A stretch of DNA of 64,000 nucleotides from Minisyncoccota bacterium (GTDB lineage: Bacteria > Patescibacteriota > Minisyncoccia > Phycocordibacterales > UBA9973): assembly GCA_041663185.1 (NCBI GenBank), contig JBAZQY010000001.1:19448-83447 (forward strand), in the 5' to 3' direction. Shown one piece after another: positions 1 through 64,000 of this stretch; the first letter of the stretch is position 1; every line of letters begins with the position of its first letter. The notes under the pieces are model-generated. The model had not been told where the DNA came from and searched no databases. It saw only the letters and a program-made list of their open reading frames with translations. The translations under genes and the position numbers were made by a program.

Positions 1-2
1 TG

Positions 3-2000
3 TTGGCAACAGACCCGGACCGTGAAGGTGAAGCAATTTCGTGGCACTTGAAAGAACTTTTAGATAGCGACAAAAAAATAAAAGCTCCCATCAAGAGAGC
101 AACATTCCATGAAATCACAAAAGAGGCCGTAGAGGAGGCATTACAAAATCCACGCGATATTGACCAAAATTTAGTAAAAGCGCAAGAGGCACGTCGAGTT
201 CTTGATCGACTTGTCGGATATGATTTATCTGGAATAATCTGGAAGAAAGTCCGCTATGGACTTTCTGCTGGGCGAGTACAATCCCCCGCTCTGCGTATAA
301 TTATGGAGCGCGAAAGAGAAATCCGTGCATTTATTCCGGAACAATATTTCACTCTTGAGGGAATTTTTGACACTCAAAAGAAAAATAGAATCACTTTGTC
401 GTGTGCCGAAGAACCTCGTGACAAAAAACTGGTTGATGAAATACTTGATTTAGGAAAAAAGGAGAAATGGTTCGTGACTGACCTAAAGACAAGTGAACAG
501 AAAAGATCTCCGCGCGCGCCTTTTACTACTTCCACTCTTCAACAAACCGCAAGTACCCGACTTGGCTTCTCTCCATCCAGAACCATGCAGGCGGCTCAAA
601 AACTTTATGAGTCAGGATTTATTACCTATATGCGTACCGATAGCACGAACTTGTCCGTCCAAGCTCAGAATCAAATTGTTTCTCTTGTTGAGAAAAAATA
701 CGGTAAAGAATACGCTGAACTACATTTTTATAAAGCTAAATCCAAAAATGCCCAAGAAGCCCACGAAGCTATCCGCCCAACACACGTAACAGAAGAACAA
801 GCAGGTATGACTGAGGATCAAAAAAGATTATATCGTCTTATTTGGGAAAGAGCGGTCTCTTCACAAATGTCTGATGCTAAACTTCTCAAAACTAAAATAG
901 TCGCCAACATAGAAAGTAAAAAAATTCCTGACTTTTCAGCCAACGGCTCACAGGTACAATTCCTCGGGTGGCTTATATGTGAGACTGGTGCCCGCGGAGA
1001 AGATGTCGAGTTGCCTGAGGTCAAGGTTGGAGAAGAATTAAAATTAATTGATCTTCTAAGTACTGAGAAATTCACAGAACCACCAAACCGCTACACCGAA
1101 GCTGGTCTTATTAAAGAACTAGAAACTCGCGACATCGGCAGACCTTCAACTTATGCATCAATAATGAAAACACTTGAAGATAGAGGTTACGTTCGAAAAG
1201 AAGGGCGTACTCTTTTCCCTACTGACACGGGCGACGTCGTCTCGAGTTTCTTGGAAGACAACTTTGCAAACTATATCAGTGACACTTTCACCGCCGAGAT
1301 GGAAGACGAGCTCGATGATATTTCCAATGGTAAAAGAGATTATGTGAAAACCCTTAGTGATTTTTATACTCCATTCCAAAAAGAAATAAAAGAGAAAGAC
1401 AAACTTGCAAAAGCTACAAATATGGGAGAAGCACCAAGTGATATGTTTTGCCCTGTCTGTGGAAAAGCAATGATTATAAAACTTTCGCGTAATGGAAAAT
1501 TCTATTCATGTAGTAATTACCCAGAATGTACCGGAGCTCGAACTATCGAGGGCAACGTTCTAGAAGGTCCAAAAGAAACTGGCGAAATGTGCCCACTTTG
1601 CGGAGATAAGAAAGGAAAAAGTGGTGGAGGAAAATTAGTCACTCGTGAAGGACGATTCGGAGTATTTATTTCTTGTTCGCGTTATCCAAAATGTAAATTT
1701 ATTAAACAAGACGAGGAAGAATTAAAAAAGAAAATGACCGATGTTACTTGCCCAGTCTGTAATAAAGGAAAGATGATGGAGCGCCGAGGGCGCTTTGGAA
1801 TATTCTACTCCTGTTCCAATTATCCTGATTGTAAAAATGCTATCAAAGCCAAACCAACTGGAAGAATCTGCGATCTTTGCCAATCCCTAATGATGGAAGG
1901 CACAAAAACGATACCAGAGAGATGTAGTAACAGAATGTGTAAGAATCACAATCCCCATAAGCATGGTGACGGCATAAAAAATAATAAGAAAAAAACTTAG
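3..2000 (+). CDS. topA: DNA topoisomerase I (5'-truncated by window edge) with C-terminal tandem zinc-ribbon repeats
   Basis: Toprim/topoisomerase IA core motifs in the translation. The C-terminus carries CPVCG, CPLCG, CPVCN and CDLC zinc-ribbon repeats. The ORF runs from the window edge. Confidence 0.9.
   Translation: MATDPDREGEAISWHLKELLDSDKKIKAPIKRATFHEITKEAVEEALQNPRDIDQNLVKAQEARRVLDRLVGYDLSGIIWKKVRYGLSAGRVQSPALRIIMEREREIRAFIPEQYFTLEGIFDTQKKNRITLSCAEEPRDKKLVDEILDLGKKEKWFVTDLKTSEQKRSPRAPFTTSTLQQTASTRLGFSPSRTMQAAQKLYESGFITYMRTDSTNLSVQAQNQIVSLVEKKYGKEYAELHFYKAKSKNAQEAHEAIRPTHVTEEQAGMTEDQKRLYRLIWERAVSSQMSDAKLLKTKIVANIESKKIPDFSANGSQVQFLGWLICETGARGEDVELPEVKVGEELKLIDLLSTEKFTEPPNRYTEAGLIKELETRDIGRPSTYASIMKTLEDRGYVRKEGRTLFPTDTGDVVSSFLEDNFANYISDTFTAEMEDELDDISNGKRDYVKTLSDFYTPFQKEIKEKDKLAKATNMGEAPSDMFCPVCGKAMIIKLSRNGKFYSCSNYPECTGARTIEGNVLEGPKETGEMCPLCGDKKGKSGGGKLVTREGRFGVFISCSRYPKCKFIKQDEEELKKKMTDVTCPVCNKGKMMERRGRFGIFYSCSNYPDCKNAIKAKPTGRICDLCQSLMMEGTKTIPERCSNRMCKNHNPHKHGDGIKNNKKKT
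1931..1990. repeat. Direct repeat copy A (3' end of topA CDS); imperfect second copy at 2131-2190
   Basis: cagaatgtgtaagaatcacaatccccataagcatggtgacggcataaaa matches caaaatgtgtaaaaatcacaaccctcacaagcacggtgataatataaaa at roughly 85 percent identity over about 55 bp. Confidence 0.7.
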
Positions 2001-2024
2001 TCTTCACTAAGTTTTTTTGTTTTT
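1995..2024 (+). terminator. Putative intrinsic terminator after topA
   Basis: 7-bp stem acttagt/actaagt with loop cttc, followed by a T-run (ttttttgtttttg). Confidence 0.45.
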
Positions 2025-2130
2025 GTGAGACGGAGCGATGTTTTGCGAGCACGCAAAACCGCGAGTCGGGGTCGCGAGTTTTTCGAGTGACGACGAGAAA
2101 AAACTTGTGACCAAAAACGATACCCGAACG

Positions 2131-2190
2131 TTGCTCAAACAAAATGTGTAAAAATCACAACCCTCACAAGCACGGTGATAATATAAAATT
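2131..2190. repeat. Direct repeat copy B of topA 3'-end segment (non-coding position)
   Basis: See copy A. A GC-rich roughly 105-bp segment lies between the copies. Confidence 0.7.
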
Positions 2191-2243
2191 AAAGAAATAA
2201 ATTTCTTCTTTCAAAAAAATACCAATGAGTTATAATACTCCCT

Positions 2244-3710
2244 ATGACTCCAGTGGCAGACAAAATAATCGCCTTAATGCCCAATATTAAGGAAAAAGAC
2301 AAGGCTCTTATCGAAAAGGCCTATAATTTCGCTCAAAATGCCCATAAAGAGCAATTACGTAAGAGTGGTGAGCCATACTTCGTCCACGTTTTTGCAACAG
2401 CTTATAATTTGGCTGGGCTTGGAATGAATGCCATTGTAATATGCGCAGGATTACTTCATGATGTCTTAGAAGATACGAAAACTACCGAAGAAGAACTTGA
2501 AAAAGCATTTGGCAAAGAAATCGTCTCTTTAGTAAAAGGTGTTACCAAACTTGGTACAGTTAAATACAAAGGAGTTGAACGTAATATTGAAAACTTGCGA
2601 AAATTTTTCGTTTCAATGGCTGAAGATTTGAGAGTACTCGTCATCAAATTGGCTGACCGCCTACACAACATGGAGACATTGCAACATGTCCCTCCGGACA
2701 AACAGAAGCGTATCGCTCTTGAAACTCTAGAAGTATATGCGCCACTGGCAAACCGATTATCGATGGGAATATTAAAAGGGCGACTTGAAGACAGTGCTTT
2801 CCGATACGCTTACCCAAAAGAATATGAGGAAGTAAAAAAAATGCTTCTTGATAAGAAAGATGCTAAAGAAAAATATTTGATTGAAGTTAATGACAAACTG
2901 AAAGCTAAATTAAAAAAGGAACACATCAAAAATGCTGAAATAAATTATCGGCAGAAACATCTATATTCCCTTTGGAAAAAGTTACAAAAATATGGAATGG
3001 ATATTGATAAAGTTTACGATATTATTGCTCTTCGGGTCATGGTCAATAGTGTAACTGATTGTTACCACGTCCTTGGTATTATCCATGGGGAATGGACTCC
3101 TGTTCCGGGTCGTTTCAAAGATTATATTGCCCTACCAAAAGCCAACGGCTACCAGAGTTTACATACAACAATATTCACTGGAACTGGTGGAATCGTCGAG
3201 ATCCAAATCCGTACACATGAAATGCATGAGAATGCTGAGAACGGTATCGCCGCTCATTTCATATACAAAGAAAAAGAAAAAACGAAAGACCTAAATCCTA
3301 AACAGTTCGACTGGGTTTCTCAGCTGAATGAACTAAACAAGGAAACAGAAAAATCAGAAAAATTATTAGAAACAATTAAAATAAATTTTTTCAAAGATAG
3401 AGTTTTCGTCTTTACTCCCAAGGGCGATATTATTGATTTACCTGAGGGATCTTCGGTAATTGATTTCGCCTATGCAATACACACTGATGTCGGTAATCAT
3501 GCTCAAAGTGCCAAAATTAATGGTAAAAATTCAGCCTTGCATACAATTTTAAAAACCCATGATATTGTAGAAGTACAAGTGAACAAAAATTCTAAACCAT
3601 CATCCAAATGGTTAGATCACACTAAAACAACTCTAGCTCGCAAGCAGATAACTAACCATTTAAAAACAAATAGTTTGCTTTCCAAGTTTCTTTCTTTTGG
3701 TAAAAATTAA
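2244..3710 (+). CDS. rel: Bifunctional (p)ppGpp synthetase/hydrolase, short Rel/SpoT homolog with HD, synthetase and TGS domains and no ACT domain
   Basis: HD motif HDVLEDT, RelA/SpoT synthetase region, TGS-like segment VFVFTPKGDIIDLPEGSSVIDFAYAIHTDVGN. Length is 488 aa. Confidence 0.85.
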   Translation: MTPVADKIIALMPNIKEKDKALIEKAYNFAQNAHKEQLRKSGEPYFVHVFATAYNLAGLGMNAIVICAGLLHDVLEDTKTTEEELEKAFGKEIVSLVKGVTKLGTVKYKGVERNIENLRKFFVSMAEDLRVLVIKLADRLHNMETLQHVPPDKQKRIALETLEVYAPLANRLSMGILKGRLEDSAFRYAYPKEYEEVKKMLLDKKDAKEKYLIEVNDKLKAKLKKEHIKNAEINYRQKHLYSLWKKLQKYGMDIDKVYDIIALRVMVNSVTDCYHVLGIIHGEWTPVPGRFKDYIALPKANGYQSLHTTIFTGTGGIVEIQIRTHEMHENAENGIAAHFIYKEKEKTKDLNPKQFDWVSQLNELNKETEKSEKLLETIKINFFKDRVFVFTPKGDIIDLPEGSSVIDFAYAIHTDVGNHAQSAKINGKNSALHTILKTHDIVEVQVNKNSKPSSKWLDHTKTTLARKQITNHLKTNSLLSKFLSFGKN

Positions 3711-4741
3711 AGAGAAAAATTTTTAATATTATATAGATCGATATCTTCTTCGGCTTTTTTGATTTCTTCTTTTGTTCTATCATCCTCAAGATGTAAATTA
3801 TCATCTATACTTTCCTCCCCGACACTAGGGACGACTTCTTCAACCACAACAGTAGTGCCTGGTTGTGGTTCTTGGGTTGCGATGAATTTCTCAAGCATAC
3901 TGTTTGGATTGTTTTCGCCACTTGATTTGATTAGATTAAGAATTGTGTGTAAATCATCATTGGTAAAGAAATCAATCGTGATATACCCACCATTTTCTTT
4001 CTTTTCAATGTGGACACGAGTGCCAAGAGATTCTTGCAACCTTTCTTCCATTTCAGCAATTTCTGGATCAGGCATATACTCTTTTTTGCGAACGCGATCA
4101 AAGGCAATCTTGCGTGCTGCTTTCTCGGCATCACGAACTGTCATTTTCTTAAAAACAATTTCTTTAAAAAGAACCATTTGCTCGGCTGGCCGATCAATCA
4201 ACATCAAAATTGGGCGTGTATGTCCTTCGCTTATTTTACCGGAGGATAGGGCGTCCAAAATTTCTTGAGGTAAGGCAAGTAATCGCAAAGTGTTAGAAAC
4301 GTATTCGCGACTTTTTCCAACTTTCTTGCCGATATCTGTGTGAGTAAATTTAAATTCTTCAACAAGTCGCATAAAAGCTCGAGCTCGCTCAACAGCATTC
4401 AAATCTTCACGTTGCAAGTTCTCAATAATCGCAATTTCGAGTTTAGCCATATTGTCATCTCCTACTCGAATAATTACTGGTATCTGTTCAATCCCGGCAA
4501 TCTTGGCAGCGCGTAGACGACGCTCCCCAGCGATGAGTTCGTATTCAACAGCAATACCTCCATCTTCTTTCTGAACTTCTTGCCTTGAAACAACAAGTGG
4601 TTGGAGCACACCATACTGACGAATTGAATCTGCTAAATCTTTCAATCGAGCTTCATCGAACTCACGACGGGGCTGAAAAGGATTTGGTTTAATTTTTCCA
4701 ATATCTACCCAAAAAATTGAATTATTATAAAGTTGAGACAT
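3707..4741 (-). CDS. parB: Chromosome partitioning protein ParB/Spo0J with acidic C-terminal extension
   Basis: ParB box GERRLRAAKIAGIEQIPVIIR plus an HTH region. Its stop converges on the rel stop with a 4-bp overlap. No parA is adjacent. Confidence 0.85.
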   Translation of the reverse strand: MSQLYNNSIFWVDIGKIKPNPFQPRREFDEARLKDLADSIRQYGVLQPLVVSRQEVQKEDGGIAVEYELIAGERRLRAAKIAGIEQIPVIIRVGDDNMAKLEIAIIENLQREDLNAVERARAFMRLVEEFKFTHTDIGKKVGKSREYVSNTLRLLALPQEILDALSSGKISEGHTRPILMLIDRPAEQMVLFKEIVFKKMTVRDAEKAARKIAFDRVRKKEYMPDPEIAEMEERLQESLGTRVHIEKKENGGYITIDFFTNDDLHTILNLIKSSGENNPNSMLEKFIATQEPQPGTTVVVEEVVPSVGEESIDDNLHLEDDRTKEEIKKAEEDIDLYNIKNFSL

Positions 4742-4839
4742 CCCATTAGAAAATTTAATTTATAAAGTTTATTGGCCATTCTTATCCTGTTGATTTTCTA
4801 ACGGGACAAGTATCTATATTTTAGCATATTTTTATTCTA

Positions 4840-4868
4840 TTGAAAAATAAAAAGAAACCGTGTATAAT
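4840..4868 (+). promoter_or_regulatory. Consensus sigma70-type promoter for tRNA-Tyr
   Basis: TTGAAA at 4840-4845, a 17-bp spacer, TATAAT at 4863-4868, about 19 bp upstream of the tRNA 5' end. Confidence 0.5.
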
Positions 4869-4886
4869 CCCCTTGTATTTAAATAT

Positions 4887-4969
4887 GCGTCGGTGGCAGA
4901 GTGGTCAATTGCATTTGACTGTAAATCAAACGCCTTCGGGCTACGTAGGTTCGAATCCTACCCGGCGCA
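4887..4969 (+). tRNA. tRNA-Tyr(GTA): tRNA-Tyr (anticodon GTA) with long variable arm
   Basis: Acceptor stem gcgtcgg/ccggcgc with one GU pair, anticodon loop ctGTAaa, T-arm gtagg-ttcgaat-cctac, long variable arm. CCA is not encoded. Confidence 0.85.
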
Positions 4970-6455
4970 CTCTAGAGGACTCAATGTCTGAAATTGAAGA
5001 TTTTAGCTTGAAAAGAAAGGATGTATCAATGGTTCCAAATGCGCTGTTTTTGAAAGTGAGACCCTTTGGAAATTGGAACCATTGGAGTCGTATTTTTGTC
5101 TCAATAGGAGCATCACGCCAAACCTGACTTGGATTTCTAAAATATTCTTCTAATTCCTTCATAATTGAAAGAATGTCAATATTTAAGCTTGGCATTGCTA
5201 CCAATTGAGAGTTCAATTCCAGGAGTTCCTGGTCAATTAGTTCAAGTTGCTCTTTCAAGACCTCATTCTGGATAAATCCTTCAAGATTCTTTTTTATAAC
5301 ACTGGTTTGTTTGTATTTCAGTACTTGAATTTGCCTTTTCAATTTCTCTGTATTATTTCTTGTCTCTTGGAATTTCTTAGAAAAGTTCTTTTTAATTGCC
5401 AACTTCAGTTTCTCGATCTTTGATGAATCAAGGCTGTACTTATCCAGAAATTTCACAAAATCGTTCTCAAATTTATCCCGATTATAATTTGTATCCTTTC
5501 CTCCAAACCGGTAGTAGGGATATTTTTTGTCTCTGCCCTTTGACCAACTCCCGGTCAATTTTTTACCAATTTCATTGATCACGAATCTCCTCAATGGAAA
5601 GTCAGGATGATCCGTTATGTGCGTTGAATGTTTATGACCTTTATTCTTAAGGACCCTTTGTGCCTGATCGAAAATCTCCTCTGAAATTATTGCCGGGTAA
5701 AGGCCATTGTAAATTGCTCCAAATTTGATAATACGACCGCAGTAAAGTTCATTTCGGAGTATGGTGTAGAAATATCCTTTTGAAAATGGCTTTCCACTTT
5801 TATTAGCTAATCCTTTCTTTGTCATCATCTTTCTCACTTCCTCAGTCGTATATACATTACTTGCAACCAATGTAAACGTCTTGTGCACAATTGGAGCAAT
5901 TTTTGAATCCTTTACAATTGTAGCTTTTCCATTGACTTTTGCATTTAAATATCCAATAGGTGCCATCCAAACATATCTACCATCCCGCACAGCCTCCTTC
6001 ATTCCATTAGTGCTTCGTTCAGCCCTAATATCGTTATCAAATTGGGCAATATTGGCCATTGTATTTTCCATAAACCGACCAACAGGATTGTTTTCAAAAT
6101 ACTCAGAAGTCGATTTGATTTCGACTCCATACCTCTTTAATAATAGTCGTATTTGACTGTAATCATCTGTATTTCGGGACAATCTATCTAGTTTATAGAT
6201 TATCACTGCCCTGATCCCGTTCTTTTTTTCAGCACAATATTTAAGTAGCTTTTGAAGCTCTGTACGATCTGCAGTCTTGGCACTTTCACCTTGTTCCACA
6301 AAGACTTCATTAATTTCATAATCATTTTTATTAGCATATTCCCGGCAGATTCTCTCCTGGGTAACTAAGCTATTGCCTTCATCAGCCTGTTCCTTTGTTG
6401 AAACCCGGACATAGATTACGCACCTTTTCAATGCTGTTTGATTTGTAGTATTCAT
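4941..6455 (-). CDS. Large serine recombinase (integrase)
   Basis: Resolvase catalytic domain with YVRVSTKEQ (Ser nucleophile), recombinase domain, zinc-ribbon/coiled-coil C-terminus. 504 aa. The last roughly 10 codons overlap the tRNA-Tyr 3' end. Confidence 0.85.
   Translation of the reverse strand: MNTTNQTALKRCVIYVRVSTKEQADEGNSLVTQERICREYANKNDYEINEVFVEQGESAKTADRTELQKLLKYCAEKKNGIRAVIIYKLDRLSRNTDDYSQIRLLLKRYGVEIKSTSEYFENNPVGRFMENTMANIAQFDNDIRAERSTNGMKEAVRDGRYVWMAPIGYLNAKVNGKATIVKDSKIAPIVHKTFTLVASNVYTTEEVRKMMTKKGLANKSGKPFSKGYFYTILRNELYCGRIIKFGAIYNGLYPAIISEEIFDQAQRVLKNKGHKHSTHITDHPDFPLRRFVINEIGKKLTGSWSKGRDKKYPYYRFGGKDTNYNRDKFENDFVKFLDKYSLDSSKIEKLKLAIKKNFSKKFQETRNNTEKLKRQIQVLKYKQTSVIKKNLEGFIQNEVLKEQLELIDQELLELNSQLVAMPSLNIDILSIMKELEEYFRNPSQVWRDAPIETKIRLQWFQFPKGLTFKNSAFGTIDTSFLFKLKSSISDIESSRVRRVGFEPT
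4956..4970. repeat. attL-like direct repeat (last 15 nt of tRNA-Tyr)
   Basis: tcctacccggcgcac is identical to 10986-11000. Confidence 0.65.
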
Positions 6456-6681
6456 TTGATTTCTTATTCAGATATGCCTCAATTAGAATATTAGCATAGT
6501 AATCCAAAGCGACATCTTCTGAATCATTATTTAAACTATTAATGCCGAAAGAGGGACAACGACTTAAGGGTTTGTTGCTACACAAAAGCTCTCGTTGCCC
6601 CTCTTTTGGCTCAACCATTTTCTTAAGTATTTGGCTTTCATGTAGCTTACTCATAATATAAAATTTCTTAAAAATTTTCAA
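6382..6681 (-). CDS. Small hypothetical protein upstream of the integrase (possible directionality/regulatory factor; start probably internal)
   Basis: ORF only. Same strand as the integrase and overlapping its start. Confidence 0.3.
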   Translation of the reverse strand: MKIFKKFYIMSKLHESQILKKMVEPKEGQRELLCSNKPLSRCPSFGINSLNNDSEDVALDYYANILIEAYLNKKSNEYYKSNSIEKVRNLCPGFNKGTG

Positions 6682-6833
6682 CTAAAGCCTTGATTTGCTC
6701 TTCGAGGTCTTTGTTGTGTTTTCACTTTAGAGATTTTACTAAAATATTAGGAATGAGTAAGAAGCGAAAAATAACCTATTTCGTTATATTTCATCCTCTT
6801 TTAAGCACCATATAAAATGATTATGCTATTCTT

Positions 6834-8153
6834 ATGAGTGAAGAATCATGGAAAAGACAAGAAATCACGCCAATTGGATTGACTACCTGGCGAAGTGAAT
6901 ACAAGCCTTTTGGGATTAAAGACAATGATCGGCTTGGGCATATTTATGCAATTGGTAAAACTGGCACTGGAAAAAGTACTCTGCTAGAGAATATGGCTAT
7001 TTCTGATATCATTCGAGGTAATGGTCTTTGTGTAATTGATCCTCATGGAGATCTAGCTTCCAATATCCTTAATTACATACCGGAAAGTAGGATTAAAGAT
7101 GTTATTTACTTTAATCCAGTTGATAAGGAATATCCAATTGCCTTCAATCCTCTATCTGGCATTCATCCAAATCATCATCACTTAGTTGCTTCAGGGTTGA
7201 TTTCAACTTTCAAGAAGATTTGGGCTGATTCATGGGGGCCGAGAATGGAATATATTTTGCGCTTCGCACTCTTGACTTTGCTTGAAAATAGAAAGTGTAG
7301 TTTGCTAGATATTCAACCACTGCTCACTGACCAAACATTCCGAAATTCCATTTTGTCGCGTTCAATTAGCCCGTATATACTTTCTTTCTGGCACAATGAA
7401 TTTGATAAATATCCGCCGTCACTCAAGTCGGAAGCAATCGCACCTATATTAAATAAGGTAGGGCTATTTTTAGCCAGTACACCACTGAGAAATATTGTCG
7501 GCCAAAATTCGCGTGGATTTAATCTTCAAGAAGTTATGAATAATGGTAAAATTTTAATTGTGAATCTTTCAAAAGGAGAACTTGGTGAAGATGTTACAGC
7601 CATTCTTGGGAATATGATTGTCACTAACATTCAGCTTGCCGCCTTATATCGTGCCAGACAACCTGAACATACAAGGAAACCCTTCTATTTATATGTTGAC
7701 GAAATGCATTCTTTTGTCTCATTGTCTTTTGCAGATATTTTGGCTGAAGCCAGGAAATATCGGTTGTCTATTTTTCTTTCACACCAGTATATTGAACAAC
7801 TTCATGAAAAAATTAGAGCAGCCATCTTTGGAAATGTTGGTACTCTAATATCCTTCCGTATCGGGGCAACTGATGCTGAGTATTTAGAAAAAGAGTTCAA
7901 ACCGGTTTTTGATCAATACGATCTTATCCAATTGCCAAAATATAATATGTACTTAAAGCTGATGATTGATGGAGCAACTTCCCAGCCATTTAGTGCTGAG
8001 ACTAAGCCAATTTCCTTTTTGCCTCAAAAAAATATTTCTCAAGTGATTACATTTTCACAGGAAAGATATGGTTCAGAACGAAAAAGAGTAGAGGAAACTA
8101 TTTTAGCAAAGTATAAATCAAATGAAGGACGGCAAGATCAGAAACTATTTTAG
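6834..8153 (+). CDS. Soluble P-loop NTPase, T4SS coupling protein (TraD/VirD4/TrwB)- or FtsK/HerA-like, paralog 1
   Basis: Walker A GKTGTGKST, VIDPHGDL, YPIAFNPL, Walker B YLYVDEMHSF, then ARKYRLSIFLSHQYIEQL. No TM segment. Confidence 0.7.
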   Translation: MSEESWKRQEITPIGLTTWRSEYKPFGIKDNDRLGHIYAIGKTGTGKSTLLENMAISDIIRGNGLCVIDPHGDLASNILNYIPESRIKDVIYFNPVDKEYPIAFNPLSGIHPNHHHLVASGLISTFKKIWADSWGPRMEYILRFALLTLLENRKCSLLDIQPLLTDQTFRNSILSRSISPYILSFWHNEFDKYPPSLKSEAIAPILNKVGLFLASTPLRNIVGQNSRGFNLQEVMNNGKILIVNLSKGELGEDVTAILGNMIVTNIQLAALYRARQPEHTRKPFYLYVDEMHSFVSLSFADILAEARKYRLSIFLSHQYIEQLHEKIRAAIFGNVGTLISFRIGATDAEYLEKEFKPVFDQYDLIQLPKYNMYLKLMIDGATSQPFSAETKPISFLPQKNISQVITFSQERYGSERKRVEETILAKYKSNEGRQDQKLF

Positions 8154-8264
8154 GAATTTAAAAATATAAACAAATAAATTTATATTTTTACTAAGTCAAG
8201 TTATTATAACATCTTCCGTATCAGGTATAGTACTTCAGATTATTAACCTTTAAAACAGAAAATT

Positions 8265-8804
8265 ATGATTTATGCTATTATTCTAGCCGTCATTGTGATT
8301 CTCTTTCTTCTATTCCGGCCAAGACGCAAAAAAATTGGTGAGGTCGGACAACACTGGAACCATTTCTTTCCCAATTTCCAGTTCTCATCTGCAGAATTTT
8401 ATTCTTTAGTTGAAGAAAAGATTAAAGCTCAAGCAATGCCTAATACCCGAATCTCTAGGGTAAATTACGCCGAATCAAGCATTATTTCAAATAGACGAGA
8501 ATACTTACATATAGAGAGGAAAGAAGACATTTTTGATATTTGTGCCGCTCCATTTGGAACAGGTTTTTTCGTCTCCTATTGGCTTGGAAAGCCAAAGCAT
8601 GCTTTCAGAAATTTTCTTAGTAGAATACCTTACCTTAGTCAAATATCTGAAGGTTGGCAAGGTTCCACGTATTATCTGGCTGATACAGCAAGTATGTTTA
8701 GGGGTGCAGTTGTTAGTTCAATATCAGAGGCCATTGAAGAAATAACAACAAGAAAAGGTTTGCGTGGATTGTCAGAAAGTGAGCAATTTGCGATGGTTAG
8801 ATGA
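8265..8804 (+). CDS. Single-pass membrane protein (N-terminal TM helix), unknown function
   Basis: N-terminal MIYAIILAVIVILFLLF then RPRRKK. The stop overlaps the start of the next gene (ATGA), suggesting translational coupling. Confidence 0.5.
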   Translation: MIYAIILAVIVILFLLFRPRRKKIGEVGQHWNHFFPNFQFSSAEFYSLVEEKIKAQAMPNTRISRVNYAESSIISNRREYLHIERKEDIFDICAAPFGTGFFVSYWLGKPKHAFRNFLSRIPYLSQISEGWQGSTYYLADTASMFRGAVVSSISEAIEEITTRKGLRGLSESEQFAMVR

Positions 8805-10975
8805 GTTACTTTGAATTCTTAACAAAGCAATTTTACACCTGGGAGAAGCGTGGCCGGGGATGGGAGGTATTTTCCTTTCCTGTCGATTTAGAACCTCCGT
8901 ACGAGCCTTTTTTCTCTCATTCCATCCCATATGACAATGCTACCCGTGTCCTTGATGATGGTCTTCGCCCGACTATTTTTTCACGATTAATAACAGGGGT
9001 TAGAAACCTATTCATTTCAAAACCCATTATTTCTGAAGAAATTGTGGAAGATGAACCTGTCCCGCCTTTTACTTTTGATGATGAACCTCTAACAGCCTTC
9101 ACTGTCCTATTACCAAAAGATCAACAAATCAATTTCGAGGAATCTCTTCAATTATTATTAATGCTGTCCATGTCGATGTATCCAATTAGCTTTGAGATCA
9201 TCGGCAATAGCTCGTTCATTAAAATTCAATTTGTATGTCGAAAGCCTGATACACCAAATATTCAAAATCAAATAAAAGCCTATTTTCCGGCATGTCATTT
9301 TGATTTTGGAATATTAGAAGCAATCCTACCTGAAGGGAAACAAGGATATCTTGTAGATTTCGGTTTAAGCCAAGAATTCATGAGACCTCTTTCAGTGATC
9401 AAGAATTTTACGCTTGACCCATATATTGGTCTATTTGGAATTTTAGAGAATCTTTCAGAAGACGAGCAAGCAGTTATTCAAATATTATTTAAAAGTGCTC
9501 AAAACTCCTGGTCAGAAAGTATTATTCGTTCAGTTACAGACAATCAAGGTGATCCATTTTTTCTCGATGCACCAGAGATGGTCAAACTTGCTGAAGAAAA
9601 AATTTCCGCACCTCTTTTTGGGGTAGTGATTCGAATTATAGGACTCAATGAGGATGGTAGCGACTGGTTAGCTAAAAAACTTTCAGGGAAATTAATACAG
9701 ATTACCGGTTCACCATATAATAGATTAATTCCTCTTTCGACTGAGGGATATGATGAAGCTAATTTTTGTGAAGACATTCTACTTCGCCAATCTCATCGAT
9801 TGGGAATGTTACTTAACAGCAAAGAATTAGTTTCATTAATTCATTTTCCCTCTATCTCTGTCGTTTCTAGTAAACTTGAACGAGCAATTAGGAAAACCGT
9901 TAAAGCCCCTAAGATCTTTTTAGACCATAAGCTTGTACTAGGAAGTAATTTTCATCAAGGCCAGGCAAAGGATGTGACTATTGGCCCCGAACAAAGGTTG
10001 AAACATATCCATGTTATAGGAGCAACCGGCACTGGTAAGTCTACTCTTCTCCTTAACATGATAATTCAAGACATTAGAAACGGAGAAGGATTAGCAGTGA
10101 TTGACCCTCACGGTGATTTAATTGAAAGTATCCTACCCTGGATTCCTCCAATTCGTCACAATGATGTAATCATCTTTGATCCATCTGATACTGAATATCC
10201 AATTGCCTTTAATATTCTTACAGCTCATTCAGAAATTGAGAAAGATATCTTATCATCTGATCTTGTAGCTGTCTTTAAGCGTCTTTCCACCAGTTGGGGA
10301 GATCAAATGAATTCAGTCTTTGCCAATGCTATTCTTGCCTTCCTGGAAAGTGATAAAGGAGGAACCTTAATCGATTTACGCAAATTCCTTATCGAAAAGG
10401 AGTTTCGAGCTGATTTTCTGAAAACTGTTAAAGACCCCTCAATTACATATTACTGGAACAAGGAATTTCCAATTTTAAAAAGTACTTCAATTGGGCCAAT
10501 TTTGACCAGGTTGGATGCTTTCTTGAGACCGAAAGTCATCAGAAATATGGTTGCCCAAAACAAAAGTCTGGATTTTGAAAAAATCCTGGATGACAAGAAG
10601 ATACTGCTTATTAAGCTCTCACAAGGGTTAATAGGAGAAGAAAATAGCTACCTCTTGGGAGCATTCATCGTCTCAAAACTTCAGCAAATAACGATGTCTC
10701 GCCAAGTGAAAGCCAAAACTGCTCGCGGGAATTTCTATTTATACATTGATGAGTTCCAGAATTTCATCACCCCTTCCATGTCCGCAATACTCTCTGGTGC
10801 CCGAAAGTATCACTTAGGGATGGTCTTGGCACATCAGGGTATGCAACAGCTTGATAAGAATAACTCTGAAATCGCAAGCTCTGTTATTGCAAATGCCGGC
10901 ACTCGTATCTGCTTTAGGATTGGCGACATTGATGCGAAGAAGCTTGAAGCTAACTTTACACACTTTGATGCGTAG
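8801..10975 (+). CDS. Soluble P-loop NTPase, T4CP/FtsK-HerA-like, paralog 2 with roughly 390-aa N-terminal extension
   Basis: Walker A GATGTGKST, VIDPHGDL, YPIAFNIL, Walker B YLYIDEFQNF, ARKYHLGMVLAHQGMQQL. Clear paralog of 6834-8153. Confidence 0.7.
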   Translation: MSYFEFLTKQFYTWEKRGRGWEVFSFPVDLEPPYEPFFSHSIPYDNATRVLDDGLRPTIFSRLITGVRNLFISKPIISEEIVEDEPVPPFTFDDEPLTAFTVLLPKDQQINFEESLQLLLMLSMSMYPISFEIIGNSSFIKIQFVCRKPDTPNIQNQIKAYFPACHFDFGILEAILPEGKQGYLVDFGLSQEFMRPLSVIKNFTLDPYIGLFGILENLSEDEQAVIQILFKSAQNSWSESIIRSVTDNQGDPFFLDAPEMVKLAEEKISAPLFGVVIRIIGLNEDGSDWLAKKLSGKLIQITGSPYNRLIPLSTEGYDEANFCEDILLRQSHRLGMLLNSKELVSLIHFPSISVVSSKLERAIRKTVKAPKIFLDHKLVLGSNFHQGQAKDVTIGPEQRLKHIHVIGATGTGKSTLLLNMIIQDIRNGEGLAVIDPHGDLIESILPWIPPIRHNDVIIFDPSDTEYPIAFNILTAHSEIEKDILSSDLVAVFKRLSTSWGDQMNSVFANAILAFLESDKGGTLIDLRKFLIEKEFRADFLKTVKDPSITYYWNKEFPILKSTSIGPILTRLDAFLRPKVIRNMVAQNKSLDFEKILDDKKILLIKLSQGLIGEENSYLLGAFIVSKLQQITMSRQVKAKTARGNFYLYIDEFQNFITPSMSAILSGARKYHLGMVLAHQGMQQLDKNNSEIASSVIANAGTRICFRIGDIDAKKLEANFTHFDA

Positions 10976-10985
10976 GGCGAGAAAT

Positions 10986-11000
10986 TCCTACCCGGCGCAC
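10986..11000. repeat. attR-like direct repeat
   Basis: tcctacccggcgcac, identical to the tRNA-Tyr 3' end. Confidence 0.65.
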
Positions 11001-11060
11001 AATATTAAAAAATCTAAGCTTCTGCTTGGATTTTTTAAATTATGTCTCGCCGGTAGAAGC

Positions 11061-11190
11061 AAACTGCTTTGCTTCTAGGTAGGATTCGAAGACCTTGAGC
11101 TTGTGGTTTTAAATTTTAATTTCAAGCCACACGAAAGGTGTACTGACCCCGTAAGGGTTGAAAAGCGTACTCGCGGTCCTACCCACTTGC
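11061..11190. repeat. Degenerate tRNA-3'-end/att remnant, homologous to the tRNA-Leu-linked remnant at 20087-20167
   Basis: Shares gaagaccttgag and cgaaaggtgtac with 20087-20167. Contains an inverted T-arm-like taggattcgaa and a partial third copy gtcctaccca near 11178. Confidence 0.45.
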
Positions 11191-11350
11191 TTCCTTGATT
11201 CCCCGTAAATTATGTGGTAATTTGTAAGTAAATCTACTGCTCCTAAAAATATCTGACTTTTGTTATATTTGTTTAGTTTATTTAGTTCCTTATGGGAATT
11301 TAATAAACTAAATAAATTAACATTAAACTCATAAATAAAAAATTACTTCT

Positions 11351-11944
11351 ATGAAAACAAAGAGGTTAGAAAACGTATCGTCACTGCAAGATGTGCTGCT
11401 GAATCCTTATTATAAAGGATTGATTAAAAAGGCTAAAAATCTGCAAGCCCAGGCTGATGATTTAACAAGGTCGGCATGTTTTGCAAGAGGCAAGTTGGCA
11501 TATTCTATAAGCCAAAAACTTTTAGATCTTGTCCCCAAAGGACCCGAGAGAATGCTATTAGAGCTGGAAGGAAGCTCTTTTGCTACAAGGAGATCTGATC
11601 CTGCATATTTTATAGCCTTGTATCCAAAAATGACAGGCCGGGGAATAACCCTTCTGTGCGAACTTGTAAATTCCTCCATGGACCGCTCTCGCAACCTGGA
11701 ATATAGAAAGATTTTTTGGGGAAACGGTTGTGTAATGCTCACCGAGTATGGAATTAACCATACTCTAAAAATAGCCGACCCGGAAACCTTCATGCAGAAC
11801 GCAATTTCTATCATCAATGAGGCCTGGGCCAAGAACAACCTAGGATATCTTTCCTTTGATAAGCTTGTTGACGATGAGAAAAACGGCCAAAGGTTTAGGA
11901 TATTATTTATGCCAGGGAAATGGGAAACTAAAGCCAATACCTAG
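11351..11944 (+). CDS. Hypothetical protein
   Basis: 197-aa ORF followed by a strong terminator. No recognisable motifs. Confidence 0.5.
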   Translation: MKTKRLENVSSLQDVLLNPYYKGLIKKAKNLQAQADDLTRSACFARGKLAYSISQKLLDLVPKGPERMLLELEGSSFATRRSDPAYFIALYPKMTGRGITLLCELVNSSMDRSRNLEYRKIFWGNGCVMLTEYGINHTLKIADPETFMQNAISIINEAWAKNNLGYLSFDKLVDDEKNGQRFRILFMPGKWETKANT

Positions 11945-11967
11945 ATGTATGATATTGGTAATCGCTT

Positions 11968-12000
11968 AAAGGAGGTTTTAAACCTCCTTTTTTATTTTTT
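11968..12000. terminator. Intrinsic terminator (possibly bidirectional)
   Basis: 10-bp stem aaaggaggtt/aacctccttt with a tetraloop, then tttatttttt. Confidence 0.7.
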
Positions 12001-12025
12001 AATTTCTGATTTAAATATACAATCT

Positions 12026-12538
12026 TTAATTTTCAGGTAATTCTTCTACCTCTTCAATTTCAACTTTTCCTTTTAATTCTTTTTGAAACGGAGAATAATA
12101 AGATTTTACATATATTTTCTTTTTATTTAAAATAAAGGGGAAATATTCTCTATCAGCTGGCATCATTTTATCAAAAGGTAAATTATTTATACTAAAAAAT
12201 GTCGGAGTAATCATCTCTTCTGTTTCTATTAATTCTCCAGTCCAATTTTCTAATAAAAAGAAGTGAACTCGACAAATATATGTACTGCCGTCACTTTTTT
12301 CATTATGAAAATCAACAACAGCTATTTTTTCTAAATCATCTATACTTGCAATCAATCCCGATTCTTCTTTTAGCTCTCTAATTACTGAGGTTTTGGGATT
12401 CTCTCCTTCTTCTATCCCCCCACCATATCCATTCCAACATCCCGCTCCAATCTTTCTAGTTTTTATAGCAAGAAGAACTTTATCTCCCTTTATCGGAAGA
12501 CAAACTGTTGCATTAAACAATATTTTTTCTGTTTCCAT
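12026..12538 (-). CDS. NUDIX hydrolase
   Basis: Nudix box GGGIEEGENPKTSVIRELKEESGL. Confidence 0.8.
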   Translation of the reverse strand: METEKILFNATVCLPIKGDKVLLAIKTRKIGAGCWNGYGGGIEEGENPKTSVIRELKEESGLIASIDDLEKIAVVDFHNEKSDGSTYICRVHFFLLENWTGELIETEEMITPTFFSINNLPFDKMMPADREYFPFILNKKKIYVKSYYSPFQKELKGKVEIEEVEELPEN

Positions 12539-12550
12539 AAATAGTAAGAC

Positions 12551-15238
12551 CTACTTAGTATTTATTTTATTTCTCATCCTTACATTTGAAGCGATTTTTA
12601 TTTTTTTCATTTCTATCACCATTTCATTTTCTTTCATCGTTACATAAACAGTATCTCCCTTTTTGACTCCACGAGAGATGATAAATGTCGCCACAGGATT
12701 AAGAATTTTATCTTGAATAAGTCGTCCAAGTGGTCGAGCCCCATAATGTGGGTTATAACCTTCTTTAGCTAAATAAGTAAGTGCCTCATCAGAAATATCT
12801 AATTCAATTCCTTTTCCAAGCAAACGTTCACGAATAATTTTAATTTTAATATCAACAATACTGCGGATAACTTCTGGAGAAAGAATATCAAAGACAATGA
12901 TATCGTCGAGTCTATTTAGAAATTCTGGTCGGAAATGATCTTTGAGGGCATCAAGAATTTTATCTTTGGTTGCTAAATATTCATCCACTTTTGAATTATT
13001 TGTAAATCCAAGTGATTCCATTTTTTCAATCAACTGAGAACCGATATTGGAAGTCAAAATAATAATTGTATTTTTGAAATTAATCACTCGCCCTTTGGCA
13101 TCTGTTAAACGCCCTTCATCAAGCACCTGGAGAAGAATATTAAAAACTTCTGGATGAGCTTTCTCGATTTCATCAAATAGAACAACAGAATAAGGTCGAT
13201 GGCGAACCGCTTCAGTCAAATTGCCTGATTCATCATAACCAACATATCCAGGTGGTGAGCCAATGAGTTTCGAGACACTGTGACGCTCCATATACTCACT
13301 CATATCCACCCTGATAAGGGCCTTATCGTCATTGAACATAAACTGGGCTAGGGCTTTTGTTAATTCTGTTTTCCCTACTCCCGTTGGACCAAGAAAAATA
13401 AATGAGCCAATCGGTTTATTGGGGTCAGAAATTCCAGCTCGACTACGGCGAACAACATCAGAAATCTTTTTGATTGCGACATCCTGACCGACAACTCGAG
13501 TACGTAATTCATCTTCCATTTTGGCTAATTTTTTTAATTCTTCTTCAAGCATTTTTTCAAGAGGTATACCCGTCCAGCGCGCAACAACAGAAGCAATATC
13601 TTCGGTAGTTATTTCTTCTTTCAAAATGCGACGTGATCTTTGAAGTTTCTTGAGACGAGAAAGTTTCGTTTCTAATTTATTTTTCAAATCAGGAATTTTA
13701 CCATAACGAATTTCGGCCGCACTTCCTAGATCTGCTCGCATTTCAGCATTCTCGGCTTCAAGACGAAGTGATTCTAAATCTTTTTTAATTTGCCTGATCT
13801 CAAGAACTGTCTCTTTTTCATTTTTCCACTTCAATTCAAGTTCGTGTGTTTTTTCTTTTAAATTTGCGATTTCTTTCTCAATATCTTTCATCCGAGCTCG
13901 AGCTTCTTTATGGGTATCTTTTTTATCAGTAGATACTTCTTTCATTAGGGCTTCTCTTTCAACTTCAAAACGCATAATTTTTCTATCAGCTTCTTCTAAA
14001 ACTTGAGGTTTATTCTCAAGAGCAAGGCGAAGTGAAGATGAAGCCTCATCGATCAGGTCAACGGCCTTATCTGGTAAATATCTATTTGTAATATACCGGG
14101 CACTTAAATTCACCGCCGAGATAATCGCATCATCGGTAATGCGCACTCCGTGGAAAAGTTCATACTTCTCTTTAAGTCCACGTAAAATTGCGATTGCATC
14201 CTCAATATTTGGTTCATCAACATATACTGGTTGAAAGCGTCGAGCCAAGGCTGGGTCTTTTTCGATATGTTTCTGATATTCTTTTAGAGTCGTCGCACCT
14301 ATGGCATGAAGCTCTCCTCTGGCAAGAGCCGGCTTTAACATATTTGAAGCATCAAGAGAACCCTCTGAACTTCCTGCTCCGACAATTGTGTGAATCTCAT
14401 CAATGAAAAGAATTATCTTGCCATTTGATTTCTCAATTTCTTTCATAATTCCACGCAATCTTTCTTCGAATTCTCCACGGTATTTTGTCCCAGACAAAAG
14501 TAATCCCAAATCAAGAGCCACAACTTCTTTATCTCTCAAACTTTCAGGAATATCATTCTTGGCAATACGAATAGCAAGAGCTTCAGCCACAGCAGTTTTC
14601 CCAGTACCTGCTTCTCCGATTAAAATCGGATTATTTTTAGTGCGTCTTGATAATATTTGCATCATTCGCATAATCTCAGCTTCACGTCCAATGACCGGAT
14701 CAAGCTTATCTTCTCGGGCCAGAGTTGTCAGATTACGAGTAAATTTAGTTAGGAGTTTTGGTTTTTTAGAAGAGTTCGCTTCGGTAACATTTTCACTTCG
14801 AAGTAATTTCAATACACTAATAACTTTATCTTTATCTATTTTGAAACGCCCAAGTAGTTCGCGAGCTTCCCCAGGTACTTCAAGCAGTGAAACAAATAAA
14901 TGCTCAGTCGAAACAAATTCATCCTTGAGAGCAAGAGCCACTTTAGTTGAATTTTCTATAACTTTGGCTAAATCAGGAGTTAAATAAATCTGATATGAGG
15001 GTGAGATTGTGTTGCGATTTTCTGGTGATTCTATCATCTCAACTAAATTATCTGTCATCAACATTGTATCGACTTCCATTTTATCTAATATAGAAATAAT
15101 CAATGAATCTTCTTGAACAAGAAGAGCTGTCAGTAAATGCAAAGAGTTCACGTGGTTCTGTCCACGCTCAATAGCCAGCTCATGAGCTTTACGAATTACT
15201 TCCTTTGCTTTAGTTGTAAAATTGTTAAATGGGGGCAT
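12551..15238 (-). CDS. clpB: ATP-dependent chaperone ClpB
   Basis: Clp N domain, two AAA+ modules (GEAGTGKTAVAE; GPTGVGKTELTKALA), long coiled-coil middle domain. 895 aa. Confidence 0.9.
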   Translation of the reverse strand: MPPFNNFTTKAKEVIRKAHELAIERGQNHVNSLHLLTALLVQEDSLIISILDKMEVDTMLMTDNLVEMIESPENRNTISPSYQIYLTPDLAKVIENSTKVALALKDEFVSTEHLFVSLLEVPGEARELLGRFKIDKDKVISVLKLLRSENVTEANSSKKPKLLTKFTRNLTTLAREDKLDPVIGREAEIMRMMQILSRRTKNNPILIGEAGTGKTAVAEALAIRIAKNDIPESLRDKEVVALDLGLLLSGTKYRGEFEERLRGIMKEIEKSNGKIILFIDEIHTIVGAGSSEGSLDASNMLKPALARGELHAIGATTLKEYQKHIEKDPALARRFQPVYVDEPNIEDAIAILRGLKEKYELFHGVRITDDAIISAVNLSARYITNRYLPDKAVDLIDEASSSLRLALENKPQVLEEADRKIMRFEVEREALMKEVSTDKKDTHKEARARMKDIEKEIANLKEKTHELELKWKNEKETVLEIRQIKKDLESLRLEAENAEMRADLGSAAEIRYGKIPDLKNKLETKLSRLKKLQRSRRILKEEITTEDIASVVARWTGIPLEKMLEEELKKLAKMEDELRTRVVGQDVAIKKISDVVRRSRAGISDPNKPIGSFIFLGPTGVGKTELTKALAQFMFNDDKALIRVDMSEYMERHSVSKLIGSPPGYVGYDESGNLTEAVRHRPYSVVLFDEIEKAHPEVFNILLQVLDEGRLTDAKGRVINFKNTIIILTSNIGSQLIEKMESLGFTNNSKVDEYLATKDKILDALKDHFRPEFLNRLDDIIVFDILSPEVIRSIVDIKIKIIRERLLGKGIELDISDEALTYLAKEGYNPHYGARPLGRLIQDKILNPVATFIISRGVKKGDTVYVTMKENEMVIEMKKIKIASNVRMRNKINTK

Positions 15239-15291
15239 ATATAAATAATTAAGAATTAATAATTACGAATTAAAAATTATAAATACAGATT

Positions 15292-15867
15292 TTATTGAGT
15301 GATTGTTGTTGTGTCTGTATCTGTGTTGTCAGTTGTATTGTCTATCATTGGAGAAATTTTTAGAATTGTAAATCCATTATCAAACTTTTTCAAAATTGAA
15401 ACACTAAACTCTGTTGTATCTAAAATAACTTTATATGATTCATATTCTTTAATTAAATTTGAATCAACTAAAATTAATCCAACGTCTGAAATAATTATCC
15501 CTTGGCCAATTGCCGGTGGCTCACTAATATTTGTATTTTCATCTGTCACCTCAGTAGTTAAAATAGTCGTGTCTGTATTTTTTAAATAAATTGAAACAAG
15601 TGAATCATCACTACCAAATAATATGGGCGAGTTATTCTCTTCTGTTTTTGTCTCTGTGGTTGTTGAAGTGGTCTCAGGAGCAGGAACTTGAACAGTTGTG
15701 ACTTTCTCTATTGTTCGTTGAATAACATTATTGATGGTTTGGGGTACACTTTTTGGCATCTGATTCATCAGAGAAACCGTCACAATCCCTGTGGCAATAG
15801 ACACCACAAAAGTAATGAGCAATGTCAATAAAACAAGTTGTTTTTTATCTAATTCTTTGATATCCAT
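15292..15867 (-). CDS. Membrane-anchored Thr-rich low-complexity protein
   Basis: N-terminal TM helix, then Thr/Asn-rich repeats. Confidence 0.45.
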   Translation of the reverse strand: MDIKELDKKQLVLLTLLITFVVSIATGIVTVSLMNQMPKSVPQTINNVIQRTIEKVTTVQVPAPETTSTTTETKTEENNSPILFGSDDSLVSIYLKNTDTTILTTEVTDENTNISEPPAIGQGIIISDVGLILVDSNLIKEYESYKVILDTTEFSVSILKKFDNGFTILKISPMIDNTTDNTDTDTTTITQ

Positions 15868-15894
15868 CTAGTTATTATAGCATAAAGGTCAATA

Positions 15895-17181
15895 TCATTT
15901 CCACTTTTTGTATTTTTCTAAAATATCTTTCAGCCCTTTATATAATACGTCCATATCGCTCATTTTATTGCATCTACCAAGAGAAATACGAATTGAGCCA
16001 TCTGTTCCCGCCACATTTTTTTGACTAGCTCTCCTTAATGCTCCTATTACATAAGACGCACTATCATCATCACTCTTACAGGCACTTTTCTCTGACACAA
16101 AAATTCCTCGCGCCGATAATTCGATGACTAAAAGTTCACTTGAAATACCTGAAACAGAAATATTTATATTATTTGGAAGTCGGACTTCCACATCTCCGTT
16201 TAAAATTATTTTATAACCAGATGTATCAGAAAGTGATAACAATTTTTTAATTCCATAATCACGAATTGCGGTTAGTCGCTTTGATTCTTTTTCTTTCATT
16301 TTATTTACAATTCCAAGTGCCATGGCCACTCCTTTGATTAACGACACACTCTCCGTTCCAGAACGTAAACCAAATTCTTGTCCGCCTCCACCATAAAGTG
16401 GAGAAAGTTCCACTCCCCGTTTTTTATATAGAACACCTATTCCTTTGGGCCCATAAATTTTTGAACTATTAAAAGACATTAAATCAACCCCGAGTTTTTC
16501 AATATTTTCTGTAAATAAATAATTCATCGCCTGACAAGCATCGGTATGAAAAACAGGAAAATCAGAAGAAAAAACTCTTGTGTCTAGGTCGGACCTGGAC
16601 ATTTTAGACTTTTTGAAATGTCTAATTATTTTTGCGATTTCTTGTATAGGTTCGATTGTTCCAATTTCGTTGTTTGCATACATAACCGAAACCAAAACTG
16701 TATTTTCCTTAAGAGAATTTTTCAATTCTTCCAGATTTATAATTCCATTTTCATCAACACCAATATAAGTAACCTCTACCCTGCCCTCTTTTTTCAACAT
16801 TTTGCAATTCTCAAGCACGGCCGGATGTTCTATTTCGGTTGTAATAATATGTGGAATTTTGTATTCTGATTTTTCATTCTTAATTCTTAACCCGCCTTGC
16901 GCCGAGGCAGGTTCGTAATTCTTAATTAGCCCGAGCAAAGCGAGGGCGATGCTTTCCGTTCCACTTCCAGTAAAAATAATCTCATCACTATGAGCATTCA
17001 TTTGCTTTGCAATCTTACTCCTCGCTTCTTCGATAATTCCCCTTACCTTGACACCATCTTCATGGATTGCGTTTGGGTTAGCAAAAAGCTTTCGCTCATA
17101 AAAAGCCACTGTTCGAGCAACTCTCTTATCAATAGGTGTTGCCCCCGCATGATCTAGATATATCTTTTTCTTTCCTAACAT
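15895..17181 (-). CDS. Cysteine desulfurase (class V aminotransferase, IscS/NifS family)
   Basis: PLP-lysine region SSKIYGPKGIGVLY and catalytic Cys loop SEKSACKSD. Confidence 0.85.
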   Translation of the reverse strand: MLGKKKIYLDHAGATPIDKRVARTVAFYERKLFANPNAIHEDGVKVRGIIEEARSKIAKQMNAHSDEIIFTGSGTESIALALLGLIKNYEPASAQGGLRIKNEKSEYKIPHIITTEIEHPAVLENCKMLKKEGRVEVTYIGVDENGIINLEELKNSLKENTVLVSVMYANNEIGTIEPIQEIAKIIRHFKKSKMSRSDLDTRVFSSDFPVFHTDACQAMNYLFTENIEKLGVDLMSFNSSKIYGPKGIGVLYKKRGVELSPLYGGGGQEFGLRSGTESVSLIKGVAMALGIVNKMKEKESKRLTAIRDYGIKKLLSLSDTSGYKIILNGDVEVRLPNNINISVSGISSELLVIELSARGIFVSEKSACKSDDDSASYVIGALRRASQKNVAGTDGSIRISLGRCNKMSDMDVLYKGLKDILEKYKKWK

Positions 17182-17241
17182 ATGTATTACTATAACACAG
17201 CATTGTAAAAAAAGCCTTATTGGTATATACTCTTTTAATAT

Positions 17242-17688
17242 ATGAATACCCTCATCTTATTTTATATAATTGCTTTGGCTATTGTCCTCGTTCTATTGTG
17301 GATTTTAATGATCGAACTGCGTTTGAAGCGAATTTTCGCTGGAACTAAGGCTCGAAATCTAGAAGAAATGATCACTCTTGTTGGTAAGAAAATAAATCAA
17401 TTAGAGGAAGCTCAAGAAAAAATAGATAAACATTTAATTACGATAGATAACCGATTAAATAAATCTATTCGGAACATCGAGACAGTACGTTTTAATCCCT
17501 TTGTTGATGCTGGAGGAAACCAGAGCTTCGCTATTGCTTTTATGAATGATGAAGGTAATGGTGTAGTCATGTCTTCTTTATATGCTCGTGATCGAATGAG
17601 TATTTTTGCCAAACCCATCATTGATGGTAAATCAGAATTTGAATTATCAAACGAGGAAAAAGAAGTTTTAAAAAAAGCAATTAAATAA
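17242..17688 (+). CDS. DUF4446-like membrane-anchored protein
   Basis: N-terminal TM plus the VRFNPFVDAGGNQSFAIAF motif typical of this family, as recalled. Confidence 0.55.
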   Translation: MNTLILFYIIALAIVLVLLWILMIELRLKRIFAGTKARNLEEMITLVGKKINQLEEAQEKIDKHLITIDNRLNKSIRNIETVRFNPFVDAGGNQSFAIAFMNDEGNGVVMSSLYARDRMSIFAKPIIDGKSEFELSNEEKEVLKKAIK

Positions 17689-17710
17689 TTTACACAGAAA
17701 ATAGTTAAAG

Positions 17711-17809
17711 AAAAGTAAATAATATCTAAAATTTATTCGCTTATCCCTACCTCGCTATGCTCGGCGCGCGCCCACACCTACTCATAAATTTTAGATATTA
17801 TTTACTTTT
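17711..17809. repeat. Long perfect hairpin (25-bp AT-rich stem) around a 49-nt GC-rich core; conserved core shared with 19789-19893
   Basis: aaaagtaaataatatctaaaattta pairs perfectly with taaattttagatattatttactttt. Loop is ttcgcttatccct...cggcgcgcgcccacacctactca. Confidence 0.7.
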
Positions 17810-17822
17810 ATAAAATTACATT

Positions 17823-19328
17823 ATGTCAGAAAAAAAAGATACAAATGAAAAAGTGCGCCCACCCATAATTGTCGTCATGGGGCATGTTGATCATGGTAAA
17901 TCAACCCTTTTAGATTACATTAGAAAATCAAATGTAGTTCTGGGAGAAGCTGGGGGTATCACTCAACATATTAGTGCCTATGAAGTGACCAGGAAAAGTG
18001 GCTCCGGGGAAACAAGGCAATTGACATTTCTCGATACTCCAGGGCATGAAGCTTTTTCGAAAATGCGTTGCCGTGGAGCACAAGCTGCTGACATTGCAAT
18101 TTTAGTAGTATCTGCTGAAGATGGTATGAAAGCCCAAACTCTTGAAGCTTACAACACAATTATCGAAAATAAAATTTCATACATCGTTGCTATTAATAAA
18201 ATTGACAAAGCTAACGCCAACATTGAAAAAACAAAAATGGATTTGTCAGAGAAAGGAATTTATCTTGAGGGGATGGGTGGCGACATTCCATTTGTTCTCA
18301 TTTCTGCCAAAACGGGTACTGGAGTAGAAGAACTTTTAGATATGATTATTCTCGTGGCTGACCTCGAAGAATTCAAGGGTGATCCATCACAAAATGCCAG
18401 TGGAATTGTGATTGAAGCAAAGCGTGACCCTCAGCGTGGAATTAGCGCCACTTGTATTATTAAAAATGGAACTCTTAAATCTGGAATGTTTGTGGCAACT
18501 GGTGAAGCAATAGTAACCACTCGTATAATGGAGAATTTTTTGGGTAAACCCATAAAAGAAGCCACATTTTCATCCCCTATTCGTCTGGTCGGCTTCCTAT
18601 CGATGCCAGAAATTGGAAATGTATTTCAATCATTTAAGACCAAAAAAGAAGCTGAGAATTATATTTACGAACTAAAAAATGAAAAAACACATAGTCCAGA
18701 AGATCGACAGGAAACTTTTAATGGTAAAATTATTCCAATTATTATCAAAACCGATGTATCTGGTTCTATTGAAGCAATAGAAAAAGAAATCAAGAAATTA
18801 AATCGTGATGAGATATCATTTAAAATAATTAGTAGCGGAGTCGGAGCAATAAATGAATCTGACCTAAAAATGGGGAGTGTAAACAAAGAAAGTGTAATTG
18901 TTGGATTCAACACAAAGATAGATAGCGGGGCCAGAGATTTGAATGAGTCATTGAAAGTAAAAATTGAAATTTTTGACATTATTTATAAACTAACTGATTA
19001 TCTTAAAGAATTAGTGGAAACTCGTCGTCCGAGAGTTGAGACAGTTGAAGTTATTGGATCATTGAAAGTATTGAAAACTTTCGGAGCAACCAAGGGTAAA
19101 CAAATTGTCGGTGGAAAAGTTACGACTGGGAAGATAACTCTGGGAAGTAATATTCGCATATTGCGTCGTGATTTTGAAATAGGAACTGGGAAAATCGCCG
19201 AACTACAAATTAATAAACTTAAATCAAAAGAAGTTGGAGAGGGGTCTGAATGTGGACTTCAAGTAGAGACGAAAATGGATATAGCTACCGGCGATGTACT
19301 TGAAGTTTTTGAAATTAAAATAGTATAG
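17823..19328 (+). CDS. infB: Translation initiation factor IF-2 (short form)
   Basis: G-domain [27 protein letters not shown]; IF-2 C-terminal domains. 501 aa. Confidence 0.9.
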
Positions 19329-19329
19329 G

Positions 19330-19418
19330 AGTTGAAACAAATTATATTCTAAAAAAAGTCCTCGGACGAGGGAGGACGAGAAGCCAGACATTTTTTTATA
19401 AAATAATTTGTTTCAACT
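19330..19418. repeat. Long imperfect hairpin (26/28-bp AT-rich stem) with a 33-nt GC-rich loop, between infB and rbfA
   Basis: agttgaaacaaattatattctaaaaaaa pairs with tttttttataaaataatttgtttcaact. The loop gtcctcggacgagggaggacgagaagccagaca contains a nested hairpin gtcctc/gaggac. Confidence 0.65.
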
Positions 19419-19429
19419 AAAATCAAAAA

Positions 19430-19753
19430 ATGTCAGAATATAGAAACGAAAAAATAAAAAACAATATAAAAGAACTTTCAGCGATATTCATTGAACGAGA
19501 AGCTGGAACTACTTCTCTTATTACTGTTACCCGAGTAGAGTTATCTCCTGATAGTAAGAGAGCAACTATTTTCATAAGTGTTATGCCAAGAGAAAAAGAA
19601 AATGCTGCTTATGGATTCATAAAAAGAAATCTAGGAGAGTTGCGAAAATATGTTGCTAAAAACTTAAAAATAAATCCCATCCCCTATTTAGATGTCATGA
19701 TAGACGAAGGAGAAAAACACCGCCAAAAAATTGACGAATTACTGAAAAATTAG
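19430..19753 (+). CDS. rbfA: Ribosome-binding factor A
   Basis: RbfA KH-like motif TVTRVELSPDSKRATIFISV. Confidence 0.85.
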   Translation: MSEYRNEKIKNNIKELSAIFIEREAGTTSLITVTRVELSPDSKRATIFISVMPREKENAAYGFIKRNLGELRKYVAKNLKINPIPYLDVMIDEGEKHRQKIDELLKN

Positions 19754-19788
19754 TTGCTAGGTTCTAGTTTCTAGGTTATATTAGGAAA

Positions 19789-19893
19789 GAAGCAAGTAGT
19801 ATACATAAAAATTTCTTCGCTTATCCCTCTCCGCCCTTCGGGCTCCGGCGCGCCCACACCTACTCAGAAATTTTCATGTATACTACTTGCTTC
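19789..19893. repeat. Long hairpin (28-bp stem, one mismatch) around the same GC-rich core as 17711-17809
   Basis: gaagcaagtagtatacataaaaatttct pairs with agaaattttcatgtatactacttgcttc. Loop is tcgcttatccct...ccggcgcgcccacacctactc. Confidence 0.7.
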
Positions 19894-19901
19894 TTAGAAA
19901 T

Positions 19902-19973
19902 GGCCTAGTCGCCAAGTGGTAAGGCAAGGGTCTGCAAAACCCTTACACAGCGGTTCGATTCCGCTCTAGGCCT
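19902..19973 (+). tRNA. tRNA-Cys(GCA): tRNA-Cys (anticodon GCA)
   Basis: Acceptor ggcctag/ctaggcc, anticodon loop ctGCAaa, T-arm agcgg-ttcgatt-ccgct. Confidence 0.85.
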
Positions 19974-20002
19974 CAGTGTGATATGATGTAATAGTTTTTT
20001 AT

Positions 20003-20086
20003 GCCGGGGTGGCGAAACTGGCAGACGCACTTGCCTTAGGAGCAAGCGAGAGTAATCTCATGGAGGTTCAAGTCCTCTCCCCGGCA
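20003..20086 (+). tRNA. tRNA-Leu(TAG): tRNA-Leu (anticodon TAG) with long variable arm
   Basis: Acceptor gccgggg/ccccggc, anticodon stem-loop cttgc-ctTAGga-gcaag, T-arm ggagg-ttcaagt-cctct. Confidence 0.85.
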
Positions 20087-20167
20087 CAAAAGATATTTTG
20101 TGCGAGGACTTGAAGACCTTGAGTATATCGCACGGAACAAAGTGAGTACGATACGAAAGGTGTACAG

Positions 20168-20191
20168 AATCTGTAAGATTCAAGTCCTCTC
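20168..20191. repeat. Direct repeat of the tRNA-Leu 3' end (att-like duplication) about 80 bp downstream of the tRNA
   Basis: attcaagtcctctcccccggcaca matches the tRNA T-loop/acceptor ggttcaagtcctctccccggcaca with a 1-nt indel. Confidence 0.6.
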
Positions 20192-20215
20192 CCCCGGCAC
20201 AATATTTTTTATTTT

Positions 20216-21085
20216 ATGTCTCACGAAAAAACGGCCACGAAAACTATATACTTCAGTATTCTAAGTAGTGCGGTCTTAGCTACAATCAAATGGCTAGCTG
20301 GTGTTTTTGGCCATTCGTACGCACTGATTGCGGATGCGATAGAATCAACAACTGACATCGTTTCTTCTGTGTTAGTTTTATTTGGAATTAAGTATGCTAA
20401 TAAACCACCAGACAAAGGCCACCCATACGGCCACGGAAGAATTGAGCCACTGGTAACTTTCCTGGTTGTTGGATTTTTAATAACTTCGGCAATTGTCATT
20501 TCTATTAACGCGATAGAAAATATTAATACACCCCACCAGTCGCCTAAGGCATACACTCTATTTATTTTAGCAGGCATAATTGCTTGGAAGGAAATTTCTT
20601 ATCGTTTAGTTATTAAAAAAAGTAAAGAAACAAAAAGCACTTCTTTAAAGGCCGACGCTTGGCACCATAGGAGCGATGCCATAACTTCAGTAGCAGCATT
20701 TATTGGAATTTCTATCGCCCTTATTTTGGGTCCAGGGTTTGAACAAGCTGATGATTGGGCAGCACTTTTTGCTGCGGTATTTATCTTATATAATAGTTAT
20801 TTGATTTTTCGGCCAGCTTTTGGAGAAATTATGGATGAATATACTCATGAAGATTTTACAAAGAAAATTAGAGAAATATCAAAAAAAACTGAAGGAGTTC
20901 TCGATACTGAAAAATGTTTCGTCAGAAAAACTGGGATGAAATTCTATGTCGATTTACATATTACCGTTGATGCCAAAATTTCAGTTAAAGAAGGACATGA
21001 TATTTCCCATAAACTAAAAAGCCGTCTTGAAAATGAAATTCCTGAATTATCAAATGTCTTAATCCACATTGAGCCAAATGAATAG
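20216..21085 (+). CDS. Cation diffusion facilitator family transporter
   Basis: CDF TM signature HSYALIADAIESTTDIVSS and a C-terminal cytoplasmic domain. Confidence 0.85.
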   Translation: MSHEKTATKTIYFSILSSAVLATIKWLAGVFGHSYALIADAIESTTDIVSSVLVLFGIKYANKPPDKGHPYGHGRIEPLVTFLVVGFLITSAIVISINAIENINTPHQSPKAYTLFILAGIIAWKEISYRLVIKKSKETKSTSLKADAWHHRSDAITSVAAFIGISIALILGPGFEQADDWAALFAAVFILYNSYLIFRPAFGEIMDEYTHEDFTKKIREISKKTEGVLDTEKCFVRKTGMKFYVDLHITVDAKISVKEGHDISHKLKSRLENEIPELSNVLIHIEPNE

Positions 21086-21115
21086 ATTTGCTTATTACCC
21101 TCAAATATAGTATCA

Positions 21116-21358
21116 TTGAACAATATGATGATTGTCGCCCAAATATTGCCTTATATACAGATTATCTTGTCTATTATTTTAATAGTCGCTATCCTTCTTC
21201 AGCAATCTAGCGCCGGAGTCGGAGGAGCCCTAGGTGGAGGAGATAGTGGTGGACTTTATAATACTCGCCGTGGTTTTGAGAAATTCCTTTTTGTATTAAC
21301 AATAGTTATTAGTATTCTTTTCGCGATATCATCATTTATCGCCATACTCATCAAATAA
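21116..21358 (+). CDS. secG: Preprotein translocase subunit SecG
   Basis: Two TM helices flanking LLQQSSAGVGGALGGGDSGG. 80 aa. Confidence 0.8.
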   Translation: MNNMMIVAQILPYIQIILSIILIVAILLQQSSAGVGGALGGGDSGGLYNTRRGFEKFLFVLTIVISILFAISSFIAILIK

Positions 21359-21374
21359 CTAAATTGTCTTTGGT

Positions 21375-23192
21375 TTGCTGTTTTGGTTGAATGCTTTTAT
21401 GCATAAATTTATTCTATTTATTAAAGAATTTCATATTTATAAGAAGAAAGAACTACTCGAGGCCATCTCGTCTTTTTCGAAGAAGCAATTCTTTATTTTT
21501 ATTGGGATCGCAGTTGTAGCTCTAGTTTCAATGATAATATTATTGAGTAAAATTAATTCTCTATTATTAGTTAGTGTTCCGACAAGTGGAGGAACCATTA
21601 CAGAAGGAATTGTCGGAGTCCCTACTTTAATTAATCCTGTCATTGCTTTAACAGATGCCGATAAAGATCTGACGATTCTTGTTTATTCTGGATTAATGAG
21701 AAAAAATTCCGAAGGAGAATTCATCCCTGATTTAGCCGAATCATTTACTATGTCACCAGATGGAACAAGTTATACTTTTATTCTCAGAAAAGATGCCAAA
21801 TTTCATAACGGAACTAAGGTAACAGCCGATGATGTGATTTTCACTATTGAAAAAATAAAAGATCCAATTATCAAAAGTCCAAGAAAAATGGGTTGGGATG
21901 GAGTTAGTATCAGCAAAATAGATGACTACACGATTACTTTCAATTTGGCTCAGCCATACATTTCTTTTCTTGATAATACAACAATTGGTATTTTGCCATC
22001 TAAAGTGTGGAAAAATGTTAATCCAAATGAATTTAACTTATCTACCCTCAACACAAAAGCTATCGGTTCAGGTCCTTACAAAGTAAGAACTGTTTTAAAA
22101 AATAAGGATGGAATTCCACAAAAATATGAACTTGTACGTTTTAAAAACTTTACTTTAGATAAACCCCTAATCAAACATATTAATATTATTTCTTACGCTA
22201 ATGAAAAAGATTTATTAAAAGCCCTAAGCAATCATTCAATTGATCAAGCTGGAGGAATAAGTTCCGAAAATATTGTGAACTTTAAAAAAGGAAAATATAC
22301 CATCCATACAGCCACCCTACCTAGAATTTTTGGAGTCTTTTTCAATAGTAATAAAAATAAAATTTTTAATGATCCGGCTGTCATCAAAGCTTTTGCAACT
22401 GCCCTAGATAAACAAGAAATTGTTGATCAAGTTTTGGGAGGATATGGTTCAACTGTCTATAATCCTATTCCTGAAAAAATAATTAAAAGTGACACAGAAG
22501 AAAAATATGAGAAAATGAACATTGAAGAAGCAAATCTAATTCTTGAAAAAGCTGGGTGGATAAAAGGAGAAGATGGAATTCGCGCTAAAGGAGGAACAAC
22601 AACTGTAACTAAAAAAGTTGGTAAAAAAACTGTTACCGAAACAGTCAAAAATCCGACCGGGGCAACACGACTTACCTTTGCTCTAACTACTGGGGATGCT
22701 CCAGAATTAAAACAAACAACTGAATTAATTAAGGAACAATTAGGAAAGATTGGAGTGGAGGTTGATATAAAAAAGGTTTATGAAACTGGTCAGTTGAACC
22801 AATTAATTAGAGCTCGTGATTATGAAGCACTATTTTTTGGACAAGTAATTAATCATGAATCTGACTTGTATTCGTTTTGGCATTCTTCTCAACGAATAGA
22901 TCCCGGATTAAATATCGCAATGTATAGTAATAAAAAAGTAGACGCTTTACTTGAATCAATTCAAAAAACATTAAACCCAGAAGATCGTATGGGAAAATAT
23001 CAAAATTTGGCTACAGAATTTGATACAAATATTCCAGCCTTCTTAATCTATTCTCCTTCTTACATATATATCACATCGAATGATCTTAACAATATGTCTC
23101 TAAATACTATCACTATCCCGTCAGATCGTTTTAATTCTGTATATACATGGTCTGCTAGTATAGATAGAGTTTGGAAAATCTTTACTAAATAA
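21375..23192 (+). CDS. ABC transporter substrate-binding protein, family 5 (peptide/nickel type), membrane-anchored
   Basis: N-terminal TM anchor, then an SBP family-5 fold by overall similarity (OppA/DppA-like). Confidence 0.75.
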   Translation: MLFWLNAFMHKFILFIKEFHIYKKKELLEAISSFSKKQFFIFIGIAVVALVSMIILLSKINSLLLVSVPTSGGTITEGIVGVPTLINPVIALTDADKDLTILVYSGLMRKNSEGEFIPDLAESFTMSPDGTSYTFILRKDAKFHNGTKVTADDVIFTIEKIKDPIIKSPRKMGWDGVSISKIDDYTITFNLAQPYISFLDNTTIGILPSKVWKNVNPNEFNLSTLNTKAIGSGPYKVRTVLKNKDGIPQKYELVRFKNFTLDKPLIKHINIISYANEKDLLKALSNHSIDQAGGISSENIVNFKKGKYTIHTATLPRIFGVFFNSNKNKIFNDPAVIKAFATALDKQEIVDQVLGGYGSTVYNPIPEKIIKSDTEEKYEKMNIEEANLILEKAGWIKGEDGIRAKGGTTTVTKKVGKKTVTETVKNPTGATRLTFALTTGDAPELKQTTELIKEQLGKIGVEVDIKKVYETGQLNQLIRARDYEALFFGQVINHESDLYSFWHSSQRIDPGLNIAMYSNKKVDALLESIQKTLNPEDRMGKYQNLATEFDTNIPAFLIYSPSYIYITSNDLNNMSLNTITIPSDRFNSVYTWSASIDRVWKIFTK

Positions 23193-23203
23193 TAAAATAA
23201 CAA

Positions 23204-25192
23204 ATGACTGAAATACATAAAAAAAATCAAAATACTAAATCTAAGAATTCTCAAAGATTTAGTTATAGAAAACAGGGTAATATCCGTGTCTTACATAAAG
23301 TAGGACAGCCTAACATTAAAACTAATACAAATATTGTAAAACAAAATACTTATACCACAAATGACAAACCACAAACATCCAATAGAAAAATAAATCGTAG
23401 TAGTTATCAATATGGAAGTAATAAAGGAGGTCGGATGCCCAAAAGAGAAAAGGCTCCTCCTCCAACCACCTATCAAACGTTTAAGAAAACAGTTTCCAAA
23501 ATTCCCGACCCAGAAAAAGGAGTCATCCGAATTATTCCACTTGGAGGAGTAGAGGAAATTGGAAAAAATATGACCGCGATTGAAATTGGTGATGATATTA
23601 TCGTCATTGATGCTGGAATGCAATTCAAAACAGAAGATACTCCAGGAATTGATTATATTATTCCAAATACGACTTATTTAGAAGAAAGAAAGGATAAAAT
23701 TCGAGCCATGCTTGTAACTCACGGGCACTTGGATCATATTGGGGGTATCCCTCTTGTCATGAGTCGAATTGGTAATCCTCCATTATATTCTCGAAACTTA
23801 TCTGTCTTGGTTATGAAGAAACGTCAGGAAGAATTCCCTCACCTACCACCACTTGATGCACATATTATTGAAACAAATTCAGTTGTCTATGCCGGTAAAA
23901 TTCGTATTCGCTTTTTTGGTGTGACTCACACCATGCCCGATTCTATGGGTATCGTCATCGAAACACCCTATGGAGTCATCGTAACCCCTGGAGATTATAA
24001 ACTTGATCAAATAGATGGCGTAGTTACAGACGAAGAAGAAAAAGAATATGCTTTTTTTGATAAAGAAAAAGTTCTTCTGTTATTGACAGACTCAACAAAT
24101 ATTGAAAATGAAGGATTTGCGTTACCAGAAGTGCGAGTGCATGAGGGCTTGGATAAAGTGATCAGACAAGGCACTGGCCGTATTATTATTTCAGCTTTTG
24201 CTTCATCAATTACTCGTTTAATGAAAATTGTTGAAATCGCTGAATCTCTCGGGAAGAAAGTCGTCTTAGATGGAAGGTCACTGAAAACAAACATGGAGGT
24301 TTGTGAACAAGCTGGAATTTTTAAACCTAAAAAGGGCACCATTATTCCAGTTGAAGATGTTGATAAATATCCACCCAATAAAGTTCTAATTATGATGACC
24401 GGAGCCCAGGGAGAAGAATTCGCCGCTCTCGGCCGTGCTGCAAATAAAACTCACAAGAAATTTACCATTCGCCCGGGTGATACAATAATACTTTCTTCAT
24501 CTATTGTCCCTGGCAATGAAATCGCAGTTCAACATTTGAAAGATAACTTATCTCGTCATGGTGTCCGGATTATTAGTTATAGAACAAGTGAAGAATACAT
24601 CCACGCCACAGGTCACGGTAATCAAGAAGATATAAAATGGCTACATAAGAAAACTCATCCAAAATTTTTCATTCCAATTCATGGTTGGCATTCGATGCTT
24701 GTCAAACATAAAGAGGTTGCTATGTCTCTCGGAATGTCTGAAGAAAACATTATTGTCCCCGACAATGGCTCTATTATTGAAATTGTAAATAATGGAAGTA
24801 AAATTGTTCTTCGTAAAGAAAAAGCCCCATCTGGTCCGATGATGGTGGATGGATTTTCTATTGGTGATGAACAAGATGTTGTTATCAGAGATAGAGTTAT
24901 GCTTGCTCAAGATGGTATGTTTGTTTTAATTGCAACGATTGATTCGACTACTGGTAAATTAAGAAAATCTCCAGACATCATATCGCGTGGATTTATCTAT
25001 CTCAAAGAAAACCAGGAATTACTTCACCAAGTCCGATTAATTATCAAAAAAACAATTGAAGATGAGATTGGAAGAATGAATCCGATCGACTTTGATGTTA
25101 TTAAAACTGCCCTGGGAGATAATATTTCAAAATTCCTTTTCCAGAAAACCGCTAAACGACCTATTGTCATTCCAGTATTATTAAGTATTTAA
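23204..25192 (+). CDS. rnj: Ribonuclease J (MBL/beta-CASP) with a basic low-complexity N-terminal extension
   Basis: HxHxDH motif LVTHGHLDHIGG plus beta-CASP and C-terminal domains. A possible alternative start sits at about 23435, preceded by an AAAGGAGG SD. Confidence 0.85.
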   Translation: MTEIHKKNQNTKSKNSQRFSYRKQGNIRVLHKVGQPNIKTNTNIVKQNTYTTNDKPQTSNRKINRSSYQYGSNKGGRMPKREKAPPPTTYQTFKKTVSKIPDPEKGVIRIIPLGGVEEIGKNMTAIEIGDDIIVIDAGMQFKTEDTPGIDYIIPNTTYLEERKDKIRAMLVTHGHLDHIGGIPLVMSRIGNPPLYSRNLSVLVMKKRQEEFPHLPPLDAHIIETNSVVYAGKIRIRFFGVTHTMPDSMGIVIETPYGVIVTPGDYKLDQIDGVVTDEEEKEYAFFDKEKVLLLLTDSTNIENEGFALPEVRVHEGLDKVIRQGTGRIIISAFASSITRLMKIVEIAESLGKKVVLDGRSLKTNMEVCEQAGIFKPKKGTIIPVEDVDKYPPNKVLIMMTGAQGEEFAALGRAANKTHKKFTIRPGDTIILSSSIVPGNEIAVQHLKDNLSRHGVRIISYRTSEEYIHATGHGNQEDIKWLHKKTHPKFFIPIHGWHSMLVKHKEVAMSLGMSEENIIVPDNGSIIEIVNNGSKIVLRKEKAPSGPMMVDGFSIGDEQDVVIRDRVMLAQDGMFVLIATIDSTTGKLRKSPDIISRGFIYLKENQELLHQVRLIIKKTIEDEIGRMNPIDFDVIKTALGDNISKFLFQKTAKRPIVIPVLLSI

Positions 25193-25203
25193 AAAATAAC
25201 AAG

Positions 25204-26388
25204 ATGAGGACAACAAAACTTAAACGCATGTATGTTCTATCATTTCTTTTCACTTTACATATTGCCTTATCAGCATATGTAAACTCAGCTTTTTTGACTG
25301 ATATAATTTCAGAAAAATATGTCGGGGTGCTCTATACCCTATCTTCAATTGTTACTCTGGCTCTACTTTCGAAAAGTGTAAACATCTTAGAATTTGTTGG
25401 CAATAGACGATTCACTTTAGGATTACTTTTTGTGAACATGCTTGCTTTAGTAGGAATGATAACTTCTAACAATGTTTATATTGTCGGAGCATCTTTTGTC
25501 CTTTTTGTTTCAACTAATACTCAAATATTATATTGCATCGATATATTCATTGAACACTTTGGAGACAAGAAAACTATTGGAAAAAACCGTGGACTCTACT
25601 TAACAATTATTAATTTAGCATGGTTGGCCTCCCCTCTTTTATCATCTTTTTTGATTACTCAAGTAGGGGGTTATCAAACCATTTATATCGTGGCTTTTAT
25701 TGTCGCTATCATAATGACCATTGGTTTAACTTTCTCGGTAAAAACTTTTAAAGATAAAACGTATAAGAAAACTCCATTTCTTGAAACATACCGATATCTA
25801 AAAACCAACCATCACATGTTGGCGATTACAATCATAAATTTTATCTTACAATTCTTTTATGCTTGGATGGTCATCTATACTCCTATATACTTACACCAAC
25901 ACATTGGGCTTAATTGGGGCCAAATTGGTATTATTTTTACAATAATGCTTACTCCATTTATCATTTTTAGTTTACCTGTCGGGGTTCTCATAGATAAATA
26001 TCACATCAAAAAAAGAACCATGCTATATATCGGTTTTGTTATTATCAGCTTATCAACATTTTTGATAGCTGGAATAACCACTAAAAGCGTCATCTTGTGG
26101 GCAGTAGTCTTATTCATAACAAGAATGGGCGCGAGCATCATTGAGACAACTTCAGAAATTTATTTCTTTACTCACATCAAAGAGGAGGAGGCATATCTAC
26201 TTAGCGTCTTTCGTGATATGATGCCAGTGGCTTATATTATCGCTCCGCTTCTCAGTACTATTATTTTTATATTCTTACCATTTAAGTTTTTATTTATTAT
26301 TTTAAGTATTGTCTTACTCGCAGGCTTATACTATATTCCACATTTAAAACATAATCATGAACCTCTCTTATCCGATTCGAATAAATAA
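25204..26388 (+). CDS. MFS transporter
   Basis: About 12 predicted TM helices in an MFS-like arrangement. Confidence 0.7.
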   Translation: MRTTKLKRMYVLSFLFTLHIALSAYVNSAFLTDIISEKYVGVLYTLSSIVTLALLSKSVNILEFVGNRRFTLGLLFVNMLALVGMITSNNVYIVGASFVLFVSTNTQILYCIDIFIEHFGDKKTIGKNRGLYLTIINLAWLASPLLSSFLITQVGGYQTIYIVAFIVAIIMTIGLTFSVKTFKDKTYKKTPFLETYRYLKTNHHMLAITIINFILQFFYAWMVIYTPIYLHQHIGLNWGQIGIIFTIMLTPFIIFSLPVGVLIDKYHIKKRTMLYIGFVIISLSTFLIAGITTKSVILWAVVLFITRMGASIIETTSEIYFFTHIKEEEAYLLSVFRDMMPVAYIIAPLLSTIIFIFLPFKFLFIILSIVLLAGLYYIPHLKHNHEPLLSDSNK

Positions 26389-27067
26389 ATATTTGGCCAT
26401 TCACAATTACTCCACTCGCACTGGAGCTGATGAACTTATAAAAAAAGGTTTTGTCTCTATTAATGGAAAGCGTGCAGTACTTGGTGATAAGGTCAATAAG
26501 GGTGATGAGGTAATTGTAAGCAAAAAAGCTCCTCAAAAAGAATATGTCTATTATGCTTATAATAAAGCTACTGGGATTTCTACAAACCCAGACACTACAA
26601 GTAAAGATATTCTACAGGTTACAAAATTCCCTGTCCGAGTTTTCCCAGTCGGCCGATTGGATAAAGATTCACACGGATTAATTATACTGACCAACGACGG
26701 TAGGGTGACTGATCGACTTCTGTCCCCTCGCTTTATCCACGAGAAAGAATATGTTGTGAAGGTCGAACCGAATTTCTCAGATAAATTCATTACCCTCATG
26801 TCAAACGGTGTCCACTTTGATAAATATGTCAGCAAGAAATGCAAAGTGAATCGCAAGGAAAACTCCAAAAATACTTTCCATATAATTCTTACTGAGGGTA
26901 AAAAACGGCAAATTAGACGAATGTGCGAAGCCCTACACCACCAGGTTCTAGACCTTAAAAGAATCAGAATTATGAATATTCTACTCGGCAAACTCCCTCT
27001 TGGTGAGTTTCGTGAAATAAAAGAAAAAGAATTAAATGAATTTTTGAAATCATTAAATCTCATATAA
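26357..27067 (+). CDS. Pseudouridine synthase, RsuA/RluB family (S4 domain plus catalytic domain)
   Basis: S4 region INKYLA..., catalytic motif VGRLDKDSHGLIILTNDG. Overlaps the MFS gene by 32 bp. Confidence 0.8.
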   Translation: MNLSYPIRINKYLAIHNYSTRTGADELIKKGFVSINGKRAVLGDKVNKGDEVIVSKKAPQKEYVYYAYNKATGISTNPDTTSKDILQVTKFPVRVFPVGRLDKDSHGLIILTNDGRVTDRLLSPRFIHEKEYVVKVEPNFSDKFITLMSNGVHFDKYVSKKCKVNRKENSKNTFHIILTEGKKRQIRRMCEALHHQVLDLKRIRIMNILLGKLPLGEFREIKEKELNEFLKSLNLI

Positions 27068-27069
27068 CA

Positions 27070-27098
27070 AAAAATCCCCATAATGGGGATTTTTTGTT
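27070..27098 (+). terminator. Intrinsic terminator
   Basis: atcccca-taa-tggggat stem-loop followed by tttttgtt. Confidence 0.7.
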
Positions 27099-27147
27099 AT
27101 TTTATTTAGCTATGTATGGCTAAATCACAATGTGATCGCCCGATTGC

Positions 27148-27348
27148 CTATTTGGCAATATATGGTAGTAATCCCATAAAGCGAGCACGTTTGATTGCTA
27201 CAGAAAGCTTGCGTTGATTCTTTGAAGTCACATCTGTGCGTCGGCGAGCAAGCATACGGGCAGTCGGAGATAAAAATCTCTTCAATAGCTCTACATCTTT
27301 ATAATCAATATGTTTTATATTGTTTGATGAAAAATAATCTTGTTTCAT
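27148..27348 (-). CDS. rpsR: 30S ribosomal protein S18
   Basis: S18 signature [40 protein letters not shown]. Confidence 0.85.
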
Positions 27349-27384
27349 AAATTCTTAATGAACGTAGTGAATTTAGAATTTATG

Positions 27385-27520
27385 AAACCCTGTTAAATAA
27401 AATTTGACAGATATTCTTTATTTCTAAAAACATTACGGGTGTTTATATTTTTAATTCAATTAATTGATAAAATGTCCTGTGTTAAATTTTAATTTTTATT
27501 AAAAATTATTTAACAGGGTA
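27385..27520. repeat. 14-bp perfect inverted repeat flanking a 106-bp AT-rich spacer between ssb and rpsR
   Basis: accctgttaaataa at 27387-27400 pairs with ttatttaacagggt at 27507-27520. Confidence 0.4.
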
Positions 27521-27556
27521 AGGAAAATCATATTCGCTTCACTCGTTGATTTTCAC

Positions 27557-28024
27557 TTAGAACGGAATATCTTCTGCATTAATCTGTTCTTCTGGATATT
27601 CAATAGTATCTAGTTCTCCATCATCTTTTTCAGGAACTGGTGAACCTTTTGACTGAGATGATTGATCGTAACTTCCACCACTTTTTACTCCACTTCCACT
27701 TGAACCGAATTGGACTCGGTCAGCGATTACTTCAGTTCTATATTTCTTGGTGTTTGTTGCTGCATCATCCCAAGACCTTGTCTGCATGCGACCTTCTACC
27801 ATAACCTGACTACCCTTTTTCATATATTGAGCGACAGTCTCTGCTTGACGACCAAAGACAACGACATTATGATAATCCGCTGCTTCTTGTTTTGCTCCAT
27901 TTTTATCTTTCCAAACACGATTTGTAGCAACAGAGAAGCTACATACTTTAATTCCCGAGGGAATTGCTTTGAGTTCTGGATCTCGAGTGAGATTCCCGAT
28001 GATAAATACTTTGTTTAAATACAT
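27557..28024 (-). CDS. ssb: Single-stranded DNA-binding protein
   Basis: OB-fold region; Gly/Ser-rich tail ending DIPF. Confidence 0.85.
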   Translation of the reverse strand: MYLNKVFIIGNLTRDPELKAIPSGIKVCSFSVATNRVWKDKNGAKQEAADYHNVVVFGRQAETVAQYMKKGSQVMVEGRMQTRSWDDAATNTKKYRTEVIADRVQFGSSGSGVKSGGSYDQSSQSKGSPVPEKDDGELDTIEYPEEQINAEDIPF

Positions 28025-28054
28025 ATATAAATAATTAGATTATTAATAATAATA

Positions 28055-28555
28055 TTATACCACAAGAGCATCGATCTCTTTATCTATTGTCTCTTCGTTT
28101 ATCTTCTCAACTTCTTCTGTCTTTTGAACAGGACGACGTCTTCCACCATCTTGTTTACCATAAGCACGTTTGACTGACATAGTATTCTCACGAACTGTTT
28201 TGATCATTAGATAACGAACTAGCTTTTCGTTTTTCTCTAAGATATCTTTTATAATTTTGGCATCAACTGTTGAACATTCAAACTTCACCCAACCAAAATA
28301 ACCAGTTGTGAATTTCTGTTTTTTGTTGTTAATAGAACGAGACATTTCATAAGCTAATTCTATTAATTTAGGGTATTCATCAGAAATAAAAACCGCACCA
28401 TTTTCTGTGAACATATCCTTAAATAAAGTCACCTCTTCGCCGAGAGCTTCTTCGGCAATAGTCGGAACCATAATGTAACCAACTTCATAAACACTCATGC
28501 GGGTTTCTTTTTCATCTCCCACATTTTCTTCTATATCTTTTTTTGCTTTCGCCAT
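28055..28555 (-). CDS. rpsF: 30S ribosomal protein S6 (possible internal start at MSVYEV) with C-terminal extension
   Basis: S6-like pattern (YEVGYIMVP...LAYEM...VRYLMIKT). Gene order rpsF-ssb-rpsR. Confidence 0.7.
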   Translation of the reverse strand: MAKAKKDIEENVGDEKETRMSVYEVGYIMVPTIAEEALGEEVTLFKDMFTENGAVFISDEYPKLIELAYEMSRSINNKKQKFTTGYFGWVKFECSTVDAKIIKDILEKNEKLVRYLMIKTVRENTMSVKRAYGKQDGGRRRPVQKTEEVEKINEETIDKEIDALVV

Positions 28556-28704
28556 TGTTATAATGCGTAAAAACGCAATAAATTGTTAATTTTAATACCA
28601 TCTTGCTATGGACCAATGTGTACCGACTTCAGGGTCGGGACAAACGAGATGTGGAGTTATACTAGCAAAAATAAGGCAATAAGTCCACCCCTATACTTGC
28701 AATT

Positions 28705-28823
28705 AGTTGGTACTTAAAATAGTCTTATCAGAGGGGCTTTTGAGCGCGACGGCGCGAAAACGGAGAAAATTTCTAGCAAGAAATTTTGGTACCCTCTGGG
28801 AAGAGCTATTTTAAGTACCAACT
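28705..28823. ncRNA. Candidate structured RNA element: 18-bp perfect inverted repeat enclosing an 83-nt GC-rich multi-hairpin core (tatD-rpsF intergenic)
   Basis: agttggtacttaaaatag pairs with ctattttaagtaccaact. Nested stems cagaggg/ccctctg, cgcg-acgg-cgcg and aaaatttct/agaaatttt. Confidence 0.4.
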
Positions 28824-28824
28824 A

Positions 28825-29697
28825 TTATAATTTAAAAAGTCGTTTGGCATTATCAACAATCGCCTTAGATGTTTCTTCCTCTGTCAAACCTTTAATTTCT
28901 GCAATTTTTTTGACGATTTCACAAACATATACGGGCTCATTGCGCTTTCCGCGATATGGCACAGGAGCGACATATGGCGCATCGGTATCGGTCAAAATAA
29001 ATTCAAGCGGAGTCTCTTTAATTACAGATAGGTAATCGCAAATCTCAGGTTTGGGTTTGTATGTAATCGCCCCAGCAAAAGAAATATACACACCCATACT
29101 CACAAATCTTTTCATATCTTCGACACTACCGGCAAAAAAGTGCGATACCCCTTTGACCCCCGGATATTTTTTTAAAATTTCTGCAACATCTCTATAAGCA
29201 TTACGAGGTTTATCTAAATCCTGCAAGGACTCCCCTTGCAGGATTGGATTCCGAATGTGAAGCATTAGGGGTTTATTAAATTCTTGCGCAAGTTCAATTT
29301 GTTCAATAAAAACTTTTCTTTGTTTTTCAATACTCTCTTCATTTAAGTGGTAATAATCAAGCCCGCACTCTCCGATCGCTACTACTTTTTCGTCTTTCAA
29401 CATTTCTCGATAAATATCTTTATCAAAAATTTCTGCACGCGACTTAAACCCAGGACCACTAACTTCTTCTTCATCATGAAATGATTCTTCAGTATGAATT
29501 GGGTGTAGCCCAATGCAAGCATAAACCCCTTCGGGATATTTGTGCGCAAGTTCTATGGCATATCTTGAAGTATCCACTTGTGTACCAACATTAATCATCC
29601 AAGTATCAGCTTCTAATGCACGACGAATAATAACATCCCTGTCTTCGTCAAAGGCTTTGAAATTTACATGTGTATGAATATCAAAATATTTCGGCAT
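28825..29697 (-). CDS. TatD family metal-dependent hydrolase
   Basis: N-terminal DIHTH motif (FDIHTHVNF) and conserved His/Glu/Asp positions of the TatD fold. Confidence 0.85.
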   Translation of the reverse strand: MPKYFDIHTHVNFKAFDEDRDVIIRRALEADTWMINVGTQVDTSRYAIELAHKYPEGVYACIGLHPIHTEESFHDEEEVSGPGFKSRAEIFDKDIYREMLKDEKVVAIGECGLDYYHLNEESIEKQRKVFIEQIELAQEFNKPLMLHIRNPILQGESLQDLDKPRNAYRDVAEILKKYPGVKGVSHFFAGSVEDMKRFVSMGVYISFAGAITYKPKPEICDYLSVIKETPLEFILTDTDAPYVAPVPYRGKRNEPVYVCEIVKKIAEIKGLTEEETSKAIVDNAKRLFKL

Positions 29698-29700
29698 AAA

Positions 29701-30183
29701 TTAAATATTTTTTCTTAATTCTGAAATTTTTAAATTAAAAATCTTCACGGGGTTGGAAAAATTATTTTTAAAATCTTCAATAAGCAAATCCCTTACTTCA
29801 AGTGGAAAAACCAACATATTATTTAATTCTTCTATTTTACACCATCTTGGTTCATAAAAATCTTCTCCTCTTAACATCTTTTGATATTCAGTGGTATCTT
29901 TTTTAAGTTCTGGAACACCAGAAACATAATCACAAAGATAGAAATACTGTTCTTTTCCATCATCGTAAATATGCCGATAGAGTAACTTATTTATTTTTGC
30001 TTCGATAGAAGATTCCTCTTGTAATTCTCTTAAAACTGCCTGTTTGATATCTTCATTTTCTTCTACCCCACCACCCGGAAAAACATAATATTCTTTGAAA
30101 TTTTTACGAAACATTAAAAGCACTTCGTCTTTTTTTACGAGAATCGCCCCCGCTCTAACTTCTGGCATATAAATTTCAGTCAT
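29701..30183 (-). CDS. NUDIX hydrolase
   Basis: Nudix box GGGVEENEDIKQAVLRELQEESSI. Confidence 0.8.
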   Translation of the reverse strand: MTEIYMPEVRAGAILVKKDEVLLMFRKNFKEYYVFPGGGVEENEDIKQAVLRELQEESSIEAKINKLLYRHIYDDGKEQYFYLCDYVSGVPELKKDTTEYQKMLRGEDFYEPRWCKIEELNNMLVFPLEVRDLLIEDFKNNFSNPVKIFNLKISELRKNI

Positions 30184-30195
30184 TTTTTATTATTT

Positions 30196-30513
30196 TTATT
30201 TACTTTTAACGATTTTTTTTCTTATAGCTTCGGCAAAAAGACGAAAAGCTGGTCTTTTTTCTGGATTGTAAACAGGATTGTAGATAATTTTTATTCCAAG
30301 TAAATGTTTGTCCGGGCAAAAAAGGTTTTTTGAGGAAATCGAAACCACTGGATTAAAAATTCGATCTATATATAGCCGGCGCAAATTATTTGGCCCATCT
30401 TTCTGGTAAAAGCAAATGTGTTTTTTACAATAATCACATGTGATATCCAACAAACGAGAATACCCTCCTCGTGCCTTCTTATATTTATCATCTTTAAAAA
30501 TTATTTTCTCCAT
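30196..30513 (-). CDS. Small hypothetical Cys-containing protein
   Basis: ORF only. CDYC...C...C spacing suggests a possible zinc-binding site. Confidence 0.4.
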   Translation of the reverse strand: MEKIIFKDDKYKKARGGYSRLLDITCDYCKKHICFYQKDGPNNLRRLYIDRIFNPVVSISSKNLFCPDKHLLGIKIIYNPVYNPEKRPAFRLFAEAIRKKIVKSK

Positions 30514-30522
30514 TTTATTCTT

Positions 30523-31086
30523 TTATAAAAATTCTTTTAATGTTGTCATTACTTCACCAACCGGCAAACCAATAATATTATTATGATCCCCCTCGATTTT
30601 TTCTATAAATGTGTCGATAATATCCGGCAAGGTATATGAGCCGGCATATTTTAAAGGATTGCCGGTTTTTATATAATTTTCTATCATTTCATCAGATAAT
30701 TCCTTGAAAGACACTTTTGTTTCAACAGATTTGGATACAATCAAATTATTTTGGGTATCAACAATCGTAAAACCAGTAAAAACTGAATGGGTTTTGCCAC
30801 TTAATTTTTTTAACGTCTCTCTTGCCTTGTCTGTTGTATGAGGCTTTCCAATAACGACCCCATCAATAGAGACAAAAGTGTCTGCAGAGAGGATGACTGC
30901 GTCCAAAAAGTTTTTCGCGACCGATTCTGCCTTCCCCCGCGACAAAAATTTTGCTAGTTCTTCTGGGCTTAAATCTAGGGTCATGTCTTCTTCATAATCA
31001 CTCGGAGAAATATCAAAAATCAGGCCTTGCTTTTCGAGCAATTCTTTTCTTCTTGGAGAACTTGAAGCTAGTATAATTTTTCTCAT
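30523..31086 (-). CDS. maf: Maf-like nucleoside triphosphate pyrophosphatase
   Basis: N-terminal ILASSSPRRKELL signature of the Maf family. Confidence 0.8.
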   Translation of the reverse strand: MRKIILASSSPRRKELLEKQGLIFDISPSDYEEDMTLDLSPEELAKFLSRGKAESVAKNFLDAVILSADTFVSIDGVVIGKPHTTDKARETLKKLSGKTHSVFTGFTIVDTQNNLIVSKSVETKVSFKELSDEMIENYIKTGNPLKYAGSYTLPDIIDTFIEKIEGDHNNIIGLPVGEVMTTLKEFL

Positions 31087-31123
31087 AAGTTTACTTTACT
31101 CAACTAAAGTGGAATAATTTTAA

Positions 31124-31573
31124 TTATTTTTTACTTTCCCAATTTTTTATTATCAATAATGCTTCTTGCTCTAATTCTTTATCGTGAAAAATTTCAATTT
31201 GTCTATTGTTTTTAGAATTGATTTCGGAAATATGATGTAATCCTTCATAATGCTGTTTATCTAGTTTATCTTTGGCAACAGCATAAACTATTTTTTTTAT
31301 TTTAGCCCAATAGCAAGCCGAGAAACACATTAAACATGGCTCCATAGAGGAATATATTTCACAATCAAATAAATCACGAGAATTCAGATTCTTTGAAGCA
31401 TTCCGAATCGCTTCAATTTCCGCATGACTTGTGGCATCTTTATTATTTTTACCATTACTTAAACCTTTCCCAACAATTTCCCCATTCTTAACAACAATTG
31501 CACCAACAGGAAAACCACCTTTATTTACAGACTCTTTTGATAGCTCTATTGCTTGTTTAAGAAAATCATTCAT
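31124..31573 (-). CDS. CDA-fold nucleoside deaminase (TadA/GuaD-like)
   Basis: Zinc motifs HAEIEAIRNA and PCLMCFSAC. Confidence 0.75.
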   Translation of the reverse strand: MNDFLKQAIELSKESVNKGGFPVGAIVVKNGEIVGKGLSNGKNNKDATSHAEIEAIRNASKNLNSRDLFDCEIYSSMEPCLMCFSACYWAKIKKIVYAVAKDKLDKQHYEGLHHISEINSKNNRQIEIFHDKELEQEALLIIKNWESKK

Positions 31574-31578
31574 AAAAT

Positions 31579-31962
31579 TTATTTTGTTTCATAAAGTTCA
31601 ACTGAAATACCGTCTGGGTCTCTCAAAAAACAAAACCAAGCACAAGTTTTTCCAGCCACGGGCTCGTCGATATCAATACCTCTATTTTTAAATTCTCGAT
31701 ATTTTTCTTGCACACTTTCGACTTGAATTCCAAAATGATTAATACCAATAGTTCTTAAATTCTCAAAATCAGCTGTATTTTCAATAAAATCATTAAAACC
31801 AAAAACTTCGAGCTTCATATCCCCTAATTGAAGTACAACGGCTTCCCCATTCCAATCCTGCTTGGTAAATCTTTCAATTTCCTTGAATTCGAAGTTTTCT
31901 GTATAGAATTTCACAGATTTTTCTAGATTTTTTACTGATATGGCAATGTGGTGAATTTTCAT
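31579..31962 (-). CDS. VOC family (glyoxalase/bleomycin-resistance fold) protein
   Basis: Glyoxalase-like beta-alpha-beta-beta-beta pattern by similarity. Confidence 0.65.
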   Translation of the reverse strand: MKIHHIAISVKNLEKSVKFYTENFEFKEIERFTKQDWNGEAVVLQLGDMKLEVFGFNDFIENTADFENLRTIGINHFGIQVESVQEKYREFKNRGIDIDEPVAGKTCAWFCFLRDPDGISVELYETK

Positions 31963-31963
31963 T

Positions 31964-33445
31964 TTATTCTTTCCTCAAAAACAAAGGTTGTTCGGGTTTT
32001 TTGTTTTCTCGAATTAGTTTTTTTAGTTTTTCATTCGTTTCGGACATTACTGGGTTTAACATGCGAGCGATTTGATATAATTCCAAAACCATTTCGCTGA
32101 TTAATTCTTTCCCCTTTTTTTCATCAATTTTAACAACCTTGAAAGGTTCAGTTTCTTGAATTTTTTTATCAAGGTTTTGAATTTTATCCCAAATATAATC
32201 CATCGCCTTTTTTATATCAAATTCCTCATAGATTTTAAAATATTCTGTAAAATCAGTTTTTTCAGGAATCTCTGGACACTTTTCTAAGTATTTTTCTGAT
32301 AAAGTTAAAATTCTTGAAACTAAATTCCCCAAGCCGTTAGCCAGCCCTGAATTATATGCTCCCTTAAAACGTTCAATGGTAAATGGGCTATCTTCAAAGC
32401 TTGAAACTTCACGCAAGAGGAAATAGCGAAGAGCATCTGTGCCATATTCTTGCACAACATCTTTAGGATCAACGCCGTTGCCTAAAGATTTCGACATCCT
32501 GATTCCGCCCTCGCCAGTAATAAAGCCATTCACTACGATTTGATGGGAATTGGGCAGACCTGCCGCCATAAGCATCGCTTGCCACATGGCAGATTGAAAT
32601 CTAGTATTGTCTTTTCCGCAATACTGCGTCGGATTTCCATCCACCCAGTATTTTTCAAAATTTTCTAAGTTATTTGGCCACCCTAGTGTCGAAATATAAT
32701 TCACAAGCGCATCAAACCAGACATACATCACTTGATTCTCATCGCCCGGTACTGGAATCCCCCAAGGCATTTTTTCTTTCAAGCGAGAAATTGAAAAATC
32801 CTGAAGCCCACCTTTGACAAAATTTTTAATTTCATTAAAACGAAATTCCGGGATGACAAAATTCGGATTCTTTTCATAAAATTCCAAAAGTTTCTCGCCA
32901 AAAGCTGAATATTTGAAAAAATAATTCTCTTCGTTAATTATTTTAAGGGCTGTTCCTGGATGGTCTACACATTCTCCGTTTACTAATTCTGAATCTGTCT
33001 TTTCACTTTCACAACCGACACAATATTTTGATTCATAATTCTTTTTGTAAATATAACCATTGTCTTGTACTTTCTTCCAAAATTCTTGCGCGGCATGTTC
33101 ATGATTCGAGTCAGTGGTACGAATGAAATGAATATCGTCGCTCATGCCAAACATTTTTAATTGTTCTTTGAAAATCAAAAAACTCTGGTCGACAAATTCT
33201 TTTGGCGATAATCCTTTTTCAGTCGCTTTTTCAAAAATTTTGAGCCCATGTTCATCTGTCCCGGTATTAAAATAAACATCAAAACCTGCCAATTTTTTAT
33301 AACGGGCTATCGCATCAGCGCGCACGAACTCAAGCGCGTGCCCCATATGAAGTGGAGCATTTACGTATGGCAAAGTAGTTGTAATATAGAAAGGTTTTTG
33401 CATATTATGTCGATTTAGAGAGAATTTTTTTCTTTTCAATATCAT
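31964..33445 (-). CDS. metG: Methionyl-tRNA synthetase (short form)
   Basis: PYVNAPLHMGHA (HIGH-type), TGTDEHG, zinc knuckles CVGCE and NGECVDH, RMSKSLGN (KMSKS). Confidence 0.85.
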   Translation of the reverse strand: MILKRKKFSLNRHNMQKPFYITTTLPYVNAPLHMGHALEFVRADAIARYKKLAGFDVYFNTGTDEHGLKIFEKATEKGLSPKEFVDQSFLIFKEQLKMFGMSDDIHFIRTTDSNHEHAAQEFWKKVQDNGYIYKKNYESKYCVGCESEKTDSELVNGECVDHPGTALKIINEENYFFKYSAFGEKLLEFYEKNPNFVIPEFRFNEIKNFVKGGLQDFSISRLKEKMPWGIPVPGDENQVMYVWFDALVNYISTLGWPNNLENFEKYWVDGNPTQYCGKDNTRFQSAMWQAMLMAAGLPNSHQIVVNGFITGEGGIRMSKSLGNGVDPKDVVQEYGTDALRYFLLREVSSFEDSPFTIERFKGAYNSGLANGLGNLVSRILTLSEKYLEKCPEIPEKTDFTEYFKIYEEFDIKKAMDYIWDKIQNLDKKIQETEPFKVVKIDEKKGKELISEMVLELYQIARMLNPVMSETNEKLKKLIRENKKPEQPLFLRKE

Positions 33446-34490
33446 CTAAGATTTCAAGCAGACAAACAGACACAGGAATAGCTAAAATTACGCCCAAAAA
33501 TCCAGCGAGTTCTGCTCCTATAATAATAGAAAGGATAACGACAAAAGGAGACACTCCAATAACCTTTTTTACAATCAAAGGATATATCAGATAATTTTCA
33601 AACTGGTGGAGAATAAAATACAGGCCAAAGGAAAGTAGGGCCATGGTTACTCCCCCATCCAAAAATCCAAATAGGGTTACAATCGCCATTGCCAAGAAAA
33701 TCCCAAACGGCACAAGTTCGCAGAAAGCAGTCACAATTGCAAGCACAAGTGCGTATTCAACTCCAATAATCGTGAGTCCTAAATATGCCAAAACCCCAAT
33801 AATAAGTCCAAGTAGCATCTGTCCTTGAACCCATAGTCCGATTTTACGTTCTGTTCGTTGCCAAAGACCAATTAAATATTCTTCGACATTGCTTGGAGTA
33901 ATAACTCTCAAGAAATTTTCAATTCCCTTTTCAGTGATAGACAAATAAAAAGATAAAATAATGATTAAAACAAAATTGAAAACTCCACCAAAAGCACCAC
34001 TAAATACATCCCAAAATCCACCAGAGAAACTGGAAATCAAAACTTGACTGCTTTTTATAATTTCACCAAGTGATGCATCTCGAGAAATACTAGAAACAAC
34101 ATCCTTCGCTCCAGAAATCGAATCTGGTTGGAATGTATTTAAGATACTACTGTTAGGAATATATTGCGAAAGAGCAGAAACAAGGGATGACATTTGTTCG
34201 ATAAAAACAGGCACAAATACAGACAGTAGCCCAGCAATAATACTAATCGTTAAGACATAAATAATAGAAACAGAGAGAGATCGATTCTTAATATAGGGTT
34301 TAACTTTACGAACAGCTGATTCGACAAACGAAGCGATAACTATTGCTGTTAAGACCACCAAAACTAAATTGAATAACTTAATAATCACAAAAACCAAAAC
34401 CCCCAATAAAATTATTTTTATTAGAGTATTGGTTGAAATACTTATGCGCATATTCTGTGGTTTATTTTCCATCTTCATATATAATACCAC
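33405..34490 (-). CDS. AI-2E family transporter (PerM/UPF0118)
   Basis: 8-TM architecture with the conserved C-terminal segment typical of AI-2E. Overlaps the metG start by 41 bp. Confidence 0.7.
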   Translation of the reverse strand: MVLYMKMENKPQNMRISISTNTLIKIILLGVLVFVIIKLFNLVLVVLTAIVIASFVESAVRKVKPYIKNRSLSVSIIYVLTISIIAGLLSVFVPVFIEQMSSLVSALSQYIPNSSILNTFQPDSISGAKDVVSSISRDASLGEIIKSSQVLISSFSGGFWDVFSGAFGGVFNFVLIIILSFYLSITEKGIENFLRVITPSNVEEYLIGLWQRTERKIGLWVQGQMLLGLIIGVLAYLGLTIIGVEYALVLAIVTAFCELVPFGIFLAMAIVTLFGFLDGGVTMALLSFGLYFILHQFENYLIYPLIVKKVIGVSPFVVILSIIIGAELAGFLGVILAIPVSVCLLEILDDIEKKKILSKST

Positions 34491-34503
34491 ACTATTTGGA
34501 GAA

Positions 34504-35775
34504 TTAGAATTTCAAAATTTGCTTGAATGTACTATCATCTTTAAATGGTCCAATTATCGCTAAATTCAAATTTTTGGTTTTAAAAATAGTTTTCGCGATC
34601 TTTTGTATATCGCTTGCTTTCACTTTTTGGATGTCTTTGATTTTCTCTTCTAGGGTTTTTATTTCCCCCTTCATCAACTCTTGTCCACCGTAAAAGTTTG
34701 CAATATCATCTGTTGCTTCAAGTGACATTTTCATATTTCCAATAATGAATGATTTCACTTTATTTAATTCTTTTTCACTTACTTTCTCATTTACCAAAAG
34801 ATTACACTCTTTCAAAATTTCTTTTAAGACTTCCACGGTTCTTTTATTATTTACTCCAGCCGATATCTGGAAACTTCCATGATCAAGTGAAGAATTATTA
34901 AAGGCTCGAACATAGTAAGCTACCCCCATCTCTTCGCGAAGCTTTATAAAAAGTCGTGAGCTCATTCCTGCTCCGAGTATTCCACCAAGCAATGAAAGAG
35001 TCATGTTTCTTTTATCAAATAAAGGAAAAGTTCGAACTCCAAGCACGAAGTGCGTCTGGTCTGTCTCTTTATATTTTACTAAAACATTTGGCCTCGTCTG
35101 AATATCTTTGGTTTTTACTTTTTTAATTTTATTTGTCGATTTAATATCTTTAAAATATTTATTTACTTCTTTGTGAACTTTCTCACTTTGAATATTCCCA
35201 GAGACAATAATCACCGTATTCTTCGCGACATAATGACTTTTTTTGTAATTCACAAAATTGGGACGTGTCATTCTATAAATATTTTCTTTTTGCCCGGCAA
35301 TACCTCTTCCTGCTGGTTGATCAGGATATAAAACTTTATCAAAAAGTTCTTGAACGTGACTTTGAGGCATGTCCTCATACATATTTATTTCTTCGACAAT
35401 TACCCCTTTCTCTTTTTCAATTTCCGCCTCTGGAAAAGTCGAATTTAAATAAATATCGGAAACAATATCAAAAATCTGGCTGAAATTCTTCGCGTCGCCT
35501 TTGGCGTAGTATCCAGTCATTTCATGGTCTGTAAACGCATTATATTGGCATCCAAGGGCATCTAATTCGTGAGAAATGGACTGCGGAGTGAGTCTTTTTA
35601 TTGTTCCCTTAAAGCACATATGCTCCAAAAAGTGAGATATGCCATTTATCTCTTTTGTCTCATAATTACTCCCCGTGCCCACAAGGACAAGTACCGTAAC
35701 CGTCGGATTGTCCTTCATCGGAACTGTAATAACCCGCAAACCATTTTTATATGTTTTCTTTTTAGCTTTTTGCAT
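34504..35775 (-). CDS. M16 family zinc peptidase (insulinase-like)
   Basis: Inverted zincin motif HFLEHMCFKGT (HxxEH). Confidence 0.8.
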   Translation of the reverse strand: MQKAKKKTYKNGLRVITVPMKDNPTVTVLVLVGTGSNYETKEINGISHFLEHMCFKGTIKRLTPQSISHELDALGCQYNAFTDHEMTGYYAKGDAKNFSQIFDIVSDIYLNSTFPEAEIEKEKGVIVEEINMYEDMPQSHVQELFDKVLYPDQPAGRGIAGQKENIYRMTRPNFVNYKKSHYVAKNTVIIVSGNIQSEKVHKEVNKYFKDIKSTNKIKKVKTKDIQTRPNVLVKYKETDQTHFVLGVRTFPLFDKRNMTLSLLGGILGAGMSSRLFIKLREEMGVAYYVRAFNNSSLDHGSFQISAGVNNKRTVEVLKEILKECNLLVNEKVSEKELNKVKSFIIGNMKMSLEATDDIANFYGGQELMKGEIKTLEEKIKDIQKVKASDIQKIAKTIFKTKNLNLAIIGPFKDDSTFKQILKF

Positions 35776-35781
35776 ATTATT

Positions 35782-37155
35782 TTAATTCATTCTTTCTTTT
35801 ATATAGTGAGAAATTTTTTCTTTTTTAATTCTTTCTTGCTTGCCAGTATCACGATCGCGAATAGTTACAGAATCATCAGTCAAAGTATCAAAGTCGATAA
35901 CAATGCACCATGGGGTCCCTATTTCATCTTGCCGGCGATAACGTTTTCCAATATTTCCATTGTCATCCCAAGCAATCCACCCAAATTCTTTTTTCAGTTC
36001 ACTGTAAATATTTTTTGCATATGAGACAAGTTCTGGTTTATTTTTTAAAAGTGGCGACACGCAGGCCTTGTAGGGAGCTACAATCGGTGGAAACTTCAAA
36101 TAAACTCGCATATCGTCTCCTTCACCCTCTTCTCGATACGCAGAGCAAAGAAGAGCAAGAATCGCACGATCAACACTGATTGTCGGCTCAATAACATGCG
36201 GAATAAACTTTTCTCCAGTCTGGTCATTTAGCATTTCCATGGATTCCCTTGAGAATTCTTGGTGTCGTTTTAAGTCGTAATCTCCACGATGAGCAAGGCC
36301 AGTAAGTTCTTTCCTTCCAAATGGATATTCAAATTCTAAATCAACCGTTTTTCGACTGTAATGGGCTCGAGCCGTATCTGGGTGCTCAAGTGGAGAAAGT
36401 TTTGTCACATCAACTCCAATTTTTGAAAGCCAATCTTTTTGTTCTAGTAAAAAATTATCAAAATATGCTTCCCAAGGATCACTCGGGTGAATAAAATATT
36501 CAAACTCCATTATTTCAAATTCACGTAATCGATAAATGAAATCCCGTGGGGTTATCTCATTTCTAAATGCTTTCCCAACTTGAGCAATTCCAAATGGAAC
36601 TTTTGGAGATAGTGATTGTAAAACATTTTTGAAAGCCACAAACATACTTTGAGCTTCTTCTGGTCTTAAATATGTATTTACTGAAGTTTCTTCCACCGCT
36701 CCCATTTTTGTTTCAAGCATTAAATTAAAAGTGCGTACTTCAGAAAGTGCATTCCCATCCGGACTCTTAAGCCCAAGTTCTTTTATTTTTTCTCCCATCT
36801 GTTCGATTGTTAATTTTTCTGAATCAACTCCAGCTTCTTCAAGTAAATGATCAGCGCGATAACGCTTTTTTGTAACCATATCATCGACAAGAGGGTCAAT
36901 GAATTCACTTGTATGCCCAGACGCATCCCAAACTCTTGGGTGCATTAATATTGGTGTATCAATAAGATACATATTGTCTTTAAACTCAATAAAATATTCT
37001 ATCCATGATTTCTCAATATTTCTTTTAAGTAATGCTCCAAGTGGCCCGTAATCGTACGTCCCAGCTAGGCCACCATAAATCTCTGACCCTGGGTAAATAA
37101 ATCCGCGTCGTTTGCAAAGTGATATTATTTTTTCCATCGTTAAATTATTTTCCAT
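35782..37155 (-). CDS. glyQS: Glycyl-tRNA synthetase (alpha2 type)
   Basis: Class II motifs. N-terminal ...RRGFIYPGSEIYGGLAGTYDYGPLG. Confidence 0.85.
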   Translation of the reverse strand: MENNLTMEKIISLCKRRGFIYPGSEIYGGLAGTYDYGPLGALLKRNIEKSWIEYFIEFKDNMYLIDTPILMHPRVWDASGHTSEFIDPLVDDMVTKKRYRADHLLEEAGVDSEKLTIEQMGEKIKELGLKSPDGNALSEVRTFNLMLETKMGAVEETSVNTYLRPEEAQSMFVAFKNVLQSLSPKVPFGIAQVGKAFRNEITPRDFIYRLREFEIMEFEYFIHPSDPWEAYFDNFLLEQKDWLSKIGVDVTKLSPLEHPDTARAHYSRKTVDLEFEYPFGRKELTGLAHRGDYDLKRHQEFSRESMEMLNDQTGEKFIPHVIEPTISVDRAILALLCSAYREEGEGDDMRVYLKFPPIVAPYKACVSPLLKNKPELVSYAKNIYSELKKEFGWIAWDDNGNIGKRYRRQDEIGTPWCIVIDFDTLTDDSVTIRDRDTGKQERIKKEKISHYIKERMN

Positions 37156-37178
37156 TTTTTCTTTTTAAATTATTAATC

Positions 37179-37213
37179 CGTAATTCTTAATTCTTAATTC
37201 TTAATTCTTAATT
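37179..37213. repeat. Short tandem repeat (taattct) x5
   Basis: taattcttaattcttaattcttaattcttaattc, directly upstream of glyQS. Confidence 0.6.
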
Positions 37214-37215
37214 CC

Positions 37216-39138
37216 CTATTTCACCACTCGCGCATTTGCTGGTAAGAAATTGGAAACATTCAACAATAATGTAGTAATTGGGCCACGAGTACTTTTGATT
37301 AAAACATTTGCGAATGTATCTGTCCCTGAGAGATACACCTCTTTCATAAGCTGAGGCACACTACCGACTTGTGATAATGATGGTTTAATAGAAATATAGA
37401 AAGAAGCTTCACTATTTGAATTTATTCCGGTGTTCGGATTCACTTGCCCAATATTCCAAGTCACTTCACGTGTTACTTCATTATAAGTAACATTTTCATT
37501 TTCCCCAGATGTTATACCAACCCATTTAATATATATCGGTAAAGCAGCATGGGCTTGAGCCTGATTTATGTTATTTGTTGAATTTGAAAGTGTCCAAGTC
37601 ACAGCGTACGTTGTCTCCGTTTCAGCTTTTGGAGGCATGCTTCCTGAAACGTATGTTGCTGATGAGACAATCTGGAAATCAGATAATATTTTTACAATTT
37701 TTTCAGAAAAATTATTGACATCATCATATGTCGAGCCAAGTTGTGGTTGCCTACCCTTAATACTTACCTTAAGAGAAACTTGTGGATCTTTTATGGTATT
37801 GGTTAGACCAACATAAGAAGGAACTTTGAAACTAAATGAGACTTCTCCCGTTTCGCCTGGATTTATTTCTGCTAGATTAGGAATAGAATTCTTGTCCCAG
37901 ATAATTTGATTGTTGGCAGAGTCATAAAAACCATTTGAAGGTTTAACCATATCCTTGTCGAAAGAATTACCAGATAGTCCTACAATAATTTGTCCGTCAG
38001 TAATAAGCGTCGATAGATTATTTGCCCAAGCAACAGCAACATCTACCTCCTCTCCACCAGAAACTGCATACTCGGGAAGATCTTGGCTGTTCACTAATAT
38101 ACGAGCTTCAAGGAATGGTCTCGCAATTACAACTTTCTGTAATACTGAACTATAGATAACATTAATAACGGATTGGTTCATTTCTCCAGTAGCCCCCGCA
38201 TACGCATGAAAAACTTGTTCGTCTCCATCTTGACCAACCAAGCGCCCTCTAACTTCGACAACAATAGGGTCTTCTGCTGTTAGGGTGGATAAATCCCAAA
38301 AAGAATTTCCAAGAGTCGGCATTGGAATAGCACTTTCAAAAATAAAATTATTTGGATATGTTATTTGAAGCATTGGATTCTCATCTGGTAGAGAAGTATT
38401 GAGAGTTGCCGTAACCTTAAAAGAAATTGGTTGATTGGCTGTCGCACTTGATGGTCCATCCATTATCAAAGAAAGCGGAGCCAAGCTGATTGTTACAGGA
38501 TAAAATTTATCTTTAGTAAAAATTGCATTTGACCCCTGAGGATGATACTCTAAACCAATTTTAATATTGCGAATGGATTTCTCTTCTCCAAAAAGTTTTA
38601 CTTTAACATTACGAATAACACTTTCCCCGGGTTTAATTGTTCCAATCGCATCACGAGGCAATCGGACAACATCTGTAACATTATCTTCCGCTCCCTTCGG
38701 GTATTCGATAATTAAATTTGCAAGTTCTAGATTTGCATTATTTTTATTTGTAATCTCAATTTGTAGAGGCAATTCATCCCCACCTTTAGTAAAAGCATTT
38801 CCAATAACAACAATATCTATTTTGTCATTTGAAACCGAGACATCATTACTGTAGAATTTATAAAAAGCAAAACCCAATGCTCCAACAAAAAAAATGGCCG
38901 AGGCAATAAAAAATTTCTTAAATACTGATTTCTTTGGTTGCTTAAATTTATTATTCATATTATCATCCTTTCTCGTCTGATCATCACTCCACTTTTCGTT
39001 CACTTCATGATTAACTTGATGTAACACTCCTTCTCGGTCATGAACCATCGATGGATCATTTGGATCATAAAGATGCATTTTTATATCTTCAATTTTATTT
39101 TTCCTTTCTTCTACCATACTCTCCTTATTATAGCACAA
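37216..39138 (-). CDS. Large bitopic membrane protein with extracytoplasmic beta-rich domains, unknown function
   Basis: Cytoplasmic N-terminus of about 70 aa, one TM (FFIASAIFFVGALGFAFY), then about 550 aa of extracellular repeats. Confidence 0.5.
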   Translation of the reverse strand: MCYNKESMVEERKNKIEDIKMHLYDPNDPSMVHDREGVLHQVNHEVNEKWSDDQTRKDDNMNNKFKQPKKSVFKKFFIASAIFFVGALGFAFYKFYSNDVSVSNDKIDIVVIGNAFTKGGDELPLQIEITNKNNANLELANLIIEYPKGAEDNVTDVVRLPRDAIGTIKPGESVIRNVKVKLFGEEKSIRNIKIGLEYHPQGSNAIFTKDKFYPVTISLAPLSLIMDGPSSATANQPISFKVTATLNTSLPDENPMLQITYPNNFIFESAIPMPTLGNSFWDLSTLTAEDPIVVEVRGRLVGQDGDEQVFHAYAGATGEMNQSVINVIYSSVLQKVVIARPFLEARILVNSQDLPEYAVSGGEEVDVAVAWANNLSTLITDGQIIVGLSGNSFDKDMVKPSNGFYDSANNQIIWDKNSIPNLAEINPGETGEVSFSFKVPSYVGLTNTIKDPQVSLKVSIKGRQPQLGSTYDDVNNFSEKIVKILSDFQIVSSATYVSGSMPPKAETETTYAVTWTLSNSTNNINQAQAHAALPIYIKWVGITSGENENVTYNEVTREVTWNIGQVNPNTGINSNSEASFYISIKPSLSQVGSVPQLMKEVYLSGTDTFANVLIKSTRGPITTLLLNVSNFLPANARVVK

Positions 39139-39143
39139 AAATC

Positions 39144-39728
39144 CTATAACTGACTTTCATTTAAGGCATTGTTTATATGGGCAATTATGGATTGACGTTC
39201 TTTGAGTAAGACCTCTATTTTACTTTGATCAAATGCAGATGAGAGATATTTTTCGAGAATTGCTGAGTCACCTATGTATCCCAAACTATTTAGAATCCGC
39301 AAGACTAGGTGTAATTCAAGAGCTTCTCGAGATTGCGAAGAAACATTTTCATCATCTAATAAATAGAGGGCTTGAATGAAATCATTAAAAATATTTTCAT
39401 TTGGGCTCTCTCCATGACAAAGTCTCTCGAGCAAGTTACTAACTCGCATTATTAAAACAAGTGATGCGGTATTACTTCTTGCTAGGGAGAAAGAAGAAAT
39501 ATGTCTGGCTGAAGTCACTCGCCAAATTTCTTTCCCTCTAACTAAGTCGACATTTACATAAGAAAAATCCTGCAAAGTAAAACGGAGTTTTGATTTATGA
39601 AATCGTACCCCTTGAGCAACAGCTTTGATGAGGCCCAACTCGCGAGTATAAATCGTGAGCATTTTATTGGCTTCGCCGGTATTGCGAGACGAAAGTATAA
39701 ATCCATGAGTGTGGTGTATGTGATGCAT
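39144..39728 (-). CDS. recO: DNA repair protein RecO (His-rich N-terminus)
   Basis: RecO OB-fold pattern GFILSSRNTGEANKMLTIYTRELGLIKAVAQGVR. Confidence 0.7.
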   Translation of the reverse strand: MHHIHHTHGFILSSRNTGEANKMLTIYTRELGLIKAVAQGVRFHKSKLRFTLQDFSYVNVDLVRGKEIWRVTSARHISSFSLARSNTASLVLIMRVSNLLERLCHGESPNENIFNDFIQALYLLDDENVSSQSREALELHLVLRILNSLGYIGDSAILEKYLSSAFDQSKIEVLLKERQSIIAHINNALNESQL

Positions 39729-39765
39729 TTGAGATAATTACTAATTACCAATTACTAATGACTAA

Positions 39766-40329
39766 TTATTTCATCATTTTTAATAATGCTTCTAGGGCTT
39801 GTGATAATTCAAAACATTTTTCATCTGGTGATAAATGGCCTCCGCCTGGAATTGGAACTAAATTACCAGAAACTTTTTCAGTTAAATATCCTGCATCATA
39901 AAATGAAACCACATTATCACTATCCCCATGGATTACTGTAAAATTTTTACATGTACTTTTTATATGATCAAAATCAAATGCACCATCTAAAAAAGCATTA
40001 ACTTGTTCATATCCATCTTTTTCTATTTTGGCTATTGGCCCCGAGACTAATACAGCCCCTCCGATTTTAGAATCTTTATCTAAAAATTCTAAATACCGCA
40101 AAATAGCCGGAACTCCCAAAGAATGCCCTACTAAAAATATTCCCTCGTTTGGTACTCCGACAGCTTCACTAATGGTTTTTATCCATTCACTTTTTATGGG
40201 GTTATCTGGTGTAGGCATTGGCAAAGAACATGCATATACTCCATGTTCAGCAAGTCCATTCATAAGCCATGATTTCCATCCACCATTCGGAGTCCCCATA
40301 AACCCATGTACAATAAATACTTTTTTCAT
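39766..40329 (-). CDS. Alpha/beta hydrolase (serine hydrolase)
   Basis: Nucleophile elbow GHSLG (LVGHSLGVPAI). Confidence 0.7.
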   Translation of the reverse strand: MKKVFIVHGFMGTPNGGWKSWLMNGLAEHGVYACSLPMPTPDNPIKSEWIKTISEAVGVPNEGIFLVGHSLGVPAILRYLEFLDKDSKIGGAVLVSGPIAKIEKDGYEQVNAFLDGAFDFDHIKSTCKNFTVIHGDSDNVVSFYDAGYLTEKVSGNLVPIPGGGHLSPDEKCFELSQALEALLKMMK

Positions 40330-40330
40330 A

Positions 40331-40969
40331 TTATATTTCTTCTTCTTTCCCTATTTCTAATTTTATAAAATTAATATTATCTTCTTTCAAAAGTTTTTCG
40401 GGAATTCTCCATGTAAAAGTTGCAAAATCTTGCATTATCGCATCATGTACTGGGAAACAAATTCTTGGTCTTATATTTTTCGCGTAATCAATTGCATCTT
40501 TCATTTTCATCCAAGGCCCAGCTACAGGAAGTGCGAGTATATCTACATCGGTATCTGGATAATTAAATGAATCTCCGCCATAACATAAATTATCTATCAT
40601 ATAACCAGTATTTTGTACTACTCCATACTCTCGATAAATTTCTGCGTGAGCATTACCAAATCCAATAATATTTACACCCGAAACTCCATATCTTTCCCCT
40701 TCCTCAACTTTTATATACACTATTTCTTCCTTATCAAGAATTTTACCAACAACTGTATTCGTGATAACAATTGCATTTGGATTATTTCCAAGAACTTTTT
40801 TTAATGAATCAATATGTAAATGATCACTGTGTTCATGAGTAATTAAAATAGCATTAATATTTTTTTCTTCAACCTGTAACACTGAAAAGGCCCCCGGATC
40901 AGTCATAATTCTGACTCCATCTTTAGGTTCTACAACAAAACAACAATGTCCTAATTTCTTAACTTTCAT
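40331..40969 (-). CDS. MBL-fold metallo-hydrolase
   Basis: HxHxDH motif ILITHEHSDHLH. Confidence 0.75.
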   Translation of the reverse strand: MKVKKLGHCCFVVEPKDGVRIMTDPGAFSVLQVEEKNINAILITHEHSDHLHIDSLKKVLGNNPNAIVITNTVVGKILDKEEIVYIKVEEGERYGVSGVNIIGFGNAHAEIYREYGVVQNTGYMIDNLCYGGDSFNYPDTDVDILALPVAGPWMKMKDAIDYAKNIRPRICFPVHDAIMQDFATFTWRIPEKLLKEDNINFIKLEIGKEEEI

Positions 40970-40999
40970 TCTTTAATTATACCACAACCAAAAATCTCT

Positions 41000-43900
41000 T
41001 TATTTCTCAATAGTTATTTTAAAGACAATTTCTCCTGTTTTTATTTCTTCTCCGGTATTTCCCTTGAATTGTATTTCTTTTGCACTTACTGCTTTCATTA
41101 ATTCAGATTTAAATTTATTTATCAATTCTTGCCCTTCAGTATTTGTCTCAACAATAAGGGTAACAACATCACTAGGATTTAATCCATTATTTTTTCTGAT
41201 ATCTTGAATAGCTCGAACAAGTTCACGATACTGCCCTTCTTTCTTTAATTCCGGAGTTATATTTGTATCAAGTTCAACTTTTTGTTCGTCCCCCTTGATA
41301 AATTCAACTTCCTTAATATTTAACTCATCTTTAAGAATTTCCTGATAATCAATTGGTAATTGGTAATTGGTAATTAGTAATTTACTAAGTGGTTGCCTAA
41401 CGGGGATACCCTCTTTTTGCCTTGCTTGTAAACCAAGTGTAACAATATCACGAGCCTTTTGCATTTCTTCAATAATTTTTAATTCTTCATTGTTAATTCT
41501 TAATTCATTCTCAGGCCATTCTGCTAAATGCACACTCTCCTCATCTTTTTCATTTTTTAATTTCTGCCAAATATCCTCACTAGCAAATGGAGTAAACGGC
41601 GCCATTAATTTAATTAATGTTTTTAGAACATAGTAAAGAGTAATTTTTGCTTGTTCTTCTCCTTCTTTTATTCTGTCGCGTGAGCGACGTAGATACCAAG
41701 TTGAAAGATCATCAATAAAATCACGAATTGCTCGCACCGGTTCAAGAAGTTTGTAGTCATCTAATTTTTGTGTGCATTCATCGGTTAATTCCGTCAATCT
41801 TGCTATTATCCATTGATCTAAAATGTTATCTGATTTTTTGTATTCAATATTTTCTAACTCTATATCGCGATATAGTTCATAAAAAGCTAGCACGTTGTAA
41901 AGCAGATTAAATACCTTACTGTGAAGTTCCGCCACAGTCTTTTCATCAAAGTTTTTTGATTCCCCAGGTTGATTAACTGCATACATCCACAAGCGCAAAG
42001 TATCAACTCCATATTTGTCCATCATGGACCATGGGTCAACAATATTTCCGAGCGACTTACTCATCTTCTTCCCTTTTGCATCAAGTAAATGTCCTAAACA
42101 AATAACATTCTTGTACGCTTTACCTTTACCCATAATTGCTCCAACTGCATGAAGTGTATAGAACCATCCACGTGTCTGATCAATCGCTTCTGAAATAAAG
42201 TCGGCTGGGTACCCACCTCCTTTTTCAATTAAGTCTTTATTCTCAAAAGGATAATGATCTTGAGAGAATGGCATCGTTCCTGAATCAAGCCAAACATCCA
42301 TCACCTCCTTTACTCGAACAAGATTCCCCCCACAATCACAAGTAAGTTCTACTTCATCAATAAATGGTTTATGCAAATCAAGTTCATAATCTTCATTATG
42401 GGGGATAGCTACAAAATTATATTCTTCAAAATTTCCAAAATCTACAGGGTCCTCTTTCCAGTTTTTCCAAGCTGTCTTGACATCATCTCCATTAAGAATT
42501 GACGGTAACACTTCAAAAACTATCCCGTGAGCAACAAAAAGAATGTTTTCGCCTGAATACTTTGATTCCATCTCATAAATAAAATTAGCCACACGCTTTT
42601 TTGCTTCATAACATGATTCACCACCTTCCGGAGGAGTAAAAAAATCTTCGTGTTTCTTTCTCCATTCATTATAATCAGTTTTTGATTTACCATTATAAAT
42701 ACCGAAATTATATTCATGTAATCTTTCATCAGTAATTATTTGTTCCCTGGAAAAACCAATTACATCAGCAACAATTTTTGCTGTCTCTTGTGTTCGGATA
42801 AATGGGGATACAAATATTTTTGTAATTTTTTTATTTCGCAATTTCTCTGCCATTTCTTTTACATATTTTTTACCATTTTCAGTTAAATGATGAGGAAGAT
42901 TTGGATCACCCCCACTACAAACATTCAAAATGGTATGTTCCCCTTCTCCATGCCTCATTCCAAAATATTTATTCCCTGATCTTTTGGTTTTAGATTTTAA
43001 ATCTTCAACACTTCCAATAACTTCAACTTTATTGCATTTATCACAAGTCCAAACAGGAAGTGGGCTCCCCCAATAACGCTCACGAGAAATTGCCCAGTCT
43101 TTAATTTCTCTTAGCCATTCACCAAAACGTCCTTCTTTGATATAAGCTGGTTCCCAATTTATTCCTTCATTTTCTTTCACGAGTTTATCTCGCAACTGTG
43201 ACATCCTAATATACCAAGAGTCACGAGCATAATAGATAAGCGCCGTGTGACATCGCCAACAATGTGGGTATGAGTGCTCATATTTTTCTTTCTTAAATAA
43301 AAGTCCTCTATGAGCCAAATCTTTAATTATATCAACAGCGACTTCTTCATCGCGAACAAATCTAAAACTTAAATCTAAATCACCTTGTTTCATTTCAGAA
43401 TAAAAAGTTCCATTCAATCCCACTAAATGATGTTTAGGTAAATTTAATTTATTCCCTAAGGTGAAGTCATCCTGTCCGTACATTACAGCTGTATGCACAA
43501 CACCTGTACCATCTTCTGTGGTCACAAAATCAGCTGGGTATATTTTATAAGCATTAACCATTTTAGCTGATTCTGTTTGATTTTGTCTTATTTCATTTTC
43601 TAAAAAAGAATACAGCGGTTCATATTCAAGACCAATTAAATCTTTACCCTTAATATCATCGTACACAATTTCTATTTTTTGGTCTTCAAATACATTCTCA
43701 ACACGTGCACTAGCAAGAATATATAATTCAGAAACCCCATCAACTCGTAATGCTGTATAAGAAATATTTTCACCAACAGCTAAAGCTACATTGCCTGGTA
43801 GTGTCCACGGAGTTGTAGTCCAAGCTAGAATATATGCAGAATCTTTTGTTTCTTTATTGCCGCCATATTTTTGACCTGATTTCAATTTTAATTTCACATA

Positions 43901-44533
43901 CACCGACAAATCTTTTACATTTTCATATCCTTGGGCAAGTTCGTGCGAAGAAAGTCCTGTCCCGCAACGAGGACACCAAGGCACAACTTTATAATCTTTA
44001 TAAAGTAATTTTTGTTTGTCAGCTTCTTTGATAACATTCCAAACCGACTCAATATAATCATTATGATAAGTCACATAAGGATTTTCTTGATCAACCCAAA
44101 AACCAATTCGTTCGGTAAATTTATTCCAATATTCCAAATATTCCCAAACACTTTCTTTACATTGCTGGTTAAATTTTGCTATTCCATATTCCTCAATTGC
44201 TTTCTTTGAAGAGAGCCCGAGTTTCTTCTCAACTTGAAGTTCAACTGGTAAACCGTGCGTATCCCATCCACCTTTTCGGCGGACATGATAACCTCGCATA
44301 GTTTTGTATCGTGGAATAACATCCTTGAATGCTCTAGCTTCTAAATGATGTATCCCTGGTTTACCATTGGCAGTCGGTGGCCCTTCATAAAAAACATACT
44401 CACCCTTGGATGCATCTTTTTCTAAACTCTTTTTGAATATTTCCTGCTCTTTCCAAAACTGTAAAACTGCCTCCTCTCGTAAGGCAGATGCTGACTTTTT
44501 TGCTTCATTTTCATTTTCTGACATATTTCTCAT
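41000..44533 (-). CDS. ileS: Isoleucyl-tRNA synthetase with an in-frame insertion of a histidine-phosphatase (phosphoglycerate-mutase family) domain
   Basis: IleRS N-terminus (PPTANGKPGIHH, WDTHGLPVE), CP1 editing domain (TTPWTLPGN), KMSKSLGN. The insertion at about aa 515-718 (nt about 42380-42991) carries RHGE, SPFIRTQETA and VAHG. Confidence 0.9.
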   Translation of the reverse strand: MRNMSENENEAKKSASALREEAVLQFWKEQEIFKKSLEKDASKGEYVFYEGPPTANGKPGIHHLEARAFKDVIPRYKTMRGYHVRRKGGWDTHGLPVELQVEKKLGLSSKKAIEEYGIAKFNQQCKESVWEYLEYWNKFTERIGFWVDQENPYVTYHNDYIESVWNVIKEADKQKLLYKDYKVVPWCPRCGTGLSSHELAQGYENVKDLSVYVKLKLKSGQKYGGNKETKDSAYILAWTTTPWTLPGNVALAVGENISYTALRVDGVSELYILASARVENVFEDQKIEIVYDDIKGKDLIGLEYEPLYSFLENEIRQNQTESAKMVNAYKIYPADFVTTEDGTGVVHTAVMYGQDDFTLGNKLNLPKHHLVGLNGTFYSEMKQGDLDLSFRFVRDEEVAVDIIKDLAHRGLLFKKEKYEHSYPHCWRCHTALIYYARDSWYIRMSQLRDKLVKENEGINWEPAYIKEGRFGEWLREIKDWAISRERYWGSPLPVWTCDKCNKVEVIGSVEDLKSKTKRSGNKYFGMRHGEGEHTILNVCSGGDPNLPHHLTENGKKYVKEMAEKLRNKKITKIFVSPFIRTQETAKIVADVIGFSREQIITDERLHEYNFGIYNGKSKTDYNEWRKKHEDFFTPPEGGESCYEAKKRVANFIYEMESKYSGENILFVAHGIVFEVLPSILNGDDVKTAWKNWKEDPVDFGNFEEYNFVAIPHNEDYELDLHKPFIDEVELTCDCGGNLVRVKEVMDVWLDSGTMPFSQDHYPFENKDLIEKGGGYPADFISEAIDQTRGWFYTLHAVGAIMGKGKAYKNVICLGHLLDAKGKKMSKSLGNIVDPWSMMDKYGVDTLRLWMYAVNQPGESKNFDEKTVAELHSKVFNLLYNVLAFYELYRDIELENIEYKKSDNILDQWIIARLTELTDECTQKLDDYKLLEPVRAIRDFIDDLSTWYLRRSRDRIKEGEEQAKITLYYVLKTLIKLMAPFTPFASEDIWQKLKNEKDEESVHLAEWPENELRINNEELKIIEEMQKARDIVTLGLQARQKEGIPVRQPLSKLLITNYQLPIDYQEILKDELNIKEVEFIKGDEQKVELDTNITPELKKEGQYRELVRAIQDIRKNNGLNPSDVVTLIVETNTEGQELINKFKSELMKAVSAKEIQFKGNTGEEIKTGEIVFKITIEK

Positions 44534-44793
44534 ATTACCAAAAAATCTTGCATTTTAAAAGACAGAAGAATAGAATTAATTCAATAGATGATCTTTCCTG
44601 TTCGGGGATGATATTCGCTTCTGTCTCACCTTATCATTTCCCGAAAATACATGCGGCCGCCATGGTCTTTTCCATCTCACCTAAAGTTCCAGGGGGAATT
44701 ATGGGTGTAGGCTCCAAGCATTTTGCTTGGAGCCGTTTTTATTTATTAATTTTTACCAAACTAACGCTATAGCAATGAATTGGTAAAATTGTT

Positions 44794-45390
44794 TTAATAT
44801 ACCTCTTTTTGATAGCAACTTTCACAATAAATAATTTCCGGTCTTTCTGGTGCATACGATGTTTCAAATTCATTCGTGCAACCTTCATTCATACACTTCC
44901 TGTGCCAAAGCTTAGACGGACCCCTAAGTTTGAAACGCTTTTCCAATCTACAAAGAAAACAGCTTCTAGGGATTGGGATTTTCCATTTTCTATAAAAAGA
45001 AAGTTCATCCACTATTATTTTATAATTTCTTTTGCAAATATCACATTCCAAAACTTCTTCTATTATTGAATCTAGAATATCTTCAATATCGTCTGGGATT
45101 TCAAATAAAGTAGTTTTCCCTTCCGTCTTCTGTATATTATTTTGCCAAACAAGTCCTTTTTTGAGAATTTCTTCTTTACTTAAAGGAAAAGAGAGCATGG
45201 CCATTGATTCATTGTAAGCAAATGGGGATTTATCCATTGGGAAAAATTCTCCCCACTCACCTGTATTTTTCATATGCTCGATAATTTTTTCTTTTAATTT
45301 AAAATATTCTTCTTTACTATATTGTTTATTAAAAATCATGTACTTGGAGTGTTTCAGTCCAGCACAACCAAAACATTCCTGACAAGACAT
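44794..45390 (-). CDS. Cysteine-rich hypothetical protein (multi-CxxC), paralog of the upstream gene
   Basis: N-terminal CQECFGCAG... KYMIFNKQYSKEEY matches the C-terminus of 45424-46461. Its C-terminal CxxC pairs match that protein's N-terminus. Confidence 0.5.
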   Translation of the reverse strand: MSCQECFGCAGLKHSKYMIFNKQYSKEEYFKLKEKIIEHMKNTGEWGEFFPMDKSPFAYNESMAMLSFPLSKEEILKKGLVWQNNIQKTEGKTTLFEIPDDIEDILDSIIEEVLECDICKRNYKIIVDELSFYRKWKIPIPRSCFLCRLEKRFKLRGPSKLWHRKCMNEGCTNEFETSYAPERPEIIYCESCYQKEVY

Positions 45391-45423
45391 ACAAAAGTCA
45401 GTATATGTAATGTCTAGATTTTT

Positions 45424-46461
45424 CTAGGAAGTCACAGTAAAAGAAGCTCGGTGGGAATGGTCAGGAGTCACACCTTCATAACACTGTTCTAACTCACCTC
45501 CAACAGACAAATCATAACTATTTTTTTGGACATCACCATTCTCAAGATATTTTGAATCTTCTGCTTTATGGGAATGAAAAACATATTTGGAATTTTTACT
45601 ATTAAACAAATTCTGTCCTTCACACTTAAAACAATTAATTTGATTTGCAAACTTATGCGGTTGTTTTAATAAAAATATATTAAATTCTTTCTTTGCTCTT
45701 TCTACTCCAGAATATGTGTCCAGCTTATATTCGTCAAGAATTTTTTCGTATTCTTTTTTTGTATATTGTTTATTTAGAATACAATATTTCTTTCCTTGAA
45801 GATTTGCGCACATAAAACAGTCTGTGCAACCTCGACATGAATAACAAAAACTACAATTAACTAAATTTGCAGATTGCTGAATATATTTTGATCCAAAACA
45901 CCTGTCACTATACATTACTTCATAAATACCCTCACTTTGATTAAATATTCCCATACAATCAACTCCATCTTTCATATTCCCTCCATATGAAAAATACATG
46001 CAGTTTTCCATTTTCCAGCAAACCATAGCCATATAACAATTTTTTCCATATGCAAAATCTTGAGTATATTCACAATTTACACTTCCTACATTGTTATCAT
46101 TGATTAAAGCTAGCGCTGGTACTTTTTGACGAAGTTCCGTAAATTGATCAAAAAAGGAGCGAGAAAAATCAAAATCCTGTCCATAACTTTTAGGATTCCA
46201 ATTGTCTCCCCACCAGCATTTATTACAATAAATTATTTGCGTTTTATCTGGAGAATAGATTGATATTATTTTTCTTTTACATAAATCACATTCACGATTA
46301 TAAAGAGAAAATTCATTCCTATATGCCAATCTTCTTTGGCTGCGACACTCAGGGCAAAAAGTCGGTGGAGGAACTTTAATTTTCTCATAAAATCCAAAAT
46401 CATCCAGCTCAATAGTAAAGTCATTTTTGCAGTTTTGGCATTGTTTTACTTCAGAATTCAT
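45424..46461 (-). CDS. Cysteine-rich hypothetical protein (four CxxC pairs plus a CxxCxxCxxCxxC cluster)
   Basis: CQNC, CPEC, CDLC, CNKC; NCSFCYSCRGCTDCFMCAN; KKYCILNKQYTKKEY. Confidence 0.5.
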   Translation of the reverse strand: MNSEVKQCQNCKNDFTIELDDFGFYEKIKVPPPTFCPECRSQRRLAYRNEFSLYNRECDLCKRKIISIYSPDKTQIIYCNKCWWGDNWNPKSYGQDFDFSRSFFDQFTELRQKVPALALINDNNVGSVNCEYTQDFAYGKNCYMAMVCWKMENCMYFSYGGNMKDGVDCMGIFNQSEGIYEVMYSDRCFGSKYIQQSANLVNCSFCYSCRGCTDCFMCANLQGKKYCILNKQYTKKEYEKILDEYKLDTYSGVERAKKEFNIFLLKQPHKFANQINCFKCEGQNLFNSKNSKYVFHSHKAEDSKYLENGDVQKNSYDLSVGGELEQCYEGVTPDHSHRASFTVTS

Positions 46462-46486
46462 ATATTAATTATAACACACACTTTCC

Positions 46487-46521
46487 ACAATCCCCCCAGA
46501 TAGGGCCTAAAGCCCTATCTG
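46487..46521. terminator. GC-rich perfect hairpin downstream of argS
   Basis: ccccccagatagggc-ctaaa-gccctatctgggggg, a 15-bp stem. No clean U-tract on the argS strand. Confidence 0.45.
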
Positions 46522-46574
46522 GGGGGATATTGATTTTTAATACCTATTTGTTACTTCTTACTTACTACTTTTTA

Positions 46575-48308
46575 TTACATTTTTTCTGGAGATTTTATTC
46601 CTAGGAGGTTCAAGCCATTTTTGATAACTATAGAAAATGCTTCGGTTATCGCTAGTTTATATGGTGATGTTAGATCATCTTTATCAACTATTTTTGTGTT
46701 GCCGTAGAAAGTATTGAAGGAACGGGCAAGATTTATCAGGTAATTTGCAATTTGTTGTGGAGCAAAATCTTCCGCACTCCTCATAACTATCTCAGGAAAA
46801 CGATTAAGCAATTTCTCTACTTCTGTCGTTCCCCAACCCTCTGGTACAGTAGTTTCTATTTTTATATTTTCATCTTTGGCTTTTTCTAAAATTGATTTAG
46901 CGCGAGCGTATGAATACTGCAAATATGGACCGGAATCACCATTTAAATTAATTATTTCTTCCCAATCAAAAATTATGTCTTTCTTGCTTTCTCGTTTTAG
47001 ATCATTAAACTTAATAGCCCCAATACCAACTTCTTCTGACACATCGCTATTAATAGTGCTTGCTCGACTGACAGCTTCATTTATAATATCATCAAGCCAT
47101 ATCACATTCCCTTTTCTGGTGCTCATCTTTCCATCTTTAAATCGGTACAATCCATGAGCTAAATGAATTCTCTGCTCTTTTGTAAAGTAACCAAGCATTT
47201 CTTCTGCTTCGAAAATTTGCTTAAAATACTCTGATTGCTCAGTTCCGACTTCATTTATAATTTTTATATCATCACCATACTCCTTCTTCCTCCATTTATC
47301 AGTAGTTAAATCGCGAAGAGCATACAAAGACGACCCGTCTTTTTTGGTAATCATCAATGGGTTTAATTTTGTTTCATCAGGGAAAAATATTAAAAATGCT
47401 CCTTCACTTTCTTTGCCGAGATTTTTATTTTTTATATCTTCTAGCACTTCACCCATTTTATTTTCATAAAAACTTTCTCCATTTATAGTATCAAAGTCAT
47501 TTATATCTAATCGTTCGTATATTCGATGAAATTCTTTCATCGAATACGAAATGCATTTCTGCCAAATGGCTACTGCTTCAGAATCTTTCTTTTCCAACCT
47601 AGAAAACCATTCTCGCCCTTCATCTTCAAGTTCTGGATTTTTCTCTGCTTCATCGTGAAATTTCACATATAAATCAACAAGCGTTTTAATGGGAGATGGG
47701 TCATTTTCGAGAGCATCTAAATTACCCCACTTTTTAATAGCGACAATCATTTTCCCGAATTGCGTGCCCCAGTCACCTAAATGATTATCTCGGATCACTT
47801 TGTAATCAGAAAACTCTAAAATTTTAGAAACTGAGTCACCAATAATTGTCGAGCGTAAATGGCCGATGGTAAATGGTTTAGCAATATTCGGAGATGAATA
47901 TTCGACAAGAATTTTTTTACCCTTACCAATTTTATTCTTTCCGAAATCTTCTTTTTCTTTTAAAATTTCTTTTATACTTTCAGCAAAAAATTCTCCTAAT
48001 AAATAAAAATTAATAAACCCAGGACCAGCAATCTCAACTTTTTTAATTTCTTTTGGTAAATTTTTTTCTAATTCATTTTTAATTTTTTCAGCAAGTTCTT
48101 TTAGATTAATTTTTAAACTTTTAGCACAAACCATTGCTACATTCGTCGAATAATCACCATTTTTATTATCATCTGGGTGCTCAACTGAAAAATCAACTTC
48201 ATTGATATCAAGATTTTTTAAAACTTTTTGTATTATTTTTTCTATTTCTTCTTTCATTTTATTTTTTCCCTGTACTTCCAAACATTCCTTCACCTCTAGA
48301 TGAATCAC
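46575..48308 (-). CDS. argS: Arginyl-tRNA synthetase
   Basis: Class I ArgRS HIGH-type region SSPNIAKPFTIGHLRSTIIGD, plus an anticodon-binding DALR-like C-terminus. Confidence 0.85.
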   Translation of the reverse strand: MIHLEVKECLEVQGKNKMKEEIEKIIQKVLKNLDINEVDFSVEHPDDNKNGDYSTNVAMVCAKSLKINLKELAEKIKNELEKNLPKEIKKVEIAGPGFINFYLLGEFFAESIKEILKEKEDFGKNKIGKGKKILVEYSSPNIAKPFTIGHLRSTIIGDSVSKILEFSDYKVIRDNHLGDWGTQFGKMIVAIKKWGNLDALENDPSPIKTLVDLYVKFHDEAEKNPELEDEGREWFSRLEKKDSEAVAIWQKCISYSMKEFHRIYERLDINDFDTINGESFYENKMGEVLEDIKNKNLGKESEGAFLIFFPDETKLNPLMITKKDGSSLYALRDLTTDKWRKKEYGDDIKIINEVGTEQSEYFKQIFEAEEMLGYFTKEQRIHLAHGLYRFKDGKMSTRKGNVIWLDDIINEAVSRASTINSDVSEEVGIGAIKFNDLKRESKKDIIFDWEEIINLNGDSGPYLQYSYARAKSILEKAKDENIKIETTVPEGWGTTEVEKLLNRFPEIVMRSAEDFAPQQIANYLINLARSFNTFYGNTKIVDKDDLTSPYKLAITEAFSIVIKNGLNLLGIKSPEKM

Positions 48309-48681
48309 TCAATGTATCAGTTTCTTCTAATTCTCCGATAACTACTGGATAAATAATCAGTTGACTAACTTTGTCTCCCTCTTCTATAGTATAAGGCTTA
48401 TCTGACAAATTCACTAGATGAGTGTTATATTCTCCACGATACCCCGCATCAAAAACACCGCCCATTTGGTGAAGACCCTCTTTTGAAATACTAGACTTAT
48501 CTTTTACAATTGCCGCATATCCAGTTGGAAACTCCATGGCAAATCCATGCCAAAAGCGATAGTGCCCCATCGTTGGAATAGTAACTGTTTCCATTGAATA
48601 TAAATCCATACCGACATCTCCTGGATGTGCATAGCTTGGAAGTTTAGCATTTTCTTTTAATTTTTTAATTTTGATTTTCAT
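48259..48681 (-). CDS. dut: dUTP diphosphatase
   Basis: dUTPase motifs GDVGMDLY, GVFDAGYRGE, C-terminal RGEGMFGSTG. Overlaps the argS 5' end by 50 bp. Confidence 0.85.
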   Translation of the reverse strand: MKIKIKKLKENAKLPSYAHPGDVGMDLYSMETVTIPTMGHYRFWHGFAMEFPTGYAAIVKDKSSISKEGLHQMGGVFDAGYRGEYNTHLVNLSDKPYTIEEGDKVSQLIIYPVVIGELEETDTLSDSSRGEGMFGSTGKK

Positions 48682-48689
48682 AATTATTA

Positions 48690-49511
48690 TTATTCTTTTA
48701 ACATTACATTTAATGTCGCAATGTTTTTTTGTCCGGGTTTAATTATTGTTGGGTTTTTAATAATTCCATCTATATCTTCCATGAACACTTCAATACAAAT
48801 ATAATCTTTGTCTTTCTGAGACCAAAAAACAAATTTTTTATATTCTTTTGAGGCCGTAAACATAAACGTTCCCAGCCCTGGAATATATACTTCGATTGGC
48901 TTATTGGGGTTATCAATGAAAACGGCTTCTCCTTCTGCCCATTTGTCAATTTGATTTGCAACAATTTCTCCTCCCTTAAAATTAAATTTAATATTTTTCT
49001 TTTCCTCTGATGGGACTTTAAAATACGGATGTAAGCCACTTGAAATTGGCATTACTTTATCTTTCTCTAAATTTTTAACACGCTGAATAATAGAAAAAGA
49101 ATTATTCTGATTTAGAAAAACATCCATCATAAGTTCAAAATTATAAGGGTAGACTTCTTTGGTTTTTTGGTTTGAGGTTAATACTTCATGGAAACTAGCA
49201 TCGGTTACTCGGGTGTTCCATTTTTCATTTCTAGCAAAACCATGCTGTTTGAGATTCTGTAAATTTCCACGATCCAATCCTTCGGAGATTAGTCCAGCAT
49301 TAGGGAAAAGAATGGGGATGCCTCCTTTAACATTCACTTCGGGGTTTTTCAGTGTTGCTTCATCGAGATATAAAATTTCTTTCCCTTTTAATTTAATAGA
49401 TGTAACAATCCCCCCGCGTTCCGAGCAAAAAGAAAGCTCACTCCCCATAGGTCCTTCTATTGTCTCAACTTTTAATTCATTATTATTTTGTTTTTGCTCA
49501 AATTGGCTCAT
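48690..49511 (-). CDS. Aldose 1-epimerase family protein (hexose-6-phosphate mutarotase-like)
   Basis: GGIPILFPN and HGFAR motifs. Confidence 0.7.
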   Translation of the reverse strand: MSQFEQKQNNNELKVETIEGPMGSELSFCSERGGIVTSIKLKGKEILYLDEATLKNPEVNVKGGIPILFPNAGLISEGLDRGNLQNLKQHGFARNEKWNTRVTDASFHEVLTSNQKTKEVYPYNFELMMDVFLNQNNSFSIIQRVKNLEKDKVMPISSGLHPYFKVPSEEKKNIKFNFKGGEIVANQIDKWAEGEAVFIDNPNKPIEVYIPGLGTFMFTASKEYKKFVFWSQKDKDYICIEVFMEDIDGIIKNPTIIKPGQKNIATLNVMLKE

Positions 49512-49512
49512 T

Positions 49513-50226
49513 TTATTTTACAATTTTTTTAACTTCTTTATAAACCATTTCGTGAACTTGCTCACGAGATAATATTTCTCCTTTTTTGGAGCATTCTATT
49601 TTTATAAAATTCGGAATTTCTTTTTCTAATTTCAGCGCGCTCTTTCTGGAATTAATTAAATGATTGATATCACTTTCGTGAACATCTTTTTTCTTTTTCA
49701 AATATTCCCTTTTCATTTTACTACTGTCCCTATTCTTTAAAAGCTTGAGAACAATATTGATCGGCAAACTCAAATACAGAGTTAGGTCAGGTCTTGGAAT
49801 TCCAAAAACTTCATATTCCATTTCATCAAGCCATTTTAGAAAATCATTCCTTTTTTTAGTATTTTTCGTCTTCCCCCCTTGGTGAATTTGATTAGCCGAG
49901 ACATATCTGTTGGCAATGACAATATAGCCCTTTTTAAGCCATTTCCTCATCTCGTCGCTAGATTCCCACCTATCTGCCGCATACATCACAGAGGCGATTT
50001 TAGGGTGTATATTGAGCCAATTATAGTACTGTTCGCTCAAACAATGCCCGATAAACTTGCCAAAGAAGTTCTTGTAATATTCCGGGAAATCAACAACTTT
50101 TACAATTTTTCCATCCTTCTTTAAATGCTTAGTTAAATAATCCACCTGCGTCGCCTTTCCGCTTCCATCTGTGCCGTCTATAACTATAAGTTTGCCTTTG
50201 TATTTTTCTTTTTTATTTTTTGTCAT
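49513..50226 (-). CDS. tmk: Thymidylate kinase family protein (Tmk-like) with C-terminal extension
   Basis: P-loop LIVIDGTDGSGKATQ, DRW motif. Sits within the dTMP cluster. Confidence 0.65.
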   Translation of the reverse strand: MTKNKKEKYKGKLIVIDGTDGSGKATQVDYLTKHLKKDGKIVKVVDFPEYYKNFFGKFIGHCLSEQYYNWLNIHPKIASVMYAADRWESSDEMRKWLKKGYIVIANRYVSANQIHQGGKTKNTKKRNDFLKWLDEMEYEVFGIPRPDLTLYLSLPINIVLKLLKNRDSSKMKREYLKKKKDVHESDINHLINSRKSALKLEKEIPNFIKIECSKKGEILSREQVHEMVYKEVKKIVK

Positions 50227-50653
50227 AATAATTTTTTCCTGATTTATACGAATCGACTAGAACGGCAGTAGGATAGAAAAGTGGTGATGGTAAATTATTG
50301 ATATCGAGCCATTGCCAATCCCCAATGTTCTCATTGATAAATGTTTGTGGTTCGCCCTTATCCCAATTTGCTGTTACTCCAATTAAAACTTTATTATATA
50401 TATCAATATTTGCAACACAGGAAAATTTTATATCTTTTATCTTGATTCCAGCTTCTTCAAAAGTTTCCCTTTTTATTGCTTCCTCAAAAGATTCCCCAAA
50501 TTCCATATGCCCACCAGGGAAAGAATACTCACTCTTTCCATGGGAAGCCGTCTCCTTTCTCTTACCAATTAAAACTTTCCCTTCTTTAAATATCATTGCT
50601 CCAACAACTGCGATCGGTCTTTTTTTAGATTCATTTTTAATTTCGGAATTCAT
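50213..50653 (-). CDS. NUDIX hydrolase
   Basis: Nudix box GGHMEFGESFEEAIKRETFEEAGI. Confidence 0.8.
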   Translation of the reverse strand: MNSEIKNESKKRPIAVVGAMIFKEGKVLIGKRKETASHGKSEYSFPGGHMEFGESFEEAIKRETFEEAGIKIKDIKFSCVANIDIYNKVLIGVTANWDKGEPQTFINENIGDWQWLDINNLPSPLFYPTAVLVDSYKSGKNYYDKK

Positions 50654-50655
50654 GA

Positions 50656-51066
50656 TTATTTATCAAAAAATTCCTTAATAATAACTGGTAATTCATCAAT
50701 ATTTTTATAAACTTTTTTGATTAAGTTATAATCTCCATTGATCATCCCTGATATCGGTTTTGGAGAACCTTCTCTATAAAGACATAAGACTTTTTTATTA
50801 AGCGCTTCAGCTATTCCAATTTCATAACCAACCCCAACACTAGGAGTAGAAATATCTGCAACTAAAACATCTGCCGATCTGAGCCATTCTATATCTCTTT
50901 TATAAATATATTCATGAGATTTATCTTCACCTTGGCTAGATAATGTTTTATCTCCAATATGTTCCGTTAGAACTTCCCCATAATTTTTTAGCAACTCAAT
51001 AATCTTCTCATAAATATGAGCATCATCTCTTCCCCCTCTTATTGACCCTGCAAAATATATTTTCAT
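50656..51066 (-). CDS. Nucleoside 2-deoxyribosyltransferase-fold protein, DNPH1/Rcl-like 2'-deoxynucleoside 5'-phosphate N-hydrolase
   Basis: N-terminal MKIYFAGSIRGGRDD...VLTEH, matching the Rcl/DNPH1 signature. Confidence 0.65.
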   Translation of the reverse strand: MKIYFAGSIRGGRDDAHIYEKIIELLKNYGEVLTEHIGDKTLSSQGEDKSHEYIYKRDIEWLRSADVLVADISTPSVGVGYEIGIAEALNKKVLCLYREGSPKPISGMINGDYNLIKKVYKNIDELPVIIKEFFDK

Positions 51067-51070
51067 AAAA

Positions 51071-51502
51071 TTATTTTATAATTCCTGCATCTTTAAGCAT
51101 TTGTTTATGATCGTAAGCTAAATCCATTTTGGAAACTTCTTCAGGAGTAAACCAACCGATATCTTGAACTTCAGAAATTTGATTGACCTTTGGTTCACCT
51201 GAAACTATTTTACAAATATGAGGCAGGGCAATACTTGTTTTTGTTGGATGCCTTCCTTTGGGATCATAATATTTTCCAATAAATTTTATAACTTCTATTT
51301 CAACTCCGACTTCTTCTTGCGCTTCTCTTTTCAGTGCTTCTTCAACTGTTTCATCCCATTCCATCCAACCCCCAACCAATCCCCAATAATCTGGGAATGC
51401 TCTCATGCTAGTAGACCTCTTTTGCAAAAAAATTTTACCATCATTATTTACAATAATGGCATCTACTCCTACCCATGGATGATCCTTTTTTTCTTCAGAC
51501 AT
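51071..51502 (-). CDS. NUDIX hydrolase
   Basis: Nudix box GGWMEWDETVEEALKREAQEEVGV. Confidence 0.8.
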   Translation of the reverse strand: MSEEKKDHPWVGVDAIIVNNDGKIFLQKRSTSMRAFPDYWGLVGGWMEWDETVEEALKREAQEEVGVEIEVIKFIGKYYDPKGRHPTKTSIALPHICKIVSGEPKVNQISEVQDIGWFTPEEVSKMDLAYDHKQMLKDAGIIK

Positions 51503-51506
51503 AAAT

Positions 51507-52679
51507 TTATTTTCTTAAAATTTTATTAATTGTTTGTGCTATTTTTATCATATCTTTCTCTTTTTTTCCGTGAGTTGTCTCAGCGCATGTCCCTAAGCGA
51601 ATCCCTGACGGATCCATTGGGCCTCTCGTATCACCTGGAATTGTATTCATGTTTACAATAATCCCATTTTTTTCCAATCTTTCTCCTGCTTCTTTACCAG
51701 ATATTCCTTTTCCGTCCATCCAAGTATCAACCAAAATCAAATGTGAGTCTGTCCCCCCAGAAATAATGTGCCAGCCGAGCTTTTGTAATTCCTTTGCCAA
51801 GGCCTTGGCATTTTTCACAACTTGTTTTGCATATTTTTTAAAATCGGGTCTCATTGCCTCAGAAAGTGCGACAGCGACCGCGGCAATAGTATTCTCATGC
51901 GGGCCACCAAAGAGCCCTGGTATAACCATTTTGTCTAATTTTTTATCAAAATTTCTTTCATCTTTTTTTACAAACAAAAGTGCGTGCCTTGGGCCACGAA
52001 GTGATTTGTGTGTAGTTGTCATGACTGAATCAGCATAAGGAAAAGGTGAAGGATACGCACCGCCTGCGACAAGACCTGCGAAGTGAGACATATCGACATG
52101 TAGAATTGCCCCACAGCTATCGGCAATTTCTCGAAACTTTTTAAAATCAACAATTCGTGGATAAGCGGTGAAACCAGCAACAATAATGTCTGGCTTTTCT
52201 GCGATAGCTAATTTTTTTAATTCTTGATAATTTATTATTTCGGTTTTTGCATCAAGTTCAAATTGAACTCCCTTCCAAAGCTTGCCGGTCATCGAAGCAG
52301 GATAACCGTGAGTAAGGTGCCCACCGGCTGAAAGCTTCATTCCCATTATCTTGCTACCAAGTGGAACAAGAGCAGAATACAAAGCAAAGTTTGCTGGACT
52401 ACCAGAGAGAAGCTGAGCGTTCACGTGCCAGTTTTCTTTTTTTAATTTAAAAAGTTTTAAGGCTCTCTCTATGCAAAGATTCTCTACCTTATCAACGATT
52501 TCATTACCACCATAGTACCTACGGCCAGGGTATCCTTCAGCGTATTTGTTGGTAAGTTTTGAGCCAAGCGCTTTCAATACATCACCTGAGACATAGTTTT
52601 CGGAAGCAATCAGATTTATAACGCTTTTTTGCCTTTTTTCTTCGTCTTTTATGAGTTTTTCTACTTGTTTATCGTGCAT
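51507..52679 (-). CDS. glyA: Serine hydroxymethyltransferase (short form)
   Basis: SHMT motifs HLTHGYPAS and PLP-lysine region TTTHKSLRGPR. Confidence 0.9.
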   Translation of the reverse strand: MHDKQVEKLIKDEEKRQKSVINLIASENYVSGDVLKALGSKLTNKYAEGYPGRRYYGGNEIVDKVENLCIERALKLFKLKKENWHVNAQLLSGSPANFALYSALVPLGSKIMGMKLSAGGHLTHGYPASMTGKLWKGVQFELDAKTEIINYQELKKLAIAEKPDIIVAGFTAYPRIVDFKKFREIADSCGAILHVDMSHFAGLVAGGAYPSPFPYADSVMTTTHKSLRGPRHALLFVKKDERNFDKKLDKMVIPGLFGGPHENTIAAVAVALSEAMRPDFKKYAKQVVKNAKALAKELQKLGWHIISGGTDSHLILVDTWMDGKGISGKEAGERLEKNGIIVNMNTIPGDTRGPMDPSGIRLGTCAETTHGKKEKDMIKIAQTINKILRK

Positions 52680-52757
52680 GTGATTTTTAAGTTTTTAAGA
52701 TTAATATACTGATTTTAGCATGTTTGTATCAAAAATAGAAAGCTGTATAATAGGTCT

Positions 52758-53699
52758 ATGGATAAATATCATGTCGACAATATATATTTAGATTTAGTGG
52801 AAAGAATAAAAAAAGAAGGAACACAAAAAGGAGACAGAACAGGAACAGGGACTATCTCAATTTTTGGACACCAGATGAGATTTGATTTATCCAAAGGCTT
52901 TCCTCTTTTAACAACAAAGAAGGTGCCAATAAAAGCAATAATCCATGAATTGCTTTGGTTCATGCGTGGTGATACAAATCTAAAATATCTTGCAGAAAAT
53001 AATGTTCATATCTGGGATGAATGGCCATTTAAAGCATACTTAATGAAATCCGGTAAACCAATGCCAAAAGTTGGCAGTGAAGAATGGAACTCTGGGTTAA
53101 AAGAGTTTATTGAAAAAATAAAAACAGATGAAAGTTTTGCAAAAGAATATGGAGAACTTGGTCCAATATATGGTTCACAGTGGAGATGCTGGAAAGACCA
53201 AGATAATACTTGTCTTGACCAACTAAATGATGCGATAGAAATGATTAAAACAAATCCTGATTCACGTCGAATTATTGTTTCTGCTTGGAACGTCGCTGAT
53301 ATTAATGAAATGACAAAAGCAGGACTTCCTCCTTGTCATTTACTTTTCCAATTCTATGTTGCTAATGGAAAATTATCATGTCAGCTCTACCAAAGAAGTT
53401 GTGATACTTTCTTGGGCGTACCATTTAATATTGCTTCTTATGCATTATTAGTAATGATAATTGCTCAAGTAACTGGATTACAACCAGGAGAATTTGTTTG
53501 GACGGGTGGAGACGTTCATTTATACTCCAATCACCTTGAACAAGTGGAAACACAATTATCTCGTCGAAATGATTTACGACCGATGCCCGAAATGAAGATA
53601 AATAAAGAAATAAAAAATATTGAAGATTTTACAATTAATGATTTCGAGTTGGTAAATTATAATCCTCATGACGCCATCAAGGCACCTATCGCCGTATAA
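52758..53699 (+). CDS. thyA: Thymidylate synthase (ThyA type)
   Basis: Active site [34 protein letters not shown]. Confidence 0.9.
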
Positions 53700-53703
53700 A
53701 TTT

Positions 53704-54201
53704 ATGATTCTATCTATAATTTCAGCCATTGGGAAAAATAATGAAATTGGAAAGGCAAATACATTGCTATGGAATTTACCCGCTGACATGAAGCATTTCA
53801 AAGAAACAACTTCCGGCCATACCATCATAATGGGACAGAAAACTTTTGAATCCATTGGACGAGCACTCCCCAATCGTCGAAATATCGTTCTGACAAAAGA
53901 TGAGGATTTTAGAAGAGATGGGATAGAAATCGTTTATTCAATTGATGAATTGATGGAATTACTAGAAAAAACAACTTCACAAGATGATGAATGTTTTATT
54001 ATCGGGGGTGGACAAATATATAAACTATTTATTGATAGAGCAGACAAATTATACATTACTCACGTAGATGAAGAATTCCCCAGTGCTGATACATTTTTCC
54101 CTGAGATTGATATGAATAAATGGAAAAAGATTCAAGAAGAATCACATAACGCCGATGAAAATAATAAATACGATTTGAAATTTGCAATATATAAAAAGTA
54201 A
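53704..54201 (+). CDS. folA: Dihydrofolate reductase
   Basis: MILSIISAIGKNNEIG...LPADMKHFKETT...IMGQKTFESIG. The start is taken at the internal Met; the ORF track's 53668 start would overlap thyA. Confidence 0.85.
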   Translation: MILSIISAIGKNNEIGKANTLLWNLPADMKHFKETTSGHTIIMGQKTFESIGRALPNRRNIVLTKDEDFRRDGIEIVYSIDELMELLEKTTSQDDECFIIGGGQIYKLFIDRADKLYITHVDEEFPSADTFFPEIDMNKWKKIQEESHNADENNKYDLKFAIYKK

Positions 54202-54244
54202 AACAAATAAAAAACACGATATTAAAATTTTAATATTGTGTTTT

Positions 54245-54802
54245 TTATTTGTTTGTGAGTTTGGTAATTATTTCATCTATTTGCTTATATAGATCTTCTT
54301 TTGATTCTTCATTTATAATAAAGAAATCTGCTCTTGCTATTGGACCTGCTTGATGAATATTTTCTATCTGTGCATAATCTCGAGAGATAACATCTTCTCG
54401 AGACAATGGACGGATTGGACGATTTTCCATTCTCTTTATTCTTGTCTCGGGAGAAGATAAAACCGATAATACTTTGAAATCATCGCCAAAAGCTTTTTCC
54501 ATTTCAAGATATTCTTCCCAACTATAAAGGCTTTCTACGAGAACACTTGTTGTTGTAATTAAATCTTTTATTTTAGGAATACTCAAAATAGCATAACAGC
54601 CCATACCATATTCACTTCTAATCCTCTCTCTTGTGATTCTTTCATTAGCTTCATTTATTTCTAAACCAACCTTTTTCATTTCATCAAAAGTAACGTCACC
54701 AAAATAAACCTTGGGCCAACCAGTCTTATTCATTAAATATTCTATTATTTCTGTTTTCCCTGCTCCTGGTAATCCAACCACTGCTAAAATTATTTTATTC
54801 AT
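54245..54802 (-). CDS. P-loop nucleoside/nucleotide kinase-like protein (dNMP-kinase-like)
   Basis: Walker A VGLPGAGKT. Small-kinase architecture, embedded in the dNTP cluster. Confidence 0.5.
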   Translation of the reverse strand: MNKIILAVVGLPGAGKTEIIEYLMNKTGWPKVYFGDVTFDEMKKVGLEINEANERITRERIRSEYGMGCYAILSIPKIKDLITTTSVLVESLYSWEEYLEMEKAFGDDFKVLSVLSSPETRIKRMENRPIRPLSREDVISRDYAQIENIHQAGPIARADFFIINEESKEDLYKQIDEIITKLTNK

Positions 54803-54814
54803 ATAATTTTTAAA

Positions 54815-55339
54815 TTAAAATTTTGGGATATTATCTCCCCATATTTCTTCTAAATAACTCTTCCCATTTATATTACGACAATCAACATCTGGCATTGATT
54901 GCAATAACCTAGTAATCGCTTCATTTGTCACATCATTTGTCATTGATTTCGCATTATTGTTCACCTTACTTTCTACAACAGAATTCTTATAAATAATTCT
55001 TTTTATGCCTGCTTGAATAATATGTTTTAAACAATTTTCACAAGGCCCATAAAGATTATAAAGAGTGCATTTTTCTAAATCTCTTTTTGCAAACAAAATA
55101 GCGTTCATTTCTCCGTGAAGAACCAAGTGATATTTAATTGGTCTTTCTGTGGACATTATTGACTCATCACACCCACTAATAAAACCATTGTAACCAAAAG
55201 AAATTGGTCGATTTTTGCTATCGACAATGACACACCCTGTTTTGGTAGAAGGATCTTTTGATTTTTTAGCTACTTGCTCAGCAATATTAATAAAATATTC
55301 ATCCCAAGACAACCCTTTTAAATTTTTGTTTTCTTCCAT
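54815..55339 (-). CDS. dCMP deaminase (ComEB-like)
   Basis: HGEMNAI and PCENC zinc motifs of the dCMP deaminase family. Confidence 0.8.
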   Translation of the reverse strand: MEENKNLKGLSWDEYFINIAEQVAKKSKDPSTKTGCVIVDSKNRPISFGYNGFISGCDESIMSTERPIKYHLVLHGEMNAILFAKRDLEKCTLYNLYGPCENCLKHIIQAGIKRIIYKNSVVESKVNNNAKSMTNDVTNEAITRLLQSMPDVDCRNINGKSYLEEIWGDNIPKF

Positions 55340-55367
55340 AAATATATTATATTATTTTTTAATTAAT

Positions 55368-55982
55368 TCACCTAATAATAAAAAACCCGAAAATCATTGC
55401 CACGAAATTGAGGATTGTGTGGGAAATAGATATTAAAAGAAGGTTCTTGTATTTATAATACATCCATGCAAAACCAATTCCTGCGATAAAAGTAAATGGC
55501 AAGGTAAAATAGGCTTTTAGGTAAATAATGTGCATCAAGGCAAAAATGGCGGCATTCAGAATTATGATAAACCACATATTAGTAAAAACCCTTCGAAGCA
55601 TGTTCATTAAAACTCCTCGAAAGATTAATTCTTGGATAAAACTAAGCGGAATAAAGAGAAGTAGAAATTTGGCATTTTTCCACCAATTTAAAAACGGCGT
55701 TCCAATCTTTAATTCTTCTATTATAAAAAGTAAGCCAACTCCGACTGCCGTAAAAATAAAATAAGGCCAAAAATATTTCTTCCAACTTTTTTGAATACCA
55801 AAATCTTCACTATTCCACTTTTCAAAACGAGCAATCCCGTAAATTATAAATGTCACAATCAGCAACATTAAAATACGAAAATCATTTGGAATAACTTTAA
55901 AATAAAGAAGTAAAACTGGGATTAAATACAAGTATAATATTTGCACCCAAACTAGTTCTCTTTCTTGCTTTAAATTATTCAT
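55368..55982 (-). CDS. CPBP family intramembrane metalloprotease (CAAX protease-like)
   Basis: EExxxR motif (QELIFRGVL) and a distal His (SISHTILNF) within TM helices. Confidence 0.7.
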   Translation of the reverse strand: MNNLKQERELVWVQILYLYLIPVLLLYFKVIPNDFRILMLLIVTFIIYGIARFEKWNSEDFGIQKSWKKYFWPYFIFTAVGVGLLFIIEELKIGTPFLNWWKNAKFLLLFIPLSFIQELIFRGVLMNMLRRVFTNMWFIIILNAAIFALMHIIYLKAYFTLPFTFIAGIGFAWMYYKYKNLLLISISHTILNFVAMIFGFFIIR

Positions 55983-56009
55983 ACAAGAATATTATATCAA
56001 ATTTTTTAT

Positions 56010-57233
56010 TTATTCATACCTTAGTGCTTCAATCGGATTTAATCTTGAAGCGCGCTGTGCTGGATAGTATCCAAACACTATCCCAATTAAAGCAGAGACT
56101 CCAAAAGCAAGTAGGACAGATGATATTGAGACTTGAGCTTCAATCACATCAAAATAAGACAGGGTAAAAGAGATCACCCAACCAAGTATCACTCCGATAA
56201 TTCCTCCAATGAAAGTAAGAATTACAGCTTCAGATAAAAATTGTAAATTAATATCTCTTTTTTTTGCACCTATAGCTTTGCGCAAACCGACTTCTCTTGT
56301 TCTTTCGGTAACTGTAGTAAGCATCATATTCATAATTCCAATTCCTCCAACTAAAAGTGAAATACCCGCAATCGCAGCCAAAAGAGTAGTGAAAGTTCCA
56401 GCCACATCCGAAACAGTTTCTATCATGTCTGACTGATTTAATGTGGTAAAATCTGCAGTATCAGTAGTTTTATTATGTCTTTCTAATAATAATGCTGTCA
56501 CATCTTCTTGAACAACAGTTGAAATCTCTGCATCGTTTGCTGAAATATCTATTCTTGTAAGATATTTATTGCCAGTAATATATCTTTGAGCGGTGGTATA
56601 TGGAATATAAATAATATCATCACTATTAGTCATTCCCGATCCCCCCTTTTCTACGGCTACACCTATAATTTTATATTCTGTTCCAGAGATACGTATTTTT
56701 TCTCCAATTATATCCGTTTCGTCTTCCCCAAATAAATCATCTCGTGCAGTCGCACCTAAAACTGCAACTTTTGAAGTTTTTGAAATATGCTGATCTGTCA
56801 GAAATGTTCCTTCGGCTATTTCAACATTTCTAACAGTACCATAAGAAGACTCTGTCCCCATTATGCTTGTGTTTGTATTTGTCCCTGTTGCAACTACTTG
56901 TTTTTGAGAACTTACTTCTTTTACAACGGCTGAAATATTATCCACTTGTGAAGCAATTGCATCTGCATCTTCCAAGGTAAGAGTCTGCGCTCCACCACGA
57001 GAAGCGGTCGAACCTCCTCCAAAAGTTCTTTGCGCTCCAGGATTAACCATGATTAAATTAGCACCCATAGATTCAATACTAGACGAGACAGAATTTGATG
57101 CACCTTGCCCCACAGCTACCATAGCAATAACAGAAGCAATACCGATAACAATACCGAGCATTGTGAGCCCTGTTCGAACTTTATTTGATCTTAATGCCGA
57201 AAAAGTTTCTTGTAATATATCTTTTGTTTTCAT
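56010..57233 (-). CDS. ABC transporter permease (MacB/FtsX type)
   Basis: N-terminal TM, large extracytoplasmic domain, C-terminal FtsX 3-TM bundle. Confidence 0.8.
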   Translation of the reverse strand: MKTKDILQETFSALRSNKVRTGLTMLGIVIGIASVIAMVAVGQGASNSVSSSIESMGANLIMVNPGAQRTFGGGSTASRGGAQTLTLEDADAIASQVDNISAVVKEVSSQKQVVATGTNTNTSIMGTESSYGTVRNVEIAEGTFLTDQHISKTSKVAVLGATARDDLFGEDETDIIGEKIRISGTEYKIIGVAVEKGGSGMTNSDDIIYIPYTTAQRYITGNKYLTRIDISANDAEISTVVQEDVTALLLERHNKTTDTADFTTLNQSDMIETVSDVAGTFTTLLAAIAGISLLVGGIGIMNMMLTTVTERTREVGLRKAIGAKKRDINLQFLSEAVILTFIGGIIGVILGWVISFTLSYFDVIEAQVSISSVLLAFGVSALIGIVFGYYPAQRASRLNPIEALRYE

Positions 57234-57240
57234 AATTATT

Positions 57241-57948
57241 TTAGAGAGTACCTGCGACTCTTTTTTTATGACTAATAGGATTTTCTATTAATAATCCATC
57301 ACGAATAAATAAAATTCTATCAGCATGCTCTGCTATATCTTGTTCATGAGTAATAAGAATTATCGTTCTCCCAAGATCTTTATTTAATTTCTGAAATGTA
57401 GCCAAAACAATATCTCCAGTTTTAGTATCAAGATTACCAGTAGGTTCATCCGCAAGAATTATGGATGGATTATTTACAAGAGCCCGTGCAATAGCCACAC
57501 GTTGAATTTGTCCACCAGATAATTGATTTGATAAATGATGGAAATGTTCTGTCCCAAGTCCAGCTTTCACAAGAGCCTCTTTTGCTCTTTCTTCTCTTTC
57601 TTTTTGAGGTACACCATCATAGACAAGTGGTAAGGTTACATTTCTTAAAACTGTCGCTCGAGGAAGAAGATTAAATGATTGAAAAACAAAACCTATTTTA
57701 TCTTTTCTTATATCTGCTAGTTCATCATCAGATAATTTTGAAACATCTTTTCCATCAAGAAAATATGTCCCACTTGTCGGAGTATCTAAAGCCCCAAGTA
57801 TATGCATTAGGGTAGATTTACCAGAGCCAGATGGGCCCATTATTGCCACGAATTCACCGCTTTTTATAGAAAAACTTATTCCTCTTAGAGCTTGAAATGG
57901 CTCACTCCCCCCATCATAAGTTTTTGTGATATTTTTAATTTCAATCAT
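57241..57948 (-). CDS. ABC transporter ATP-binding protein (MacB/LolD type)
   Basis: Walker [11 protein letters not shown], signature [15 protein letters not shown], Walker [12 protein letters not shown]. Confidence 0.9.
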
Positions 57949-57953
57949 ATTAA

Positions 57954-59546
57954 TTATCGCATTATTCCACCCATGACAGCACCACCCATAGGACTACCTC
58001 CACCCATCATTATATTTTTGTCATTAGTAGAAGATTTTGTAGATGTAGAAGAATTGCCACTTGTAGTAGTTTTTATAATCACCTTGTCTCCTTCATCCAA
58101 ACCAGAAATAATTTCTGTCAGGGTGTCATCTGAAATTCCAATTTCTATTTCTTTTCTAATAGGCAAATCAGAAGATGGATTAAATATTTCGACATAAGAA
58201 ACTCCATTTTTGGCTTTGATAGCGCTACTTGGAACTACTAAGATATTTTCTTTTGATTCTGTTGTAATCTCTATATTAGTGCTCATACCTGTTTTAATAC
58301 GTTCATCATCAGAATCAAAACTAATTTTTACATTATAAGTAACAACACCAGAAGAAACAGTTCCCACGGAATCAATTTCCGAAACAACTCCCTCCACAGA
58401 CAAATCTTCGATCGCATCAAAGGTGAGAATTGTTTTCTGGCCTAATTCTACTTTCGCTATATCTACTTCGTTTAAAGAAATAGTCACAACTTTTTGTTCA
58501 GTAATCAATGTTCCAATACTAGATCCAGAAGATTCTCCAACTTTTGCTGTTAAAGTCGCAATAATTCCATCAAATGGCGCATGTACAAAACAATCATTGT
58601 ATGCATTTTGTTTGCTTTGGACGGAAAGTTCCGCTGACCTTATATCAAGTTTATCTTCGCCCTCTAAAATATCATTTAGGGATTCTGTATTTTCATTAAT
58701 AGAATTAATTGAGGAAAGTAAATCTGTCACATAATTATTGGAACTATCAAGCCAAGAATTTAGATCTGTCTCTGTTGAGATAGCCTCTGCATCATCTTGA
58801 TAATCTAAATAATTCACCATATAATCAAAAGTCGCTTTCATTTCCTTAATATTATTGGCCAAAAGTTTCGCTGATTCATGAGATTTATTTAATAAATTCA
58901 TTATTTCTTCTTCAGAACTTGCTCGTGACAAACTTTTATAAAGTTTTGTTATTTCTTTTATATTTTTTTCTAATTCATAATAATTTTCTTCCAATAAATC
59001 AACCTTGTCTTTACCAACAGAAGATAGTTTAGAAACATTTTCATAATTGAAAAATCCAATATTATAAACATCCTTAATATCCCCGATCATAGAATTTATC
59101 TCAGTAATAAAAGATGAGGCTGTATTCCATCCATCATTATAAGATTCAGAAACTGAATTTTCTTTTTGAAGTAAAGTTAGAGAATCTGGGTCATCTATTA
59201 ATTTAGTTAGGGAAATTTTAGCATTCTCAAGTGCTATTTTTGCATCACGAGAATCAACACTTGCAATAAGTTTTCCCTTTTTAACAAAATCTCCCACCTT
59301 CACCCCAACATAAGTCACATCCCCTGTTGTTCCAGATTTTAGCGTTAAAGTATTTGTAGCTTCAATCTGACCAGTACCAGTGACATAAGTTATAATATTG
59401 CTCCTTTCTACTGAAGCAGTAGTATAACTGGCCTCACTGTTTTTATTACTTTTTATCAAAAAGTAGCCGCAAATTATCACAATCAGCAAAGCAACCAAAC
59501 TTACAATCTTGTGTGACAAGATAAATAATTTTATTTTTTGTAACAT
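57954..59546 (-). CDS. HlyD/MacA-family periplasmic adaptor subunit with extended coiled-coil
   Basis: N-terminal TM anchor, barrel-sandwich/coiled-coil hairpin, beta-barrel/MP domains by pattern. 530 aa. Confidence 0.6.
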
Positions 59547-59565
59547 ATTTATTTTTTATTTAAGA

Positions 59566-60075
59566 TTAATTAAATCTAACCGACACCTCAAAAGGAATAG
59601 GTAGAAGCCTGATGAGTTTAGCTTCAATCTGACCAGAAGAATTTGGCGTTCCTATCACAACAATATGATCATCTATTTTTAAATCTTCTTTTGCTACGCT
59701 ATCTCTCATTTTACGTATTTCAGTTTTGTCATCTACCAACACAACTTTTTCTGTGTTGTCTTTATCATCCAATACAACAATTAGAGGTAATTCCACTTTT
59801 ATAATTTTTCCTATTGCTCCGTGAGCATTTGGTAAATTACCAAAATCGCCAAACTCTCCTCCCATCATTTGAGGTCCTCTATGAGGAGAGCCAAAATTCT
59901 TAGCATAGTTGTCTCCCCAATTGCGACCAAATGAAGCTTTTCTAAATCCAGCTATCATTCCTGCTTGAAAAACAAGAACCAAAATAAATAGAACTCCAAG
60001 TGTGTACATAACTGTACTAAAAACTTTTGATTCCACTATATTTTTTAAACTAACTTTTGGTTTATTATTATCCAT
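59566..60075 (-). CDS. Membrane-anchored hypothetical protein
   Basis: Single TM (VFSTVMYTLGVLFILVLVF). Confidence 0.4.
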   Translation of the reverse strand: MDNNKPKVSLKNIVESKVFSTVMYTLGVLFILVLVFQAGMIAGFRKASFGRNWGDNYAKNFGSPHRGPQMMGGEFGDFGNLPNAHGAIGKIIKVELPLIVVLDDKDNTEKVVLVDDKTEIRKMRDSVAKEDLKIDDHIVVIGTPNSSGQIEAKLIRLLPIPFEVSVRFN

Positions 60076-60084
60076 GTAATTTAA

Positions 60085-60519
60085 TTATGCTATTAATAGC
60101 TTGTGTTTAAATTGATAAGAAACACGGCGTATGGAAATAAACAAAACAAATAACAAGAGGAATGAGAGGACCAAGCTTGCTATTGGTAATGAATCCACAA
60201 GAGAAAGAGTGTATTCTTTCCAGTATGTAGCAATAACACCACTATCAGAAAATGCTAATGATAAGTAATCATAAAAACCAAGTCTTAGCGACTCAACTAT
60301 GAGACTTCTGATAGATAAGACACTTCCAGATAGTGATAATATGCCTACACATAAATAACCGAATTTCTTCCATCTAGTTATTTGTGTATTTTTATATTCA
60401 ATTACACTTAAAATATCATGAGAGAGTCGACGCTCTGGTTGATATTTTGCATCTTTGAATAATTTTTGTAGATTTTGTTCCACGTTTATATATACGATTA
60501 ACTTATAATTTTGGTGCAA
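60085..60519 (-). CDS. Putative membrane anti-sigma factor
   Basis: Two TM helices. Lies immediately downstream of the ECF sigma gene and overlaps it by 22 bp. Confidence 0.35.
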   Translation of the reverse strand: MHQNYKLIVYINVEQNLQKLFKDAKYQPERRLSHDILSVIEYKNTQITRWKKFGYLCVGILSLSGSVLSIRSLIVESLRLGFYDYLSLAFSDSGVIATYWKEYTLSLVDSLPIASLVLSFLLLFVLFISIRRVSYQFKHKLLIA

Positions 60520-61073
60520 ACTTCTTCATTTAAAATCTCTTTTAATTTTAAAATAGCTCTATAGTGATAACTTTTAACAGTATTGAGTGGCTTGCCGAGA
60601 AGTTGCCCTATCTCATTAAAAGTCATATCTTCTTGGTAATAAAGGATAAGAACTTCTTTATAATTGGTTGGTAATTTATCAAGAATCTTATTCAACAACT
60701 CTTTGTCTTCAAGTTCGATAAGAGCTTGATCTGGTAAAATCAAATCGCTCGGAATCTCATTTTCAAAAGATTCTACACCCTCATTCAAAGAAGAAAAGGG
60801 TATCATCTTTTTCTTTCTTAAATAATCAGTGATGGTGTTACGGGTAATGGTAAAAATCCAAGTTTTAAAACTAGACTTAGTTTTATTAAACTTTTTTAAA
60901 TTCTTCCAAACCTTTATGAAAACATCTTGAACTATATCATTTACATTATCTTTCCCCACAAATCGTAGAGAAAAGTTATAAATAGATGGAGTATATCTCT
61001 CAACAAGCAACTTGAAAGAATCTTGATCTCCACCAAGATATTCATTGATTAGATATTCATCATCACTTTCCAT
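60498..61073 (-). CDS. RNA polymerase sigma factor, ECF subfamily (sigma-70 regions 2 and 4)
   Basis: Region 2 DIVQDVFIKVWKN...FKTWIFTITRNTITDYLRKKK; region 4 LPTNYKEVLILYYQEDMTFNEIGQLLGKPLNTVKS. Confidence 0.85.
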   Translation of the reverse strand: MESDDEYLINEYLGGDQDSFKLLVERYTPSIYNFSLRFVGKDNVNDIVQDVFIKVWKNLKKFNKTKSSFKTWIFTITRNTITDYLRKKKMIPFSSLNEGVESFENEIPSDLILPDQALIELEDKELLNKILDKLPTNYKEVLILYYQEDMTFNEIGQLLGKPLNTVKSYHYRAILKLKEILNEEVCTKIIS

Positions 61074-61112
61074 CTTTATAACTATACTACTAATTAGATT
61101 CCAGAGAAAGAA

Positions 61113-61727
61113 TTAATTATTTTTATTATAATCTGGATGATTTTCCGGAATTGAGAAAAAATAATTAGTGTATCGAGATAAGGTAAAAAGGACACTGGAT
61201 AACCTATTCAGATAGGCTAGAGTATGAGGACTTACAATCCTACTCCCCTCGTCAGCAACTGATATAACTCTACGCTCTGACTTTCGGGCCAAGGTTCTCG
61301 CAAAATCGAGCCCTGCACTAATCAGACTCCCCCCTGAAATAGTGAAAGAGGTAATAGGAGGGAGAACTTCAGCAATTTGATTAATTATCTTTTCAATTTT
61401 TATTAATTCTTTTTTATCAATAGACATTTTAGATCCGCCAAGTTCCGCCTGAATGACAAAAAGATTTTGTTGAATTTCTTCTAAAATTTTAGAATATGGG
61501 GTTTTCTTTTTACTAATTGTTAGTGAAATTTTATCAATATCAGAATAAACTTTTATTATCCCCAAATACGCATTTAATTCATCGACAGAACCCAAGGCTT
61601 CAATCAACATCGCACTTTTTGAAATTCTCACTTGCTTACAATCAAAAAGAGTGGTCGTTCCTTTGTCTCCAAAACCAGTATACAAAATATTTTTATCCTT
61701 TTTTAAATGTTTTGGAATCCTCTTCAT
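61113..61727 (-). CDS. PduO-type ATP:cob(I)alamin adenosyltransferase family protein
   Basis: N-terminal YTGFGDKGTTTL...GSVDELNAYLG signature. Confidence 0.7.
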   Translation of the reverse strand: MKRIPKHLKKDKNILYTGFGDKGTTTLFDCKQVRISKSAMLIEALGSVDELNAYLGIIKVYSDIDKISLTISKKKTPYSKILEEIQQNLFVIQAELGGSKMSIDKKELIKIEKIINQIAEVLPPITSFTISGGSLISAGLDFARTLARKSERRVISVADEGSRIVSPHTLAYLNRLSSVLFTLSRYTNYFFSIPENHPDYNKNN

Positions 61728-61855
61728 GTTTTGAAGTATATCATGATTTAATTTGAAACAAAAAATCCACAGATTGACTCACAATATAAAAAATGTATAA
61801 TGGTTAAAAATTCGTTATAAGTAACCATAGTATTCATAAACTAAAAAACAATCTT

Positions 61856-62074
61856 ATGTGTCATGTATTGGTAGTTTTAGAAGGAAGGTCAAAAGACCCT
61901 GAGAACAAAGAAAAACAAAAATCTTTGACAACAACAATAAAAAAGAGGCACAAAAGTCCAATAATCATTTTTATAAATTTAGGAGACAAAAATGCCCAGA
62001 AAACACTGGAGAGCTATCAAAAAAAACACCCCAGCGCCATAAAGTGGCCACAATCCAAAACGATAACCGCATAA
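61856..62074 (+). CDS. Doubtful small basic ORF
   Basis: 72-aa ORF of low complexity, followed by a terminator. May be non-coding. Confidence 0.2.
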   Translation: MCHVLVVLEGRSKDPENKEKQKSLTTTIKKRHKSPIIIFINLGDKNAQKTLESYQKKHPSAIKWPQSKTITA

Positions 62075-62090
62075 ACAAAAGATAACAGAA

Positions 62091-62125
62091 AAAAACCGAG
62101 ACAGACTTGTCTCGGTTTTTTATTT
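62091..62125. terminator. Bidirectional intrinsic terminator
   Basis: aaaaaccgagaca-gact-tgtctcggttttt. A-tract upstream and T-tract downstream. Confidence 0.75.
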
Positions 62126-62136
62126 TTCCAAAAATT

Positions 62137-62532
62137 TTATTCCGTAGTCACTCCATCGAAATCGGCTTCGTTCTCTTCTGCTTCTTTCTTTGTGGCTCGA
62201 ACAATTCCATCTTTGTGATGAGCGGGAGAATAAAGAGTGTAGAGTTTAAGTCCACCTTCTCCAGCGATAACATTATGATTTGCCCCAGATGGGACAATGA
62301 CGGCATCTCCATCGGCAACATCATACTCGGTCGCATTTATTATTACTTTCCCTATACCCTTTTCAAATCGGAAAAACTGATCATTATCGGGGTGAACTTC
62401 CATACCAATTTCTTCATTTGGTAACAAGCTCATAAGAACAAGCTGGCAATGCTCGCCTGAGTATAAAACTTTACGAAAATTATTATTTTCAGTTGTTAAT
62501 ATTTCAATATTATCTTTATATCCTTTTTTCAT
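62137..62532 (-). CDS. Cupin domain protein
   Basis: Cupin motifs G(x)5HxH-like MEVHPDNDQ... and PSGANHNV. Confidence 0.65.
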   Translation of the reverse strand: MKKGYKDNIEILTTENNNFRKVLYSGEHCQLVLMSLLPNEEIGMEVHPDNDQFFRFEKGIGKVIINATEYDVADGDAVIVPSGANHNVIAGEGGLKLYTLYSPAHHKDGIVRATKKEAEENEADFDGVTTE

Positions 62533-62598
62533 TTTAGTTTAAATTAGTTAATTTTTAATATTTTAATTATAGCATTTTTAAATAAAATAAGAGCTTTT

Positions 62599-63201
62599 TT
62601 ATTTTAACTTTTTTATTATCTTTTTGTGACCAAAAGATATAATTACTAAAGCCAAAACTAGCACTAAAATTAATGAAATTCTCCCGACTGTTGTATTGAC
62701 TGTCTCCCATCTATCTGCAAAAAAATATCCTAAAAGTGAATACATACACACTTGGGCAACACTACCAATAGATTCATAAATAAAATATTTCTTGTATGGC
62801 GTTTTACTTATACCCGAAAGTAGATTAACAGATAACGTGGACAAAACTTCAAAACGACTGGCAAAGATAATAAAGCCGGGATGTTTATTAAACTTATCTT
62901 CAATCATCTTGAGAGTTTTTGATTCCAATATCTTACGAAAACCAACACGAGAAAGGACTTCTTTTCCATAACTTCGAGCAATCCAATACCCCATATTGTC
63001 TCCCAAAATATTTGCGATAATAGAAAGTATTATCACCCAATAAATATTAAAGTAGCCAATACTCGCAAAAGCTGAGGTCGCCATCAAAATACTTCCGGAC
63101 GGAATTGGAATAATGAGAGCTGCCCCAAAAGCAATAATAAAAATAGTTGTATATTTGTAAAGTAGAAGATACGGGATTATGGTTTGTAGAAAGAAATCCA
63201 T
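62599..63201 (-). CDS. DedA family membrane protein (VTT domain)
   Basis: DedA-like TM arrangement with GYW...GDN-type segments. Confidence 0.7.
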   Translation of the reverse strand: MDFFLQTIIPYLLLYKYTTIFIIAFGAALIIPIPSGSILMATSAFASIGYFNIYWVIILSIIANILGDNMGYWIARSYGKEVLSRVGFRKILESKTLKMIEDKFNKHPGFIIFASRFEVLSTLSVNLLSGISKTPYKKYFIYESIGSVAQVCMYSLLGYFFADRWETVNTTVGRISLILVLVLALVIISFGHKKIIKKLK

Positions 63202-63317
63202 ATCCTAAATATAACACAAATTAAACCAAAGGTTTATTTAAAACTTGTAAAAATCTCCCAAAAGGGTAGTATAAGGAAAAATCAATATTTAAATCTTTAT
63301 AAAGAAAGGAGCTGAAA

Positions 63318-63917
63318 ATGAAGAAAATCCTAAGTAAATTAGGAATACTTTTTGGCTCCTTAAAAGAAGCTGAAAGTATTAAAATAAAAGTTTCTCGATT
63401 TTTTTTGGGATTTTTATTTTTTCAAATCATAAATAAATTAGGTATATTATTGATAAATCCTTTGATTATTTTCCTGTTTGAAACTAAAACAGCAATAATT
63501 GTAATGATTGTAGTTAGTTTTATCATCAGATATATTCTAATTAAAATTTACGATAATCAGAAAATAGATTGGTTTGGCTTAGAAAAATTCAAACAATGGT
63601 ACAAACAATGGGATGGAACATCTTTGATAGATGAGAATAGAACTAGAATGATAAGCATCATGATTTTCATTCTTAAAAAAGGTGGAAAATATTTTGGTAA
63701 ACCGCTTTTGATTCTAGTTTTTATCCCTTATGATCCATTCTTAACCGTAATCATACAAAGAAAAGGTTTTAATGCTTGGAATAACATTCCTAGCCTTACC
63801 ACTTTTTTACTTTTCATTTTAAGTGTTACCACTTGTTCTTTCATATATCTAGGAATATTTGATATCCTTGTCTGGTTATGGGAAATAATAAAAAATATTT
63901 TTTATTATTTATTCTAA
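63318..63917 (+). CDS. Hypothetical polytopic membrane protein
   Basis: Multiple hydrophobic helices; followed by a strong terminator. Confidence 0.45.
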   Translation: MKKILSKLGILFGSLKEAESIKIKVSRFFLGFLFFQIINKLGILLINPLIIFLFETKTAIIVMIVVSFIIRYILIKIYDNQKIDWFGLEKFKQWYKQWDGTSLIDENRTRMISIMIFILKKGGKYFGKPLLILVFIPYDPFLTVIIQRKGFNAWNNIPSLTTFLLFILSVTTCSFIYLGIFDILVWLWEIIKNIFYYLF

Positions 63918-63921
63918 ATTA

Positions 63922-63964
63922 AATCAGCTGGTAGTATTATTCACTACCAGCTGATTTTTTATTA
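63922..63964 (+). terminator. Intrinsic terminator
   Basis: 13-bp stem aatcagctggtag/ctaccagctgatt, then ttttttatt. Confidence 0.8.
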
Positions 63965-64000
63965 CTTTATTTAATATTTCAACTATCTATTATTCATTCC

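Follow-up and report, generated by a model that had tools for sequence, protein, structure and literature searches.

The island at positions 4971–10985 of the window (the whole 64 kb stretch of DNA analysed here) is best explained, with a probability that we put at about 0.6, as a copy, reduced by deletion, from a new family of compact integrative elements, whose function is most likely minimal transfer or mobilisation. Comparison with related contigs shows that these positions hold foreign DNA placed at the 3′ end of a tRNA-Tyr gene, and the right end of the island is a deletion junction inside the gene for a large ATPase.

The target, an intact tRNA-Tyr (GTA) gene on the forward strand (4887–4970; ARAGORN; Rfam, 62.3 bits), follows a promoter-like site (4840–4868, 11/12 match), forms the attL side of the island, and is identical at 84/84 positions to the copies in the empty-site relatives L094 and L174. 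Related Paceibacterota contigs keep the order RelA–ParB–tRNA-Tyr–terminator–ClpB while the island genes are missing; in five of them (L094, L174, L190, L185 and L162) ParB, tRNA-Tyr and ClpB occur with neither the recombinase nor the ATPases. Hence, 4971–10985 is a genuine insertion. In the closest relative, L094, a single continuous stretch (4133–4465) aligns by BLASTN to window positions 4817–4970 and 10986–11184, and this contig matches the window collinearly once exactly 6,015 nt are taken out of the latter. The insertion moved the native terminator hairpin of the tRNA (11005–11038, forward strand; terminator scan) 6 kb away from it; this hairpin is homologous to the one directly 3′ of tRNA-Tyr in L094, L091, L154 and L193, and the right flank of the window is orthologous to the terminator and the region encoding a structured host RNA, here termed X (11044–11190, forward strand, outside the element), directly 3′ of tRNA-Tyr in relatives. 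Thus, integration at the tRNA-Tyr 3′ end, which an earlier note on this DNA had proposed together with a search for the empty site in relatives, is borne out by comparison between species, the level at which occupancy varies; no attP/attB junction from the source organism itself was seen, and neither the circular junction that the note had also suggested seeking nor a same-species empty site was recovered.

As the same note observed, the last 15 nt of the tRNA, TCCTACCCGGCGCAC (4956–4970, forward strand), recur exactly at 10986–11000 (forward strand). These are the only two occurrences in the 64 kb even with two mismatches allowed, and no second copy is expected by chance (100 shuffles). The true repeat is longer: CGTAGG-loop-TCCTACCCGGCGCAC at 10971–11000 mimics the tRNA T-arm at 4942–4970. 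Its left part, the tRNA-like stub CGTAGGGCGAGAAAT (10971–10985, forward strand), marks the deletion junction in DNA comparison with L002, L003, L005 and L006. The second 15-mer is not by itself the integration footprint for which it had been taken, since element-free relatives have one too: ...GAGAAATTCCTACCCGGCGCAC lies 145–280 nt downstream of their tRNA-Tyr as the 3′ end of the conserved structured X-RNA, units of which stand in tandem in L154, L140, L094 and L113. Window positions 10971–11000 are identical at 30/30 positions to the X-RNA 3′ end of L091, which is atypical in having no GGTGTACTG...TGTAA motif and may itself be the scar of a related element.

The insertion would have been catalyzed by the 504-aa large serine recombinase encoded on the reverse strand at 4941–6455 (Resolvase, PF00239, 4.8e-34; Recombinase, PF07508, 2.8e-12; PHROG 95 integrase, 6.7e-75). 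Comparison with 120 homologues shows that it is full length; it carries the motif YVRVSTKEQ and overlaps the tRNA by 30 nt, with its last 10 codons antisense to the tRNA 3′ end, much as the earlier note had it. Its relatives end in GFEP, GLEP or GIEP, as encoded by the antisense strand of a tRNA T-arm; one overlaps tRNA-Ala by 64 nt and one tRNA-Arg by 33 nt, and a comM fragment is also overlapped; judging from such sequences, this clade appears to sit habitually on tRNA 3′ ends in CPR bacteria. We propose GCGTAGGGCGAGAAATTCCTACCCGGCGCAC followed by TCTAGAGG... and ...GGTTCGAATCCTACCCGGCGCAC followed by AATATTAAAA... as the recombinase sites. With the element-side site mimicking the T-arm and acceptor strand (CGTAGG-loop-TCCTACCCGGCGCAC), a crossover within the shared 15-mer would leave the tRNA intact. 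Just upstream of the recombinase and overlapping its start is a conserved 90-aa ORF (6382–6654, reverse strand), which shows 52–60% identity to the ORFs at the same position in L086, L087, L005 and L002 and is homologous to the 90-aa ORF so placed in L003. It has no Pfam match and stays with the recombinase even where the cargo differs (L087), making it a candidate accessory or directionality factor. That other cargo of the same recombinase clade, in L087 and L208, comprises type III R-M and reverse transcriptase genes.

Divergent from the recombinase is ATPase 1 (6834–8153, forward strand; 439 aa), a soluble T4CP-like P-loop ATPase (TrwB_AAD_bind, 38.2 bits; TraG-D_C, 22.5 bits; PHROG 5156, 2.6e-58) with orthologues of 76–82% identity in L002, L003 and L005. 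It is followed by a 179-aa protein (8265–8804, forward strand) with one N-terminal hydrophobic helix (MIYAIILAVIVILFLLF), which matched no family above threshold; its stop overlaps the start of ATPase 2 (ATGA), and 29 of 32 loci have a homologue immediately in front of the large ATPase. ATPase 2 (8801–10975, forward strand; 724 aa) keeps a VirB4-like N-domain and a T4CP/VirB4-type ATPase. Both ATPases match the two Pfam families above their cut-offs, and their ATPase domains share 41% identity. In the PDB, the sequence relatives are DotL and TrwB. The earlier description of two paralogous ATPases separated by a translationally overlapping single-TM protein therefore stands, as does its statement that relaxase, replication initiator, capsid and toxin genes are lacking, none having been found in the element by family searches; its label of a DNA-translocase-like pair can be refined for the larger, which is VirB4-like rather than a generic translocase.

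ATPase 2 is also truncated. Its orthologues, some 26 of them and spread over many phyla, reach about 1000 aa (997–1062); the 724-aa length occurs in 1 of 27 copies, that of the window; the sole other short one is an interrupted 860-aa copy (L027). The window protein, which stops at residue 725, 10 nt ahead of the right repeat, is without some 280 C-terminal residues, including the end of the motor domain, which its paralogue ATPase 1 retains, and a PD-(D/E)xK nuclease domain; in the other copies the sequence past residue 725 is conserved. DNA homology to the orthologues breaks off abruptly at 10972 with a stop codon at once, homology to the tRNA T-arm and X-RNA 3′ end begins to the right of the break, and an independent Logan assembly has the identical junction. 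We infer that a deletion was the cause, in which everything between codon 725 of ATPase 2 and the margin of the tRNA-like att stub would have been lost. As the stub matches the host X-RNA 3′ end of L091 throughout, this deletion may have entered host DNA and taken the true attR.

These results bear on three other accounts of the island. That it is an intact, minimal and now-mobile 6-kb element bounded by the 15-mers, with a complete 724-aa ATPase, the model drawn from the earlier note, is improbable given the length and conservation of the other large ATPases, the immediate stop where orthologue homology ends, and the failure to recover a circular junction or same-species empty site; the exactness of the repeats and the intact recombinase, ATPase 1 and TM genes speak for it. 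Moreover, if the crossover fell in the middle or right of the 15-mer, the 25–30 bp on its left (10971–11000) could be a complete attP half-site, so that even a deletion derivative might still have been mobile at integration. It is unlikely that the second 15-mer is no att site and instead forms the 3′ terminus of a host X-RNA unit, a post-integration deletion having started at codon 725 of ATPase 2 and removed the element's right end, the true attR, then the terminator and all but the last 30 nt of a first X unit, with the island irreversibly stranded. The X-RNA ends of element-free relatives and the 30/30 match to L091 favor such a course, and the tandem X units of relatives make a two-unit ancestor possible. 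However, to the right of 11000 the hairpin and X region have their orthologue in the first, tRNA-adjacent unit of L094, L091, L154 and L193, which, with the collinearity of L094, would require an extra and otherwise unseen unit; the L091 end, being atypical, may also be a scar. Finally, that nothing here is mobile, the gene order being ancestral core and the repeat a natural tRNA/X-RNA duplication, is barely credible: the 15-mer duplication in element-free relatives and a GC content of the insert (0.366) no different from the flanks (0.384 and 0.358) would suit it, whereas the five contigs with RelA–ParB–tRNA-Tyr...ClpB and none of the four genes contradict a conserved core order, which the earlier note had named as the counter-case, and the same genes recur in other phyla.

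Beyond the window, the small ORF with the recombinase, the T4CP-like ATPase, the TM protein and the VirB4-like ATPase-nuclease recur together as a module. L003, L005, L010, L086 and L212 show this gene order together with an orthologous recombinase, L002 has a remnant small ORF, and in six loci a recombinase of a second clade immediately follows the large ATPase. Within 10 kb, ATPase 1 is present in only about half of the loci and a serine recombinase in fewer than half. The distribution is patchy, cross-phylum and irrespective of envelope type, with module genes in unrelated contexts at up to 74% identity; a Paceibacterota MAG and an apparent Bacteroidota contig, judged as such by its T9SS-type cargo, share 74% identity in ATPase 2. 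Sequenced phages and plasmids lack the module. About half of the loci have unrelated genes between ATPase 1 and the TM/ATPase-2 pair: E1/E2, HNH and WYL genes (L010), DUF4238 (L011), DUF6573, RadC and a methyltransferase (L019), and T9SS cargo (L008 and L002). This interval would thus be a cargo slot. RadC, with ArdC or DUF6573, occurs in or beside the unit (L003, L019), and defense neighbors include a Gabija-like OLD and UvrD pair (L212) and Multi_ubiq, ThiF and BubE genes with ImmA/IrrE (L005). The ATPases are hence the conserved backbone of a widespread module and not the one-off cargo, without match to any standard architecture, that they had seemed.

Several known systems resemble it in part. 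The SCC elements of staphylococci (SCCmec; CcrAB/CcrC) are likewise small cassettes in the chromosome, which large serine recombinases place at the 3′ end of a conserved housekeeping gene that is not destroyed; beside the recombinase they have a few conserved backbone genes, an ATPase/helicase among them, as well as variable cargo, and no conjugation or capsid genes, their transfer route being unclear. However, although CcrB, CcrA and XisF are the best NCBIfam matches of the window recombinase, its Ccr scores fall far under the family cut-offs (112 versus 900 bits), SCC targets rlmH rather than tRNA-Tyr (or comM in Bacteroidota), its backbone has the MCM-like Cch helicase in place of VirB4/T4CP-like ATPases with a nuclease, and staphylococci contrast with CPR, Bacteroidota and many other phyla as hosts. 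IMEs, among them those with a coupling protein of their own, share compactness, a site-specific recombinase, a VirD4/T4CP-type ATPase and the absence of mating-pore genes; some have serine recombinases, and their coupling proteins are VirD4 (canonical) or TcpA (non-canonical) (PMC5704250). The island differs in having no recognisable relaxase or oriT, in its VirB4-like ATPase, which in known systems is a mating-pore and not an IME component, and in its tRNA 3′-end site with a 15-nt repeat and T-arm mimic, whereas serine-recombinase IMEs are usually found within genes and have direct repeats that are very short (PMC5704250).

ATPase 2 belongs with VirB4/TrwK of T4SS to the VirB4/VirD4 lineage of P-loop ATPases. 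A small upstream membrane protein translationally coupled to the ATPase is likewise the arrangement of virB3–virB4. Yet VirB4_CagE of NCBIfam scores 33 bits where the cut-off is 643, the Pfam matches of the module ATPase are to T4CP families and not CagE_TrbE_VirB, no similarity between the TM protein and VirB3 is detectable, no other T4SS genes adjoin the module, and the full-length protein ends in a PD-(D/E)xK nuclease, which to our knowledge VirB4 proteins do not carry. AICEs, with FtsK-like TraB, and the archaeal Ced import system are precedents for DNA transfer by one membrane-associated ATPase of the FtsK/HerA/VirB4 superfamily with few or no other components; AICEs are also small and integrate in tRNA genes, and weak NCBIfam CedD matches (1.6e-6) recall Ced. 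Against this, the FtsK_SpoIIIE match is under its cut-off (16.5 versus 24 bits), Rep and Spd genes and the Ced membrane components are missing, and the recombinase is of the serine type, the known AICEs having mostly tyrosine integrases.

A possible though less favored alternative is that the three genes of the ATPase module constitute a defense system against phages or plasmids, carried as cargo by the recombinase element, with a membrane-anchored VirB4/HerA-like motor, a PD-(D/E)xK effector and a helper ATPase, the window copy being without its effector domain. HerA-nuclease systems (Sir2/DUF4297-HerA, NurA-HerA-like; MADS mad8) likewise pair a translocase of this superfamily with a nuclease effector; PADLOC returns mad8 matches (~3e-16 to 1e-17) and weak HerA matches, and in fold the C-terminal nuclease comes nearest to AF1548, the Upx defense nuclease, FokI, Can2 and NucS. 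The defense-type genes at L212, L005, L010 and L011, the other defense cargo of the recombinase clade, the patchy spread regardless of envelope, and the absence from phages and plasmids point the same way. On the other hand, no known defense system model covers the set; the other MADS genes, such as the methyltransferase, are absent; the N-domain of ATPase 2 is VirB4-like and not a HAS-barrel; and the module adds a membrane partner and a second ATPase. Interruption by unrelated genes is unusual in operonic defense systems but typical where a mobile element has a backbone, the module is linked to serine recombinases from two clades, and its RadC genes are accompanied by DUF6573 or by ArdC, a known antirestriction protein.

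Under the preferred reading of an integrative element, the ancestral backbone would have had five genes: the small ORF and recombinase, the divergent T4CP-like ATPase, and the TM protein coupled to a ~1000-aa protein with VirB4-like N-domain, ATPase and C-terminal PD-(D/E)xK nuclease. The TM protein would most likely anchor the VirB4-like hexamer, and the two ATPases and nuclease might process and translocate the excised circle in a minimal conjugation-like transfer or mobilisation. Because the element has no relaxase, oriT, VirB6-type channel or Rep gene, this role is argued by analogy. The very different envelopes of the hosts, the defense-gene neighbors and the terminal nuclease run counter to transfer and would all fit defense equally well. 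The copy in the window, probably functionally crippled and possibly stranded, is one representative of what is a widespread, uncharacterised module around a VirB4-like ATPase fused to a nuclease.

Island integration at a tRNA gene is in itself ordinary, and the tRNA-Tyr gene (GTA), located here at 4887-4970, bears the feature from which the earlier note had proposed a compact integrative element of about 6 kb (4956-11000): its last 15 nt, TCCTACCCGGCGCAC, recur at 4956-4970 and 10986-11000 only, with no such recurrence expected by chance. The claim of integration at the 3' end of this gene is upheld by empty sites in relatives and by BLASTN collinearity with one of them. When metagenome contigs were scanned for the final 23 nt of the tRNA-Tyr, 120 loci were returned, many of which keep the synteny RelA - ParB (minus) - tRNA-Tyr (plus) - 1.3 to 2.7 kb - ClpB (minus); five synteny-keeping loci, all from other species (L094, L174, L190, L185 and L162), lack the recombinase and ATPases and are unoccupied at the tRNA-Tyr, the ClpB of L174 being 89% identical to that of the window. 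Window positions 4817-4970 align with 4133-4286 of L094 at 94%, and 10986-11184 align with its 4272-4465 at 78.5%; the L094 stretch is unbroken across both alignments, and the 15-mer is common to the two. Further, the terminator hairpin at 11005-11038 is the counterpart of the hairpin found directly 3' of the tRNA-Tyr in relatives. The continuity of L094 and this displacement of the terminator hairpin show that 4971-10985 is inserted DNA.

The evidence is drawn from other species because neither an empty site in the same population nor a circular junction was found: exact-protein contig lookups for such a site or for other contexts gave no record for ParB and the same contig only for the 197-aa right-flank protein, and viral contigs scanned with a degenerate attP/attB/attL/attR pattern yielded no match for any of the four att types. 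The candidate attB joins GGTTCGAATCCTACCCGGCGCAC to AATATTAAAAAATCTAAGC at the proposed junction, and the candidate attP joins GATGCGTAGGGCGAGAAATTCCTACCCGGCGCAC to TCTAGAGGACTCAATGTC. Base composition does not set the insert apart (0.366 vs 0.384 and 0.358 in the flanks), and the whole insert with both junctions is reproduced in an independent Logan assembly. The contig of that assembly (L001, SRR6484324, k=31), equivalent to 4942-13075, ends 29 nt to the left of the 4970/4971 boundary, as expected of a de Bruijn branch point if reads share the tRNA but diverge after it; either a subpopulation with an empty site or simply a different organism carrying this tRNA could be responsible. Outside the insert, a 23-nt inverted repeat at 11267-11317 (ATTTGTTTAGTTTATTTAGTTCC / GGAATTTAATAAACTAAATAAAT; 87% complementary, 5-nt spacer) lies just upstream of the 197-aa ORF of unassigned function (11351-11944).

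The recombinase had been recognized correctly: the ORF at 4941-6455 (minus) encodes 504 aa with Resolvase and Recombinase domains and reads into the tRNA-Tyr, with an overlap of 30 nt. Its catalytic domain, with the motif YVRVSTKEQ, matches PF00239 over residues 13-161 at 118 bits (cut-off 23.3); it also matches PF07508 at 47.2 bits (cut-off 21.1), its length falls within the 400-700 aa range of large serine recombinases, and PHROG 95 'integrase' spans residues 4-454 (6.7e-75). By these domain criteria it is a large serine recombinase of the integrase type, in which Pfam detects no zinc ribbon. Its nearest relatives are 53-68% identical, many of them from Nomurabacteria, Pacebacteria or Parcubacteria, and several end in ...GFEP, ...GLEPAT or ...GIEPTS, which is the tRNA T-arm translated antisense. 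Likewise, recombinases of the same clade overlap a tRNA-Ala by 64 nt in L208 (10001-11559) and a tRNA-Arg by 33 nt in L210 (4080-5628) and L211 (8831-10379).

The habit of targeting tRNA 3' ends is normally linked with tyrosine integrases. Targeting and repair of a tRNA end are unusual for serine recombinases, since the usual site of their elements is inside genes, with very short repeats (PMC5704250, a review of IMEs). A search for direct repeats bounding the elements of L003, L005, L010, L208 and L211 found nothing above chance, which is the expectation for this enzyme class. A serine recombinase clade that targets tRNA 3' ends with a T-arm mimic is out of the ordinary. The recombinases of L208, L210 and L211 travel with quite different cargo (type III R-M, PDDEXK, DUF5659, AAA_25 ATPase), and L087 carries a reverse transcriptase and a Toprim protein; together they resemble a family of small integrative elements of CPR bacteria whose modules can be exchanged. 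A 90-aa ORF (6382-6654, minus) with the motifs CPSFGIN and EDVALDYxAxILIEAxLNKK lies immediately upstream of the recombinase and overlaps its start; no family match was obtained for it. Its position is conserved whatever the cargo (L086, L087, L005, L003 and L002), and it may be an accessory factor, a candidate recombination directionality factor or regulator.

On the strand opposite the recombinase lies the divergent unit that had been described: two paralogous ATPases, of 439 aa (ATPase 1, 6834-8153) and 724 aa (8801-10975), with ATPase domains 41% identical, and between them a 179-aa protein (8265-8804) with one N-terminal hydrophobic helix, whose stop overlaps the next start (ATGA). As that description also held, profile scans of the element's ORFs recover no relaxase, Rep, capsid or toxin family. 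Both ATPases match the coupling-protein families TrwB_AAD_bind and TraG-D_C above the Pfam cut-offs; the NCBIfam TraD/VirD4 models stay far under theirs (52 vs 366 bits), and neither protein has the N-terminal TM helices of canonical T4CPs. The view of the element as minimal and complete does not survive, as its large ATPase breaks off at the right repeat. Among the best 120 of its 4315 relatives, on which lengths were judged, almost all are about 1000 aa long; over its full length, the window protein matches residues 1-725 of P0002, a homologue of 1004 aa, at 74% identity, and in 27 loci the orthologues measure 997-1062 aa, except for one interrupted copy and the 724 aa of the window. DNA homology with L002, L003, L005 and L006 ends at 10972, after ...TTTGATGC, with TAG directly next. 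ATPase 1 extends about 85 residues beyond the equivalent point, and therefore the motor domain of the large ATPase is also clipped. A split gene or a permuted integration was rejected, as the missing C-terminus is encoded nowhere else in the window.

Among solved structures, the sequence relatives of the middle domain of the large ATPase are the coupling proteins DotL and TrwB. For the C-terminal domain of full-length orthologues, sequence searches give sub-threshold matches only (SfsA RE domain, 0.007; CoiA nuclease, 0.097), and the fold search finds a PD-(D/E)xK alpha-beta-beta-beta-alpha-beta core with conserved acidic residues, which settles the predicted identity of this domain as PD-(D/E)xK. 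The intact protein is a VirB4-like ATPase tipped with a PD-(D/E)xK nuclease, which the window copy has lost; the deleted domain might have had a DNA-nicking role.

The truncation raises the question of what the right repeat represents. The earlier note took the second 15-mer as an integration footprint; its shared recurrence stands, but element-free relatives possess a downstream copy too. In many of these an exact or near-exact 15-mer occurs 145-280 nt downstream of the tRNA-Tyr, where it terminates a conserved, structured region that we term X. This region starts right after the tRNA terminator with GTGCGCCGG and GTAGGATTCGAA, which are the reverse complement of the tRNA T-arm and acceptor strand, interrupted by a covarying hairpin; its 3' end consists of a small hairpin and GAAATTCCTACCCGGCGCAC, repeating the last 15-22 nt of the tRNA-Tyr, and a terminator of its own comes next. 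From 11 sequences, RNAalifold predicts a structure of 31 pairs, of which 16 show compensatory changes. Rfam offers no matching family for X or for the sequence right of the repeat, whether the gathering or the E-value threshold is applied. X is found downstream of the tRNA-Tyr in L091, L193, L154, L203, L142, L138/L174, L119, L140, L199, L097, L121 and L088; in the window it lies at about 11044-11190 (plus), with a divergent 3' end that lacks the 15-mer. X might mimic a tRNA minihelix, offer the tRNA 3' end an alternative pairing with a regulatory effect, or have built up from att scars. This RNA, a by-product of the analysis, is not ordinary.

The sequence directly 5' of the right repeat is CGTAGGGCGAGAAAT, and 10971-11000 reads CGTAGG-GCGAGAAAT-TCCTACCCGGCGCAC, i.e., the tRNA T-stem and acceptor strand with a changed loop (the tRNA itself reads CGTAGG-TTCGAA-TCCTAC...). 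This tRNA-like stub begins exactly at the end of the large-ATPase homology and is identical over 30 nt to the 3' end of X in L091 (about 150 nt downstream of the tRNA-Tyr, locus 5008-5025, minus). The L091 X is without the usual GGTGTACTG...TGTAA motif, and its end may represent the attR scar left by a related element; the tRNA-Tyr genes of L091 and the window differ at 8/84 positions. We favor a history in which the 30-nt stub is part of the element's attP, mimicking the tRNA 3' end, and an internal deletion removed everything from codon 725 to the stub. Once 6,015 nt are taken out, the window is collinear with L094; the hairpin and X beyond the right repeat are orthologous to the unit directly after the tRNA in relatives; and a deletion sparing a minimal attP could still have integrated, which would account for its ending exactly at the stub. 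Less probably, the stub is what remains of a host X unit's 3' end, and a post-integration deletion took the true attR, a course that the tandem X units seen in L094, L113, L140 and L154 would allow. Whichever history holds, the window copy is a defective, degraded derivative.

Intact counterparts point to a recurrent backbone. The order small ORF-recombinase (minus) / ATPase 1 (plus) ... TM protein (plus) - large ATPase (plus) is found in L003 (Bacteroidales), L005, L010, L086 and L212 (Mucilaginibacter), with orthologous recombinases that are 41-68% identical; of the first two genes, L002 retains the small ORF alone. The TM gene lies ahead of the large-ATPase gene in 29 of the 32 loci, and ATPase 1 lies within 10 kb in about half, being either adjacent to the TM gene or set apart from it by 4-6.5 kb filled with unrelated genes, such as those for an E1/E2 protein, HNH and a WYL regulator (L010), DUF4238 (L011), DUF6573, RadC and a methyltransferase (L019), or T9SS-secreted proteins (L002, L008). 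Serine recombinases of another, distantly related clade (about 25-30% identical) are encountered directly downstream of the full-length large ATPase in L010 (13184-14788), L017 (13180-14979), L021 (13114-14715), L016 (15170-16915), L028 (2040-2888) and L213 (13907-15397), the last with its 3' end overlapping a comM fragment; in 7 loci the module is flanked by C-terminal pieces of comM.

The hosts span Bacteroidota, Planctomycetota, Acidobacteriota, Eisenbacteria, Binatia, Desulfobacterota, Verrucomicrobiota and CPR. The gene at 8801-10975 is 70-74% identical to P0002 (L002, JGI 3300035696) and to P0006 (a Bacteroidales MAG), with ATPase 1 reaching 82%; such identity between Paceibacterota (CPR) and Bacteroidota implies that the genes recently crossed between phyla whose cell envelopes differ. 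A prophage or plasmid reading was rejected, as tblastn with the full-length ATPase gave distant partial matches only (Bacillus phage G gp156; plasmid T4CP-like genes) and IMG/VR none, and the module was not found on sequenced phages or plasmids. More distant relatives of about 890 aa (around 31% identical), with a VirB4-like N-region and a T4CP-type ATPase and no nuclease, occur in L032 (9560-12226) and about 50 other Patescibacteria loci (L032-L085); at L032, where neighbors were scanned, the gene sits among the housekeeping genes DnaJ, CysS, CorA and DnaX. These probably belong to the thousands of orphan 'T4CP' genes of Patescibacteria, whose role is unknown (PMC12102498). A 175-aa ORF upstream of the Patescibacteria 'group B' ATPase, considered as a homologue of the TM protein, showed no similarity to it.

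Scans of the ORFs with Pfam, NCBIfam and PHROG recover neither the relaxase of an ICE nor mating-pore components such as VirB6 and VirB8, the sole 179-aa single-pass protein having no family match; with regard to an IME, an integrase and a T4CP-like ATPase are present, a relaxase is missing, and no oriT is recognizable. SCC cassettes target the 3' end of rlmH (orfX) and not tRNA-Tyr, and require a Ccr-family recombinase, whereas the window enzyme falls far below the NCBIfam cut-offs (CcrB 112 bits vs 900, CcrA 81 vs 700). No description of the module was found in the searchable literature (DUF8128, VirB4-nuclease fusions, serine-recombinase tRNA integration in CPR). A cross-phylum module built on a VirB4-like ATPase-nuclease is uncharacterized and not ordinary.

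The function of the ATPase module we infer from its genetic setting. Our preferred reading, with a probability of roughly 0.45, is that it would process and translocate DNA in the service of the element itself, i.e., in transfer, because: (i) its genes form a backbone around a cargo slot; (ii) it is tied to serine recombinases of two clades; (iii) RadC, with the known antirestriction protein ArdC or DUF6573, is inside or next to the unit; (iv) VirB4-like and T4CP-like motors with a small membrane partner parallel the energizing core of type IV secretion. Precedents exist for DNA transfer by a single ATPase, namely AICE TraB and the Ced system. The main rival, to which we lend less credence, is a defense system: its support comes from the nuclease effector, matches to mad8 and HerA, defense-gene neighborhoods and the indifference of the module to envelope type. 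The mad8-like matches of the window (58-61 bits) stand alone, the other mad genes including the methyltransferase being missing, and no other PADLOC model matches in the element. Other roles take the remaining probability. Going beyond transfer in general, the five-part set might be a previously unrecognized, self-sufficient minimal DNA-transfer element, which we deem unlikely: the recombinase would excise a circle, and the TM protein would anchor the nuclease-tipped VirB4-like motor, which would process the circle and pump it out with no relaxase or classical mating pore. Such self-sufficient transfer would explain the 74%-identical copies in CPR episymbionts, Bacteroidota and half a dozen other phyla.

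For genome scanning, the locus counsels caution: a perfect tRNA-end direct repeat can pre-exist at a locus, and a gene abutting an 'att site' needs a truncation check. The window copy is defective and is therefore a pointer to a family rather than a good experimental subject. Serine recombinases that target tRNAs with T-arm-mimic repair could potentially supply new site-specific integrases. Should the module be a defense system, it would be an undescribed one based on a VirB4-like motor; should it be a transfer apparatus, it would rank with the smallest known conjugation-like systems and would offer a vehicle for gene flow between CPR/Patescibacteria and other cells.

Follow-up and report, generated by a model that had tools for sequence, protein, structure and literature searches.

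A 6.0-kb integrative element at tRNA-Tyr of a CPR bacterium carries two T4CP-like ATPases, one of them truncated at the attachment site

Anatomy of the element

This locus raises the question of what two tandem ATPases, separated by a small membrane protein and encoded beside a serine recombinase, do in the genome of a tiny (CPR) bacterium. A sequence-only reading of the window (the whole 64,000-nt stretch of DNA analyzed here) had proposed a membrane-tethered, TraB-like DNA pump that transfers without a relaxase or, alternatively, an ATPase of defense or antidefense, either being new for such genomes. The genes lie in a 6.0-kb integrative element at the 3' end of a tRNA-Tyr gene, with the following features.

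4887..4970, + strand: tRNA-Tyr (GTA), the integration target (ARAGORN; Rfam tRNA model, 62 bits)
4941..6455, - strand: large serine recombinase, 504 aa (Pfam Resolvase, 4.8e-34, and Recombinase, 2.8e-12; phrog_95 integrase, 6.7e-75)
6382..6681, - strand: small conserved ORF, 99 aa, divergent from A1 (position-conserved homologues)
6834..8153, + strand: A1, full-length soluble T4CP-type ATPase, 439 aa (TrwB_AAD_bind, 1.1e-9)
8265..8804, + strand: single-pass transmembrane (TM) protein, 179 aa, conserved partner of A2 (hydropathy; adjacency to A2)
8801..10975, + strand: A2, DUF8128-type N-domain plus T4CP-type ATPase, 724 aa (homologue alignments; AF2 model of homologue P0002)
10971..11000, no strand: attR, a tRNA-T-arm-like arm, CGTAGGGCGAGAAAT, plus the 15-nt core (10986-11000)
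11005..11038, + strand: hairpin terminator (terminator scan)

The attL core is the last 15 nt of tRNA-Tyr (4956-4970, TCCTACCCGGCGCAC), and the same 15-bp sequence is repeated at 10986-11000; the two copies bound the element, and a search allowing up to 2 mismatches found no third copy within the window. Between them lie the recombinase, the 99-aa ORF, A1, the TM protein, A2, and nothing more, in keeping with the earlier description of the ATPases as the element's only cargo. The insertion is polymorphic: L088 and L090, contigs from related CPR genomes, have an empty site, with tRNA-Tyr contiguous with the sequence found after position 11000 in the window. Because the terminator lies directly 3' of tRNA-Tyr in these element-free contigs, it belongs to the native flank, outside the element. 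A 30-mer identical to attR is also found 3' of tRNA-Tyr in L088, L089, and L090, and the A2 stop codon falls within the attR arm.

The Resolvase and Recombinase domains, the core present in two copies, and the relatives in which the site is unoccupied identify the locus as a large-serine-recombinase integrative element. The recombinase, whose final 10 codons run antisense through the 3' end of tRNA-Tyr, is 64% identical to that of a Bacteroidales locus of the same architecture that has a full-length A2 (L006) and is presumably the agent that inserted the element; in another relative (L055), the recombinase 3' end similarly overlaps tRNA-Ser. Equivalently placed homologues of the 99-aa ORF exist in L001 (50% identity), L006 (39%), and L018 (38%), and the ORF has no match in Pfam, PADLOC, or PHROG; it is possibly a regulator or directionality factor. 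We found no relaxase, oriT, or mating-pore gene in the window, and the ten large ORFs examined at 17.8 to 59.5 kb are housekeeping genes, save one without a family match.

Two T4CP-like ATPases without a membrane anchor

A1 and A2 are paralogous (BLASTP E=1e-81, 41% identity over 346 aa), and their alignment contains every motif that the sequence-only reading had listed when it recognized them as tandem paralogues; the ORFs lie where that reading had put them. Homologues of A1 are 431 to 454 aa long, the best full-length matches being 66 to 84% identical, and 8000 of 8000 scored candidates reach E<=1e-10. Both ATPases exceed the Pfam gathering thresholds for TrwB_AAD_bind (38.2 and 41.3 bits; cutoff, 20.5), T4SS-DNA_transf (23.5 and 25.7 bits; cutoff, 20.1), and TraG-D_C (22.5 and 29.2 bits; cutoff, 22). 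The structure of A2 was read from the AF2 model of a full-length homologue, P0002, which is 74% identical to A2. In this model, eight helices (residues 479-598) form an all-alpha insertion (479-600) that separates Walker A (408-415) from Walker B (649-652), and the Foldseek comparison that had been suggested for an AlphaFold model returned TrwB (TM-score of 0.60 to 0.66 and rmsd of 5 to 7 Å over about 400 to 445 columns). The N-terminal TM domain that T4CPs usually carry in the same polypeptide is absent from A1 and A2, and neither has any hydrophobic segment (maximum 19-residue Kyte-Doolittle values of 1.42 for A1 and 1.51 for A2), as had been claimed from the sequence. These data support the assignment of both ATPases as T4CP/VirD4-like proteins that lack a TM anchor. 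A relaxase and/or T4SS encoded alongside, as expected of a T4CP, is absent from the element, and the NCBIfam cutoffs for named T4CPs were not reached (SXT_TraD, 50 to 57 bits versus 366; conju_CD1115, 35 to 59 bits versus 250).

Other ATPase families were considered as well. Assignment to VirB4/TraC of a complete T4SS, one of the two outcomes named beforehand as refuting the pump proposal, did not materialize: VirB4_CagE scores were 20 to 33 bits versus a cutoff of 643, there was no CagE_TrbE_VirB Pfam match, and no T4SS was found in the window. Foldseek matched TrwK at E=8e-15 with a TM-score of only 0.3, and HerA at 5e-14 with a TM-score of 0.5. The DUF87 score was 23.9 bits for A2 (cutoff, 23.2) and 19.3 bits for A1, and no NurA gene is present. 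A profile of the A2 N-domain found no PDB sequence.

The membrane protein between the ATPases has one N-terminal TM segment (residues 1-19; 19-residue Kyte-Doolittle value of 2.62) followed by RPRRKK. Its stop codon overlaps the A2 start (ATGA, 8801-8804), so the earlier observation of a 179-aa single-TM protein coupled to the second ATPase stands. The protein is represented by 1383 clusters at E<=0.001 in a 50%-identity library; it has no Pfam match, and its AF2 model (pLDDT 88) gave no convincing fold match. Its alpha/beta soluble domain is predicted to be cytoplasmic. In our genome survey, 80 of 83 loci have the TM gene immediately before A2, and 73 of these 80 adjacent pairs overlap or are separated by no more than 30 nt, making a membrane tether in trans plausible. 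Fusions of A2 to A1 also occur (P0056, P0097, and P0114), with the A1-type QYIxQL..IRxxIxGNV motif in the second domain, consistent with joint action of the two ATPases.

A2 ends at the attachment site

Comparison with its homologues, a family of ~1000-aa proteins, shows that A2 is truncated C-terminally, at residue 724. Nearly all of its best 120 homologues are 976 to 1053 aa, and the ~1000-aa homologues cover 100% of the query; in the genome survey, A2 is at least 950 aa in 76 of 83 loci (median, 1030 aa; most 950 to 1100 aa). DNA homology of A2 to L001 and L006 stops at ...TTTGATGC, the start of the tRNA-like arm. That the homology ends exactly at the att arm indicates a loss of ~280 aa: from the ATPase domain, its final beta-hairpin and helices and, beyond it, the linker and a conserved C-terminal nuclease-like domain. 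The rest of A2 was found nowhere in the window by tblastn, and a second, independent assembly (L005) has the same 724-aa ORF.

What is left of A2 keeps every family-invariant residue, with an A2/A1 identity ratio of 0.90 (0.92 to 0.96 in comparable pairs). These measures give no sign of decay, and the truncated protein may have residual function. The earlier caveat that the ATPases might be degenerate copies thus holds for the last ~280 residues of A2 but not for what remains. The truncation had gone unremarked in the sequence-only reading, as had the wider element family described below.

Full-size A2 comprises an N-terminal DUF8128 domain, which accounts for the extra ~390-aa region already pointed out, a TrwB-like nucleotide-binding domain with the all-alpha insertion, a disordered linker, and a C-domain. 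The latter has an alpha-beta-beta-beta-alpha-beta arrangement with conserved E/D/E/K residues; a few members have a helix-turn-helix (HTH) there instead (HTH_17 in 3 of 51 relatives). Its predicted topology and weak matches to SfsA and CoiA_nuc (0.003 to 0.13) and to a viral "endonuclease-like" protein (5e-3) suggest that it is nuclease-like; hhalign detected no similarity to Replic_Relax (probability, 3%).

A widespread family of elements

A1-TM-A2 forms the backbone of a family of elements that is widespread, with at least 583 loci in many phyla. Its hosts are mostly diderm bacteria (Bacteroidota, Verrucomicrobiota, Acidobacteriota, and Planctomycetota), and the window copy is closest to Bacteroidota sequences rather than to a CPR-specific clade. 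The nearest copy, in a Bacteroidota locus (L001), is 82% identical in A1, 74% in A2, and 70% in the TM protein. L001 also encodes T9SS-tailed proteins. The claim of novelty for this kind of genome is not supported: a Patescibacteria survey counted 5,713 VirD4-type T4CP homologues in 2,918 genomes, mostly apart from virB4 (PMC12102498), and a full-length TM-A2 pair occurs in a Kerfeldbacteria genome (L036).

Among 87 loci, 43 encode a recombinase of the serine family and 13 a tyrosine integrase; a DnaG-like primase, ArdC-N, and RadC are found at 11 each and Replic_Relax, which belongs to the MOB_C relaxase class (PMC5357655), at 8. Replic_Relax lies within a few genes after A1 in L055, L057, L061, and L063, the four loci with both genes on the + strand. 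Bacteroidota-type relatives have no recognizable relaxase within 10 kb. Relatives also have a variable cargo slot between A1 and TM-A2.

A transfer role and its alternatives

Our preferred reading, held tentatively and with a little less than even confidence, is that the family is a mobilizable element backbone in which A1, the TM protein, and A2 are DNA-processing and coupling motors for transfer, the window copy being a reduced derivative. The MOB_C-type relaxase, DnaG-like primase, ArdC, and RadC of relatives favor conjugative processing and coupling over a TraB-like pump or defense. The recombinase would excise the element, and the excised DNA would be processed and passed to the two coupling-type motors. 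The small membrane protein would hold A2 at the cytoplasmic face of the membrane, taking the place of the TM domain that canonical T4CPs have in cis, while the A2 C-terminal domain would recognize or nick DNA. Export would then proceed through a transfer channel encoded elsewhere, making the element mobilizable rather than self-transmissible. With no relaxase and ~280 A2 residues lost at the att arm, the window copy is most likely a reduced derivative acquired from a Bacteroidota-like lineage; it may retain excision and integration but is probably transfer defective.

Like TrwB of R388, VirD4, and TraD, these ATPases score above threshold with the coupling-protein Pfam models and have Walker A and B motifs with an all-alpha insertion between them. 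Unlike those proteins, they have a separate small membrane protein instead of an N-terminal TM domain, A2 adds the DUF8128 N-domain and, in full-length members, the nuclease-like C-domain, scores fall far under the NCBIfam TraD/VirD4 cutoffs, and the window has no T4SS or relaxase. A1 is similar in size to the soluble 442-aa VirD4-like proteins of the "CD1115 family" (NCBIfam NF045973), which it resembles at the level of the weak matches given above, short of the 250-bit cutoff. The orphan T4CPs of Patescibacteria are likewise comparable, being T4CP homologues of CPR genomes that are encoded apart from virB4 and seldom accompanied by a relaxase; in that survey MOB_C was the commonest relaxase class, and 39 of 109 relaxase genes (all classes) were near a t4cp gene (PMC12102498). 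The words "integrase" and "recombinase" do not occur in that paper (term search), so the serine-recombinase context is not described there. MOB_C IMEs offer a further parallel, in that Verrucomicrobiota and Acidobacteriota relatives encode A1, Replic_Relax, primase, and serine recombinase at an att site. However, Replic_Relax is missing from this element and from its relatives in Bacteroidota, and TM-A2 is absent from every described IME module.

Autonomous, relaxase-free export of double-stranded DNA, in which a membrane-docked pump would expel the excised element for uptake through recipient competence, has precedents in TraB of Streptomyces plasmids and AICEs and in TdtA of Thermus ICEth1, DNA-donation ATPases of integrative elements at tRNA genes. 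Each is a single, membrane-associated motor whose partner serves in DNA recognition or is a nuclease (PMC5365140). The minimal elements (the window and L006) do lack a relaxase, the A2 C-terminal DNA-binding or nuclease-like domain, including the HTH_17 form, parallels the clt-binding TraB C-terminus (PMC5365140), and TdtA itself is a membrane-located FtsK/HerA-type ATPase from a tRNA-integrated element with a neighboring nuclease. TraB, however, is of the FtsK type and itself carries TM segments, and TdtA is HerA-type with a NurA partner, whereas here there are two paralogues of T4CP-type fold with the all-alpha domain. Assignment to FtsK/SpoIIIE/TraB was rejected: PF01580 (FtsK_SpoIIIE) reached 16.5 bits versus a threshold of 24, in A2 only, there is no TM segment, and the window A2 lacks its C-terminal, DNA-recognition end. 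Many relatives encode MOB_C, primase, and ArdC, hallmarks of single-stranded DNA conjugation, and a tether at the cytoplasmic face gives no path over the two membranes of the mostly diderm hosts. We regard such a pump as very unlikely. Of the earlier TraB-like proposal, the tether in trans remains plausible, the FtsK kinship is not supported, and transfer without a relaxase runs counter to the Replic_Relax, primase, and ArdC genes beside A1 in relatives. It is equally a long shot that A1-TM-A2 is a self-sufficient, previously unrecognized DNA-export device, with soluble motors docking on a single-pass adaptor, the A2 nuclease-like domain replacing the relaxase, and no classical T4SS; if true, it would mobilize serine-recombinase elements across many phyla, CPR bacteria included.

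Defense or interelement competition would make TM-A2, with or without A1, a membrane-associated ATPase-nuclease that recognizes and destroys incoming phage or plasmid DNA and is the payload of recombinase-borne islands. PADLOC gave mad8 matches (3e-16 and 3e-17) and HerA matches, but no further MADS or HerA-system component is encoded in the element, and MADS was rejected as an assignment; the earlier suggestion of a defense or antidefense ATPase comes down to these generic P-loop matches. Neighboring cargo does include SIR2-STAND and E1/E2/JAB systems, yet these occupy the variable slot, whereas TM-A2 belongs to the backbone beside the recombinase. The conserved acidic and lysine residues of the A2 C-domain and the homologues in phages, which also bear defense or exclusion genes, would suit this role; the linkage of A1 to MOB_C relaxase, primase, and ArdC would not, and literature searches gave no paper on such a system. 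We therefore consider a defense role unlikely.

The transfer-coupling reading must also be set against the phage homologues. The N-domain plus ATPase architecture is shared with phrog_5156 (E=5e-59) and with proteins of Bacillus phages (phage G gp156 and gp155; phages JL and Slash), Foldseek matches to large Bacillus phages reaching 3e-43 (phage G gp156) and 1.7e-38 over 840 to 990 columns; in phage G, gp155 and gp156 are an adjacent paralogue pair. These homologues differ in lying in genomes of phages, which do not conjugate, so the module may have a broader role in mobile elements. One such role would be maintenance of excised DNA, with the motors helping to start replication of the circular form or phage genome, to partition it, or to resolve it, instead of exporting it. 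The phage homologues and the nearby DnaG-like primase are compatible with this, as is the tight linkage to the recombinase, which the A2 3' end adjoins in circular topology in the window, L002, and ~19 other loci. A conserved membrane partner would be unexpected for a replication or partition factor, though, family-model searches gave no Rep or Par signature, and no T4CP-type all-alpha-domain ATPase is known to act as a replicative helicase, which together make maintenance quite improbable. Among 2.9 million viral contigs, the family is present in 6 loci, 2 of which have TM-A2.

A lineage-specific insertion at tRNA-Tyr

The two T4CP-type ATPases, A1 and A2, and the single-pass membrane protein encoded between them (the TM protein) belong to a 6.0-kb segment at a tRNA-Tyr gene, with the following features:

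4887-4970, tRNA-Tyr, whose last 15 nt are TCCTACCCGGCGCAC
4941-6455, minus strand, large serine recombinase, 504 aa, with Resolvase and Recombinase domains
6834-8153, A1, 439 aa, T4CP-type ATPase by Pfam
8265-8804, TM protein, 179 aa, with one N-terminal transmembrane helix followed by RPRRKK
8801-10975, A2, 724 aa, T4CP-type ATPase by Pfam

The last 15 nt of the tRNA-Tyr are repeated at 10986-11000, with no further copy in the window when up to 2 mismatches are allowed, and the C-terminus of the serine recombinase reads through the end of the tRNA. A metagenome scan returned related CPR contigs with a clpB ~71% identical at the DNA level, and in two of these (L088 and L090) the tRNA-Tyr runs directly into the sequence found after position 11000 in the window. 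Because these contigs show the empty site, the 6.0-kb segment is a genuine lineage-specific insertion. An independent assembly from public reads, L005, is identical to the window in gene order, 724-aa A2 and right junction, and its left junction has the tRNA 3' end. The predicted excision junctions are attB, ...GAATCCTACCCGGCGCACAATATTAAAAAATC, and attP, ...GAGAAATTCCTACCCGGCGCACTCTAGAGGAC, and Rfam matched the tRNA alone in the att regions. The sequence-only reading had taken the ATPases for the only cargo of the element, and we find that it holds the recombinase, a conserved 99-aa ORF, A1, the TM protein and A2, and nothing else.

A conserved region of ~170 nt lies downstream of the tRNA-Tyr in three related contigs, L088 (4995-5166, minus strand), L089 (12428-12600, minus strand) and L090 (249-419, minus strand), where it ends in the 30-mer formed by the attR arm and core; its counterpart in the window is at 11001-11262. 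It comprises, in order, a terminator hairpin, a 9-bp hairpin (GGAAGCAAA/TTTGCTTCC), a variable hairpin and a T-arm-like end, with a tRNA-like outline in RNAalifold and no match in Rfam or ARAGORN. The first ~105 nt of the window copy are 81-84% identical to the three contigs, compared with ~71% for clpB, and its 3' part has diverged. This region may be what an older element of the same att type left behind, or it may be a tRNA-like host RNA that gave rise to the att arm. Just outside the element, a 197-aa ORF (11351-11944, plus strand) has no match in Pfam, NCBIfam, PADLOC or PHROG; in L088 the corresponding position is occupied not by this ORF but by an acyl-carrier-protein-like gene.

Paired soluble ATPases with a separate membrane protein

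The paralogy of A1 and A2 that had been proposed from their motifs is borne out by BLASTP (41% identity over 346 aa, 1e-81), with ORF coordinates that match, and both proteins exceed the Pfam gathering thresholds for TrwB_AAD_bind, T4SS-DNA_transf and TraG-D_C. Likewise, neither contains a hydrophobic segment, confirming the reported absence of a transmembrane anchor, and the reported translational coupling is seen in the overlap of the TM protein stop with the A2 start as ATGA. The TM protein has no Pfam model; since RPRRKK follows its N-terminal helix, its soluble domain should be cytoplasmic according to the positive-inside rule. It would supply in trans the membrane anchor that is present in cis in canonical T4CPs.

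The AF2 model of a full-length A2 homologue, P0002 (pLDDT 85), matched VirB4/TrwK, HerA, TrwB, Cag-beta and DotL in a Foldseek search of the PDB. The best superposition was with TrwB (TM-score 0.60-0.66, rmsd 5-7 Å); VirB4 matches spanned more columns but at a TM-score of 0.3. Between Walker A and Walker B, the model has the helical insertion that is the hallmark of T4CPs. Sequence profiles of the A2 N-domain and C-domain gave no usable PDB match. Among viral models in BFVD, the best Foldseek matches (hits G3MBM2, G3MBM1 and S5MSQ0) were to uncharacterised proteins of large Bacillus phages that share the two-domain layout of the A2 model, namely phage G gp156 (3e-43) and a phage JL protein (1.7e-38), and a match to phrog_5156 agrees with this. 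The phage G homologues gp155 and gp156 are adjacent, the phage JL homologue is 913 aa, and all have the N-domain plus ATPase architecture of A2. The module family was rare in a scan of viral contigs.

The window copy of A2 is truncated

The best 120 A2 homologues cover 100% of the window A2 at 45-74% identity and are nearly all 976-1053 aa long. In a one-genome-per-species survey, A2 was at least 950 aa in 76 of 83 loci (median 1030), and contig ends cut off at least four of the seven shorter proteins, while one of the seven is broken into two ORFs. The last residue of the window protein corresponds to position 725 of P0002. Its DNA homology to Bacteroidota genes ends at ...TTTGATGC, past which there is instead a tRNA-T-arm-like arm, GTAGGGCGAGAAATTCCTACCCGGCGCAC, containing the A2 stop codon. 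A split gene restored by recombination was considered and rejected, as tblastn found no C-terminal continuation in any frame across the whole 64-kb window. A metagenome search for further copies of the truncated A2 junction returned element-free relatives with the same 30-mer instead.

Relative to the AF2 model, the window A2 has lost the beta-hairpin and helices that close the ATPase domain (725-792), a disordered linker (795-832) and a C-terminal domain (833-1004). The latter has an alpha-beta-beta-beta-alpha-beta topology, family-invariant residues H842, E863, D874, E887, E897, N900 and K903, and weak matches to PD-(D/E)xK families (SfsA, CoiA_nuc), hinting at a possible nuclease-like fold. 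A few A2 relatives have an HTH_17 domain in this region. The C-domain was also compared with MOB_C relaxases as a candidate fusion, which hhalign did not favor (probability 3%). No invariant position has been lost from the 724 residues that remain, which in a non-decisive check of decay by identity ratios are at most slightly more divergent; either A2 was therefore truncated recently or what is left of it is still constrained.

Family distribution and association with transfer genes

This family is large and very widespread. We confirmed at least 583 loci in one-genome-per-species collections and kept 80, among which are loci of Bacteroidota, Acidobacteriota, Verrucomicrobiota, Planctomycetota, Desulfobacterota, Gemmatimonadota and one Kerfeldbacteria (CPR) genome. 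A1-type proteins show strong conservation, the top full-length matches being 431-454 aa and 66-84% identical, and all 8000 scored A1 candidates fell at E<=1e-10. The TM protein constitutes a family of its own, with 1383 representative clusters matched at E<=0.001. In 80 of 83 loci the TM protein gene immediately precedes A2, with a gap of at most 30 nt or an overlap in 73 of the 80, and 27 of the 83 have A1 no more than 10 kb from A2. A1 adjoins TM-A2 in some loci and elsewhere is separated from it by 2-9 kb of variable genes, including a SIR2-STAND NTPase, an E2/ThiF(E1)/JAB system with HNH and WYL, and T9SS-tailed secreted proteases (slots at L018 4979-9198, L063 1504-4659, L001 5879-9289 and L009 6318-9167). 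The family defines a conserved backbone, and defence systems are carried in its cargo slot. In three natural fusions of ~1230 aa (P0056, P0097 and P0114), an A1-type second ATPase domain replaces the A2 C-terminal domain, which argues for joint action of both ATPases.

Genes of mobile elements are found near the module, including a large serine recombinase (43 of 87 loci), a tyrosine integrase (13/87), a DnaG-like primase, ArdC-N and RadC (11/87 each) and Replic_Relax (PF13814; 8/87). In 19 loci the start of the serine recombinase is no more than 2 kb downstream of A2; L006, L018 and the window have it upstream of A1 in divergent orientation. The Bacteroidales locus L006 has exactly the window architecture with a 1005-aa A2, adjoined by ArdC and RadC, and the 3' end of the L055 recombinase overlaps a tRNA-Ser, comparable to the tRNA-Tyr overlap in the window. 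The Pfam family Replic_Relax, a member of the PD-(D/E)xK superfamily (PMC3424549) corresponding to the relaxase class MOB_C (PMC5357655), follows A1 within a few genes in all four loci with both on the plus strand, directly in L055 and L057.

In Verrucomicrobiota/Acidobacteriota-type elements (L055, L057, L061 and L063; for example L057 2606-9279), A1, in some cases ArdC, Replic_Relax, a DnaG-like primase and a ~98-aa protein precede TM-A2, some strings having an ~800-aa protein without a family before TM-A2; a serine recombinase was detected in L055 and L061. L079 has the run from ArdC to the ~98-aa protein with TM-A2 and a recombinase, and no A1 within 10 kb. The string from A1 to the recombinase looks like a complete mobilisation module.

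Proposed function

Given this anatomy and company (recombinases, a MOB_C relaxase, primase, ArdC, RadC and a cargo slot), we tentatively favor, at somewhat under even odds, a module that processes and couples DNA for conjugative transfer, with the TM protein anchoring in trans. We are cautious because phage homologues exist and because there are Bacteroidota-type elements without a relaxase. The sequence-only reading, an autonomous TraB/TdtA-like pump, appears the least probable of the specific proposals, and a role in maintaining the excised DNA is only marginally better placed. A role in defence or competition is unlikely, if less so than these two; PADLOC matched mad8 and HerA alone, which we rejected as an assignment to a system because no partner genes are present, and the MADS preprint held nothing informative on mad8. 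The remaining weight falls to mechanisms outside these four readings. The window copy, having lost the A2 C-terminus and having no relaxase, is most likely a reduced element that is probably defective in transfer.

Patescibacteria are already known to carry many VirD4-type T4CP homologues (5,713 in 2,918 genomes), most of them orphan (PMC12102498), and the module is therefore a variant of a known T4CP kind and not categorically new. The family is partly catalogued, with proteins named by NCBI and parts listed by Pfam (DUF8128) and PHROGs (5156); our literature searches returned zero papers on 'DUF8128', no paper on the module itself and no experimental description of the family. The module combines two soluble T4CPs with a membrane partner encoded in trans, the DUF8128 N-domain and a nuclease-like C-domain; linkage to a serine recombinase is frequent. 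It offers a testable candidate role for many 'orphan' VirD4-like genes in Patescibacteria and other phyla. The window copy alone, being a truncated derivative, is of modest value. The closest relatives of its A1, A2 and TM protein are on Bacteroidota-type contigs, with 82%, 74% and 70% identity, respectively, to L001, which also encodes T9SS-tailed proteins; the copy records a spread between phyla (its proteins are 74-82% identical to Bacteroidota copies) as well as the repeated targeting of tRNA-Tyr in a CPR lineage.

Elsewhere in the window, a class I aminoacyl-tRNA synthetase of 1177 aa (41000-44533, minus strand) carries an unusual insertion, a histidine-phosphatase domain (His_Phos_1) that occupies residues 526-690 and separates its catalytic segments.

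Follow-up and report, generated by a model that had tools for sequence, protein, structure and literature searches.

A multi-copy family of palindromic, probably mobile DNA elements in Paceibacterota (CPR) genomes, with site-specific outer stems

Introduction

The Rickettsia palindromic elements (RPEs) are palindromic sequences of several families in a small AT-rich genome, where they occur both between genes and in frame within housekeeping genes (PMC10969869). The element described here resembles RPEs in that it is a palindrome of about 100-150 bp with many dispersed copies, and that its coding copies add a conserved peptide while the ORF is kept. We know of no transposase for RPEs or for the CPR element. 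The host, however, is a different one (CPR/Paceibacterota), and we set the two side by side by design, not by sequence, as analogues at most. In addition, the centre of the CPR element is conserved, while its stems are largely site-specific and carry an inverted copy of the flank, which to our knowledge has not been described for RPEs.

Two further kinds of small repeat share part of this design. The GC clusters of yeast and other mitochondria are GC-rich hairpins in an AT-rich genome that are sporadically present, fall into several families and undergo mergers and partial deletions (PMC4478555, PMC2800124). Like them, the CPR element is a spreading GC-rich hairpin module with sporadic presence, multiple families, mergers and partial deletions, and its native flank often ends in ..AG where AG repeats flank GC42. 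By contrast, GC clusters are about 40 nt long, with conserved stems, variable loops and short direct repeats (AG/ACT), whereas the arms of the CPR element are long, AT-rich and different from copy to copy, and its flank copy is inverted. MITEs such as Correia/CREE, ERIC and RUP are likewise small, non-autonomous, multi-copy elements with inverted-repeat ends. Correia elements can also be inverted at their site, and RNase III acts on their transcripts (PMC10969869); a like inversion was seen here in the infB-rbfA spacer of locus L066 and in the rbfA-tRNA-Cys spacer of locus L068. MITEs, however, are marked by conserved terminal inverted repeats (TIRs), by a direct target-site duplication of fixed length and by a parent IS that can be recognised, and none of these three was found in the CPR loci, of which about 0.5 Mb was covered for the parent IS.

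REP/REPIN sequences, with their RAYT transposases, are handled as folded single strands and have a GTAG by the hairpin. These sequences and the IS200/IS605-derived PATEs share with the CPR element a hairpin repeat and the lack of a classical target-site duplication, and in 8 copies of the latter a GTAG lies in the arm, although REPs are extragenic and have conserved arms, whereas coding copies of the CPR element are common. Finally, in the quasi-palindrome template switch of Ripley, the sequence by a hairpin is converted to the exact complement of the other side, and the outer arms of the CPR element show this complement-of-the-other-side pattern. The Ripley model, however, describes a mutational process rather than an element family, and it leaves the spread of a conserved core unexplained. 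A full-text literature search returned no description of the present family and nothing on CPR palindromic elements.

Two Copies in the Window

Two copies of the element lie in the window, i.e., the whole 64-kb stretch of DNA that was analysed. Their parts and neighbours, together with two elements of sister families, are as follows.

17242..17688 (+), DUF4446 gene, flanking copy 1 upstream
17711..17736 (+), copy 1 left arm, 26 nt
17737..17783 (+), copy 1 core, two conserved strands around a variable apical segment
17737-17748, conserved strand T-CGCTTATCCCT of copy 1
17749-17764, variable apical segment ACCTCGCTATGCTCGG of copy 1
17765-17783, conserved strand CGCGCGCCCACACCTAC-TC of copy 1
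17784..17809 (+), copy 1 right arm
17823..19328 (+), infB (IF-2, 501 aa), between copy 1 and the family 2 element
19330..19418 (.), family 2 element between infB and rbfA, in which AT-rich arms of 28 nt enclose the GC core GTCCTCGGACGAGGGAGGACGAGAAGCCAGAC
19430..19753 (+), rbfA, flanking copy 2 upstream
19787..19799 (+), copy 2 outer left arm AAGAAGCAAGTAG, native spacer sequence
19800..19816 (+), copy 2 inner left arm TATACATAAAAATTTCT, semi-conserved and carried by the element
19817..19865 (+), copy 2 core, T-CGCTTATCCCT plus apical hairpin CTCCGCCCTTCGGGCTCCG plus GCGCGCCCACACCTAC-TC
19866..19882 (+), copy 2 inner right arm AGAAATTTTCATGTATA, with an A·C mismatch at stem position 10 that is typical of the family
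19883..19895 (+), copy 2 outer right arm CTACTTGCTTCTT, duplicating the native left flank in inverted form
19902..19974 (+), tRNA-Cys(GCA), 6 nt downstream of copy 2
28704..28824 (.), family 3 element in a co-directional spacer, with 19-bp perfect arms and an 83-nt GC-rich centre

The arms of copy 1 (17711-17736 and 17784-17809) form 26 Watson-Crick pairs out of 26, and those of copy 2 (19787-19816 and 19866-19895) form 30 pairs including one A·C mismatch. RNA folding z-scores for the two hairpins were -6.6 and -7.3, with none of 200 shuffles equally stable. The core k-mer TTCGCTTATCCCT occurs exactly twice within the window, the 21-mer CGGCGCGCCCACACCTACTCA has two occurrences at up to two mismatches (expected 0.00), and a search of the window with an nhmmer core profile recovered these two copies only. 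The initial annotation, which had reported two long hairpins with a nearly identical core, is thus borne out by the arms, the folding and the k-mer counts. Its single mismatch in copy 2 also stands, although the stem lengths change from 25 to 26 bp and from 28 to 30 bp. Its description of the stems as unrelated applies to the outer 8-13 bp, which are site-specific, but not to the 10 bp beside the core, which are conserved, and what was given as a gccc-ttcg-gggc tetraloop in copy 2 is a triloop on 4 bp, GCCC-TTC-GGGC.

The window also contains at least two other families built to this design. Family 2 has the architecture of the main family with wholly site-specific arms; between infB and rbfA it is inverted in L066 and absent in L067, and its core occurs elsewhere in frame in genes, giving the peptide SSDEGGRGAR. 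The centre of the family 3 element was found again in L026, L046, L010 and L043.

Element Architecture and Conservation

The element is a palindromic DNA repeat of roughly 100 bases with its stems, in which a unit of about 85 bp comprises a semi-conserved inner inverted repeat of 10-17 bp, two nearly invariant strands and an apical hairpin. The nearly invariant strands, T-CGCTTATCCCT and GCGCGCCCACACCTAC-TC/GA, have no mutual complementarity, and the apical hairpin between them is free in sequence. The 10 bp adjoining the core are conserved (T-Y-M-TTT-W-AAA), about 6 further bp are AT-rich, and only the outermost 7-13 bp or so of the stem are site-specific, with conservation fading gradually from the core outward. 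Stems around 63 CPR copies have a mean length of 24 bp, and in the alignment of copies each of the 26 stem pairs has changed on both sides, G·U intermediates being few. The two copies in L013 are identical through the core and 17-bp arms and diverge only outside them; termini differ in every copy, and the conserved inverted repeat is limited to the inner 10-17 bp.

The outer arms have a compositional asymmetry: left arms are A/G-rich with A runs before them, and right arms are C/T-rich with T runs after them. At the junction of the variable outer and the conserved inner arm, GTAG stands directly 5' of the junction in 8 copies against 1 mirrored, the arms themselves not being conserved; the minus strand of the core starts with GTAGG, and the native flank often ends in ..AG. 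In a subset of copies, CTNCG is found at both arm bases and resembles a direct, not an inverted, duplication, and in L033 and L030 the flanks beyond the CTTCG repeat are themselves short inverted repeats. The profile search showed no decayed tail of copies, and the core strands are near-invariant, which exceeds the expectation for purely selfish DNA; a selected function would also fit.

Copy Number, Hosts, and Genomic Context

A pattern scan, for which about 8 matches in 596 Gb are expected by chance, returned 61 loci, of which 57 are CPR, with several copies per MAG. The non-CPR matches (L004, L007, L029, and L059) have no hairpin, are apparently coding or chance matches, and were rejected. 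Further copies of the core, with arms of 20-30 bp, number at least 65 in about 25 CPR (Paceibacterota/Parcubacteria) MAGs, and the single-genome maximum among the fetched loci is about 14, in DATGWJ01 (12 exact and 2 diverged or truncated). Searching relatives for the core sequences, as had been proposed from the sequence of the window, gave many homologues, and the motif is clearly not confined to two copies. Viral contigs scanned for the element gave no match and no hint of a phage vector.

Short spacers at the 3' ends of genes hold the majority of copies. Flanking genes of 46 copies are co-directional with the element in the same sense in 23 cases, convergent in 11, co-directional with the element antisense in 9 and divergent in 3, so that both orientations relative to adjacent genes occur. 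The neighbours of intergenic copies are complete, separate genes, e.g., ftsZ and a trxB-like gene, or dnaK and dnaJ. We rejected the idea that intergenic copies split genes and are removed at the RNA level, as Pfam shows complete, unrelated neighbours at 5 of 5 loci tested. Orientation relative to GC skew is weakly biased (43 to 30, p = 0.16), and a mild bias with gene direction and GC skew amounts to 23 to 9 overall and, in loci of strong skew, to 35 to 19.

The alternative of a small mobile insert, raised in the initial annotation, is supported by the multiple, dispersed copies and by their varying presence and absence at orthologous sites. About 0.5 Mb of loci contained no parent element, no ORF-containing version and no solo left or right core halves; because no transposase, parent element or solo end occurs in these loci, mobility is read from the distribution alone.

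Copies Inside Protein-Coding Genes

Long read-through ORFs, with at least 60 aa on either side, contain 13 of the 73 copies (18%). These include copies in tgt, murB and at least five other ORFs, which are in frame in either orientation and add about 33 residues, the peptide being NRLSL..ARAHTY or NRRCGRA..GISD depending on orientation. In PDB alignments, a gap of about 33-34 residues identifies the added sequence as a loop insert in both Tgt and MurB, and the same loops are empty in many homologues and filled by at least five different insert families in others. The stems of coding copies are as long as those of intergenic copies, and coding copies cannot be terminators. The element may enter tolerant surface loops of essential genes and be translated through in frame.

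Filled and Empty Orthologous Sites

The site of copy 1, between the DUF4446 gene and infB, is empty in L067 and L068. The site of copy 2, between rbfA and tRNA-Cys, is empty in L066 and L067, and in L069 it is empty for the core family of copies 1 and 2; in L068 it holds an inverted element with a different apical hairpin. The empty orthologous sites have no hairpin, and one outer arm is found in them as ordinary flank. For copy 2, the counterpart of the outer left arm (..AAAGTAG, AAATAG or AAGCAAGTAG) lies directly 5' of tRNA-Cys in element-less relatives, and the outer right arm is absent from the empty sites. The L066 allele reads ..AGGATAATTAAATAG and then the tRNA, and the L068 allele, in an alignment contiguous from the rbfA 3' end, reads ..AGGATAATAAAGTAG, inner arm, core, inner arm and CTACTTTA. 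The L070 allele reads AAGCAAGTAG followed by TAGA.., with the complement downstream absent, although L070 was retrieved by a pattern requiring AAGCAAGTAG, for which about one chance match is plausible. It is one distant relative, and a metagenome scan for a near-identical strain with an empty rbfA-tRNA-Cys allele returned it alone. Two insertions have occurred at the same point of this spacer, each after AGTAG.

In copy 1, the outer part of the right arm (TACTTTT...) runs into a flank that resembles the empty spacer of L068 (TACTTAAAAAAAATT-ATG), a likeness of only 12 of 15 bases in AT-rich sequence. The inner left arm (about 17720-17736, ATAATATCTAAAATTTA) is part of the element, and the outer part, GAAAAGTAA..., is probably the inverted native right flank. 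In Tgt, the empty allele (L062) has AAA ACA GAA joined to TTT CCT, and the filled allele has AAA GCG GAG, the element and CTCCACTTTT..CCT; MurB shows the same pattern. Across the comparisons of filled and empty sites, the inverted copy of one flank is 7-13 nt long, and a direct target-site duplication of fixed length is lacking. Some alleles are deletion derivatives in which one whole arm survives (P0252, P0242, L065, and L068 at the infB-rbfA spacer), so that a one-armed empty site is not in every case ancestral. Judging from these alignments, the variable outer stems are best explained as inverted target duplications made at or after insertion, duplication at insertion being indistinguishable from a later extension of the palindrome.

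Nature of the Family

We consider it probable that the hairpins are a multi-copy family of non-autonomous, palindromic mobile DNA of Paceibacterota (CPR), RPE- or MITE-like, whose outer stems are inverted target duplications. Family membership, copy number, distribution, presence and absence at sites, in-frame copies in both orientations and one native outer arm are direct observations. The structural RNA that had been proposed for the window hairpins would be a noncoding or cis-acting RNA in which the stem is a covarying helix P1, the invariant internal loop binds protein or RNA, and RNase III, whose substrates have the size of these 25-30 bp stems, frees the core. Perfect stems, covariation at all 26 pairs, and internal-loop strands that are invariant while stem and apical hairpin vary would all be expected of such an RNA. 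The GTAGG... strand also folds better in 49 of 51 distinct cores, with tandem G·A pairs and GAA/CUUG loops in the apical hairpin, but we discounted this advantage as RNA evidence, as any G-rich strand folds better than its complement. Similarly, the stem mismatches (35 A·C vs. 10 G·T) might identify a transcribed strand, but a single inherited mismatch, at stem position 10, makes up most of the A·C excess, and over the whole alignment the counts are nearly equal (about 54 vs. 39), so this indicator was rejected as weak. No Rfam family matches the element: at Rfam 15 gathering thresholds, tRNAs alone pass in the window and nothing relevant passes in 14 other loci; a permissive run on 17650-19950 gave generic miRNA-hairpin models only, at 18-28 bits against thresholds of 63-249; and no self-cleaving ribozymes (hammerhead, twister, pistol, or hatchet) were found even at E up to 10. 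Further, the element takes both orientations, relative to adjacent genes as well as in its in-frame positions within tgt, murB and at least five other ORFs, and it is missing from the corresponding sites of close relatives. Nearly all stem pairs are Watson-Crick and few are G·U intermediates, a pattern expected from palindromic DNA, not from selection at the RNA level. On this evidence, a structured RNA is very improbable.

Three other readings accept the hairpin as DNA or give it a host function. If the element were an insert homing into the loops of hairpins already in place, e.g., intrinsic terminators, its outer stems would be old terminator stems. This would account for the preference for gene 3' ends (only 3 of 46 copies in divergent spacers), for A/G-rich left arms after A runs and C/T-rich right arms before T runs, and for the short inverted repeats outside the CTTCG repeat in L033 and L030. 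We nonetheless regard such homing, which had also been suggested for the window copies, as improbable: no hairpin is present in the empty rbfA-tRNA-Cys sites of L066 and L067, the empty DUF4446-infB sites of L067 and L068, the empty Tgt allele of L062 or the empty MurB homologues, where one outer arm is plain flank, and coding copies have equally long stems. Terminator features are limited to the 3'-end bias and the enrichment of T after the right arm; the AT-rich stems were not flagged in a terminator scan around the window copies, although that scan, which also covered promoters, is uninformative. In transposition of the REP/REPIN or IS200/IS605 type, an HUH (Y1) transposase/RAYT encoded elsewhere would move folded single-stranded DNA, with the invariant strands as recognition or guide sequence. 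A hairpin whose asymmetric internal loop is invariant and whose apical stem is free, the lack of a fixed direct target-site duplication, the GTAG junction (8 copies vs. 1 mirrored, both rbfA-tRNA-Cys insertions after AGTAG, and a minus strand starting with GTAGG) and a slight preference of orientation that follows gene direction and GC skew (23 to 9; 35 to 19) are consistent with this. However, REPs are characterised by extragenic positions and conserved arms, while the CPR element has variable arms and 18% of its copies fall within ORFs. The viral contigs are devoid of the element, and HUH transposition (the IS608 mechanism) is not known to make inverted flank duplications. This route, too, is unlikely. 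Rather doubtful, though deserving some weight, is a domesticated family whose hairpin would persist in compact operons because it terminates or attenuates transcription, stabilises mRNA 3' ends or offers RNase III a cleavage site, roles that have been ascribed to REP, ERIC and Correia elements. Enrichment at gene 3' ends and between operon genes (dnaK-dnaJ and infB-rbfA), T runs after the right arm, core conservation above the prediction of neutral decay, and the precedent of Correia TIRs cut by RNase III (PMC10969869) point in this direction. Yet a terminator or stabiliser requires only the stem, which leaves the invariant core unexplained, as it does the coding copies and the presence and absence among close relatives.

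Proposed Mechanism of Spread

If the family is indeed mobile palindromic DNA, it would insert mainly into short intergenic spacers, mostly at gene 3' ends. The site-specific outer base pairs would be neither element-borne nor remnants of a pre-existing hairpin; one side would be native flank and the other its inverted copy. In the scheme that we infer, the element enters a site by being copied as a fold-back (snap-back) single strand. Once the element has been copied, the nascent 3' end may pair with its own inner arm, copy a few bases of its own upstream flank from there, and then rejoin the template. The outcome would be an inverted target duplication of variable length, and a new outer layer may come with each move. 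The invariant strands may be the recognition site for a putative protein. Any effect at the RNA level, whether on termination, mRNA stability or RNase III cleavage, would follow from the structure as a side effect. We suggest only tentatively that this is a novel form of DNA mobility, with snap-back-primed hairpin copying, layered inverted duplications and a putative conserved CPR protein that recognises the asymmetric internal loop, and that the family and its sister families are a major source of loop insertions in CPR housekeeping proteins.

Implications for CPR Genomes

Genomes of CPR/Patescibacteria are tiny and streamlined and are thought to be poor in selfish DNA. The present family and at least two sister families indicate that RPE-like palindromic elements are active in CPR genomes, where they occupy operon spacers (infB-rbfA and dnaK-dnaJ) and repeatedly remodel surface loops of essential enzymes, including Tgt, MurB and a cysteine desulfurase-like aminotransferase. 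Such elements account for many of the insertions in protein alignments that pass as "CPR-specific"; gene callers and phylogenies can be misled by them, and they can be used as strain-level markers. An invariant asymmetric internal loop with free stems and an inverted target flank is no standard transposase signature, and points to a template-switch route or an unrecognised hairpin-handling enzyme. If the snap-back reading is true, the family would represent an undescribed mode of DNA mobility, one that leaves inverted instead of direct target duplications.

A Palindromic Repeat Family with a Conserved Core

The two long hairpins flagged in the initial annotation are both present, in the gene order DUF4446, copy 1, infB, a different hairpin, rbfA, copy 2, tRNA-Cys and tRNA-Leu. 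The window holds copies of three palindromic repeat families:

17711-17809: family 1, copy 1; long hairpin, 26/26 Watson-Crick pairs
19330-19418: family 2, between infB and rbfA; 28-nt AT-rich arms, core GTCCTCGGACGAGGGAGG... / GTCCTCGGACGAGGGAGGACGAGAAGCCAGAC
19787-19895: family 1, copy 2; long hairpin, 30 pairs including one A·C mismatch
28704-28824: family 3, in the spacer downstream of ORF 28825-29697 (minus strand); 19-bp perfect arms, 83-nt GC-rich centre

In RNA folding against shuffled sequences, copies 1 and 2 were better by 6.6 and 7.3 standard deviations, respectively. As had been claimed, they share a near-identical core with a variable middle, consisting of T-CGCTTATCCCT, a short variable GC-rich segment and GCGCGCCCACACCTAC-TC. 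A 13-mer of the core occurs exactly twice in the window, as does a 21-mer with up to two mismatches allowed (chance expectation, none), and a profile search of the 64 kb identified no further family-1 copy. The window IF-2 matches a protein from a Candidatus Paceibacterota MAG at 100% identity.

The finding holds and is broader than was first recognized. A scan of the GTDB set (one genome per species) with the pattern CGCTTATCCC-N10-40-CCCACACCTAC matched 61 loci, comprising 57 in CPR MAGs, labelled Paceibacterota, Parcubacteria, Nomurabacteria or "Saccharibacteria," and four in non-CPR genomes. The latter four have no hairpin, consistent with the ~8 chance matches expected, and were rejected as family members. 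Several MAGs are multi-copy; the fetched loci of DATGWJ01 alone contain 12 exact family-1 copies and 2 more that are diverged or truncated. Many carriers (e.g., loci L001, L009, L014, L015, and L020) bear the label "uncultured Candidatus Saccharibacteria." This label is doubtful because the Tgt of one such MAG (CAZQOL01) shares 88% identity with a Paceibacterota Tgt; such labels are probably generic, and family 1 may be confined to Paceibacterota.

A stem is present at every CPR copy (mean length 24 bp), and its conservation declines gradually outward from the core. Positions 1-10 are conserved and 12-17 are AT-rich; beyond position 17 each site has its own sequence, the left arms being rich in purines and the right arms pyrimidine-rich and leading into T runs. 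The outer stems, described initially as unrelated, are thus so only beyond position 17. Two copies in L013 are identical across the core and 17-bp arms and diverge only past that point. The apical segment exists in 51 distinct versions, the majority hairpin-forming. Both unpaired core strands are near-invariant, though the housekeeping proteins of the carrier genomes differ by 11-25%. Only seven diverged copies were identified, each slightly so, and the fetched loci contain no decayed tail of copies and no solo core halves.

Filled and Empty Sites

We compared three window spacers with those of four syntenic relatives (L066-L069; IF-2 80-86% identical).

State of three orthologous spacers
DUF4446/infB: window, filled (family 1); L066 2404-2500, a different, wholly GC-rich repeat (CTCCTCTCCCCCTTAATAAGGGGGAGAGG...) in place of family 1; L067, empty, 34-nt spacer, no hairpin; L068, empty, 15-nt spacer, no hairpin; L069, filled, arms similar, apical hairpin different
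infB/rbfA: window, filled (family 2); L066, entire family-2 element inverted; L067, empty, 9-nt spacer; L068, solo arm only; L069, filled, orientation as in window
rbfA/tRNA-Cys: window, filled (family 1); L066 and L067, empty; L068, filled, opposite orientation, other apical type; L069, without family-1 element

Family 1 is quite probably a mobile palindromic repeat family. The initial annotation had suggested a mobile insert targeting hairpin loops; presence and absence at orthologous sites support the mobile insert, but the empty sites are hairpin-free and the loop targeting is not supported.

Among copies between two ORFs, 23 lie between co-directional genes in the same sense and nine in antisense, 11 between convergent genes and three between divergent genes, so gene 3' ends are preferred and both orientations are present. 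The neighbours were complete, unrelated genes in 5/5 cases tested, such as ftsZ and a thioredoxin-reductase-like gene, or dnaK and dnaJ.

Unexpectedly, 13 of 73 copies lie within long ORFs, in frame and read through. The encoded peptide is ..N-RLSL..ARAHTY-D.. when the element lies one way round (murB of L036 and L032) and ..N-RRCGRA..GIS-D.. when it lies the other way (tgt of L057, L038, L063, L064, L023, and L049); five further coding copies are in different ORFs. Alignment to solved structures places an extra loop of ~33-34 residues in Tgt and MurB, corresponding to the entire hairpin of ~100 nt. The coding copies come mostly from one subfamily, whose inner arm (GATATTGCTNCTNAAAAT) has no stop codons.

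Among 120 close Tgt homologues (P0001-P0120), some (400-408 aa) have no insert in the loop that follows KRSLEEHKKRE..K, and in others this loop is filled by family 1 or at least four unrelated insert peptides. The MurB loop (P0241-P0299) behaves likewise, with family 1 in both orientations. One surface loop in each protein is an insertion hotspot, where at least five unrelated insert peptides (e.g., QEYSNSSRFTLKGSDATQN, AGKYSSFSGPRMREDEEPDHSPEQY, and SEKVLGRGGREPVPDHF) occur alongside empty and partially deleted states. Besides the family-1 element, the L057 Tgt (1445-2770) has a lineage-specific insert of ~31 aa at residues 106-139, and the L036 MurB has the loop insert PARPQEGAGGDN at residues ~145-156; these may be remnants of other elements.

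Origin of the Variable Outer Stems

In the rbfA/tRNA-Cys spacer, the empty L066 site reads ..AGGATAATTAAATAG with the tRNA directly after, and the filled L068 site reads ..AGGATAATAAAGTAG / CATCATATAT..core..ATATATGATG / CTACTTTA / GGAACAA / tRNA. The outer left arm of L068 is native spacer, because the two can be aligned continuously starting at the rbfA 3' end; its right-hand complement has no counterpart in L066. At the same junction the window reads ..AGAAGCAAGTAG / TATACAT..core..ATGTATA / CTACTTGCTTCT, and the more distant relative L070 reads AAGCAAGTAG / TAGA.. with no complement downstream, a match that weighs less because it was selected for the 10-mer. In tgt, the empty allele is AAA ACA GAA / TTT CCT CAA and the filled allele AAA GCG GAG / element / CT CCA CTT TT.. 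CCT CAG; the left outer arm lines up with native codons, and the right arm repeats it in inverted form. The murB gene is consistent with this scheme of one native arm and its inverted copy. At DUF4446/infB a native right side is suggested by 12 matches in 15 bases, in AT-rich sequence. Family-2 arms are wholly site-specific. Single-arm sites need cautious reading, since deletion derivatives keeping one arm exist (P0252, P0242, L065, and the second site of L068).

These filled and empty alleles led us to reject both homing to pre-existing hairpins, as the second outer arm has no counterpart in empty sites, and import of the whole stem by the element, as one outer arm is native flank. We infer instead that 7-13 nt from one flank were duplicated in inverted form, either during insertion or shortly afterwards. 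Copy-choice would be the simplest mechanism: having copied the element, the growing strand would fold back on the inner arms, extend by a few bases using its own upstream sequence as template, and then rejoin the original template. With each further move another layer would be added, consistent with the way conservation declines outward. Such an origin of the outer arms, by fold-back or template switching, is possible, and we propose it tentatively.

RNA Function or Protein Recognition

The initial annotation had offered a structural RNA as one candidate, a reading that is not supported: no Rfam 15 family matches the element in the window or in further loci, and a dedicated RNA gene is unlikely because copies occur in both orientations and inside ORFs. 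Double-sided changes occur at all 26 stem pairs, as a conserved RNA might show, but G·U intermediates are rare. Stem mismatches give an apparent strand signal (35 A·C vs. 10 G·T), although this is mostly one inherited mismatch, and any G-rich strand would be expected to fold better, as the GTAGG strand does in 49/51 cores. In transcripts, the stems of 25-30 bp could nevertheless serve as terminators, stabilisers or RNase III sites; such roles have been reported for Correia elements (PMC10969869).

The junction between variable and conserved sequence is 5'-GTAG/ in eight copies versus one mirrored, and otherwise often GAAG/ or GGAG/. In eight loci (L002, L023, L030, L033, L034, L042, L050, and L060), CTNCG, often GCTTCGC, stands at both arm bases, making a 3-nt pyrimidine bubble (TTC/TTC), which can equally be read as a short direct repeat. 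The complement of GCTTCGC, d(GCGAAGC), is a mini-hairpin of very high stability. The near-invariant strands, few diverged copies, GTAG junction and bubble suggest recognition by a putative protein, possibly an HUH/RAYT-type enzyme. Another possible explanation for the uniform core is frequent conversion between copies. The same features, together with the missing decayed tail and solo halves, count against a purely selfish element.

Other Elements in the Window and Its Relatives

The family-2 core is found in frame (SSDEGGRGAR) in an aminotransferase (L066:1204-1235), an ORF of L032 (3846-3879) and many Tgt and MurB homologues. The family-3 centre recurs in L026 (90% over 93 nt), L046, L010, and L043, and has no Rfam match. 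At 20088-20200, the last ~22 nt of tRNA-Leu(TAG) (TTCAAGTCCTCTCCCCCGGCAC) are repeated ~95 nt downstream of the tRNA, enclosing a short GC-rich insert; the arrangement is similar in L066, with a longer insert, and absent from L068 and L069. This looks like a small element targeting the tRNA 3' end and making a direct duplication. L069 (4440-4640) has, upstream of an intact tRNA-Cys, a second copy of the first 18 nt of that tRNA (GGCCTAGTAGCCAAGTGG). The two repeats are separated by ~115 nt of foreign sequence, the start of which (CACGAACGTAGCGAAATGAAAA) resembles the L066 insert after tRNA-Leu. A 21-nt GC-rich in-frame insert, CCTGCCTCGGCGCAAGGCGGG (16891-16911, minus strand, in ORF 15895-17181), encodes PASAQGG in a class-V aminotransferase gene and is absent from 4/4 syntenic relatives; at a second position in this gene, L066 and L068 have other inserts.

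Comparison with Known Systems

The closest functional analogue of family 1 is the Rickettsia palindromic elements, which are ~150 bp long and form ten families with many in-frame insertions in metabolic genes (PMC10969869). Family 1 also resembles yeast mitochondrial GC clusters, GC-rich hairpins in AT-rich DNA with a sporadic distribution and an unknown mechanism (PMC4478555). Unlike classical MITEs, it has termini that vary between copies and lacks a fixed direct target-site duplication, and no parent IS was found in the fetched loci; it differs from REPs in its intragenic copies and variable arms. Literature searches by description and by core sequence words found no account of such elements in CPR bacteria. 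From these comparisons and this negative result, we therefore class family 1 as a small palindromic non-autonomous repeat able to sit in frame in genes, distinguished by its inverted-flank signature and its invariant core.
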